Source: Octopus vulgaris (taxonomy: Eukaryota). From it: DNA of 64,000 nt. Numbering within the stretch: position 1 is the stretch's first letter; each line of letters starts with the position of its first letter. Positions 1-64,000 of this stretch are shown here, piece after piece. A model generated the notes under the pieces. That model had not been told where the DNA came from and searched no databases. It saw nothing but the letters and a program-made list of their open reading frames with translations. The stretch is taken from NCBI GenBank assembly GCA_951406725.2, contig OX597818.1, forward strand, positions 89,156,001 to 89,220,000, in the 5' to 3' direction. Both the position numbers and the translations under genes were made by a program.

Positions 1-111
1 CAGATAAATAGAGAGAGAGAGAGAGAGAGATAGGGAGAGAGAGGACAAAAATACGTGTATTTGCGGGTACATATGTACATATATATATATATATATACAC
101 GTGTATATATC

Positions 112-458
112 GCGGACGTGGGATCGCTGTTTCGATTCCCAGAGCGGGTGTTGTGAGTGCTTATGGAGCGAAAACACCTAGAGCTTCACTCGGCTCAAAC
201 CGGTCTGGAGGTGCAGCGAATCATTCTGTACTTTTTCCCCATGACTTTCTCTCACTCTTTCTTCTTGTTTCTGTTGTACCTGGATATCAAAGAGCCAGCC
301 TTGTCACACACTGTGTCACGCTGAATCTCCCTGAGAACTACGTTAAGGGTATACGTGTCTGTGGAGTGCTCAGCCACTTACACGTTAATTTCACGAGCAG
401 GCTGTTCCGTTGATCGGATCAACTGGAACTCGCGTCGTCGTAACCGACGGAGTGCCAT
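112..458 (+). mobile_element. tRNA-headed SINE with the ...GTCGTAACCGACGGAGTGCCA tail
   Basis: B-box-like GTTTCGATTCCC near the start; the 3' ~170 bp match the reverse complement of 29581-29825; ends at a (TA)n tract. Confidence 0.7.
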
Positions 459-460
459 GA

Positions 461-534
<74 letters not shown>

Positions 535-809
535 TATATATGTTTATGTGTCTGCGTTTGTCACCCATCATCGCTTGACAACCGATGTTTACGACCGCGT
601 AACTTAGCGGTTCGGCAAAAGGTGTCCCGTAGAATAAGTCCTAGGGCGATTTGTTCGACTACAGGCTATGCTCCAGCATGGCTGCAGTAAAATGACTGTA
701 ACAGATAAAAGAATGCGTGTGTATCTATATATACGCATATATATCGTGCGTGTGTATGCTGATGTATGTGTGCTGTCCATATCAATCTACAATCAATCCC
801 ACACTTCTA

Positions 810-884
<75 letters not shown>

Positions 885-885
885 C

Positions 886-917
<32 letters not shown>

Positions 918-1642
918 ACTCACACATATATGTGAATGAATTCATATTTACTGACATGCATAAATCTACGTATACATACACATACATACACGCACTCGTA
1001 CATAGACACACACACACACACACACTCACACACGCACACACTAGTTTCCATGTTGGTGCACAACAGCTATATATAAGCTCGTTGGCGTCTGTAATATTAT
1101 AGAACGGGTAGTTTATGAAATAATCATCATTCGTGAATTTTATCTAATCTAACGAAAACAACCACGAAGACATTGCAAAATTTGAAATGGTAAAAATAGA
1201 ATTATCAAGAAAAATAGAATTATCGCCTGTCAATATTAAATGTGATATAGTTGGTGTAAAAACGCAGATTTGATATGTTTACTTGTCGACATTTTACAAT
1301 GTTGGTTAGTTTCAATGATTCTTTCTGGCGTCTTGTCTGTTTCTTTCAAATTATTCTGAAATGGTTTAACACTTGTGTTTGCTAAACTCTGTATTCTCTC
1401 AAATACCCAGTTATTAAGGTTGTGGCCGACATCTTGAATTTTATTAATGGCTCGCGTCAAGATATAGAGGCAAAGGAGGAGGCGAGGAAAATATGAAGGA
1501 GCAGTGCTCTGCAGCTATGCAGTCAGTTTTCTGGTCTTGTGTATGAGTTCTTTCATTCTTTCTTGTTGATGTTGTTACTGCTGTGGTTCTTGTTATTGTT
1601 ATGGTCGTCGCCAGCGCGCCGGACGAAATGCTTAACAGTATT

Positions 1643-2452
1643 GAACGTAGCGGCAGACGAAATACCTATTTCTTTACTACCCACAAGGTGCTAAACACAG
1701 AGAGGACAAACAAGGACAGACAAATGGATTAAGTCGATTATATCGACTCCACTGCGTAACTGGTACTTATTTAATCGACCCCGAAAGGATGAAAGGCAAA
1801 GTCGACCTCGGCGGAATTTGAACTCAGGATGTAGCGGCAGATGAAATACCTATTTCTTTACTACCCACAAGGGGCTAAACACAGAGAGGACAACCAAGGA
1901 CAGACAAACGGATTAAGTCGATTACATCGACCCCAGTGTGTAACTGGTACTTATTTAATCGACCCCGAAAGGATGAAAGGCAAAGTCGACCTCGGCGGAA
2001 TTTGAACTCAGAACGTAGCGGCAGACGAAATACCTATTTCTTTATTACCCACAAGGGGATAAACACAGAGAGGACAACTAAGGACAGACAAACGGATTAA
2101 GTCGATTATATCGACCCCAGTGTGTAACTGGTACTTATTTAATCGACCCCGAAAGGATAAAAGACAAAGTCGACCTCGGCGGAATTTGAACTCAGAACGT
2201 AGCGGCAGACGAAATACCTATTTCTTTACTACTCACAAGGAGCTAAAAAACAGAGGGGACAACAAAGGACGGACAAACGGATTAAGTCGATCATATCGCC
2301 CCCAGTGCGTAACTGGTACTTATTTAATCGACCCCGAAAGGATAAAAGGTAAAGTCGACCTCGGAGGAATTTGAATTCAGAACGTAGCGGCAGATGAAAT
2401 ACTGCTAAGCATTTCGCCCGGCGTGCTAACGTTTCTGCCAGCTCACCACCTT
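1643..2452 (-). mobile_element. Head-to-tail array of four family B SINE units (Meta/MESC-like core), 184-bp period
   Basis: TATTTCTTTA recurs at 1667, 1851, 2035 and 2219; each unit carries the core GGTCGACTTTGCCTTTCATCCTTTCGGGGTCGAT on the minus strand; only the rightmost unit has the full head. Confidence 0.9.
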
Positions 2453-3193
2453 AATGAAAAATTATATTACTTCCTTCCAATACGTTCCATGGTTTTACAA
2501 ATTTGCTGTTCCAACGTGTATTAAACATGAAAGTTTACCGCTTGTATGTTTACGTTAAAATTTGTTTAATATATGAGTTCCCTGTTGTACATTCTGAGGT
2601 TTAACAAGTTTCTGGTTCCATGACGTTGAGAAATTTTTTCATCCTGGTTTTTTGTGTTATATGTTCTGAATATGAAGTTGCAGGGAGATGTGATTCACGT
2701 GTTCTATTTCATGAGCATTTTAATAATGCACTCAACCATTCCGTATCCACAGTGCAGTTTGTTAATAATTATTGTATGGAATATATATTTCAATAAATTT
2801 TTTCTATAAGGAGGTATTTCAAGTACACTTTCTGCTTATATGTGCGAGTGCAAGTGTGCATATACTTATATATACATGTATATATGTATGCATGATTGTG
2901 TGTATGTTTGTCGGTAGGTAGGTAGGTAGGTAGGTATGCAGGAGAGTAGGCATTTACTTGTTTCAGTCATTAGATTGAGGCCATGCTGGGGCACTCTCTT
3001 GAATGATTTAGGCAAACAAATCGACCCGGTATTTATTTTTTTATTTAATTTTGGTACTTATTCTACCGGTCTTTTTTACGGAACGTAAACAAACCAGCAC
3101 TACTTCTAAAGTGGTCGCGGAGGATAACCACAAACAGAAAGAAAAGCAACATACACACACACACGCACACACACATACACACACACACGCACA

Positions 3194-3280
<87 letters not shown>

Positions 3281-3347
3281 CAGAATCAAGGCAGTGCTCC
3301 AGCATGGTCTCAGTCTAATGACAGAAACAAGTAAAAACATTTTTAAA

Positions 3348-3383
<36 letters not shown>

Positions 3384-3386
<3 letters not shown>

Positions 3387-4647
3387 GGGTTGGACGAAAT
3401 AATGGAAACATTAAAATTTCTTACAAATTTATTTATAGGACCGATTTTGGCTGTAATTACAGCTTGAATTCTACGAGCTATGGACTTGTACAAAGTTTGA
3501 ATTGCTTCAAAAGGAGTTTTTGTCCATTCTTCAACTAAAACAGTCTCCAGTTCTTGTAGTGATGATGGCGGAGGATATCGACTCCTTACTTGTTTTTCTA
3601 AAGTGCACCATAAATGTTCAATGATATTGAGATCTGAGGACTATATTGGCCAGATAAGATGTTCAACTTCACTAAAATGTTCCTCTTGTCATTCAGTAAC
3701 AACTTTAGCTGTGTGAATTGGGGCATTATCATCCTGAAAGATAGCGTTTCCCTCCGGAAACAGTTCCGCGACCATAGGATGAATTTGACAAGATAAAATG
3801 CTTAAACAGTCTTGACTATTAATTCTGCCATGAAGGGAAACCATTGACCCAGTGAAATTCCAAGATATAGCCCCCAAATCATCACAGGTCCGCCTCCATG
3901 TTTAACAGCTGGAAGAAGGCAGTCTGGGTCAAATGCTTCTTTTAGCCGTCTCCACACATATACTTGGCCGGTGGTCGGAAACAAGGTAAAGGATGACTTG
4001 TCTGAGAAAATAACATTCTTCTACTGCTCTAGGGATCACTTCTGTAAGTTTTTACTGCACTCTAAACGCTTTCCAACGTTTGTTTTTTAAAGTAGTGGTT
4101 TTCTGATTGCAGCCCTTCCGTGAATTCCGGCTTTGTGCCGCTCCCGACGAACAGCTTTTGTGGAAACTGGGTTCTTGAAGTGGTCATTATGATCTGCAGT
4201 AATTTTGGGAACTTTACTTTTGTGATCCTTTCTAACAATTCACGTAAGAGTCCGACGGTCCATGTCTGATAGTTTTCGTTTTCTTCCGGAGTTTTGTTTT
4301 GACGAGGAGGTTTTTTCCCTCTTTCTCAAAGGCTGTCATTACTTTCGAGACAGTACTTCTTGATTACACCAAACATTTCAACTGTTTTCGTTACGCTAGC
4401 GCCAGCCATACGAGCATCAACAATTTTACTTCTTTGAAAGTTCGGTAGATCTGTCATATTAATAAATGTTAATTACCTTTATGTGCTGATATCTGAAAAG
4501 AAACAGCAATTTTAGCAAAACATATTAAACAACAATAATAATAAATAAAAAAAACATAAAAAGAAGCAAGCTTTTGGCGGTTTTATAGATATTTCAAAAT
4601 TATAATGCTATGATGCTAGGTCTTTCCATTATTTTGTCCAACCCTTG
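3384..4647 (-). mobile_element. Full-length decayed Tc1-like DNA transposon with DD36E spacing
   Basis: ~27-bp TIRs CAGGGGTTGGACGAAATAATGGAAACA / TCTTTCCATTATTTTGTCCAACCCTTG, with TA on the left; transposase motifs SGRKRKLS, VIFSDKSSF, VKHGGG, FQDDNAPIH and DLNIIEHLW. Confidence 0.95.
3430..4457 (-). pseudogene. Tc1-like transposase pseudogene with stops and frameshifts
   Basis: Starts MTDLPNFQRSKIVDARMAGASVTK at 4457; ORF fragments 3802-3984 and 3689-3877; C-terminus YKSIARRIQAVITAKIGP. Confidence 0.92.
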
Positions 4648-4654
4648 TGATATA

Positions 4655-4701
<47 letters not shown>

Positions 4702-5374
4702 GACGAGCTTCTTTCGGTTTCTATCAAATCCACTCGTAGGTGTCGTGCAGTGGGACTGAACTCAAAACCGCATGCTTGGGAAGAAAGCTTCTCAACTTCA
4801 TAGCCACACCTGCGCCTATAAACGTAAGCAGTATGATTACTTTACGTTCAAACACAAACTACTATCACAAAAGAAATATATAGAAAAAAAGGAGAAATAT
4901 GGATATTATTGTGTGTGTATGCGTGTGTGTGTGTGTGTGTCTGTATCTGTGTGTGTGTGTGTGTATGTGTGTGTGGAGAGAGAGAACAAACTAGCAAAGG
5001 CTATAGTAATGAAATATAACAATTTCAAAGTAGCAGATGAATTCAACTTAGAATTTGACTTACAGTGACATTTCTCAAATAGGTCGTGAGTGAATGCATA
5101 GAAGTGTTTTATGCCCCAAGGTTCAGAAGGAACAAAATCTCAAAGGAAAAAAAGTGAGGAAAGTGAAAAAGTGAATAGAAACTCCTAAAATGTATAGAAA
5201 CACGTCAAAGTAATTTGTATTCAACAGTTGATAAATTTTGTCAATGATCAGGTCGCAGATGTATAATCAAAAGTTTGACACTCGAAGAAATAAGAGAGAA
5301 GTGAATATAATACCTTTCATGTGTTCTTCAATCGATAAAATGTCACTATTATGATGCCATTGTTCTGTATATGT

Positions 5375-5445
<71 letters not shown>

Positions 5446-5461
5446 TTTATTTTATAGAAGG

Positions 5462-5512
5462 AGCTTCTACAGGACTAGAACTGTTTCATTCAAATGAAAT
5501 CATCAGGAAGCT
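5462..5512 (-). ncRNA. Type I hammerhead ribozyme motif, canonical core
   Basis: Minus strand: AGCTTC-CTGATGA-tTTCatttGAAt-GAAA-CAGttctagtcCTG-TA-GAAGCT; perfect 6-bp stem I, GUA triplet. Confidence 0.8.
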
Positions 5513-5521
5513 TGGTGTCAA

Positions 5522-5556
<35 letters not shown>

Positions 5557-5589
5557 AGTAATTGAATGAGTTATCTTATTAAGGATAAT

Positions 5590-5801
5590 TCGGTTTTCCG
5601 GTTTCTATGGCATATGTGTTCCCCAGCTGGACGGGATGCCAGTCCATCGCAGCGTTACTCATTTTTGCCAGCTGAGTGAACTGGAGCAACGTGAAATGAA
5701 GTGTTTTGCTCAAGAACACAACGCGTCGCCCGGTCCAGGAATCGAAACTACAATCTTACGATCATGATGCTGACACTCTAACCACTAAGCCACGCGCCTC
5801 C
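5590..5801 (-). mobile_element. tRNA/CORE-like SINE, family C
   Basis: Minus-strand head GGCGCGTGGCTTAGTGGTTAG...GTTTCGATTCC and core GTGTTCTTGAGCAAAACACTTCATTTCACGTTGCTCCAG; matches 6518-6768. Confidence 0.85.
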
Positions 5802-5808
5802 ACGTATA

Positions 5809-5961
<153 letters not shown>

Positions 5962-6041
5962 GTGAAAAGGAACACACGAGTTGATATATATGAAAAAACA
6001 AGTCAAAAATAGAAAATGCTAAAATAATTTTATAGTGAACA

Positions 6042-6085
6042 TTTCAGTACCGGTTTCGGTCATTTTGAGACCTTTTCAACTGTAA
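6042..6085 (-). ncRNA. Minimal type I hammerhead motif, U3-A8 core variant
   Basis: Minus strand: CAG-TTGAAAA-GGTC tcaaaat GACC-GAAA-CCGG-TA-CTG, inside a ~170-bp unit (5958-6128) flanked by (TA)n. Confidence 0.72.
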
Positions 6086-6517
6086 CGATTAAATAATTAA
6101 ATTTAGAAAAATTAGAAGAAAAGTTTTTTATATATATATATATATACATAATATTACTAACCTTATATAAATTATATAAATTACGAACGAGGTAAGCGTT
6201 TCGTTTCATTGCCATACTATAATATAGGGCTTCTCTAGTTAATAGTTGGCAATATCAATGCTGGCTGGCTGGTTGGCTGGCTGAATTCTCCAATTATGCC
6301 TTACATCATATAGGAAGAGGGGATATGTAGAAAGAGTTAAAATACATAGGTCAGAATGAGTACACATACATACCGGGGTTGGTAGCTGGCAATGACTAAA
6401 AGAATATTGCATTCATACATAATGAGAGAGAAGACGGTCACTGAAACAGAGAAGAGAGTCTAAAAGAATACTTATAGAAGTTCAAATTTATGCAAAAGAT
6501 ACGTTTTCGATGTAATA

Positions 6518-6768
6518 AACGTGCCCTTCTAAAGCCTAGCCAGGCTCATGGGCAAGGTTTCCCGCTTTCAATGACGTATGTGTCCCCCAGCTGGACGGGA
6601 CGCTAGTCCATCGCAGCGTTACTCATTTTTGCCAGCTGAGTGGACTGGAGCAAAGTGAAATGAAGTGTTTTGCTCAAGAATACAACGCGTCGCCCAATCC
6701 AGGAATCGAAACATCAATCATACGACCATGATGCTGATACCCCTAACTACTAGGCCACGCGCCTCCAC
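6518..6768 (-). mobile_element. tRNA/CORE-like SINE, family C, with a ~17-bp TSD
   Basis: Flanks ACGTTTTCGATGTAATA (6501-6517) and ACGCTCTCGATGTAATA (6769-6785). Confidence 0.88.
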
Positions 6769-7033
6769 ACGCTCTCGATGTAATATATTGTAATTATGTT
6801 GATAAAACTTTTAAAAGTTAACAGAAGCAGACATTTATTGCTTATAGACAAATGAGAAATGTGTTTTATTTAATTCTATTTTGAGGAAATAAATATTTTT
6901 CTTTCGAAAATTAATATTTTGAAACTAAGTAGTCAACATTTTGTTTCAACAACAAAACTTTGATAAAAGTTGAATTTTAATTATTGTAACTATGCTATAT
7001 TTTCTGATACTACTTAAAGCGACAAAAAATATA

Positions 7034-7600
7034 TTGGGTTGTTCGGAAAGTTCGTGCCGATTTTTAAAGGAAAGAAAAAGGTCAATAAATACTTGCCATT
7101 ACATTTTTAATCAACCAAATATGAACCATTTTGTTGCACAATGCTTCTCCATCTTTCCCTTAACTTGAAAATACGCTTTTCCCAGAATTGAGGTGGTTTC
7201 ATGGCAAAGAATTCATCAAAGTATCTTTTTACGCCATCCAAGGAATTGAAATTTTTACCATTAAGACTATTCTGCAAAAACCTGAATAAGTGGAAATCTG
7301 AAGGAGCAATATCTGCTGAATATGGAGGGTGGGGGTAACATATCGCAGCCGAGCTGCAGCAATTTTTGTTTGGTTCCCAAAGCATCAAGTGCCGAAAATG
7401 AACTTTCTTATCTTCCATTTTAAAGGGTTACAGAATTAACACAGGTTATAGGAACATAAACCTTCTTCCACGATAAGATAGCTTAAACTGTGCTCTAAAT
7501 GGAGGTGCAGTCAAATCCTATTTCATGGACTCAACCATGTCCTAAAATAAGTCGAAAGGTAAGCTGCTATACATCGGCACGAACTGTCCGGACAACCCAA
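7034..7600 (-). mobile_element. Non-autonomous mariner deletion derivative, 567 bp
   Basis: TA flanks, ~28-bp TIRs TTGGGTTGTTCGGAAAGTTCGTGCCGAT; ORF 7107-7418 contains HPPYSADIAPSDFHLF; twin copy at 58947-59513. Confidence 0.95.
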
Positions 7601-7960
7601 TACTTCCAAAGTCACCCGACGTGTGACAGGTAACACTTTAGTATCTATATATCTTTTCGCTAACACATATCCACTAATATAGAGGGTCTTATAGGTTGTA
7701 TGTCCGTGGATAGTTAAGGAACGTGCGCAGCTGCCTATGAAAATCCAAACACACTTAAAATATGCAGCACGTACAGCTGGTTCTCCTATTTTCAACGAGC
7801 GTACTGTATATATAGACTTAGTTCTTGCAACTTTCGTAACAGAGCGTTGGCTAAAAAAAGAGTCATCGGCTATTTTCTATGTGCATTGTAGCAATTTATG
7901 TTTGAGTATTTATGTATACATGTATGTATACATATGTATATATACATGTATATATACATA

Positions 7961-8059
<99 letters not shown>

Positions 8060-8182
8060 AATATTTTATAATTATATACATAATTATAACAAGAGGTCAG
8101 CTTTATGCCTCACCACACACTGCAAGAAATAGAAGCTAAAAGCCAGTATTATCACCTTAAAATCTCAGAGAATAACACACTA

Positions 8183-8224
<42 letters not shown>

Positions 8225-8227
<3 letters not shown>

Positions 8228-8322
8228 CACAGTCAATCGTCCTTCCTATTTAAACCGTAACCTACTAGACCGAGTATCGGATAAAATTGGATATCGGTGA
8301 TATATGTGTGTGTTCCTTCATA

Positions 8323-8373
<51 letters not shown>

Positions 8374-8464
8374 GCATACATTTGACATAAATAAATATAT
8401 ACATATATCCAAATTTTAAGTGCTTGTGTATACACACATAAATACATATATATATATATATATA

Positions 8465-8498
<34 letters not shown>

Positions 8499-8602
8499 GG
8501 TATGAATGAACACACACGCACATATATCACCGATATCCAATTTTATCCGATACCAGGTCTAGTAGGTTACGGTTTAAATAGGAAGGAGGATTGACTGTGT
8601 AT
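8225..8602. repeat. Inverted repeat with ~105-bp arms around a microsatellite spacer
   Basis: CACAGTCAATCGTCCTTCCTATTTAAACCGTAACCTACTAGACC... is mirrored by ...GGTCTAGTAGGTTACGGTTTAAATAGGAAGGAGGATTGACTGTG. Confidence 0.92.
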
Positions 8603-8648
8603 ATGTGTATGTATATATACATATATACATACATATAACTCGAGAGGT

Positions 8649-8686
<38 letters not shown>

Positions 8687-8729
8687 GCAAGCACATATGC
8701 ATCAAATGGCCAGTGTATGTATATATGTG

Positions 8730-8764
<35 letters not shown>

Positions 8765-9251
8765 TCTTAGAATATAATCTGAAAGTTAAGTCTGAGAGTG
8801 AATGCAAATAATTAATCCATAATCACTTCTTTCACAAACTATGTTGTCTCACCTATATCTAATCGGGAATTAAGGGATAAAATTTAGTTAATTTATAATG
8901 TATGTACTTATGTGATGAAAGATTTTATGGTCGTGAACGGCAAATTAGGTTTCAATAAAATAAAGCTGTGGTCATGTTCAATGGATACGAATGTGCCTCT
9001 TGAGGCCTGTTGCTGCTTTGCAAACCTTTCGGCAAACGGAAGAAATTGACAACTCAGCTTGCTCGAGTGCCTATGGATTCTTTACTGTGTTTCCTTGAGT
9101 GTATGGCAAGGTTTGCTTCGCTTCATGCCACAAAACCAAGGTGACAGGGAAGATTTCCATTTAGAAAAGCAGCGTTTTGCCAGCGCGCCTTCTAGCTTGC
9201 ACGAAGTTGGTTCCGATGTTGGAATCGACTTTGCTCAAATCTTTGAATTAA

Positions 9252-9410
9252 GCAGGAGTGACTGTGTGGTAAGTAGCTTGCTTACCAACCCCATGGTTCC
9301 GGGTTCAGTCCCACTGCGTGGCACCTTGCACAAGTGTCTTCTACTATAGCCTCGGGCCGACCAAAGCCTAATGAGTGGATTTGGTAGACGGAAACTGAAA
9401 GAAGCCCGTC

Positions 9411-9466
<56 letters not shown>

Positions 9467-9522
9467 ATGTGTGTGTGTATGTGTGTGTGTATGTGTGTGT
9501 GTGTATGCTTGTGTGTGTATGC

Positions 9523-9566
<44 letters not shown>

Positions 9567-9782
9567 AACATCGCTTGACAACCGATGCTGGTGTGTTTAC
9601 GTCCGCGTAACTTAGCGGTTCCTCAAAAAAGAAAGGAGTGGCAGGGAGCTTGCTTACCAACCACATGGTTACGTCTTCATTCCCACTGCATGACACCTTG
9701 GACAAGTGTCTTCTACTATAGCCTCGAGCCGACCAAAGCCTTGTGAGTGGATTTGGCAGACGGAAACTGAAAGAAGCCGTCG

Positions 9783-9881
<99 letters not shown>

Positions 9882-10083
9882 TTGTGTGTCTGTGTTTGTC
9901 CCCCCAACATCGCTTGACAGCCGATGCTGGTGTGTTTACGTCCCCGTAACTTGGCGGTTCGGCAAAAGAGACTGGTAGAATAAGTACTAAGCTCACAAAA
10001 AATAAGTTCTGGGGTCGATTTGCTCAACTAAAGGCGGTCCTCCAACATGGCCGCAGTCAAATGACTGGAACAAGTAAAAGAGT
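9252..10083 (+). mobile_element. Two adjacent family A SINEs (CORE-like, with an internal TA/TG microsatellite)
   Basis: Head GGAGTGGCTGTGTGGTAAG...GGGTTCAGTCCC, core ACCTTGGGCAAGTGTCTT, tail ...CAGCATGGCCGCAGTCAAATGACTGAAACAAGTAAAAGAG; more than 20 whole or partial copies in the window. Confidence 0.9.
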
Positions 10084-10119
10084 GAAAAAAAAGAATATAT
10101 ATGTATGTATGTATGTACG

Positions 10120-10153
<34 letters not shown>

Positions 10154-11122
10154 TGTATGTATGTATGTATGTATGTATGTATGTATGTATGTATGTATAT
10201 GTATGTATGTATGTCTGGAGAGAGGGAGAAAGTGAGTGAAAGAGAGAGAGAAAAAGACTTAGGTTGGTATTATACTTACTGCTTTAGGAACGGTTGTAGT
10301 CCTGAACCTATCTAGATAGACCCCTTCAGTCCTCTACATTTGATTCATAGGAACAGCTCGGATGTGTGGCACCTGAATGCAGACAGAGGGTACTGCTCTA
10401 GCACTCGGTCAACACTACCTTTCTCGCCTCCCGGTAGAAGAAATGTGCACTGAACTTCAGCGGTATTTGAACTCAGTCCTCAGAGAGCCAGAACAAGTAT
10501 CACGGCAACAAACATCCTTGCTAGTTGTACACACACAAGCACACACACAAGCACACACACACACACGCGCATTCACAAATCCCCATATATGCGTATGCAT
10601 TTGTATGTAGATGTGTGCGTATATCTGTAGGCATCTATGTGTGTATGAGTTTATATGTTTGATTCTCTTCGTATCTCTTCTATATAACTGGATGTATATT
10701 ATATTTCCCTTGATTGTACTTTAGTGTCTGTATAACATCTGCATAATATCTACATTACATCTGTACAACATTATCAATATTTTATTCTCTTCATACATTC
10801 TTCTTACTCCCATTCCCTCTCACCACCCCCTATCTAGCGCACCATCTCTATTCCTCTCCCCTATTCCTTATTTCTTTTTGTATTTGTCATTTGTTATTCG
10901 CCATCTTCCCTTTTGTGTTATTTTTCAATAACGTCATAAGTAATGATGTGTTTCATATTATTGGCTGTATGGTTAAGAAGCTTGCTTCCCAACCACGTGG
11001 TCTTAGATTCAGTCCCTCTACGCTGCATCTTGGGCAAGTGTCTTCTACTATAGTCCCGGGCTGACCGAAAGAGGCCGTCGAATATATTCGTTTGCATATA
11101 TGTGTGTGTGTGTATACATACA

Positions 11123-11155
<33 letters not shown>

Positions 11156-11156
11156 T

Positions 11157-11533
11157 CTTTTATTTGGTTTAGTCATTTGACTGCGGCCATGCTGGAACAC
11201 CGCCTTTAAGTCGAAGAAATTGACTCCAGGACTTAATCTTTATAAACCTGGTACTTATTCTATTGGTCTCTTTTACCGAACCGCTATTGTGCGGTGACGT
11301 AAACACATCAACATCGGTTGACAAGTGATAGTGGGGGACAAACACAGGCACAAAGACACACACGTAAATATATATTCGATGGGATTCTTTCAGTTTCCGT
11401 CTACCAAATCCACTCATATGACTTTAGTCAGCCCGAGGCTATAGTAGAAGACATTTGCCCAAGGTGCAATGCAGTGGGACTGAACCTGGAACCATGTGGT
11501 TGGGAGGCAAGTTTCTTACCACACAGCCACGCC
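11157..11533 (-). mobile_element. SINE family A copy
   Basis: Reverse complement of the family A head, core and tail. Confidence 0.88.
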
Positions 11534-12090
11534 TATATGTATATATAATGTCTATGTGTCTTTTTGTCTGTGTTATATTTGTCTCCACAACCGCTTGATA
11601 ACGACCTGCTTTGCTTACGAACGTGCAGCTTAGCAGTTCAGTAAAAGCGAATGATAAAACAAGAACCACATTTAAAAAAAGTAAGACATAAGAACTTAGT
11701 TCGATTCGTTCCACTAAACTCTTCGAGGCAGTGTCCCAAAACCGAAATAAAATAAAAGGAAATCATGAAAGAAAAGATTATTAAAATTGTAACAAATTTT
11801 TTTTTTTTTATATTCTTAAAATATTATGAAGTCATTAATCTCTCTATTTTCTTTTTTTTTTTAATACCATCGAAAATATGCAAACATTATAAGAGCAGAA
11901 AATTATTTCCTTTATCCTGTCCATATGGCAGCATTTAAATCAATGGAGTTGCCTACAGCAAGTGTTTCAGAAAGTGGGTATCCATAATGGCTGAGATATG
12001 ATCAAGCAAATTATCAGCCATTTCTCGCTCTTTCGTTCTTTCTATCTTTATCGCTCTCTATGGCTATCTCTCTCCCTTTCTCTCTCTCTT

Positions 12091-12122
<32 letters not shown>

Positions 12123-12354
12123 ACTGTATCCATTTATTAGTCCATCTATCGATTTGTCTTTCTAAGGCTCTTTCTGTTTATCTGTCATTCTATCAATTTC
12201 TCTCTAACAATCTATCAAAGAATCTATTTCTTTATCTATCTATCTACCTATCTATCCATCAATGCATTTATCCATCTATTTATCTGCCTGTCTTAATGTC
12301 AATCTGTCTGTCTATCTGCATTTCTATTTATCTATCTAGTAGATGATTGATCTT

Positions 12355-12437
<83 letters not shown>

Positions 12438-12744
12438 GTCTGTCTGTCTATCAAACAATGTATCTATCTATTTATTCTATTTCTCAAACAATTTATCTAT
12501 ATTTCCATCAATCTATCTCTTTATCTATCTATCTATCTATTTATCCATACCTCTATCTATCTATTCATACATCTATTTTTCTCCAAACCCTTCCTTAGTC
12601 CAATCATTGGAAGCATATTTAAGTTTTATAACTAAATGTGTCCAAAAGATATATATTAGTCACGTTGGGTAAGTATCCTCTAATATAGCCACGAACCAAC
12701 CAATCCATTGTGAATGAAATGTATATACATTAGATAGATAGATA

Positions 12745-13137
<393 letters not shown>

Positions 13138-13284
13138 TATTAAGTGACCATTACTACCAACCAATGACTAATAGAAGGATGCGAAATACAGCATCATTGT
13201 GATTTTTATATAAAAAATATGAGCTTCCAGAAGTGATATTACGAAAGTTTAACTATATTTGTTCCAATTTTACTTTCCGTTTTA

Positions 13285-13327
13285 TCCATCGTGAAGAGGT
13301 CTCCTTAAACACCTGAAACCGGTACAT
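13285..13327 (+). ncRNA. Decayed hammerhead-like motif in a unit related to 5958-6128
   Basis: GTGAAGA-GGT...ACCT-GAAA-CCGG-TA; stem I not restorable and 3-8 pair mismatched. Confidence 0.4.
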
Positions 13328-13636
13328 ATTTTCTTTCTATTTTCCACAGTAAATAGAAGGTCCCACAGCATAAGCATTTTCAACTTACTTTTTCAATATA
13401 TATATATATATATATAATAGACGAAGACAGGTGTATGAACAACAAGCAGGTGCTTTAGTTTGACACTCAGGAAAGTGAGAAAGTCTTTTACGTTTCGAGT
13501 CTAGGCTCTTCGACAGGAAGGATTAAGATGAGAGAAAAACGGAGAGAGAATGAAAAAAAAACAGAGAGAGAAAAAACAGAGAGAGTTCAACTGTCCAACA
13601 TAACGAGATGACCAATATATATATATAAATATATAT

Positions 13637-13712
<76 letters not shown>

Positions 13713-13989
13713 GTCCGTGTATATATGTATAGTCAATTAAAATAAACTGTAATAAATTGTGCTTGTAATAAGTGGTGCATTGAAAACTGTAAGCAAATAT
13801 ATAGACATTAATAGTAATGGTTTCAAATTTTGGCACAAGGCCAGCGATTTTTCGGGAGGGGCTAAGTCGATTACATCGACCCTGAAAGGATGAAAGGCAA
13901 GATCGACCTCAGTGCAACTTGAACTCAAAACATAAATGGACGAAATGCCGCTAAGCATTTTGTCCGGTGTGCTAACAATTCTGCCAACG

Positions 13990-14115
13990 CGCAATTTTTT
14001 GCACTTCTTGCAGGGATGGTAAGCCAGGGATCATTCTCATAAAATTTTCGGTTCCCTTCTTGATCATTCCTAGTGCTCCTACGATCACTGGTATTGTAAC
14101 CGCCTTGAGATGCCA

Positions 14116-14118
<3 letters not shown>
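13990..14118 (-). mobile_element. Dong/R4-like non-LTR retrotransposon C-terminal fragment
   Basis: Minus strand translates MWHLKAVTIPVIVGALGMIKKGTENFMRMIPGLPSLQEVQKI; abuts (TAA)n. Confidence 0.85.
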
Positions 14119-14155
<37 letters not shown>

Positions 14156-14259
14156 GAGTGAGCGAGCAGAGCATGCCATCAAAGTGACACTGGGGTAAAA
14201 TATACGAAGCCCAGTATACCCATCATGACTACCCGTCTGATAAGGGTACACCAGGCACC

Positions 14260-14347
<88 letters not shown>

Positions 14348-14572
14348 GCCGTCAGCATCCTCATTAGGATAACCGTGCTGGCAGACTCGTTAGCACGCTG
14401 GGCGAAATGCTTAGCGGTATTTCGTCTGTCGCTAATTTCTGAGTTCAAATTCGGTTGAGGTCGACTTGCTTTCCATCCTTTCGGGCTCGACAGATTAAGT
14501 ACCAGTCAAGTACTGGGGTCAATGTGATGGATTGTCGCCCTTCCCATAAAGATTCAAGCCTATAGTAGAAAT

Positions 14573-14820
14573 TATTATTATTATTATTTTCCTTCTTCAA
14601 ATTTTCTTCCGTTTCACGCCGAGTGTTTTCCGTACACCTATGGCAGAGAAGCTCATTGTATGCATTCCCAGATTACATATGCAAATTCGCAGGTAAAATA
14701 TGTATTTAAAAAATTGATAAATAAATATATTGAACGGATGTTGTTTTCACAACATGAATGGATGTTGCTTTCACGGCAATAATGCTCTTCTCAGTACATG
14801 AGTCGTTTCAGTTAACACGA

Positions 14821-14822
<2 letters not shown>
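14573..14822 (-). mobile_element. Dong/R4-like LINE 3' end (last codons plus 3' UTR) between (TAA)n tracts
   Basis: KIVLTETTHVLRRALLP* resembles the terminal KIVLxGTAHxLRR motif and is followed by a UTR and an AAT tail. Confidence 0.7.
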
Positions 14823-14870
<48 letters not shown>

Positions 14871-14905
14871 TTTATAAAAGAAATCATTATTATTATTATT
14901 ATTAT

Positions 14906-14988
<83 letters not shown>

Positions 14989-15028
14989 AGTGTAAGCACT
15001 AAATAAGCTTGCACATGCTGAAATTATA

Positions 15029-15322
15029 TTAGCAATCATGCTGCATGATGTTACGACTAATTTTAAATTCTGTCCTAACAATAAATCCTGTGACTATATG
15101 AGTTAGCATCGGTACTTGTAAGTAGTCACTCAACCGATTTATCGATACAACTTGGTTTCCAAGCAAGACAATCCCCGCCATTTTATTGAAATCGAGATTA
15201 CGGGTTTCAGTCGTAAATATTCGAAGAACATGTGCCATAACGTAGGCCTTATGTTCTTGACTAGAAACACCGATGACCAAATACGTTCTTCGATTAGTTA
15301 ATCCAGTATTGTGGTTCATATT
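15029..15322 (-). CDS. Candidate host coding exon, product unknown
   Basis: Non-repetitive open frame of ~97 codons preceded by acceptor-like TTTAACCTCAG; no strong donor site found. Confidence 0.25.
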   Translation of the reverse strand, partial: NMNHNTGLTNRRTYLVIGVSSQEHKAYVMAHVLRIFTTETRNLDFNKMAGIVLLGNQVVSINRLSDYLQVPMLTHIVTGFIVRTEFKISRNIMQHDC

Positions 15323-16959
15323 CTGAGGTTAAACAGCAGCATCGGTAGCAGTAGATACAACAGCAACAGCAACAACAAAAATTATTTATTTGAAGATGTA
15401 AACTTCACCTCTGCCATTTTATAAACATAATACTTGTTTCCCACTTGATTTGAATCCTTCTGTTGTTCGAAAGCGAAGCGGGGTGTCTTAAAGAGTTTCT
15501 CAAGTAAATTAAAAGTGACATTTTCAGGAATACGTGAACACCATGGCTATGATGGCGGAGGACGAAATAGGAAGTAGAATGTCTGTAATAAATTGCAGGA
15601 CTATGTTTTAGCGGGAAATATGTCAGATTAAAGACATAAGATCGTCAAACAGTTGTGACTCCACTGGGGTTTTTAATGTTCGTTCGTTGTACGGATCGGT
15701 GTATATGTGTTTGTGTATGTGTGTGTGTGTACGTGTGTGTGTGTATGTACGTGTGTGTGTGTGTATGTGAATAGAGAGATTCGTGTAGATACACAGCCGT
15801 GGTTGTGTGGCAAGAAATTTGTTTCTCAGCCTCATGGTCTCAAGTTTAGTTTCACTGCGTGGCACCTTAGGCAAATGTCTTCTACTTTTGCCTCGGACCA
15901 ACCAAAGCCTTGTGAGTGGATTTGGTAGGCGGAAACTGAAAGAAGCCCGTCGTATATATATAGGGAGAGAAATCACGAAAAAAACAAAAGACGAATACAG
16001 GTGGTGTAGAAAACAAACAGATGTATTAGTATAACGCTCAGGAATTGAAAAAGTATTTTACGTTTCGATCCTACGCTCTTCCACAGAAAGGAACACAGAA
16101 AGAAACAAGGAGAGAAAAAAATGTGTGTAGTGCCCACCGATCTATCATGTATATATATATATATATATACATAATATAGGCTAGCTGAGTTAGAGGTTAA
16201 AATAACCGTCTAAGGGATAGCAGTATCCATTACACTACCGGTATATTATCTATGTTTAACCATGGGTATACATATGCTAACATATGCTCATAAATTATAG
16301 GTAAAGACAAGGATGAATCAAAATGTTAAGATAATGGGATGCAGCCTATTTGTATCGAATTAATAAATAATAATTGCGTAAATCAATAAATAAATTTAAA
16401 TATTATAAGCCTCACTTCGACTTAAATAATTATGTAACTATATAACTGATGTGGAGAAAAAGAGTCACCTGACGGACCGTCTCAGTTTGTTGACAGCACT
16501 TCGAGGAAGAAGTACCCGTCTTCTTTCCTCAATTAACTCTTATTATTTGCAAATTTTTACAATTTCTTAGCTCCTAAAGACTCTTTGATTATATTTCTCC
16601 GGTTATATTGCTTATGTTTATTTATTCTTGGAAAAATATTGTAAATATTAAATAAATGACAAAAGAAACACAAATTACTTTACAATATCATTTATATTAA
16701 ATTTAGAAACTCTGTCTCAAAAATAGAACATTGATACTTAATGGGTTAATAGCACTGATCAGCTGCCTGTAAACCAGTCTTGAATTAAAGCCGTATGCGT
16801 CTTCTTTGAAAGTGAGTTTCCTTCCATTTTTTTCTGCACATGAATTGTACAGAAACAATGTGCTCATCTTATTTAAGTTACAGTAAGACTTTATACAATT
16901 AAATTTATTTCAGCTCTTAAAAAGTAAAATAATAAACGAAAGGTTAAAACCTATGCTAA

Positions 16960-17330
16960 AATGCCATGATAAAGCGATAGCAAGAAAACTCCTTCATGGT
17001 CAATATCAAAAGAAGCCTAACAGGGTAGAAAAAAAAACAAAGAAAATTCATATTACTGGCTAAGAAACACAAGACCCAATGCTGAGACTGATGTTTTCTG
17101 GGCTGTAGTACAAGATCAAAACCTACCCATCAGAAACTCACAAAAGTATATAATAGAAAAGAATGCTTTTAATGCAGAATATGTGGAGATGGGGAAGAAA
17201 CCCTTGATCAGGCTGTCTCTGGTTTGTTTCCCATGTCTTAGCCTAGAAAGAATACCTCCATATGTATGACTCATATGGGATACATATGTTTTGGAATTAT
17301 ACTAGCGTTGAAATAGCGACAAAAAAACAA
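16960..17330 (+). mobile_element. Decayed Dong/R4-like retrotransposon, CCHC zinc-knuckle region
   Basis: Frameshifted motifs LLHGQY, SYYWLRN, AETDVFWAVVQDQNLPIRN and CRICGDGEETLDQAVSG. Confidence 0.8.
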
Positions 17331-17453
17331 ATGTCATCAGCATGTTTGTCTCTGGTAGTCCTAGACGATTCTGCAATTTCTTGCTGAGTAACCTTCACAG
17401 CTGGGATTTTTTTAGTGTTCAAAATGTTTGTAATGCTCATTAGCATACTCCTT

Positions 17454-18243
17454 GGATCTTTACCTTTTGACCGACAGATTTAAAAAATAATTTTTTGTAA
17501 CTAAATACTTTCAAACTTCGTATACTGATAGAATGTGTCACATAAAACATATTTTACTCTTGGCGTTGTTGAGAAAATTTTGTATTTTGGAAGTTATTTT
17601 TTGTCAAAGTTGTCGTATTTCGGTAATTTCAACTAATCAATGACGTCTATTCAGCTGAATAAAATTACTGCCGTTGTTTGTCGACAACAACTTCCGGCGG
17701 TGTATATTTCGTTTGTCACTGTTATTTATGAAATATTTTATCTCAGTTACGTTTGTATGAATAAACGAGTGTATTTGAAGTATGTTTACTTCATGACACC
17801 ACCATAATCGTTCGTGCTTCATTTTTCATTTTTTCCGTAACTCTAACCCTAAAATCCCAACCCTAGCCCTAACCCTAAAGCATTAAACCTAACCCTAACC
17901 CTAAAACCCTAGCCATAACCCTAAAACCTTAAAGCTAAAACCAGTACAAACGCACGAATGATGTCATAAATAACAGTGACAAACGAAATATACGCCACCG
18001 ATAGTTGTTGTTGACAAACAACAGCAGTAATTTTATTCAGCTGAATACACATCATTGATTGGTTGGAATTACCGAAACACGACAACTTTAACAAAAGATA
18101 ACTTCCAAAATACAGAATTTTCTCAACAACGCCAAGAGTAAAATATGTTTTATGCGACACATTCTACAAGTATACGAAGTTTGAAAGTATTTAGTTACAA
18201 AAAAAAATATTTAAAAAATCTGTTGGTCAAAAGGTAAAGATCC
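17454..18243. mobile_element. MITE/foldback DNA transposon with ~280-bp TIRs, an 8-bp TSD and an internal telomere-like array
   Basis: Termini GGATCTTTACCTTTTGACC / GGTCAAAAGGTAAAGATCC; TACTCCTT duplicated at 17446-17453 and 18244-18251; degenerate (CCCTAA)n at ~17838-17942. Confidence 0.95.
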
Positions 18244-18429
18244 TACTCCTTACATTAAATATATTACTTATACTGATGCACTGTGTACCATTCGTCAGAT
18301 GTCAAAGTGATAGTGCAACGTGAGATGAAGTGGATTATTTAAGAACACAACAACCTGTCCAGTCTAGGAAGCGAGCCTACGATCTCGCGATCCTGAATGC
18401 GACACCTAACTGCTAGGTCACGCACCCTT

Positions 18430-18715
18430 ACACAATGTCGAAGGTATACATCAGTAAAAAGGTTTTCGAGAATAACACAGATACCATATTGGTGTATGCC
18501 AAATACACAGCAACAGGGAGGCAGATGTCAATAGATAATATGATGGTGTCAAAGACCGCCAGAAAATGTATGCCTTTTAAATGAAGAATCAGTCTCTGCA
18601 GATGATAATGTGTGTCTCGAAGAAAAAGATGAATTATTCTGATATAAAGATCTGGAATTAGAGACAACCAGAATGTGTGGGCTGGGAACAGAAGCAATCC
18701 TATAATATATATACT
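18430..18715 (+). mobile_element. Continuation of the Dong/R4-like element, restriction-like endonuclease region
   Basis: SVSADDNVCLEEKDELF*YKDLELETTRMCGLGTEAI resembles the RLE motif KExEKLxKYKDLEIEIxRMW. Confidence 0.78.
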
Positions 18716-18795
18716 TTTAGAATGATTGAAAAAGAATTTTTGGAAAAACATAACCAAAAATCTAGGATTTAAAAAAAGGGCAACATGCAGGACCA

Positions 18796-18837
<42 letters not shown>

Positions 18838-19027
18838 TATGCATAAATACACGTATTTATGCACATATATACATATATATGTTTGTGCAGGTAAATGTAA
18901 ATGTGTATGTATAATATATATATACATACACATATACTTGCAAATATATGGACATGTAAGTATGCGTGTGCGCGCGCGTGCGTGTGTATATATATATATA
19001 TATATTCTCGCGAGACCAAAAGTAAAG

Positions 19028-19072
<45 letters not shown>

Positions 19073-19317
19073 TATATACGTATATCTGTGTGTGTGAGAG
19101 AGAGAGAAAAAGAGAAACAGTCAGACAGACAGACAGACAAATAGAGAGGGAAAGGAGAAAGAAAGATTTGGCTGCTGTTACCTACAGATATATAGAAATG
19201 GCTTCATAGCGACTCTGCATTTTTTATGGTGAAACAATCAAATAAAAATATGAATGAACTCGAAGGTATTTAGGTGGACAGGCAGGCAGACAAACAGACA
19301 AGCGAAAAGATAGACAA

Positions 19318-19386
<69 letters not shown>

Positions 19387-19403
19387 TAGATAGATAGATA
19401 GAC

Positions 19404-19507
<104 letters not shown>

Positions 19508-19537
19508 TACTTGGAGAAATTCGTATGAATATTTCGT

Positions 19538-19576
<39 letters not shown>

Positions 19577-19879
19577 CATATACATACACACACATGCAGA
19601 CACACACAAATGCACACGCATATATACACAGATATATATACATATGTACGCATGTATTCATGTATCTACGTTTATAAACATAGCGAAGTATAAACAGAAG
19701 GGGAAAGCGAAAGAAAGCCGAGAAATCTTGTTTATTTTCCGGTATAGGTTCTGTAATCTTATTAGAGAAATTTCACTTTCAAGGCTGACTTTATAATCCT
19801 ATCGAAAGGTTCCCAATTCAGAACCCAGAAAATATGCTACAACAACAGCTACAACAAAAATAATATACTGATGACACTT

Positions 19880-20330
<451 letters not shown>

Positions 20331-20654
20331 GACAATAGATAAAGATGGAGGAATGATTGAAGTTTCTCCGTCGAGATGTTTCGGAAATATTTTGTTCCTC
20401 GCGGCTTAGAAAGAAGTTCTATATTTGTGTATGATGGCTGTAGGTATATACTTATGTGTGTGCGTGCGTATGGGTGTGTGTGTCTGTGTATGAGTGTGTG
20501 AGTGCGTGTATGTGTGTGTGTGTGTGTGTAATGTATGCCTGCATGCATCAATTTATCTATCAATATGAGTGTTTGAATGTTTGTGAGTATATCTCTGTTT
20601 CTATTTCAATATCTACATCCAAATACATGTAGATAGATATTTAGATAGATAAAC

Positions 20655-20755
<101 letters not shown>

Positions 20756-21731
20756 TGAGATGAATTTCTATATATTTATATTTCAATTTTTATAGATCTT
20801 TTGTGCCCAGATGACTTCTATGTGCAAGCATATATCAAATGTGGATACATAGAGACATGTGTGCGTGTGTGTGTATATATATGTGTGTGTCTGTGTATGT
20901 GTGTGTGTATGTGCATGTGAATATGTATGTGTTTATATAAGTGCGTGTATGCGCGTATGTTTATATTTAAATTCTTTAAATTTTGTGCTCCGATGGACTG
21001 CATATGTGCTTGTATATATAAAACGTGGATACATACACACACACACACATGAAAACCCACATATATACATATGTATATTTATATATGTTTGTGTATATGC
21101 GTATGTACGTGTGTGAGCACGCGCGTGTGTGTTTGTTTATATATACCCATTGTGTACTAGAAACCCTAAGATAAAATTTAAGTAAATACAAGTTTGTATT
21201 TTTTAAGCCCTCTCGCTGTGAAATTTTAAACAGATATAAATACATGATGTCATACACAAACAAACGATGAAAATGCTCTGATGCTTTTCATATTTTGTCC
21301 ATCACTTATCATAAGATGAGTCCTTTATTCTGCGCAACTCTACTTATGACGGAAGCATATAGGAAGTACCACTTTATATGAAACAAATTAAAACATGACT
21401 GTAACGGCTAAAATATTATGCATGTCATGCATTTAACAGTGGTATGATTAAATAATAAATATTTATGTACAATATGTATGACAGCGATTTATTAGAAAAT
21501 CTAAGATAGCATGTTTTTTCGTGCAGTTAAACTATTGCTTTTAAAGGCTTTTGCTACGGAATTTTTTTTAAAAAATGTAAATTCGTCTTGTTACAGATAC
21601 AAAACAATAAAGGAGATTGTTGTGTGTGTGTGTGTGTGCTTATGTAATGCTTGTTTATATATATATATATATATATATATGGAAAAAAAGTCAAGATAGA
21701 AAATTCTAAAATAATTTTATAAAAATCATTT

Positions 21732-21767
21732 CGGTACCGGTTTCAGCCATTGAGACTTTTTCAACTG
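21732..21767 (-). ncRNA. Minimal type I hammerhead motif, U3-A8 variant (paralog of 6042-6085)
   Basis: Minus strand: CAG-TTGAAAA-AGTC tcaat GGCT-GAAA-CCGG-TA-CCG. Confidence 0.68.
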
Positions 21768-22968
21768 TAAGTATGGAAAACAATTAAATTTTGGAAAAAT
21801 TAAAAGAAAAGTTTTTTTAAAAGAATATTTACATAGTGTTCAAATACAAGTGGCATTTCCCTTGTTTCTGCCTGACTTTGTCTCTCATGTTGAATATATA
21901 TATATATATATATATAATGAGAGAAATATAGTACGATAACATTTATTTAACCATTGGAAATTTTAATTTAACGGTAATTGTTTCACAACTTAATAAAACA
22001 TATAGAGATAATTTATTTTATAATACTTGGTTTTTCTATCCGGAAATACACATAGAGGATAGTTATACCCCAATACCCACAGAATATATCTACATAGGTA
22101 CGTTTGTTAGTAGGCTGTCATGTAGCCAAATATATATATATGCATATAGGTAGGTAAATGGATATGTAGATAAACAGATAGATACATAGGTAAGTAGATA
22201 GATAGGTACATAGGTAATACGGACAGACAAGCACCTACATACATACATACATACATAGACAAAAGGAGACGGAAACACATGACCTTATAGACACACACTG
22301 CACATACACATACACGCATACACACAAAGACACATATAGAGATACATCTATACATAACAGACGCACGTACATAGTCACACAAACACATAAACATAGACAC
22401 ATTCAAACACGCGCACACAAGGAGACAGAGGTACACACCCACACAACACACACATACATATATATACATACATACATACATACATACATACATACATACA
22501 TACATACATACATACATACATACATACATACATACATACATACATACATACATACATAGGTGTATACACATGCACGCTGTCGGACACACATGCGCACAAA
22601 TAAACAAAAGGAACACAGATCCGATAACAGACAAAGTCAACAACAATTGAGAAGGTCGCGAGAAGCAACGAAATTCTGGAAGGAAAGATAAATAAGTAAA
22701 TATATAAATAAATTGAGTGGAAATCGAACCGGTGAGTGTGTTAGTTAATAAGGCGTAAAGACAAAAAGACTCTCCGCAGACACAACAAAATTATTTTATT
22801 ATATTTTATAAGTAGAGGTAGACTATGCTTTTCATCCTCTCGGGGTCGATAAATTAAGTACCAGTTGCATACTGGGGTCGATATAATCGGCTTGGCCCCC
22901 TCCTCCAAAATTTCGGGACTTGTGCCTAGAGTAGAAGAGATCATATTTTATAAGTAAGTCATATAGTG

Positions 22969-23011
<43 letters not shown>

Positions 23012-23056
23012 TAGATGTGTGTATATATACATATATATATACAAATATATACATAC

Positions 23057-23382
<326 letters not shown>

Positions 23383-23940
23383 TAATATTTGTCAGTTATA
23401 TATAAACGCAACTTAACATTAAACTGAGAGATTACTCACACCTATTTAAGAGAGTTCATCTTTATTAAATTTTGCAAGGAATATATATACATACATATAT
23501 GCACATAGACATATCCATATATATATATATGTGCATACATCTATACGTAGCTATACATATATATGTATATATCTATATATATACATATATATGTATATAT
23601 ATGTATATATTTACATATGTATGCGTATATATGTATATATATATATTTATATTCATATATATATGTCATTTATATATGCGATGTGTATATGTATGCGTAT
23701 ATTTATTTTAAGTGGCCTGTTTCTAAATGTTTTATCGACACATTTTCTATATTTGCCATTTCCATTTGCCAGTTTGCTATTTTAAACATTTTTCATAGAT
23801 CGATTTCAATATTATATGAAGTTCGTAATATTTTTTTAATTCATAACATTTTCTTTTAACGTGTTATTGCTTGTGAGGCTGCTCTAGATGTCCTTGTTCG
23901 TTGCGCAAACGTATTCAGCATTTCAAACATTTTTTAGGTG

Positions 23941-24530
23941 TACGAGGTACGTTCGAAAAGTGTCCGACTTTATGTTCTCCCATTAAAAATCTTTTCGGCG
24001 GGAGGTGACACCACCCTTCCTGAGCATGCGTGAAAATTTTCGCACCGGTTGGCCGAGTCAGTTTTCGGCGCATGCGCTCTAGAATAGAGACGCAGTCGTC
24101 GAATTTTCGTCTTCGCAGAACGCATCGTTTAGAGATATTGCTTCAAATTTTGCCAAAAGCTGGGTGATATTAATACTTATACCATCTAGAACAATCAGAG
24201 GGCCTTTAGCAATGATACCATGGGCAGAACCCAGATCAAGGTGTGGTACAACTGTTTCAAGTATTATTACATCCCAGTGGAGAGCGAAGCACGCTCAAGC
24301 AGGCCATTCACAAATCGAAACGACGAGACGATTGTGAAGGGACGGCAAATAGTTACGGAAGACCGTCGTGTAACAATCCAGGAAATTGTTGACAAAGTGA
24401 GAATAAGCACAGGATCAGTGTATTCCATCTTAACGGAAGATTTGTGCATGTGAAGAGTGTCTGCAAAATTCTTCCCCTGTGTGCTGACAGAGCAGCAGAA
24501 GCTACTCCACATGAAAACAGCTCAGGACCT
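23941..24530 (+). mobile_element. 5' half of a decayed mariner element
   Basis: TACGAGG terminus; motifs FKFCQKLG, ESEARSSRP, EDRRVTIQEI and ILTEDLCM*RVSAKFFPCVLT. Confidence 0.88.
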
Positions 24531-26229
24531 GCGTCTTGTGATTATAGGAATATATTGAAGACATTAGGTATGTACTAATTTCCATTTCTCGATGTTTCTA
24601 GTCCTAGTTTTGTCTTCGTGTGTCATTGTGTGTATAAACGAAGCTTTGTATGTTGATATATAACTATGTAACTGTGTAGCTGATTATTTATTCTTTGAGG
24701 TCTGCGATGTCTTTGTGTGTCTCTCTGTGTTTGTCATATCCCCTTAAAATATGTGTATGAATGGATTTGGCTGGTTGCATCCATGTTTTCGTTTACGTTT
24801 GCGTTCACTCAAATATACGTGCATATTTTCTTACAGCAAACCATCAAAAGTAAATAAATTTCAGAAATCCAGTATCTACGTAATCCGGGATTTTCATTTG
24901 TGTCAGCGTGAAAGAAATTCTGTAATGAATTTATGAGCCAAATGAAACAAACCACAGCGAGCAAAAAGATAATTGTACGAAATTTTACGCTGCGAACGAA
25001 AGGAGATCACGGTGTTTCGGATTATTTGCCCTTTGTCAAATAATCTTTGTATGCGTAGAGAAGGAGAGAATGAAAAATACTTGAAGAATGTAAACGCATA
25101 GAATGAAAGTCGGTGAAGTGTTTGAAAGGTGATACTCTCAATGAATTAGATGTATGAGTGTGTTGTATGGAGGATAGCGAGCGATAGATCAGAGAACACA
25201 GATGGTTGCAGCTATTCAGGTAATATTAGCAATGTAGCATGTATGAGCGAGAGTCTAAAACTAGTTTCTCGCCACTTCACTTCTTCAGAAGCATTCCTTC
25301 TAAAATATTCTATAAGCAGCAGTTAGACTTCAACTTAGGGACAGTCAATCCTCGATGCATCAAGCATAAAGTACACATAAACAACCACGCATTCACTTTC
25401 ACGCCACCGTTCTACTTGCTATCGTTCTACTTGTCACTACCTACGCTCACACATACGTGGTGTTTCGTTTACACCAACAGAATTTGTCGCTACATGCATT
25501 CTCACTAGAATCCCCCAGTCCTGTTCACGGCAGTATTCTAATATATGTATACAAAACATGCTCACATATACACGCCATTATGTCAATAACACTTGAAGCG
25601 CTACTACCTCTTACCCTTCCCTTCATTCTCTCTTACACCCTAGTCTTCCTTCTCACCCACTGGTTCACAACTTTCTAATTCCTCCAGAATATGACCAACA
25701 TTAACTCTTCGTTCAACACATGTTCTTCTACCATAAACTACTTATCTGTATTGACTTCCGTTCCACCATTATTTACCCTGTATGTTGCTGTAAAATATTC
25801 ACACACATAAACACGCACGCACACACACGCACAAGTACGCGCGCGCAGAAGTATTATTCTCCAACTATTTTTGATTCTACCTCCCCTTCTTCGCCTATCT
25901 TGATAGAGGACAAATTACTCGAAATATCAATACATTTTCTTTTCCTTCACCATGCAATACTTTGACTTCAGACGGTTGTTTTCCCATTTTTTAAAATTTA
26001 TATCTTGACTCTATTTCTTCCTTTCTTTTTCTGATTTTTTTTTTTATTTTGGTAATAAATTGCTTTCTCAATATATTCAAGCATCACTTAACTTCCACGA
26101 CACTTCAATACTACAATCAAGCAATGTCTGTATATAACGTAGCTAGAATATATTGTAGTACATCGTAGCTGTGTTTTCATAGTGATAGTGGTGCCTACTG
26201 CACTACAACCGAACAGGGCTGAGATACTG

Positions 26230-26660
26230 TTATGGATGCTGGTAGTGGTAGTAAGAGTGTCAGTGCCAGTGGCAGTGGTGGTGGTGACAGTGGTGGTTGT
26301 GGTGGTTGTGGTGGTAGTAGTGGTGTTGGTGGCAGTTGTCATAGTCATCGTCCTCTTTACCGTCGTTTTCGGAATGGAAGCGGCGGCGGCGGTAGTGCTG
26401 GTGGTGAAAGTGTATGTAGTGGTGGTGGTGCTGGTGGTGTTGGTGGAGGAGGAGTGCTGGCAGCAATGGTAGTGGTGGCAGTGGCATAAGAATGTTGGTG
26501 GCAGTTGTGGAGGTGGTCGCGGTGGTAGTACTGGCGTTGGCTCCTTTAATGGTGTGGTCGTAGTGGTAGTGGTGAGTGTTGTCCTGGTGGAGGCAGGTGG
26601 TGGGTGGTGGTGGGTGGTAGTGTTGGCTATGGTGGTTGACTGAATAATGGTGCGAATAGT
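26230..26660. repeat. Degenerate (GGT)n low-complexity tract
   Basis: GGT/GTA/GCA triplet mosaic; a similar tract lies at 46460-47330. Confidence 0.9.
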
Positions 26661-26868
26661 GTAACAATTTTTCTTCAGGTGGTTTCATGTACACATCCAT
26701 AGGTGGACGCGAACATTCATAGATATGCGCACATATGCATATACATTATATACACACACATGCACACACGCACATACATCCAAACACACATTCACATATG
26801 TATATACATATATACATACATATATATATATATATACATATATATATAATATATATATATATGTATAC

Positions 26869-26917
<49 letters not shown>

Positions 26918-26987
26918 TACATTCATACACTCTTACGTGCACAGACGTAAGTACAAGCATACACACACATATATATATAAATATATA

Positions 26988-27034
<47 letters not shown>

Positions 27035-27379
27035 CACATATATGAAGTCAAACTAAGATATATTCCCAAAATACTGTATTTCTATGAACAAGTTTGTTTT
27101 TCTTTCAATTATCTGAGAAAATTCTTCGTTTAAACACATTTTTATTTGATGACTGCAAAAAAACAAATCATATACTGGGTTTTTTAAAGGTAATTAAAAC
27201 AGAAATCTGACTATATTTATGCGTTTTTATATGAGTATTTGTATGTATTAATGCTATGTTTGGCTATGTGAGTATGTGTGGTTGTGTGCATATGGAACAG
27301 TATATATGAATATACATTCATGTTTATATGTGTGTCCATATAAAGCTAAACAGGTGTATATCAGTATGTACATATTTAC

Positions 27380-27423
<44 letters not shown>

Positions 27424-27855
27424 ATATATATATACATATATGTATGCATGTCTATGTATATATGTGCATATATATATATATATATATGTATATACATACA
27501 TATATATATATATATATATGCATTTATACATACATATGTATCTATGTATGTATATATATATAGTGGCTCGAAGGTAATGATTTCCTCATTTACCATACAG
27601 AATAGTTTTTCGCTTGGATGGCTGGATGCATTCGTTCAAGCATGTGTATGTGTGTGAGTGAGTGTGCATGTCTATGTAGATGCTTGTACGTATGCATATA
27701 TATATATATAAATATATATATAAACATACATATACACATATATATGCATACATATGTACACATGCATGCATACACACATATATATGTATACATATATATA
27801 TACACATATATATATGCATACATATCATACATTTGTACTCATGCATATCTAAATA

Positions 27856-27929
<74 letters not shown>

Positions 27930-28254
27930 CATAACTTATGTACATATATGTTAACATATATATATGGTAATATTTTTTCCTTCATTTATTTTTCATAGCC
28001 TTACGTATATCTTTTAGAAATACTTCTCTACGCTACGTCGTTCTTCCCGTTTTTAACTGGAGTTTTTTTCGGATTTTTTTCTTTTACTTTTGGTATGTAT
28101 TCCTTTCATTATATTTTTATGTCACTTCTCAAAGAGTGAGGGAGATTGCTTGTTAAAGTAATACTGAAGTTCTATTTTTATTTTTTATTTTTATATTCCG
28201 TGAAATACATTTGTAATTATAAATAACAGTGTTTCATTTCAAAACAAGATGGCG

Positions 28255-29050
28255 TAGGCAAGTCGGTTTCTCTAGAAACGAAAATTAAAATATTAAATCA
28301 ACTTTAAAATGTAACGGCTCGACAGTATCCACGGTACAACTTAATATAACCGAATCAATTGTTAAAACAGTTTGAAGAAACGGAGAAAGCTGTGGTAATA
28401 CAATGACTGGATATTCAATAACTTTAAAACGTATGTCATACATGCTTAGTAACATTATGGAAACAATGGGAAAAGCTCTATCATTTGGGATAAAGGATAT
28501 TACCCCAAAATGCATCCATGTAATGCATCAGCATCTCATTGGTTTTCTTGAAGTAAGTGATGTTTCAAAACATTTTTAGATCGATGTTCTCGATATAATA
28601 TCAATTTTAATGGCGAATGTTGAACAATGATAAGAAAAGTAAACGGGAATTTACCCCAAAATTAACAAAAATAATATGTTTCTGTGGTTTTTAAGGCGAC
28701 GAGCTGGCAGAAGCGTTAGCACGCCGGGCAAAAATGCATAGCGGATTTCGTTCATCTATACTTTCTGAGTTCAAATTCCATTGAGGTCAGCTTTGCCTTT
28801 CATCATTTTGAGGTCGATAAAATAAGTACCAGTTGAGCACTGGGCTCGATGTCATCGGGTTACACCTTCCCTAGAATTGCAGGTCTTCTGCCAAAATTTG
28901 AAACCAATACGATTCTGTATTTTGAAAATAGTATTTAATACTGATGAGACCCGTCTATTTTTGACAGAAAACTCGAAAAACAAAAGAAGGACAAAAACGG
29001 AAACATGTAGTGAATTCAAAGCATCTGACAATCGAGTCACATTTTTATCA
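28255..29050 (+). mobile_element. pogo/Tigger-like transposase remnant interrupted by a family B SINE (28695-28905)
   Basis: N-terminal SLETKIKILNQL...LNITESIVKTV (psq HTH-like) and DDE-region IVFNTDETRLF...FKASDNRVTFL. Confidence 0.75.
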
Positions 29051-29224
29051 AACTATAAAGTATTAGTCGTCCATTTTCGAACCGCAACGAGAAGGAACTT
29101 CAGTTACATAACATAAATAACATGGATTGTTACACATGTTGACATACACATGAACACGCGTATACACTTACATGCATATAAGTTCATATACATTTATACA
29201 TATGTATATATGTATATATGTGAA

Positions 29225-29548
29225 GGCATATGGCTCAGTGGTTAGAGCGTCGAGCTTACGATCGTGAGGTTGTGAGTTCGAATCTCGGACCGAGCTTCGT
29301 GTTGTGCAAGACACTTTATTTCACATTGCTCCAGTTCACTCAGCTGTAGAAATGAGTTGCGACGTCACAGGTGCCAAGCTGTATCGGGCCTTTGCCTTTT
29401 CCTTGGATAACATCTGTGGCGTGGAGAGGGAAGGCCGGTATGCATGGGCGACTGCTGGTCTTCCATAAACAACCTTGCCCGGACTTGTACCTGGGAGGGT
29501 AACTTTCTAGGTGCAATCCCACGGTCAATCATGACTGAAGGGGGTCTC
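29225..29548 (+). mobile_element. SINE family C with an alternative tail
   Basis: A box TGGCTCAGTGG, B box GAGTTCGAATC, CORE-like block; tail shared with 42240-42365. Confidence 0.88.
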
Positions 29549-29580
29549 AGAAGCATATATGTATGTATATGTACATAAAC

Positions 29581-29990
29581 TGGCACTCCACCGGTTACGA
29601 CGACTAGGGTTCCAGGTGATCCGATCAACGGAACAGCTTGCTCTTGAAATCAACGTACAAGTGGCTGAGTACTCCACAAACGCACTCCGTCGGTTACGAC
29701 GACTAGGGTTCCAGGTGATCAGATCAACGGAACAGCCTGCTCTTGAAATTAACGTACAAGTGGCTGAGTACTCCACAGACACGTGTATCCTTAACGTAGT
29801 TTTCAGGGAGATTCAGCGTGACATAGAATGTAAAAGCATACCGTTTGAAATATAGATACTACTCCTTTTTTCCAGCTAGTGAACTGGAGCAACGTGAAAT
29901 AAAATATCTTGCTCAAGGACACAACACTTCATCGTGATTTGAACTCACGACCTTGCGATCATAAGCCGAATACTGTAACCACTAAGCCAC
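29581..29990 (-). mobile_element. SINE family C head with the GGAGTGCCA tail, containing a 99-bp tandem duplication
   Basis: GCACTCC...ACTCCACA unit at 29583 and 29682; tRNA-like head ends near 29990. Confidence 0.88.
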
Positions 29991-30021
<31 letters not shown>

Positions 30022-30939
30022 TGTATGTATGTATGTATGTATGTATGTATGTATGTATGTATGTATGTACTTGTGTGTCTGTGTGTGTGTGTGTATGATT
30101 TGTCTCACACACATATATGTCAAGTCACTTTTGTTCCGTTGCTGCCCACACCTCAAGCCAACTTCTTCTTCCAGTCTACTCCCTCCATTTTTCTCTATCC
30201 TTTCCGTAAAAGAGCGTATGCTTAAAATCTTAATGATTTCTTCCAGCTTCCCTGAGCTCAGTATGATCCTGTCTCTCTAAGCATGCTCCCATCTTAGACG
30301 CCCTCGTCTACATTTCGACCCACTTCTGGAAGTGTTGCCACCTCTCAAGGATTACCTTACCCCTGAACTCTATTCAGATTGCCACTCGAATTCTATTTGG
30401 GTTTTCATTATTCTTCTACTTGGATTATCACCTTCGTGGATCATTACTATGCACTGTCATTGATATATATACCAAAACAATAGAATTCCAGACTTCATAG
30501 CGTGCTGCTATCTCAGCTCGCTCCTGAACAGTCAAGCGACAGGCCAACTAGAAAATAAGAAATAAGAGATAAGACAATAAGAAATCCCCATTAGTGTTGT
30601 CTGTTTAAAAAAATGTTTTCGTCATGACTTCAGTGATACTAAAAATCCTATAAGCAATTTTTAATGCCTAGTTATTTTCCACCTACCATCGTCTTGGATT
30701 AACAACCCTCACCGCTTGCTTTTAATGTCTTGTTCTCACTGTCCTGTTCTTGTTACCACTTTCACCCTCCGCAAAAATCCCAAATTTTATTTAATTTGCT
30801 TTGCAAGAAGGACTTTTTATCGAAGTCGCGTATTGTCCTTAACTTCGAAAACGCGGAGTGGATGAAACAGGGACAACTGATGAAGGGGAATATTCAAGTC
30901 TCGTTGCATGTCTCGTTTCTCTGTTTGCTTTTTTCGTTG

Positions 30940-31006
<67 letters not shown>

Positions 31007-31903
31007 TATACATATTTATACACACACACACAATGGGATTCTTTCAGTTTCCGCCTACCAAATCCACTCACAAGGCTTTGGTCGGTCCGCAATTATAGTA
31101 GAAGATACTTACCGAAGCTGCCACACAGTGGGACCGAGCCTGGAACCATGTGGTTGAGAAACAAATTGTTTTACTACATAGCCATGCCTGCGCATGTTCT
31201 AGTTCGCCGAACTTCGTAATCCAGTTGATTGAATAACTGAACACTATGGTCAGAGATTCTAAACGGGATCCATATGCGCGCCTGTGTGTATGTGTGTGTA
31301 TGCGTGTGCGTTCTTCTGTGTGTGTATGTATTTGTGTGTGTGTGTGTGTGTGTATGTGTGCGTATGCGTTTGCGTTCCTCTGTTTGTGTATGTACCCCTG
31401 TGTGTATACCTCTGTGTGCCTCTATGTGTATGTGCGTGTGTGTGTGTGTGTGTGTATTTATAAATCTTTAAGCTTCATTTTTTCCTTTCATAACGTGTGC
31501 AGTTAGTAACAGAAGTTGCCACTGTATGATTTCGTTATATATCGTTGCAGAACCTTTTATTTCTTTTGTTTCAGTCCATCTCAATGCTGCAAACGGCTAA
31601 CACGATATGTAGAAACTGTAACTGTATATATTTGATTAGGGTCTTAGCCAAGGGGCTGTTTGTTTCATGTATCTCGCATCCGCTTCTCAAAGCATCTCAC
31701 TTTTCCATTGGCTTTACTGATATTGCAATATTCGGGGATCAAAGCCGTTCTGGACATAGCCACCACCAACACCACCACCACCACTACCACAGCCATCATC
31801 ATCATCATCATCATCATCGTCGTCGTCATCGTCATCATCACTGTCGTCGTCATTGTTGTCGTCGTCATCATTATCATCATCATCTCCCACTTCGCGCTTT
31901 CTT

Positions 31904-31949
<46 letters not shown>

Positions 31950-31988
31950 GCTATCTAGCTATCTATCTATATATCTGTCTATCTATCT

Positions 31989-32020
<32 letters not shown>

Positions 32021-32135
32021 CTTTTTCTCTTACTTCATAGTACATGGATGTGCGTGTGTGTGTGTATGTCTGCGTGTGTGCGTGCGTACGTGAGCATATG
32101 TGTGTGTGTGTGTGTGTTTGCGTGTGCGTGTGTGT

Positions 32136-32173
<38 letters not shown>

Positions 32174-32336
32174 GTGCGTATGCTAGCATGTGAGCGTGTA
32201 TTCATATTAAGGTGGCCAAAGAGCAGAATCGTTAGCATTCCTGACCAAATGCTGAGCGGCATTTCTTCTACTTGTTTACTGTCTGAGTTCGAATCCAGCA
32301 GCAATCAACTTTGCTTTTCATCCCGTCGGGGTTCCA

Positions 32337-32375
<39 letters not shown>

Positions 32376-32376
32376 G

Positions 32377-32479
<103 letters not shown>

Positions 32480-32569
32480 GCAGGCAGGCTGAAGGCGCAG
32501 AAGGCAGACAGACTGACCGGCAGACTGTCAGACAGACAGATAGAATGACAGGCAGCCAGGCAGACAGAC

Positions 32570-32650
<81 letters not shown>

Positions 32651-33545
32651 TGTTTCTTTATTAGCCACACAGGGCTGCACACAGGGCTGATCAAAAGGGA
32701 TCGTAAATGGAAAGAAAGAGAAAACCCAAAAAAAAAGAAAAGAGAAAAAATCGATGAATAGGGATTGTTATCACAGAAATTTCAATGTAAAGTGTAAAGG
32801 GGAAGACAGGTGAGGTTTACCCGTGGAAAGAAAAGCCTACGGAAAAGACCACGGTAACCTCGGTCAATAAAGTCACATGTTATTTTTTTTACAAATAAGC
32901 AACTCTCTGTATTAATTTTTACGGTTCATAGGATCTTAGTCAAGGTGGCTTCGTCATTCATACGTGCCATCCTTGCTACATTCACCTATCTTTTTTTTTA
33001 AACATTCACTAGACAAAACTTGCCTCTCTACTCTCACTTTCCTTTTCAAGTGATACTTGAAGAAGTTGATGAGAGATTGACCAGAGAGGAAAGTGTTTGT
33101 CTCCAATCCTTTCAGACGCGTCCACCAGATACATTCTTTCGCTATAGCCACAAGTATGATAAAAATAGCTCTTCCTTCCCGTTTGAAGGAAGGAGGCGTG
33201 ACGATATTAACGATAGACTCGGCTGATAAACCGACACGTCCCACATGTCACAGCAGTCGTTCGACATAAGCCCACAGATCGGAGATTGTTGGACACTGCA
33301 CGATTGCGTGCAGAACGGTTTCGTCGCTCTGACCGCATCTCGGGCAGGTCGGCCCCGTGTTTCTCGAGCCATGCCTATAGAGCTTATCCCGAACGGATAG
33401 CGCTTCTCGGTAGTACTGCCAGGCCAGGGATCTCTGGAAGTTGTCCATAGGTCCCGGCCCGAATGTCGTCTCAAACAGGCGGGTCAGGTATTCCTCGTCG
33501 ACGCCCAGGTTCGCCCCAAGATCGTCGTCGTACCTCTCCTCCACT
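32651..33545 (-). mobile_element. 5'-truncated L1/Tx1-clade LINE (zf-RVT C-terminus plus 3' UTR)
   Basis: SLAWQYYREALSVRDKL...TCPRCGQSDETVLHAIVQCP...LW followed by AKECIWWTR; 3' end joins (TATC)n. Confidence 0.9.
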
Positions 33546-33559
33546 AATCACCTATGATA

Positions 33560-33765
33560 AGTTTCTTTATTGGCCACACAGGGCTGCACACAGATGGGAC
33601 AAGTTACAAGGTAGAGCTTTTCTTTTGGGGGATGAAAAAAGGGGGTGGCGTAGGTTTTCGATCAAGAGGGATCGTAAAAGGGAAGAAAAGAACAAAAAAA
33701 CTTTTTTTAAATAAAAAGAAGAAAAAAAATAGAATAAAAAATAAAAAGAATAAAATAAAAAAAAA
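33560..33765 (-). mobile_element. Additional Tx1-like 3' UTR copy in tandem
   Basis: Near-identical to 12745-12970; bounded by one GATA unit and a (GATA)n tract. Confidence 0.85.
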
Positions 33766-33771
33766 GATAGA

Positions 33772-33881
<110 letters not shown>

Positions 33882-33944
33882 TCAATGTTATGTGAACGAT
33901 ATTTTTAAAACAAGTGTTTAATATTTGATTTCACACATATATAC

Positions 33945-34012
<68 letters not shown>

Positions 34013-34403
34013 GTAAAACTGATCAAGTAAATACAATTTTCGACACAAAATTATGATTAAAATATCAGTGTCTTCAAAGCAAAATCTTTGAATATTGTTC
34101 GCTTGCCTTTCAGCGTTTCTGACTCTCACCATCACCTACTCCATTTCTTGGTTTACTTTCCTTTCTTTAGCGTGACCAACCGGACATTATATGTAAGATA
34201 CGTTAGCACAACGTTAGCACGCTGAGCAAGACGTTAGCAAGTCCGGCAAAATGCTTAGCGTTATTTCATCTCTCTTCGCGTGTCTTTCATCCTTTCGGGA
34301 TCGATAAAGTAAGTACCAGTTGAGTACTGGAGTCGATGTATCGACTATCACCCTCCCCAAATTTCAGGCCTTACACCTATAGTAGAAAGGATTATGTGTA
34401 AGA

Positions 34404-34808
34404 TACTCTTTTACTCTTTTACTTGTTTCAGTTAGTTTACTGCGGCCATGCTGGAGCACCGCCTTTACTCAAGGAAATCGACCCCAGGACTTATTCTTTG
34501 TAAGCCTAGTACTTATTCTAACAGTTTTTTGTCGAACAGCTAAGTTACGGGTGCGTAAACACACCAGCATCGGTTGTCAAGCGATGTTGGTGGGAGACAA
34601 ACACAGACACACAAACACACACATATATATACAGATACATATATACGACGGGCTTCTTTCAGTTTCCAACTACCAAATCCACTCACAAGGCTTTGGTCGG
34701 CCCGAGGCTATAGTAGAAGACACTTTCGCAAGGTGCCACGCAGTGGGAATGAACCCGGAACCATGTGGTTGGTAAGCAAGCTACTTATCACACAGCCGCT
34801 CCTGCGCC
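34404..34808 (-). mobile_element. SINE family A, full length
   Basis: Complete head, core and tail in reverse complement. Confidence 0.9.
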
Positions 34809-35329
34809 TTATGTACGTGCTTTTCATTCTCTCTCTTCCTCCCTCCCTCTCTCTCTCTCTCACTCACTCCCTGTATGTGTATGTGTGTGTGTGTTCACAC
34901 ACACACTACACAGACATACAGTTTCCTTTTAAAACTTAACATGAATGGCGGTGCCCCAGCATGGCCACAGCTCGTGAGCTGAAACTAGATGAAATGAAAT
35001 GAAATGAAATGTGCTCTGCTGCAATGTACTGAGTAATCCTTTAGTTTAATGTTACATTGCTTCTACATAAAAATTAAAGTAAAAACAAATATTCCTGTAT
35101 GTGGGGAAGGAAAGAGGCGTACACCCTAGTGGTTAAGGTGTTGCGATACGCTATCTTCGTGAGCAAAACACTTCATTTCACGTTGATCCAATTCACTCAA
35201 CTGGCAAAAATGAGTAACCTTGAGCCGGACCGTTGTCCCATCCAGGCTGGTTGGGACAGTATATTCGCCATATAATCGGGAAACCGACGTTATGAGCCTA
35301 TGACTCTGAAGGACTTCAAAGCTTTTCAT

Positions 35330-35376
<47 letters not shown>

Positions 35377-35452
35377 GCAGCGTGGAAGGTGTTTATAAGC
35401 CATTTAAGAAACACACAAAAACCTTTAGATTCACTTCAACATTTAAATTTAA

Positions 35453-35503
35453 TTTGGCAAAATATTTTCGTCGCTTTGAGACCGCGACCTGTTCACTGAT
35501 AAA
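35453..35503 (-). ncRNA. Minimal type I hammerhead motif, G3-C8 core variant
   Basis: Minus strand: TTTATCA-GTGAACA-g-GTCGC ggtctcaaa GCGAC-GAAA-ATAT-TT-TGCCAAA. Confidence 0.62.
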
Positions 35504-35586
35504 ACTTCGTGCTGAGATGCAGCACGAAGTTTTCGTTCCAACACACGATTTCAGATCAAGTCACTTGCTATGCAAGTACATATCCG

Positions 35587-35640
<54 letters not shown>

Positions 35641-36041
35641 TTATAAGATAAGGATATAATCATAAAATTATTATATCAGTGGTCTAGCACTTAAAAATAC
35701 GTAACATTAATTGTTTTTATGTATATAATTATAAAGATATAATTATAATGTAGGGCTACTGGAAATGACCAGCGCCAGTGCTAGAAATAGAAATTTCTTC
35801 TCTATATTCAACCAAGTGCTAGGCCACTGTTATAATCATTTTATGATTATATCCTTATCTTTTAAGTATGTAAATAATTTTGTATTTCCCTCTTGTCAGA
35901 ATATTTCAATGCGGGACTGCATTTACCCTGTATAACTTCTGATATTATCCACATGGTCGAGATAGGCTGAAAGATGAAACGTATGCTTCGGGTGATTTTA
36001 CCCGTGGGTATGTATATTTCTCGTTTATATATTACTGGTTT

Positions 36042-36100
36042 ATTCTACAGAAGATCGCAAAGCAATTTTTTGCAGAGCGTGAAATCTTGAGATATAGGAT
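36042..36100 (+). ncRNA. Type I hammerhead motif with A at position 4
   Basis: ATTCTA-CAGAAGA-tCGC aaa GCAA tttt TTGC aga GCGt-GAAA-TCTtgAGA-TA-TAGGAT. Confidence 0.62.
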
Positions 36101-36639
36101 TATCCAATAGTTTGGTTTTTTTCTTGCTCATTCCCAGACGTTCGTACCTGTGGTTAAATATAGAGAACAAATTCTAGAGTGGATCGAAGGTATTTGACAC
36201 CTATTTCTAGCATTGGCGCTAGTCATTTCCACTAGCCTTTAACTATAATTATATATTTATAATTATATTCATATTTATTCTCTTTTATTCTTTAATTTGT
36301 TTCAGTCATTTAACTGCGGCCATGCCGGGGAAACTTTAATCGAACAAATCGACCCCAGAACTCGTTTTTTTGTAAGCTTAGTACTTATTCTATCGTTCTC
36401 TTTTGCTGAACCGCTAAGTTTCGGAGACGTAAACACACCAACAACAGTTGTCAAGCAATGGTGGGGGACAAACAGAGACACACAAACATATGCATATATA
36501 TTTATATATATATTATAGAGGGCCTTATTACACATAAAAGCCACATGCTTGGAGGGACTCTTAAAGTCAAAACTACTAAAATAAACATATCGTACCGAAA
36601 GCAAGTCTCGAAGCAAGTCATCTAAAAACAGAATTTAGC

Positions 36640-36700
36640 TGCAAATCACCAGTGATTTCGTGATTAGCGCAGTTATATGCACTCTTCACTCATCGGTGCA
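36640..36700 (-). ncRNA. Type I hammerhead motif with C at position 4
   Basis: Minus strand: TGCA-CCGATGA-GTGA ag AGTGCA tataac TGCGCT aa TCAC-GAAA-TCACtgGTGA-TT-TGCA. Confidence 0.75.
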
Positions 36701-36899
36701 AGCATAATTCAAGATCTATAACATATATATATATACGACGGTCTTCTTTCGGCCTCCGTCTACCAAATCCACCCCACAAGGCCTTGATCGACCCGTGGCA
36801 ATAACAGAAGACACCCGCCTAAAGTGCCACGCTTTGTAGCTGAACCCGGAACCATATGGTTGATAAGCAAGCCGCCTACCACACACCCCCTCTTGCGCC

Positions 36900-36940
<41 letters not shown>

Positions 36941-37378
36941 GGGGAGGGAATATACACACACAGAAACAAACAATTACTTAATATATGTTTATACTATACA
37001 TACATGATGACTAACATGTATTCTCTTTCTATGATGGTTGTGCATTATTTGATGATGATAAGACTGCTATTTCTCTAGCATCAATGTATTAATTCGGTCA
37101 CATACCTAAATCTAAACGAGTGCCGGCCGACATCTTACTGTCTACTGAAAGCCTATCATTTGGAATGAGGCACGATGAACACAGAGGGACGACAGACAGA
37201 CAAACGCATAGGCAGCCCTACAGACAGATATACCGATGATTTGTTTCCTTTTTCGTAAACTCCAATGAGTTTTTAATGGAACTTGTGGATCGTTAAGATT
37301 TCAATATATTCGCCTTATGGTAAGTTTAGAAAAACACTGTATATATATATATATATATATAATGTATGTACGTATATA

Positions 37379-37432
<54 letters not shown>

Positions 37433-37447
37433 GTATGTACGTATATA

Positions 37448-37485
<38 letters not shown>

Positions 37486-37561
37486 CATACATGTATGTAT
37501 TTATGTATGTGCGTGTGACTGTGGATGAATATATATATATACCTATATACCAGCCCACATG

Positions 37562-37628
<67 letters not shown>

Positions 37629-37638
37629 CATATATACA

Positions 37639-37678
<40 letters not shown>

Positions 37679-38610
37679 TATGCAATCGCATCTATGTTCG
37701 TATATAGATATGCACGTGTGTATATAAGTTGCGCAAATATTCATGCACTTACGCACACACAAGCATGCACACACATAAGTTTGTTTGCGTATCTATGTCT
37801 GTCTCTGTGCATCAGTGTGTTTGTGAATTTCTTTGAAGCTGCCTGCTCTAATAGTTAACGAGAATCTCTCGAGGGTCGTTACAGGTTTTTAATTAACACA
37901 GTTAGCCCCTCCCGCTCCCTTCATCTTTCCTCCTCCAACTTCATCTCCAATCTCCTCCATCTTCTCCCCCTCTCTTCCTTGTCTTTGTTCTTCCCTGTTT
38001 TTTTTCTTATTTGTATTCAATGTCCAATATCCTCTTTCGAAATCAAAATGTCTCTCACACTCAACATCCGCTCTCGCTCACTCACCCACACTCTCTCTCT
38101 CTCTCTCTCTCCTCATTTTGATTCTTCCTTTTCCTTGTTCTTTCCTACTTCATCTCCCTCCTGTTTTTCTCCTCCTTGGTAGTCGTCTTTTTCTACTTCT
38201 GAACCTTCTCCTTTTTCTTCCCTTCTTCTTTTCTTCTTTCTCCTTCTCCTTCTCCTTCTTCATCTTCTTCCTCTCTCTACTTCATCTTCTTCATTTTCTT
38301 TCCTCTCTTTTTTCGCTCTTCTCCTACTTCTCATTCTTACTTTTTTTCCTTTTCCCTTCGTTCTAGTTTTCGCTTTCTTTTTCCAACAAGATCTTCTGTT
38401 TCATCATCAACATCATCATCATCATCCTCATCATCACCACCACCACCACCACCATCCTCATCATCATCATCTTCACTATAATATTATCTTTTTTTTTTCC
38501 TTTTTCTCTTCTTCTTTCTCATTCTCTTTTCTGTCTTTCTCTATTATGTTACTTCATTGATATTTCTTCCAGCCTGTCCCTCTATTCTAACAAAAGACAC
38601 CAAAAACAAT

Positions 38611-38750
38611 TATCTTACCTTGTCTCACAGGGCATCCATTTCCTTTTTATCATACGCTTCCGCCATTTTGGTTTAGCGATACCTGGCGGCCAATACGCTA
38701 CTTTAAAAATCTTCCTGCTTTCTTTATCGCCAGCGAAGCTTACAAAACCC
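38611..38750 (-). promoter_or_regulatory. Candidate first exon or promoter-proximal patch
   Basis: CpG-containing unique patch with CAAAATGGCGG (YY1/Kozak-like, 38660-38670), a CCAAT box and a donor AG|GTAAGA at 38619/38618. Confidence 0.3.
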
Positions 38751-38936
38751 TTGAATATCAGTCACTATTTCTGTTATTTTTATCTTTATTTTCAACACTT
38801 ATTTTCAACACTTTTTACTTTGTTATATTTGTACTATACTTACTTTTATCATTCATTTAATTCCGAAGTTTTTGTATTTGCTTACATCTATTTTGCATTT
38901 ATATATTTATTATTATTATTATTATCATTATTATTA

Positions 38937-39003
<67 letters not shown>

Positions 39004-39017
39004 CATCATTATTATTA

Positions 39018-39084
<67 letters not shown>

Positions 39085-39434
39085 CATCATCATCGTCATT
39101 ATCATTATATTATCATTATTATTATTATTATTATCATTATTTTTATCATTGTTATCATTGTTGTTGTTATTGAAAGAAGTATTGATTGGTTTTACTTATC
39201 AAATCACAAAGTCTTGAGGGTTTTACTGTCACACTAATGAACGAGTCGAAGTAGTAAACTTCTGAAGGAAGATGACACTAGATCAGTCCTCGAAAACGTC
39301 TTCCCCTTAATGTTTTTTTCTTTCTATCTCGACCATTCGCTTGACAGATTTTATTAATGCCATGTCATTCAAAGTTATTTTATATTGACACAGATACACA
39401 AACATATACACACACACACACACATAAATGCACA

Positions 39435-39613
39435 GATGCGTGGCTATGTGGTATGTAGCTTGCATACCAACTACATTGTTCTGGGTTCAGTCCCACTGCG
39501 TGGCATTTTGGGCAAGTTTCTTCTGCTATAGCCTCAGACCGACGAAAGCCTTGTGAGTGGATTTGGTAGACGGAAACAGAAAGAAACGCGTCGTATATGT
39601 GTGCGTTGTGTGC

Positions 39614-39654
<41 letters not shown>

Positions 39655-39880
39655 TATGTGTGCGTCTGTGTCTGTGTATGTCTGTGTTTGTCCCCCCATA
39701 ATCGCTTGACAACCGACGTTGTCCCCGTAACTTAGCAGTTCGGCAAAAGAGAACCGATAGTATACGTACTAGGCTTACAAAGAATAAGTCCTGGGGACGA
39801 TGCGTTCGACTAATGGCGGTGCTCCAGCATGGCCGCAGTCAAATGACGGAAACGAATAAAAGAATAAAAGAATAAAAGAA
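39435..39880 (+). mobile_element. SINE family A, full length
   Basis: Head, core, TG tract and tail ending in (AATAAAAG)n. Confidence 0.88.
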
Positions 39881-39990
39881 TATATACGCATACGAACACA
39901 TATACACATACATATATACATATATGTATATATTTTTATGTATGTATATATATATGTGTGTAGTGTATATATATATGTGTGTGTGTGTAG

Positions 39991-40089
<99 letters not shown>

Positions 40090-40310
40090 ATCATATCCAC
40101 ACATGAAATTTTCATATCGAACGGTAAAAATTTAGTCCAAAGACATAGTCTTTATTACGCATAAAATACAGTGCACATAAAATACATACGAGGAATCCAC
40201 TCATGAGATTCATCATTCTAGAAAGAACAGCTAGGTTCCAAAACCACAAAATTAGGGATAAAATCTCGAAAGGAACGAAATGAAAAATAAAAACTTTTAT
40301 CATCTAATTT

Positions 40311-40382
40311 CCTGGACCAATTGGTTTCTGATTTTAGTTTAGCAAATAAGATAATGTGCTAGGTGAAATCGTTATCAACAGG
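40311..40382 (-). ncRNA. Type I hammerhead motif, U3-A8 variant, GUC triplet
   Basis: Minus strand: CCTG-TTGATAA-c GATTT cacc TAGCA (loop) TGCTA aacta AAATC a-GAAA-CCAATTGG-TC-CAGG. Confidence 0.8.
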
Positions 40383-40383
40383 T

Positions 40384-40625
40384 ACACCTTAGATTAAATA
40401 TATAAACACGAGGCAATCAATTATATGCCACTTGTTTATACATCCTAATTCTTTCAAATCTACTGCGCAGGCGCAGCTCCTCCTCGGCAATAAAAAAAAT
40501 GCCAACTTAATTTTTTTTTTTGCCGACGAGAGCTGCGCCTGCGCAGTTGATTGGAAAAAGTTAAGATGTATAAACAAGAGGCATATAATTGATTGCCTCG
40601 TGTTTATATATTTAATCTGAGGTGT
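40384..40625. repeat. Fold-back inverted repeat with ~115-bp arms
   Basis: ACACCTTAGATTAAATATATAAACACGAGGCAATC... is mirrored by ...GATTGCCTCGTGTTTATATATTTAATCTGAGGTGT, with several mismatches. Confidence 0.93.
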
Positions 40626-40702
40626 GTATATATATATATATATAATAAAATATTTGTTTGATTTGCCTAATAGTGGTTTTATCTCTAATTTAATGTAATA
40701 TA

Positions 40703-40735
<33 letters not shown>

Positions 40736-40871
40736 CTGAACAGTTATGTATCTCTAATAAGACCTGCTATTTATTAACGTTCTATATGCCAATGACTCAT
40801 ACATTCATTTAATGTTTCTGACAAGAATTAACTGCTAGAAATCACAAATTGATAGCTAATATTTTAATAAT

Positions 40872-41918
40872 CCTCAAACCCGGGCGAAATGGTTAGCGGT
40901 ATTTCGTCTGTCTTTACGTTCTGAGTTCAAATTCTGCCGAGGTCGACTTTGCCTTTCAACCTTTCGGGATGGATAAAAAAATTACTAGTTGCGTACTGGG
41001 GTCGATCTGATCGACTGGCCCCTTCCCCCAAAATTTCGGGCCTTGTGCCTAGAGTAGAAAAGAATATTTTAATAATCCTTCCTACTATAGACACAAAGCC
41101 TGAAATCTGCGAGAGCGGGGTTAAGGCGACTACATCGACCCCAATACTCAACTCATACTTAATTTATCGACCCCGAAAGGATGAAAAGCAAAGTCAACCT
41201 TCGCGAAACTTGAACTCAGAACTTAGCAACGGGAGAAATACCGCTAAGCATCTCGCCCTGTGTGCTAACGATTAAGACAGCTCGCCGCCTTAACTAGTAT
41301 TCTTTTCTACTCTAGGCACAAGGCTCGAAATTTTGGAACAGAGCACAGTCGATATGATCGACCCCAGTACACAACTGATACTTAATTTATCAACCCTGAA
41401 AGGATGAAAAGCAAGGTCGATCTCGGCGGAATTTGAACTCAGAACGTAAAAACAGACGAATTACCGCTAAACATTTCGCCCGGCGTTCTAACGTTTCTTA
41501 TTTCTTTATTGCCCACAAGAAGCTAAACATAGAGAGGACAAACAAGGACAGATAAAGGAATTAAGTCGATTACATCGACCCCAGTGCGTAACTGGTACTT
41601 AATTTATCGACCCCGAAAGGATGAAAGGCATAGTCGACCTCCGCGGAATTCGAACTCAGAACGTATCGGCGGACGAAATACCTATTTCTTTACTACATAC
41701 AAGGGGATAAATGCAGAGGGGACAAACAAGGACAGACAAACGGATTAAGTCAATTACATCGACCCCAGTGCGTAACTGGTACTTATTTAATCGACCCCCG
41801 AAAGAATGAAAGGCAAAGTCAACCTCGGCGGAATTTGAACTCAGAACGTAACGGCAGACGAAATACAGCTAAGCATTTCGCCCGGCGTGCTAACGTTTCT
41901 GCAAGCTCGCCGCCTTAA
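40872..41918. mobile_element. Cluster of five family B SINE copies (one plus strand, four minus strand) with two tail types
   Basis: Repeated Meta-like cores; cluster flanked by the direct repeat CTAATATTTTAATAAT. Confidence 0.88.
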
Positions 41919-44534
41919 CTAATATTTTAATAATAGAAATGATATTCAGTTATGTTCTTATGTATGCACTGATTTAAGTTAGTAAAACGAGCAGAACAAT
42001 CAACAAGGATTCAAGCAACATATTTATTTTCCTGAAGGACTACAATTGTATCTCTCAAGCATAGCTGTGTGGTTAGGGAGCTCGCTTCGCAACAACGTGG
42101 TCTTCAGAACAGTCCCACTGCGTACTATCTTGATTAAATGTATTCTACGAAAGAATCTGGCCAACCACTGTCTTGGAGACGGAAACTGTGTTGTGTACTT
42201 GAGCAAGGTACTCTTTCATGTTGCTCCAGTTCACTCAGCTGTAGAAATGAATTGCGACGTCACTGGTGCCAAGCTGTATCGGCCTTTGCCTTTCCCTTGG
42301 ATAACATCGTTGCCACGGAGGGGAACTTTCTAGGCGCAATCCCATGGGCATATATTACCGAAAGGAATCTTTATATGTGTATGTATGTGCGCGTGTGCCT
42401 GAATGTGTCTTTATGTTTGTGTCCTCTCTCTTCACCACTTGACAACCAGTATTGGCTTATTTACGTTCTAGTAACGTAGCAGTTTGTCAAAAAAGACCGA
42501 TAGAATAAGTACCAGATTTTAAATCAGAGCCTAAGTGCTGAGATCAATGTATTCCATTAAAATCCTTGAATACAGTGCCCCAACATGACCGCTGCCCAAT
42601 GACTGAAACAAGTAAAAGTTTTTTTTTTTTAAATGAGAGATAATTTGGTGTCGTTTACTTTTGCCAGATCAGGAATAAATGTTTACCTACTTCTGTAACC
42701 AAATTTTACAACATCCATAACTATCCCACCTGTTTCATTGATAATTCTTAAGTATCTTAGAACAAGTGACTCCTACTGTTCGTCATCATAGGAACGTATC
42801 ACATCTTGATTCAAAGTTTGCGGCGAGAATTAAGTACCCCCAAAATATTACCTACACATGAAAATACCATCGAATTTCAATACCAACGTTATTAAACAAT
42901 GTAACACCTATCTTTTATCTCAGTTGTAGATTTGTGGCTAAAAGCTTTTCTTCTCGCAATTAATTGATAATACGAAACAATCTGAGCACTTCCTTTAAGC
43001 GCTCTTCTTTGAACCTCAAACGTCGAAGATTTACCAGGCAGTTCTTTGATTTTTCTGCTTTGTATCACGCTTCACTAACTCGCTACACACCCCGTATTTA
43101 CAGAAACTCTTATTGTGTCTATATTCTACATCTTTGATACTTCTATTTCCGATCTATTTATTTGGTGTTTTCAACTTTCTTTGCTGATATATTATATTAC
43201 TATTGAACAAACTACATCAATAACCGTATGACACCTAAATAGTTATCTTCCATAATGATATCAGAGTGTTTCGCAGTTGACATCTTTACTCTATTTTTAC
43301 TCGTCAAAGAATCATACACTTTTCTTTCTTCACAACTGTGTCTGTTCACACTTATGATTGTACAATTTCCCAATGGCAGAGGCCTTCATATCCTTATATA
43401 GTTTTCTAGTAAAGCCAGCCATTTACCCTATTGTGCCTCATGGTTTCCTCTGGAAATGCTAGTCTGTGGTACCTTGATAGGATATAGTTAATGGTATCCC
43501 CTAACTAAAAGTACAGGAATTTTCATGTTTGATAAGTTATGATTCTTCTTCTTCTTGCTACTTCCACTGCTTCTGTTGTTGTTTATCTTTAGATGATCTC
43601 TGATCGAGTAGATCATAAATACAGTAATGGCTTTCCAGTGTCTTTTGTCGATTTCTTTACAGTTTACTCTGCTGACGTCCTTCTGTCCTGCTCTCTCGAG
43701 TTCACCCTTGAGACACTGGGCTTATTAAACACACGGGGGTAACATGTTTACGTAACATCAGGGTACATTTTTGCAGCAGTTGACCTATGCGACACATAAC
43801 TAGGGGGCCAAACATATTTCTGAGCCCTGTATGTCTTATTCACAGGTCTATATTCTGCTATTTGACACCAGCTGAGGCCCTTGACAAGGACGACCACCAA
43901 AGCCAAGCCTCGTACTTGCAAATAGGGATGACTATGGTATAACTTCAGGAACCCCCATAATCTTGAACTTCTGCGATGGAGCTTCACCTATGGACGCAGT
44001 TTAACGTTTTGCTCAATCAGGGAAAGTAAATCTTCCAGAAATAGAGAAAAGATAAAGGATTTTTCAACACCAAAATTCTCAACCCTTTGAAATTCTGAAA
44101 TTTCTACTCAACCCTAGAGAAAAAATATTTCCTTGGGTTAAGAACTGTGACTGTATTTATATGTATATTTTGTGGTGTCCTTTGTAAGCACTTGAGTTCT
44201 GTCAATGGCTGTTTTATCAGTAATTAGAATTATGCCTGGCAACCACAAGGGCGACAATAACGATGACAACGATGACGATGACAACGATAGCGGTGATAAT
44301 GATTACGACGTCGACACCAAAGAAGGCAGCGACGACAGTGACGACGGTGACCACACGACAAAGAGAAGGATGCGGAAGAGATTGAGGGGAAGGAGGAGGA
44401 GAGGAGGATATTGTGGTGTTGGAGGTGGGAAGGAAGCTACGGCGATGTTGGAGGAGAGGAGGAGAGGGGGAGGGCGGGGAGGAGAAGATAGAGGAGGGAA
44501 AAAAGAGGAGGGAGCAGCGGTGATGGGGAAGTGG

Positions 44535-44588
44535 AAGAGAAGAAGAAGAAGAAGAGAAGAAGAAGAAGAAGAAGAAGAAGAAGAAAAA

Positions 44589-44623
<35 letters not shown>

Positions 44624-44652
44624 AGAAGAAGAAGAAGAAGAAGAAGAAGAAG

Positions 44653-44683
<31 letters not shown>

Positions 44684-44745
44684 GGAGAAGGAAGACGAGG
44701 AAGAGGTGGAAAAAGAGGTGGAGAAAGAGGTAGAGATGACGAGGT
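44535..44745. repeat. (GAA)n purine tract
   Basis: Long GAA run within a purine-rich low-complexity region. Confidence 0.97.
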
Positions 44746-45040
44746 AGAGATGACGAGGGAGGTGAAGGATGAGGACGAGATGGAGTCAGTTGAAGAGCAG
44801 GAGCAGGAGGAGGGGTGAAGAAGGGGGCAATGCTTCTCACATAGCCAACTAGGCTATCATAGATCAATGTTTACACTCGTGCTGGCGACATTAAATTGGT
44901 ACCAACACGTACCTCAGTACTTGACCTGTACTCTGTTTCATATACAGTAGAAAGTACGAAAAGCAAAAACGACCTCAGTGGAATTTTTTATTTGCTTTCA
45001 TTGCAGGACACAAAAGTGCTAAACTTATTAGTATTTTATA

Positions 45041-45096
<56 letters not shown>

Positions 45097-45097
<1 letters not shown>

Positions 45098-45260
45098 GCG
45101 TAGGAGTGGCTGTGTGGTAAGTAGCTTGCTGACCAACCACATGGTTCCGATTCAGTCCCACTGCGTGGCACCTTGGGTAAGTGTCTTCTACTATAGCCTC
45201 GGGCCGACCAAAGCCTTGTGAGTGGATTTGGTTGCCGGAAACTGAAAGAAGCCCGTTGTG

Positions 45261-45338
<78 letters not shown>

Positions 45339-45399
45339 TGTGTCTGTTTGTCCTGCCAACATCGCATGACAACCGATGCTGGTGTGTTTACGTCCCCGA
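45097..45399 (+). mobile_element. SINE family A, 3' truncated
   Basis: Head GGCGTAGGAGTGGCTGTGTGGTAAG, core and TG tract. Confidence 0.88.
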
Positions 45400-47351
45400 T
45401 ATCGATAGACAGAAAGCTTTAAGAACTCCATATCATAAAGCTGAAAGAGGAGAGGCAATTGTAGTGAGTTCCAGAGAGCAACAATTTGAGAAAAGAAGCT
45501 ATTAGGATAAAAGGACTTATGAATAACGAGAAACTCAATAGAAAAGTGATGTGCCTAGGAAGAGAAGCGGATGACAGGTTTAAAGATCTTGACTTTAGGG
45601 TATCTACCCTAAAGTCCAACCCCTTCTCAAAGCGGTAGGGTGGTGTATATGGGCAGTGTCAAAGCTATGCCGTCTGTGGAGACTCCGCGGCAAACAGGAC
45701 GTCCCTTTACTCGGGATATGCATGCGGGATGTCGGGACCGCTTGTGAATTCAATATTCCCACGAAACTTCTATGAATCCTACTATTCCGTCGGGACCAGA
45801 GAAGAAGCCGGCTCAACCCGCCCTGTGTGAACGCCGTCACAAGTAAGTAAGTATCTGGCCAGGGAGTTCACCAGAGAAATGGCCATGGAAATACTGATAG
45901 AAAAGATACAATAGAACTACATTTCGATGATGAGTCCAAAACGACACGCTTGTAGAAGGAAAAGGAACTACCGTGCTAGCAACTCGAATATGAATTCGAA
46001 CAGCAGTAGTGGCAGCAGCGGCAGCAGCGGCAGCAGCGGCAGCAGCGGCAGCAACAGTAGATGCAAATAAAAGAAAATGCAAAAACAACAATACCACCAC
46101 CGACAGTAACTTAATAAGTGATGACAAGAACTGTTGCAACATCAACAATAATAATGTTTTATAACAGACACATCAACACGCAACATCACTTGCGCTAAAT
46201 ATTCTAAGATCAAAAATAACAATATTTTAACAACAACAACAGTGTAATATTAATGACAACAACAACAGCAACAACATGAATAGAAAATTACAACGATATT
46301 AATAACAACAATAGTAAAGCAATAACAAATCAACTTGAAAAATATCAAATACTCAGTAGAATATAAAGATGTTCGCAATTAGTCCAATTTGTGACGTCAT
46401 AGAGAAAAATCAGTTTTTAAGTGTAAAGTGTTGGGGAGGAGAAATTTGTCTTGGAATATGGTAATAAGTCGGCGGCGGCGGGAGTTGTGGTAAGGAAGTG
46501 GTGATGTTGGTAGTCATGGTGATGGTAGTGATAGCGGTGAATGGTGGGGTGGTGGGATGGTGGTGACAGTGTTAAGGCTGTTGGTAGAAGTGGTGGGCGT
46601 CGTATGTTGTTGGCGTTATGACGGTAATGGCGCAGTAGATGCACGTACTGCGGTAGCAACGGTGGTGGTGGTGGTGTAGGCGGTGATGGTGGCGGTGGTG
46701 TGGGCGGTGGTATCAGTAACGGCAGTGACAGCGGTGGCTGGTTGCAGGGCAGTGACGGTGGCGGTAGAGGCAGTGGGTGTGCAGCTGTGACGGTGACGGT
46801 TGCAGCAGTGACGGTGGAGGCGGCGGTGACGGCAGTGGTGGTGGTTACGGCGGTGGCGGCGGTAACGTTGGTTGTGGCGGTGATGACGTTGGTGGCATCG
46901 GAGACGGCGGAGGCGGCGGCGGAGGTGGAGACAGTGACGGTGACAGCGGCGGTGGTGGTAGCGGTGGCGGTGATGGTTTCAGCGGAGGTGGAGGTGGCGG
47001 TGGTGGAGGCAGTGATGATGGCGGGGTGGCTGCGATGGCGGTCGTGACGACGATGGGGTTTGTAGCGACGTGAGTTGGTGGTGGTGGTGGTGGCGGTGGC
47101 GGTAACGACGGTAGTAGTGGTCGTGATTGCAGCTGTCGTGCTGTTGGTATTGGCTATGATGGTAACGGTATTGCTAATGGTAGCGACGATGGTGTGATGA
47201 AGATAATAAAGATGAAGTTATTCTAATAATCAGTATGGTGGTGATGGAAGGGGTGCCGGAATTGGTGAGGTTGTTGGCGGTGGAGACGGTGAAGATGATT
47301 GGTGGACATGAAGAGGGAGAAGGGAAAGATATGATAACATAACCGACAGAC

Positions 47352-47419
<68 letters not shown>

Positions 47420-47510
47420 AGCAGAAGGAAAAGGAGGAGGAGGTGGAGGTGGAGGAGATGATGGTAGTTGTGATATAAGCGACGACGACGACGATGATGG
47501 CGATGATTGT

Positions 47511-47544
<34 letters not shown>

Positions 47545-48051
47545 CTTGCTACTGCTGCTGCTGTTGTTGTTGTTGATGATGCTTAGCCTAAATCCATCTC
47601 TGAAGGAGGGGATTTCTGACCAAAACAGACTTCTGAAAAAGCAGACTTTGACCAAAGTTATTCCATCAACGGAATGCCTAAATCTACCTTGGCCAATATG
47701 TCATTCCTCTTTTAACAGAACTGGATATGAATTGATATTTTCTTTTTTTTTTTTTTTTTATCTTTTACCGGTTCAATCATACTGGGACATAGCCTTGACG
47801 AGTTTTAATAGAACAAATCGATCCCAGTGTCATTTTTTTTCCTAGTATTTATATCGGTTTCATTTGTAGAACCGCTACGTTATAATGACCTAAACAAACC
47901 ATCACCGGTTTTCAGTAGTAGTGGTGTTGGTGGTGGTGATGGTGGTAGTGGGACAAGTACAGATACGCTAACCAATATAGTAATATATATATATGCATAC
48001 ATATAATATATACATACACACACACACATACATATATACATACATACATAA

Positions 48052-48114
<63 letters not shown>

Positions 48115-48283
48115 AAAGTAAGATAGGGGTTATAGGTGTAACCCACTGTGGGATAGTATTTATCCAATATACTGTTGGTAAAGTACCCAGATTCTTAATA
48201 CATAAAGGTTTTTAATTGCAATGCAATTAATTCATTTATTGTATTAAACGGATGAAGGTAAAGAAATATTTTTACCGTAAATT

Positions 48284-48402
48284 TATAATACAAATAAGAA
48301 AATTGAGAAACAAATTCAGTTTGTTCATCAATTTAACATTATAATATCCGTAAGTTGATGAACAAACTGAATTTGTTTCTCCATTTTCTTATTTGTATTA
48401 TA
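48284..48402. repeat. Hairpin with ~50-bp arms
   Basis: TATAATACAAATAAGAAAATTGAGAAACAAATTCAGTTTGTTCATCAA and its near-perfect reverse complement. Confidence 0.92.
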
Positions 48403-48413
48403 TATATATATAC

Positions 48414-48566
48414 ACTAAGTAATTAAGGGTTTAGCAACGATTTGCCTCACCACACACCGAATTTAGAAATAGCAGTCAAAGAGTTATTAGCCATAACTCT
48501 TTGACTGCTATTTCTAAATTCGGTGTGTGGTGAGGCAAATCGTTGCTAAACCCTTAATTACTTAGT
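48414..48566. repeat. Perfect hairpin, 74-bp arms, 5-nt loop
   Basis: 48414-48487 is the exact reverse complement of 48493-48566. Confidence 0.97.
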
Positions 48567-48663
48567 ATTACTTAAACCTTCCTCGAATGGGGCTTTTACA
48601 TGCCGAAATCTACTTGGTGAAATTAATGATTACTCCAAATTAATTAATTTCACCCTATATTAT

Positions 48664-48698
<35 letters not shown>

Positions 48699-49315
48699 CA
48701 TACATACATACATACATACATACATACATACATACATAAATATATATATATATATATATACTTGTACGTAAGTATATAGATAGATAAATAGATAGATAGA
48801 TAGATAGATAGATTAGATATGTATATATACTTGTATGTATGTATATATGTATGTATGCATGTATGTATGTATGTCTGTATGTATGTATGTGTGCATGTAT
48901 GTATGTATGTATGTCTGTATGTATGTATGTGTGTATGTATGTATGTATGTATGTATGTATGTATGCATGTATGTATGTATGTATGTATGTATAGGAATAC
49001 GTAACTCAGAAAAGATATACAATTATTTATTTATCTGGAGTGGTTAATTAATCAAAGTATGCAGTATTTTAGATCCATTTCAGCGGATCTCACCAAATGG
49101 TTTCGAAACCGATACATACAAATACATACATACATACATAATACATACATACATACATACATACATACATACATACATACATGCATAAATACACACACAC
49201 AAACACACACATACATATATTTATATATATATTGATAAAAATGATAAGACAACAAAAGAAAGAGACCGCGATATTATGTAAATAGAGGAATTTCATAGCA
49301 TTTTTCCGATGGCCG

Positions 49316-49376
49316 GATAACTGAAGAGATGGCGGCGTGGATTTCCACCTCAGCATCCGAAACTCGGAGCTTTATC
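49316..49376 (+). ncRNA. Type I hammerhead motif with canonical CUGAAGA core, probably damaged at position 16.1
   Basis: GATAA-CTGAAGA-GATG...GTGGA tt TCCAC...CATC c-GAAA-CTCgGAG-CT-TTATC. Confidence 0.68.
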
Positions 49377-49411
49377 ATGGCTACCGAATAATTATCACAT
49401 ATTACATTTGC

Positions 49412-49618
<207 letters not shown>

Positions 49619-49621
49619 TAT

Positions 49622-51068
49622 AGGCACAGGAATTGGTGTGTGGTAAGAAGCTTGCTTCCGAACCACATGGTTCCGGGTTCAATCCCACTGCGTGTCACCT
49701 TCCGCAAGGATCTTCTACTACAGTCTCGATCCAACCAAAGCTTTGTGAGTGGATTTGGTAGGTGGAAACTCAAAGAAGCCGGTCGTATATATATATATAT
49801 ATATATACTGTTATTCTTTGTTCGTCCCTCATCTCTCTAGCATCACTTGACGACCGATGTTGGTGTGTTTACGTCCCCTTTACTTAGCGGTTTGGCAAAG
49901 GAGACCGATAGCATAAGTACTATGCTTACAAAGATTTGTTCGACAAAAAAGGTTATGCTCCAGCATGGCCGCAGGCAAATGACTGAAACAAGTAGAAGAA
50001 TAAAACAATAAATGTAATAGGCTCTGGCGTAGCTGTGTGGTAAGAAGCTTGCTTCCCAAGCACGAGGGTCTGGGTTCAGTCCCACTACGTTGCACCTTAT
50101 GCTAGTGTCTTCGACTATAGCCTCGGGCCGACCAAAGCCTTGTGTGTGGATTTGGTAGAAGGAAACTGAAAGAAGCCCATCGTACATATATATGTGCCTC
50201 TGTGTTTGTTCCTCTCCGCTGCTTGACAACCGGTGTTGGTGTGTTTATGTCCCCTAAAGTAGCGGTTCGTCAAACGGGAACAATGGAATAAGTATTAGGT
50301 TTTTTTTTTAAATGTACTGGTATCGATATATTCGACTATAAATTCTTCAAGGCGGTGCCCCAGCGTGGCCGCAGTCTAATGACTAAGACAAGTAAAAGAT
50401 ACAAGATAAAAGATACATACGTTATCTCTTACTAGGTTCACTCATTAGACTGCGGCCATGCTGGGGCACTGCTTTGAATAATTTTTGTCGAACGAATTGA
50501 TCCCAGTACTTTTTTTTTTAGCCTTCTACTTATTCTATCGACCCCTTTTGTCAAACCACTAGGTTACGCGGATATAAACACCAACCTCGGTTGTCACACG
50601 CGCTCACACGCACACGCACATACACATATATAAATACCTCCCACACACACATACACATACATATATATATATATTATGCGTGTGTGTGTTTGTGCCCCCC
50701 TACCGTAGATTGACAACCGATGTAGGTGTGTTTACGTCCCCGTAAACGGTTCGGCAAAAATGACCGATAAAATAAGTACTATGCTTACAAAAAATTAGTC
50801 CTGGGTCGATTTGTTCGACTAAAGGTGGTGCTCCAGCATGGCCGCAGTCAAATGACTGAAACAAGTAAAAGAATAAAAGAATATATAACTATACATATAC
50901 ACGACGGGCTTCTTTCTGTTACTGTCTACCAAATCCACTCATAAGGCGCACTATTCGGCCCGGGGCTAAAACAGAATTTAATGGACAATATATGGTACAT
51001 AGTGACAGAACCTGAAACCACATAGTTGCAAAACGAACTTCTTAACCACACAGCCATATCTGCACCTA
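49622..51068. mobile_element. Pile-up of about six family A SINE pieces in both orientations
   Basis: Repeated family A head and tail matches at ~49622, 49845, 50027, 50440, 50690 and 50900. Confidence 0.85.
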
Positions 51069-51662
51069 TATGGGAATTTTGGTTGTTATTTTTAGCAGGT
51101 CAAGTGGCCAGGTCGAAGCGGCTCCTTCGATGTGTATTTAGGTGTGTTTAGGTGTGAGGAATTGCCAATTTAGTTGAAACAACCGTGTGAAACGAAGAGG
51201 AATCCAGCAATAAGCTGCGCTGCTTGCGTATTGTGGTAGTCCATGGGGAGTTATGTTTTTCTTACCTTAGTTTGTAATAGGAATGGCTCTGCTGTGTGTG
51301 TCATCAAGAGGTTGGTGGTTCAAACTAAGCCGCTGGGGGGTGATGTCGGTGGTGATGTTGCTATGTAATAAATTGGAACCAAACAAACGTGAGCGCTTAT
51401 ACGAATGTGTGTGTGTGTGTGTGTGTGCGTGTAATAATATAAATATCTATATTTACACGTATGTATGCATATATATATATATATATTCAGGCTCATGCTA
51501 AAGTATCTACAGGCAAAATGTACTCAGTGACTGTTGATGTTCACAGCTGCAGACCAGTGCAGCTGAATCAACATCCGGTTACTTGCCTTTCGGCTTATTT
51601 GCTATCAGTCTATCTATTTGTCTATCTAATTATCTATTTATCTATCTATATGTCTATTTATC

Positions 51663-51891
51663 GGCGAGCTGGCAGAAACGTTAGCACGTCGGGCGAAATG
51701 CGTAGCCGTATTTCGTCTGCCGTTACGTTCTGGGTTCAAATTCCGCCGAGGTCGACTTTGCCTTTCATTCTTTCGGGGGTCGTTAAATTAAGTACCAGTT
51801 ACGCACTGGGGTCGATGTAATCGACTTAATCCGTTTGTCTGTCCTTGTTTGTCCCCTCTGTGTTTAGCCCCTTGTGGGTAGTAAAGAAATA
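51663..51891 (+). mobile_element. SINE family B monomer with a 16-bp TSD
   Basis: TATATGTCTATTTATC at 51647-51662 and 51892-51907. Confidence 0.95.
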
Positions 51892-52476
51892 TATATGTCT
51901 ATTTATCTCTTTATCTACCTATCTAATTATTTATCTATCTATCTATCAATCTATCTATGTATCTATCTACTTATCTACATATCTATCTAATCATCTATCT
52001 GTCTGTCAGTCTGTCTGTCTGTCTATCAGTCCGTCAATCTATTTATCTGTCTATCTATTTATTTATATATCTGCTAGTCTATTTATCTGTCAAACCATCT
52101 ATCTACCTAGCTACCTAGCTGTATGTGTGCATGTGTGAGTGTCTGTATGTGTGTGTGTCTGTGTGTGTGTGTATCTGTTAGTGTATGCACGTGCGCGCGT
52201 GTGTATCTGTGTATCAATCTCTCTTTCTCTCTGTATGTGTGCACTTGCATATATAAATGTATGTGTCTGTGTGTGTATCTATATGTATGAGACAGGGAGG
52301 AAGAAAACTGTATATGCACTTGTATGTGTATGTGCTATTATTATGTAGTTATCATACAGTCGCATTACTTGTTCTACATATCTCCTTGTTTCTCTCGTGC
52401 TCTTTCACGTTTGTTCTTCCTATAAGAATATCTATATAAGTCAACATGTGTGTGTGTAATTATATATACACACAAA

Positions 52477-52709
52477 GGCGGCGAGCTGGCAGAAACGTTA
52501 GCGCGCCGGGCGAAATGCTTAGCAGTATTTCGTCTGCGGTTACGTTCTGAGTTCAAATTCCGCCGAGGTCGACTTTGCCTTTCATCCTTTCGGGGTCGAT
52601 AAAATAAGTACCAGTTTCGCACTGGGGTCGATGTAATCGATTTAATCCCTTTGTCTGTCCTTGTTTGTCCCCTCTATGTTTAGCCCCTTGTGGGTAGTAA
52701 AGAAATATA
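52477..52709 (+). mobile_element. SINE family B monomer with a 16-bp TSD
   Basis: TATATATACACACAAA at 52461-52476 and 52710-52725. Confidence 0.95.
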
Positions 52710-52842
52710 TATATATACACACAAATATATATAATGTATATACGCGTACATGCATTTGTATATGCATATATACGAATTATTTTTTATATTTTAGCATATA
52801 ATATATATACGTGTATATATATATTTGTGTGTGTGTATGTAC

Positions 52843-52896
<54 letters not shown>

Positions 52897-53029
52897 TTTT
52901 ATTATTTTTTTACTGTTTTGCTTGTTTCAGTCATTTCACTGTGGCCATGCTGGAGCACCGCCTTTAGTCGAACAAATCGACCACGGGACTTATTCTTTGT
53001 AAGCCTAGTACTTATTATATCGCTCTTCT

Positions 53030-53316
53030 TTGTCCCGCTCACCATATTCGCTGGACATTGCCTCATCTGGTTATCATTTATCCCGCGATCTTCGAAGTCA
53101 TTTGAAGACGATGTCAGAACCGTACTGGAAGAGTACTTCGTCATGGACAGGTAAATTTTGGATGAGGGACCTTGCAAGTCTACCAGATAGATGGAAGAGC
53201 ATTGTAGAAAATGAAGTAGAGTAGATTTTAGATTCAAAAAGAGGTTTGTTTATCTTAATTTTGAAAAATAAAAGAAGTATAAAAAAACAAACGCATTATT
53301 TATGGGATGACCCAAT
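53030..53316 (+). mobile_element. Mariner 3' fragment
   Basis: SPYSLDIASSGYHL and LPDRWKSIVEN motifs, then a TIR-like end CATTATTTATGGGATGACCCAA. Confidence 0.8.
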
Positions 53317-53444
53317 TCTAGGCTTACGAAGAATAAGTCCGGGGATCGATTTGTTTGACTAAAGACGTTGCTCCAACATGGCCACAGTCAAATGACTGAA
53401 ACAAGTAAAAGAGTAAAAGAATAATAGAAAGAATAATAATACAC

Positions 53445-53492
<48 letters not shown>

Positions 53493-53797
53493 ATATACAT
53501 ACATATTTACATACATATATACATGCATGTATATGTATATATACATATATATACATATATAGATATATACATACATACACACTCACACACACATACACAC
53601 ACACAAGCATGACTATGTAGCAAGAAATTTACTTTACAGCCACATGGTTCCTGGTTCAGTCCCACTGCGTGGCACCTTCTAACATAGCCCCGGTTCAAGC
53701 AGAACTTTTTGAATGAATTTAGTGGACGGAAACCGAAAGAAGTCCGTCGTGTGTGTGCATGTATGTGTGTGTGAATGTGCGTGTAAGTGTGTGCGTG

Positions 53798-53829
<32 letters not shown>

Positions 53830-54342
53830 CAGTGTATCTAGGCACGGGCATTCGTTCAAACAACTTGAAGATGAATGAAAGAATTCAATATGGTGTAGTG
53901 GCGTATCGTTCATATTTACGGTAGATTCCAAGGAAACATCGCTCTTGAGATTCCACATCGGAATCTAAGAGACATACACACCACCACTACCACACAGTTC
54001 TCTCCTACTTCATCAACCAGCTTCAGGTATCAAAACTACCTATAACTGATCATTATGAAAGTTCATGTCTATAAAGTATTGTAATATTGAGCAAATGTAT
54101 CATCTTCTAATTGGATTGAAAAGAAATAAACAGGGATGACGGAGAACACATTTGAGATCAGATACAACTAGTAACCATATTAATTCCACCTATATTTATT
54201 ACTATACGTTTGAAAGAAAATGAGGAGCAGTAGCATCGAAAAACGTTCCAATGGTTTGGAATATCAACCTCAGAACAAGGTGTTTTTGTGTTTAGATAAA
54301 TAATTTCATACCCTAGCACAACCAGATTGTATATGTGTGCCC

Positions 54343-54392
<50 letters not shown>

Positions 54393-54549
54393 GTACATAC
54401 AATATACATACATAGTTACATACACACACATATATATATAAATACATATGTACATACATATATATATATTCATGCATATGTGAGTATACTGTATGTGCGT
54501 ATATGTGTGTATATGTATACATGCATATATATATATACATATATATATA

Positions 54550-55671
<1,122 letters not shown>

Positions 55672-55973
55672 CAAGCTAATTAAAGCTGATTGAAGAAAAG
55701 GTGACGGGGGAGATGAAGAGCTTTGGGAAGAGCGATGCAGCTCTGTATTCTCAGCGTTCGGTAAGGTTTGAGAGGGATTTTGGCGTTGTTAAGCTGTTTT
55801 ATGTATGGCTTGTTCTGAATATCAAAAGTTCAAATCATAATCGTTTTTATATGTTTAAACTTAAAACAAGACTATGACGAACATAAAGGGGCTTCTTTAA
55901 TTTTATTTATTTTTAATTTTCACTTATTTGTTACATTTTTGCTTTTTGTTATATATATTTCAAAATGAGATGC

Positions 55974-56023
<50 letters not shown>

Positions 56024-56795
56024 TATGCAAAAAAAAAATAATGAAGATGACGTTATTAAATAAATATAATTAAAGATCTTAGGTATTTGCTTTTTGTTTT
56101 TGTATTTTTAATTTTTTTTTGTTATTTTATATTAAATTTTCTATTTGCATGTATCTTGCTATTATTTTGATTTGCCTTTTTGCTAGTTATTTGTTTTGTT
56201 TTCTGGGGAGAGGGTTAGTACTGTATTTTTTGCTGTTTTGTTTTCGAGAATTTTTGATGTGGGGTTTTGGGGAGGTTTTTGAGATCTTTTTTGTTTTTGT
56301 TTTTGTCTTTTATTTGTGTTTTTTTGTTTTTTGTTTGTTCTTGGTGGGAGTGGAGTTCAGGTGCGATGGCATGTTGTAAAGAATTACTGGAGACCTGTAG
56401 CGCGAATGGCACCATGGAAGGAGGCGCCAAAGAAGATGGGAGAGACGAGAGACGTGGTGATTCTAAGGATAAGGAAAAGAAAAAAGAGGATGGGAGGGGT
56501 GTTATCAGCGGAGGGAGTCTGGGATATAGAGATAGACAGAGGGGGTGGGAGATAGGGGGGAGTAAGAGAAAGATAATTAAATAAGTGAATTAATGGAAAG
56601 GGATATACAAACATGGGACTAATTTGGCTGGTTTCGTTCACGTGCGTATATATGTATACAAATATGCATATCTATGCATGTGTATATACATATATACGTA
56701 CATGCATACATACTTCCCATATTCACACAGGTGACTGTGTATTTATGTATGTATGTATGTATGTATGTGTGTGTATATATGTATGTATATACACG

Positions 56796-56831
<36 letters not shown>

Positions 56832-57179
56832 ATGTGTGTATATATAAAAGGCAGGATGTGTGTGTGTATGTATGTACGTGAATTTAATTTATGCACGTCC
56901 ACAAATTAGCACGCATGTCGTTCCAATTTTAGGAGGACATTCGTTATGAGCCTAGCTGTATTTTCGTCAACATATTTTTCCCAGAGGCACCAGCGAATAG
57001 CTGTAAATATAAATTTTCAACCAAAACTTTTAACAATTTTCAAGTCGGAGATATCACCATTCTTTGCAAACAGGAGTTAAGTCCCCTTCTAGCGACGAGT
57101 AAGTTTTTGTTAAGACTTTTGTTGTTCTTTTTCTTTTTTCATCGAGGAAAAAAGTGTTTTGTTGATATACGGGCAACAC

Positions 57180-57229
<50 letters not shown>

Positions 57230-57332
57230 ACATGTATGCGTACAAAAAACATGTATTTAATAGGTGTACGTACGTACGTGTGTGTATGTGTGTGTGTGTA
57301 CGTGCGTGCGTGTGTGTGTGTGTGTGTGTTGC

Positions 57333-57623
<291 letters not shown>

Positions 57624-57821
57624 CAGATATATATAAATATATATATACATATATATATACATTCGTATGTATATATATATATACTCGTATGTATATATAT
57701 ACACATTCGTATGTGTATATATATACAGATATATACACATACATATATGTATTTATGTACTCACACATACACAAACACACACACACATATAGATACTTAC
57801 ATATATACATACATACATACA

Positions 57822-57854
<33 letters not shown>

Positions 57855-58060
57855 CTAATCTAAAAAATTTCCGTTTGTGTGTTCCTTGTTAGTAGACTAA
57901 ATAGTGCAGTGTCGTATTAAAATGCTTCGACTTAATGTCTACTAAATCCACCTGGAGGCTATAGTAGAAGACATATGCTCAAGGGGCCATGCAGTAGGAC
58001 CGAAGCCGGAATCATGTGGTTGGGAATCAAACTTCTTACCACACAGCCAAACTTGCGCCT

Positions 58061-58276
58061 CTCTTTTCTCTTTTACTTGTTTCAGTCATTTGATAGCGGC
58101 CATGCTGGAGCACCGCATTTGGTCGAGTAAATTGACCCAAGGACTTATTCTTTGGATGCCTGTTACTTATTCTATCGTTCTCTTTTGCCGACCCGCTAAT
58201 GTTACGGGGACGTAAACACACCACCATCAGTTGTCAAGTGATGTTGGGGGACAAACACAGACACACAAACATATAT

Positions 58277-58321
<45 letters not shown>

Positions 58322-58486
58322 TACGATGGGCTTCTTTCAGTTTCCGTCTAGCAAATCCACTCACAAGGTTTTGGTCGGCTCGAGGCTATAGTAGAATGCA
58401 CTTGCCTAAGGTGCCACGCAGTGGGAATGAACCCGGAACTATGTGGTTGGTAAGCAAGCTACTTACCACACAGCCACTCCTGCGTC
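58061..58486 (-). mobile_element. SINE family A, full length
   Basis: Complete reverse-complement copy. Confidence 0.9.
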
Positions 58487-58531
58487 TGTATATTTGCATA
58501 ATACATATATACATAGATGTGTGCGCGTGTT

Positions 58532-58623
<92 letters not shown>

Positions 58624-58946
58624 CACGTGTGTTTACTGAAACACAAACGAAAAGAAGGCGTATTTTGATGCATAAACATACGCAGATACATTTACACAAA
58701 AGATATTTTTGAAGATTGACACATGCATACGGACCCCGACGCACAGAGATTTATCTCGCACAAAAGTCTCACCCTCTCTTATTACACCCTTGTCTCTCAT
58801 TATCTACCTCTCTTTCACTATCTCTATCTATCTTTGTCTTTCTCTCGCTCAGAATCTCTCTATTCTGAAACCGCCTCCCTTAATCACATACCGTCTCATA
58901 CACTTATCAATATGTGAACAATGTCAATGCCTGCATGTATATAGTA

Positions 58947-59513
58947 TTGGGTTGTCCGGAAAGTTCGTGCCGATTCATAGTAGCTTACATTTCGACTTAT
59001 TTTAGAACATGGTTGAGTCCATAAAATAGGATTTTACTGTGCCTCCATTCAGAGCACAGTTTAAGCTATCTTTTCGTGGAAGAAGGTTTATGTTCCTATA
59101 ACCTGTGTTAATTTTTTGACCCTTTAAAATGGAAGATAAGAAAGTTCATTTTCGGCACTTGATGCTTTGGGAACCAGACAAAAATTGCTGCAGCTCGGCT
59201 GCGATGTGTTACCCCACCCTTCATATTCACCAGATATTTGCTCCTTCGGATTTCCACTTATTCAGGTCTCTGCAGAATAATCTAAATGGTAAAAATCCCA
59301 ATTCCTTGGATGACATAAAAAGATATTTTGATGAATTCTTTGCCATGAAATCACCTCAATTCTGGGAAGAGGGTATTTTCAAGAGAAAGGAAAAATGGAG
59401 ACGCATTGTGCAACAAAATGGTTCATATTTGGTTGATTAAATATGTAATGGCAAGTATTTATTGACCTTTTTCTTTCCTTTAAAAATCGGCATTAACTTT
59501 CCGGACAACCCAA
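58947..59513 (+). mobile_element. Non-autonomous mariner deletion derivative, 567 bp, second copy
   Basis: TIRs TTGGGTTGTCCGGAAAGTT / AACTTTCCGGACAACCCAA; ORF 59129-59440 is homologous to 7107-7418. Confidence 0.95.
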
Positions 59514-59526
59514 AATAAACATGTAG

Positions 59527-59599
<73 letters not shown>

Positions 59600-59873
59600 C
59601 TCTGTCTATCTTACACCAAACATACACACATACACATATCCTCTATAAACATGTTGAATGTATATCTACATTTGTTTACATACACATATACGTATGCGTA
59701 TGCGTGTCTGTGTTTGCGAGTGTGTACATGTCTGTACATTTATATATGCACAGAGGAGAGAAACAGACAGACAGAGAATCAGAGTGTGCATGTAGGCCTA
59801 TATGCATGAGTGTGTATGTATGTATATGTTTAATATTAGCATACAGTATGCATATTTGTGTGTGTGTGTGTTC

Positions 59874-59932
<59 letters not shown>

Positions 59933-59987
59933 CATACATATATACATTCGTGTAAAAAGTAAGTATGAATATATATATATTTATATA

Positions 59988-60173
59988 TATATTATAAAAA
60001 TTAGAGACAAAACCACTATTATGCAAATCAAACAAAGAAAGACTTATGCCAATACATAAAAATTTATATAAATATTGTTAAATTTTAATTTATATAAATT
60101 TTTATGTATTGGCATAAGTCTTTCTTTGTTTGATTTGCATAATAGTGGTTTTGTCTCTAATTTTTATAATATA
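59988..60173. repeat. Hairpin with 86-bp arms and a 14-nt loop
   Basis: 59988-60073 is mirrored by 60088-60173; related single-arm sequence at ~40652-40700. Confidence 0.95.
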
Positions 60174-60247
60174 ATATTTTACTATAAAATTGGATTCAAT
60201 CTTAAATCTGATTTTTCCTTGTAAATTTGGATTTATTCCCTAATATT

Positions 60248-60283
<36 letters not shown>

Positions 60284-60424
60284 GTAAATACATATATAAA
60301 TGCAGACATATATAGTTCATACGTATGTGCATGTATATATTATATATATTATGTCTTTGAATAAATACATGTATTTATAAGTATTTTTATATATTTCTAA
60401 TTGTATATGTCTACATCAGATTTT

Positions 60425-61500
60425 ATACAAAGTTCTGTCCGATTTTTACCATTCATTTATAATACAAACATGATAATTAATTCTGCAAATTGTAAATTTT
60501 AATCGCCTATATTACTTCTTTCATTTTCTATCTATTTAGAAGTTGTATCCATCAGTTTATAACTTTTTGAATGCTTGACTTAAAAATTTATTTTTGGATT
60601 CGAATTAAAATATATATTTCAGTCATTCTCTACGTCTTCTCTGCTGACCATACACTTCCCATCCAAATTTCTTGATAAATAGAGGCCTAATGAAAGAAGA
60701 TCTAGAAACATATGGATGACCTTACATTAGTATTTCCAATTGAACGATTCCGGAATATTTTTAGTGACTTGTGATGAGGGGTCAAGTATTATCTTGACGA
60801 AAGACACTTCTTTGGTTTATTAATGCAGAATTGTTTCTCTTCAAACCGTGAATTTACCAATACTAGACTGCAGTAGCGATTGCTTGTTCCGGTACTGGAA
60901 GATCATCATGAATAATTTCCACCCATTTCTTTCCAAACAATAAAATTTGTTTGGGTGAAATCTGTTAAGCATTTCTCCCTGCGTGCTAACAATTCTGCCA
61001 GCTCACCGCCTTCTGCAGTATATAATATCGCTGTGATAAAAGAAGAAAATCCCTATTCACCTCCAGTCATGATCTAATTTAAAACCTATGCTTGTAGCTT
61101 ACGTGCATGGAGCGAATCACAAGTCAAGTATTTATGAACGATTTGCTGCCGAAAGAGCATGCGGAACCCATTTTCTCTTGGCATCTTCAAATGGTCATGA
61201 ATGGTCATAATGCTAACATTAAATTCAATTGAAAGCTCTCTCACTACCACAGCAGGATTCCTTACAACTGTGCTCGCTCACATTTCTTCACTCAATTCGA
61301 AAGGACGACCTGATCGAGGATCATAAAGCAAACTGAAATTGGTTTGACTAAATTTTTCAAACACTTCTGCAAATTCTTTTATTTACTTTATCCTAATCAT
61401 AAACCTATTCAATATATGTAACAACTTTACTTTGTGAAACTTGTAAAGCATAACGTGTGGAATATCTTCGTTGTTTTCTTCCGTGAAGTGAACCGATTTT
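60425..61500 (-). mobile_element. Heavily decayed mariner transposase interrupted by a SINE piece
   Basis: Minus-strand motifs PRSGRP, WVPHAL (ending at 61170), IMTGGE and VFRQDNT occur in the correct order. Confidence 0.75.
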
Positions 61501-61503
61501 CAT

Positions 61504-61929
61504 AGCAGTGGCTGTGTAATAAGCAGCTTGCTTACCAACCACATGGTTCCGGGTTCAGTCCCACTGTGTGGCACCTTGGGCAAGTGTCTTCTACTATAGC
61601 CTAGGGCCGACCAAAGCCTTGTGAGTGGATTTGGTAGACGGAAACTGAAAGAAGCCCGTCGTAAATATGTATATGTATATGTGTGTGTGTACGTATGTGT
61701 TTGTGTGTGTGTGTGTGTGTGTGTATTTGTCCCCCCAACATCGCTTGACAACACTTGCTGGTGTGTTTACGTCCCCGTAACTTAGCGGTTCGGCAAAAGA
61801 GACCGATAGAATAAGTACTAGGCTTACAAAGAATAAGTCCTGGGGGTAGATTTGCTCGACTAAAAGCGGTGCTCCAGCATGGCCACTGTCAAATGACTGA
61901 AACAAATAAAAGAGTAAAAGAGTAAAGAG
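61504..61929 (+). mobile_element. SINE family A, full length
   Basis: Head, core, TG tract and tail (AGTAAAAG)n. Confidence 0.92.
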
Positions 61930-62510
61930 CATATATACATATATATAAGCTTCCCGTTATATATATATATATATATATATAAATTGTATATATGGATACA
62001 TAGATGAGCGTTTCTAAGTATATGTGTTCGGAACAATTGTATATATTATTAGTTTTCTTTTGCAAAGACATTTTCTATAGTAAATAAGTAATGACTTACA
62101 TAAATTTCAATAAATTCATAAAAGATACCCTTTCGCAAATTCCGAAAAATGTTCTATTACGACGTTATTTCATTGCTAATTTTTTTTTTTTTTAATGCAG
62201 ATTATTCAAGGGAAGTAATAGATTAAAACTTTTGATATAGTTCTATTATGACGTCATAATCTGTGGAATTTTCTTATCCTCTACTCATATAAATATGGAG
62301 CACAATTTTGTTTTCATTTTCATACTTTAATGTTTCAGCAGACAGCAGCATCGAGTATATATACGCTATTGTCTATAATCGGTAAAGCATCGAAATGTGT
62401 GGCCGACTGTATGGTGAGTAAGCATATACATACGCGCAAAGAATCGTTCATACACATACATACACACACTTATATATACACACACACACACACACATACA
62501 CACACGTACC

Positions 62511-62550
<40 letters not shown>

Positions 62551-62596
62551 TATATATATATATGTATGTATATATCTATGTATGTATATATCTATG

Positions 62597-62656
<60 letters not shown>

Positions 62657-63629
62657 CACACACGTACATATGTGTGTGCGTGCATATATGTGTTACCACC
62701 TTCTTTACCTTCAACAGGATTTGCTTTTATTGTTTTGTATTTTTTTGTTTTTGTCTTTTTGAGTTTTTTTATTTTACTTTTTGTTCTATTCAGATGTCTG
62801 TCCGCTTTCTAGTCCTTCAGGACATTTTCCACCATTGCGTTACTATACATATACTTAGTCTCAAGCTGCCCGGCCTTCATTTTCTTCATATATTGTTCAT
62901 TTTATTTGTATATTCTCATTTATTTGTCGCGTTTTTTTTTTTCTCACTGTCCTCAACATTTGCTCGCTTTTCCCAACTTCTTTTCCCTGTTGTCGCCAAC
63001 AAAAAGAAATAATATTATCGCGAAAGGCGTGAAACTATAATGGGTTTTTTGGACGATAACTAACGAAGAAAGAGGATGTTCATGTCAAGTCTGAATTTTC
63101 CGTTCGTTCCTCTGTCGAGCCGCTGTGTAATTTTTGAAACTTATATATGATGGGTTCCCCAGTCCATTTCAACATATGCCATCTAACAACCAATTCAGCT
63201 TATTCAATTTATTCAGTCGGGTATGCCGTTTTAATCCCACATAGAATAATCAAAGGAGTCCGCAGATCGTGTGAAGCTGTGGATTACGAGACAATGTTTC
63301 TACTATGATTGATAGATATAATACTAGTCTTTATGCGGTACGACGATCTTTTCGACCCATCCTACCACTGTCCGATATGGGTAGGATATTGTGCAAAAAT
63401 CTGTGCAGTTGGTGTCACATCAGGTACATGCATAAAGGAGATGTTCTCCTAGGCATGTTGTTCTTGCTCGTTTCCTTCAATTATTATCTCAGCTAAGACT
63501 GCGGAATTGCTGACGTAGATCCAGAGGAAATATATCCCAGCTGTGGATGATACCAAGCAGCCCAAACTGTGAATGTGTTTTGCTCAACACATTGATTGAT
63601 ATATACCCATTAATCCCAAAAAATTACAT

Positions 63630-63660
<31 letters not shown>

Positions 63661-63692
63661 GCAAATAAGTAACAAGGATGTCAAGGTATTCG

Positions 63693-63770
63693 TGCATTAC
63701 GGCCGTTTCAGGGGCTCCGTTTAATCGAAGCATTACATCAATTTGAAATACAACGCTTTCTTCGGATGCA
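63693..63770 (-). ncRNA. Type I hammerhead motif with C4 and an enlarged domain II
   Basis: Minus strand: TGCAT-CCGAAGA-[49 nt with hairpins]-GAAA-CGGCCG-TA-ATGCA. Confidence 0.7.
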
Positions 63771-63837
63771 TAAGACCGTATAATACTGGACAGACTTGGT
63801 GCCTCAACTTAAGCACCTAATTCAACTGATCTTATTT

Positions 63838-63888
<51 letters not shown>

Positions 63889-64000
63889 TAAAGAAAATGG
63901 AGAGTGTAAACACAAAAAAAATCAGTTTATATATAATAGTCAATTTCATGTCGCCTACGCACGTTTCAATTCCCGCCTTCATTCATATTTTACAATTAAA

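Follow-up and report, generated by a model that had tools for sequence, protein, structure and literature searches.

The hammerhead and the adjoining fold-back of this locus belong to one aged copy of a common non-coding repeat of about 476 bases with a predicted self-cutting hammerhead RNA. The locus lies in a 64,000-nucleotide stretch of Octopus vulgaris DNA, called the window here. The hammerhead/fold-back fusion is incidental and involves no dedicated module, while the motif and the hairpin themselves are real. With good confidence, we take the locus to be a truncated copy that the reverse transcriptase-endonuclease of a Penelope-type element (PLE) placed in a (TA)n tract, together with an inverted piece that forms the hairpin.

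Results

Hammerhead and fold-back at the locus

The type I hammerhead runs from 40382 to 40311 on the minus strand, unit positions u1–72, as supported by the sequence, the predicted fold, the covariation over 65 copies and 126 family instances. Its stem I is CCUG/CAGG (40382–40379 and 40314–40311), the core UUGAUAA (40378–40372) has U3-A8 at positions 3 and 8, and stem II comes in two parts. GAAA is at 40328–40325 and stem III is the 8-nt palindrome CCAAUUGG (40324–40317). The cut is predicted after GUC, between 40315 and 40314. A preliminary description of the locus had named stem I, the core, a two-segment stem II, the palindrome and GUC, and all of them are found on the minus strand.

The motif has the N3-U-G-A-N-N8-A core, GAAA, NUH and three helices of a type I hammerhead, and the core is intact in 95 of the 126 instances. 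Stem II does not close directly on G12. One base stays unpaired on each side of its foot, C after A9 and A before G12; most family copies have a C/A or A/A mismatch there and a minority have an A-U pair.

The hammerhead is the minimum-energy fold at −9.5 kcal/mol, but its stability is ordinary (z −0.8), with 38 of 200 shuffles equally good. A locus-private A-to-C change weakens the distal stem, compared with −13.2 kcal/mol in the family majority. The descriptor scan of the 64-kb window returned this hammerhead as the single match, and shuffled windows gave one relaxed match each in 3/20 and a strict match in 0/20. No Rfam hammerhead model matches the locus and nothing reaches the gathering score; by E-value there is only microsatellite and hairpin noise.

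The inverted repeat, also reported in the preliminary description, spans 40384–40625 (242 bp) and indeed starts one base from stem I. Its arms of ~116 nt agree at 106 of 115 aligned bases and the hairpin has a z of −22.8. The direct arm, 40384–40508, is the unit sequence 5′ of the hammerhead. The second arm, 40510–40625 on the plus strand, aligns to the unit as a head-to-head inverted copy of u360–475. The join is an A/T run next to TTTTAAAA of the unit, an 8-nt palindrome beside the fold-back apex, and the 3′ end of this arm enters a TA repeat. The inverted arm stops at u475, off the preferred 3′ sites of the family, and GTGTA there matches the TA tract.

By alignment, the main copy is a 5′-truncated unit at 40124–40508 on the minus strand, made of u351–u476 and then u1–255. 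It is 93% identical to the family majority and contains both the direct arm and the hammerhead. Because the locus resolves into these two segments, one hairpin arm is no more than the stretch of unit that invariably lies before the hammerhead. The hairpin is an inverted piece of the same repeat, and therefore the fusion is likely an ordinary by-product of insertion. That the inverted arm ends one base from stem I is probably a coincidence.

The 3′ end of the main copy is rearranged. From the sequence and the paralog alignment, 40089–40123 (minus) consists of pieces of u300–313; about u256–299 is deleted internally, and the copy ends at start site B of the family. A (TA)n tract at 40040–40080 follows the main copy, and the sequence and the (TA)4 bias of the family make it a likely insertion target. 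Its other half is likely the (TA)n tract seen in the sequence at 40624–40644, where the inverted copy has its 3′ end. With a single hammerhead and about 7% divergence, the family copy at this locus is likely dead. Next to the locus, at 40880–41483, a common short interspersed repeat is present several times, in both orientations.

The repeat family

With the hammerhead and its 3′ flank as query, the genome has 1,431 candidate places (best 40 scored), with the full unit 1,860 (best 40 scored) and with a divergent copy 4,318. An exact 22-mer of the unit occurs 323 times, against 0 for the control. The unit is cyclic (circularly permuted) and 476 nt long, at least 130 alignments cross every part at the positions sampled, and tandem copies are spaced 477 nt in L009. 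Two further subfamilies, of 466 and 477 nt, are 81–87% identical in alignment with unchanged ends.

The unit is non-coding, its longest stop-free stretch being 65 codons. None of 100 shuffles folds as well as a 428-nt copy (z −4.0). A possible promoter is suggested by TATA-like and GCGC-palindrome motifs around u385–425. A tRNA-derived SINE was rejected, as four family loci have no tRNA-like head and Rfam gives nothing at the gathering score.

The family geometry was read from 140 merged loci, reduced to 133 by dropping seven segmental-duplicate copies; the 133 were drawn from best-hit and exact-pattern matches and not at random. Main segments are longer than one unit in 56/133 and hold two complete hammerheads in 6/133. 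None of the 133 insertions has two full units, the maximum being 862 of 952, and the longest in another subfamily has 914 of 932. Arrays of three or more units are absent from these loci, from 35 further loci and from the first 100 of the 323 pattern matches, which include 8 head-to-head pairs. In L031 the tandem passages differ at 6 of 8 subfamily sites.

Segmental duplications are seen where the same insertion and flanks recur seven times (L163–L168 and L173; C17, C60) or twice (L019/L020; C8). Related units are present in contigs of sequencing runs guessed to be RNA, where ends, strand and circularity are not readable. The subfamily of L275–L289, which has C3-G8 and a perfect distal stem of 8 bp, has near-identical letters in contigs of runs X1, X2 and X4, from three studies and guessed to be RNA.

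Variation of the hammerhead

Positions 3 and 8 are U-G in 73, U-A in 25, C-G in 20, C-A in 1 and other in 7 of the 126 full instances. U3-A8 is a minority, one of three recurring states. These three states cover 118/126, and C-A is under-represented (p 0.042). The tree of 107 copies is weakly resolved; its best version requires 14 changes for U-A, at least 3 of them forced by well-supported branches.

Position 7 takes all four bases, whereas U4, G5, A6, A9 and GAAA are each kept in at least 121/126. One distal stem II pair swaps A-U and G-C almost perfectly (116/122). The freedom of position 7 against the fixed flanking core, the 3–8 pairing and the stem II swaps argue that the fold was under selection in the source elements.

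The covariation set is 65 of 72 picked copies, as 7 with long loops were left out. In it, 91.7% of cells are paired and there are 40 double changes vs 14.8 in shuffles, cell counts that relatedness inflates, while the pairs carrying a double change are not above the shuffles (5 vs 4.0). The 3–8 pair can form in 65/65, and double changes are absent from stems I and III. Stem III remains a palindrome in the subfamily where it is two bases shorter. It self-pairs at −13 kcal/mol in the prediction, and both features would fit cleavage as a dimer. The wobble U3-G8 majority and the stem II foot mismatch suggest that cleavage may be weak or poor.

The preliminary description held U3-A8 at the locus to be an independent occurrence, unrelated to the hammerhead family at 6042 in the window. 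The two are unrelated indeed, as their only match is 22 nt long (E 0.014), lies elsewhere and is found in 1/20 loci. Yet U3-A8 is a minority state of the present family (25/126) and is already known from Schistosoma mansoni, with a PLE hammerhead of about 1,300 matches (PMC4209133), as well as from two autonomous PLEs of this genome.

Insertion geometry

The main 3′ ends of the 133 loci fall at u215–240 (54), at u305–325 (54) or elsewhere (25). Measured from the predicted cut, the two preferred ends are some 150 and 250 nt downstream. (TA)4 follows the main 3′ end in 95/133 vs a background of 8.7%. The 5′ truncation is free and variable across the copies. Head-to-head inverted segments are present in 60/133 loci and tail-to-tail ones in 0/133. 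The family thus has the marks of PLE mobilisation: fixed internal 3′ ends with an optional tail, 5′ truncation, head-to-head inversion and a microsatellite target.

Fold-backs, with 5′ ends within 25 nt, make up 11 of the 60 inverted loci, at scattered positions. Their enrichment is weak, 11 vs a permutation mean of 6.3 (p 0.043), and 6/11 end at the preferred site A. Only the window locus (1/133) has a fold-back ending at the hammerhead, and the exact junction pattern occurs once in the 2.8-Gb genome. The preliminary description had regarded the adjacency as meaningful and proposed to survey paralogs for it. With these counts, and with one arm belonging to the unit, the adjacency loses that meaning.

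Among the insertions with both ends at preferred sites, 18/21 use one of each (Fisher p 0.002). In the remaining 39 end pairs, the window locus included, one end or both are off-site. Of the inverted ends, 31/60 are at neither preferred site, again including the window locus, so two-site priming does not explain every arm. These off-site ends are near the hammerhead start in 3/31 vs 1.4 expected (p 0.17).

Rare alleles are shared with the own main copy at 16/117 in inverted arms and 19/132 in tandem passages, against 1.8% in other loci. A single event on one template lineage would give such sharing, to which local gene conversion could add. The arms of the window locus share 0/3 informative alleles, and the locus is uninformative.

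The 5′ ends at the predicted cut number 10/52 vs 7.3 expected in the larger pattern sample (p 0.18), so there is no significant pile-up. Smaller samples had a 5′-end cluster at u61–76, in 8 main segments of the best-hit sample and 3/4 long copies of the pattern sample. This cluster is absent in the larger pattern sample, and the 5′ ends do not prove cleavage in vivo.

Autonomous PLEs of the genome

A GIY-YIG search of the genome gave 6,136 candidates (top 150 scored). Many of them have an intact frame of 781 codons, which encodes RT and GIY-YIG domains and a CX4CX2C linker. This linker is tied to the Neptune and Nematis clades (PMC8557442). The 781-codon PLEs carry their own U3-A8 hammerhead about 100–150 nt before fixed 3′ ends in (TA)n. 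L174–L180, L133 and L144 hold an intact two-ORF PLE family (479 + 781 codons, RT and GIY-YIG) with a Neptune-like linker, in which a third U3-A8 hammerhead and, optionally, a tail of ~35 nt precede (TA)n. Its ORF1 of 479 codons has no Pfam match. Beside the PLE in L130, a further family, a hammerhead-like motif with C3-G8 and a long insert in stem II, forms an inverted pair at 455 (+) and 208 (−).

The 6042 motif (window 5955–6130, minus) forms the 3′ terminus of a second autonomous PLE, which is very young and has a U3-A8 hammerhead. It has 100% identity in 40 listed matches, and its upstream frame is about 60% identical to the 781-codon protein. Across its family (L235–L254), an inverted segment is present in 10/20 loci, the window's own copy having none. 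The inverted end is exactly 34 nt short of the main end in 8/20, and 6/20 are fold-backs with 5′ breakpoints within 25 nt. These loci, whose layout is that of the 476-nt family, are good material to settle how PLE fold-backs form.

No PLE with sequence similarity to the 476-nt unit is found among 43 GIY-YIG-containing loci and 20 loci of the 6042 family. A search for linked PLE ORFs, as also proposed earlier, gave no PLE protein match in the 64-kb window and no coding flank common to the 140 family loci, where PLE protein matches occur in 6/140 and not as shared flanks. The unit was rejected as an autonomous EN+ PLE itself, the RT + GIY-YIG frame being absent. Since no sequence-similar autonomous PLE was found, we infer the partner enzyme from the layout alone.

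The preliminary description further linked the hairpins and ribozymes of the window to one insertion mechanism. A Penelope-type one suits the hammerhead and the fold-back, with inversions in 60/133 loci here and 10/20 in the 6042 family, but its extension to the window's other hairpins at 17454–18243 and 54550–55671, which match neither the unit nor the PLE proteins tried, is unsupported. The former is MITE-shaped: terminal inverted repeats of ~280 bp (91%) enclose TAACCC-like repeats. The latter is a palindrome with ~560-bp arms that mirror even microsatellites and agree at 98% in the inner 243 bp, and may be an assembly artefact.

Discussion

By its architecture, the element is likely a retrozyme-like non-autonomous PLE passenger with a predicted hammerhead and a presumed partner. 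In the proposed course of insertion, the PLE protein would cut both strands of the TA tract. Two cDNAs would start at two internal sites of the RNA, one per target strand, and both would stop and then be joined head to head. Those stopping near the same position would give a fold-back. Two internal RT start sites, extension of both strands and AT-rich targets are described for a PLE (PMC11167929), and inverted 5′ copies, a tail at one end and junction palindromes for others (PMC8557442, PMC3846280).

We see even chances that the RNA copied is a circular monomer, which weak and dimer-dependent cleavage by the hammerhead plus ligation would yield and which would be read for more than one round. 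Minimal PLE hammerheads are known for low activity and opposite-strand pairs, and circles have been proposed for them (PMC4209133). We hold the full scenario only tentatively, somewhat short of even: a ~476-nt circular RNA with an attenuated hammerhead, its 3–8 pair drifting among C-G, U-G and U-A, would be copied in a rolling circle by a PLE dimer that primes both strands at two internal sites.

A linear source has a comparable, slightly less than even, chance. The template would then come by read-through of a master tandem array or from a deleted PLE terminal repeat, with a weak or dispensable hammerhead. No insertion reaches two units and the 5′ ends have no significant pile-up at the predicted cut, both as a linear template would give, and the subfamily differences between the tandem passages of L031 agree with it. 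Moreover, hammerhead mutants leave the insertion of an anole PLE in vitro unaffected (PMC11167929). However, a master array of at least three units did not turn up in the 133 + 35 loci or the first 100 of 323 pattern matches. The tandem passages share rare and subfamily alleles and would need repeated homogenisation, and the hammerhead stems covary.

The fold-back could instead arise by snap-back, which we consider rather unlikely. A cDNA would fold at TTTTAAAA/A-run, be copied back to near the hammerhead and join the TA target, or a longer arm would be trimmed later. The palindrome beside the apex and the arm end off both preferred sites speak for it, self-priming has been proposed for PLE junction palindromes (PMC3846280) and 6/10 inversions in the young 6042 family are near-perfect fold-backs. 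Yet snap-back alone predicts neither the site A ends of 6/11 fold-backs nor the alternation of paired ends, and the off-site inverted ends show no significant excess near the hammerhead start. Far less probable is selection for the pair as a module, with the long hairpin regulating or priming the adjoining hammerhead. The one-base spacing and the very stable hairpin invite such a reading, but it faces the single occurrence in 133 loci and in the genome, nine uncompensated mismatches between the arms and the independence of the two folds in the predicted structure. A MITE (DNA transposon hairpin) inserted by chance beside a solo hammerhead has a next to negligible probability in spite of the long terminal-looking inverted repeat with TA flanks. 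The top matches of the arm run on into the hammerhead as one unit with no second arm, and the MITE was rejected as the terminal inverted repeats are not common to the copies.

The fusion is thus ordinary and the family is what is useful, as thousands of short non-coding copies record PLE-type insertion geometry. Because they do so, two questions become testable: PLE mobilisation of hammerhead circular RNAs and two-end priming. The family is also a natural series of hammerhead cores for cleavage assays, with C-G, U-G and U-A at 3–8 and the stem II foot mismatch. If the circular-RNA reading is true, the copies would be direct genomic evidence of PLE machinery mobilising animal retrozymes and a statistical handle on the formation of pLTRs, tails and inverted ends. 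We found no literature description of the ~476-nt family, most subscription papers and the repeat databases being outside the search; the available part of PMC13282606 has no mention of ribozyme or retrozyme.

Compared with known systems, the family stands between PLEs and retrozymes. The Chlamys non-autonomous PLEs such as MRC1 are likewise non-coding passengers forming pLTRs with head-to-tail insertions (PMC8557442). As far as described there, the 3′ end generally shows resemblance to an autonomous family and most of them have no hammerhead, whereas no such resemblance was found for the unit here.

Features in common with the EN+ PLEs (PMC4209133, PMC8557442, PMC3846280, PMC11167929) are truncation at the 5′ end, partial tandems, a copy inverted head to head, palindromes at junctions, microsatellite targets and two RT start sites with an optional tail between them. 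Their pLTR hammerheads share the extra base after A9, G10.1-C11.1 and the palindromic stem III. In contrast, the unit has no RT/GIY-YIG frame and a tail of about 90 nt vs 30–40 in those PLEs, and its 3–8 pair is mostly U-G and switches among three states.

With the metazoan non-LTR retrozymes (Cervera and de la Pena 2020, PMC7229834; Li et al., preprint 10.64898/2026.07.22.740005), the family shares a non-coding, low-GC, structured unit that has one type I hammerhead in each monomer and continues head to tail, and both coexist with autonomous PLEs. It is, as a non-LTR retrozyme should be, a non-coding head-to-tail unit with one hammerhead and high self-pairing. A mismatch at the foot of helix II, as in this family, is also reported for an axolotl motif (PMC7229834; 10.64898/2026.07.22.740005). 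Retrozymes are 150–450 bp (PMC7229834; 10.64898/2026.07.22.740005), while the unit here is slightly above, its copies are dispersed and shorter than two units and arrays were not seen. Its hammerhead is of the PLE type but theirs is canonical (PMC7229834; 10.64898/2026.07.22.740005). PLEs have been proposed as the mobilisers of retrozymes, with pLTR homology in Xenopus (PMC7229834, 10.64898/2026.07.22.740005). Where that mobilisation is a proposal (PMC7229834; 10.64898/2026.07.22.740005), the fixed 3′ ends, TA targets and head-to-head inversions are seen here.
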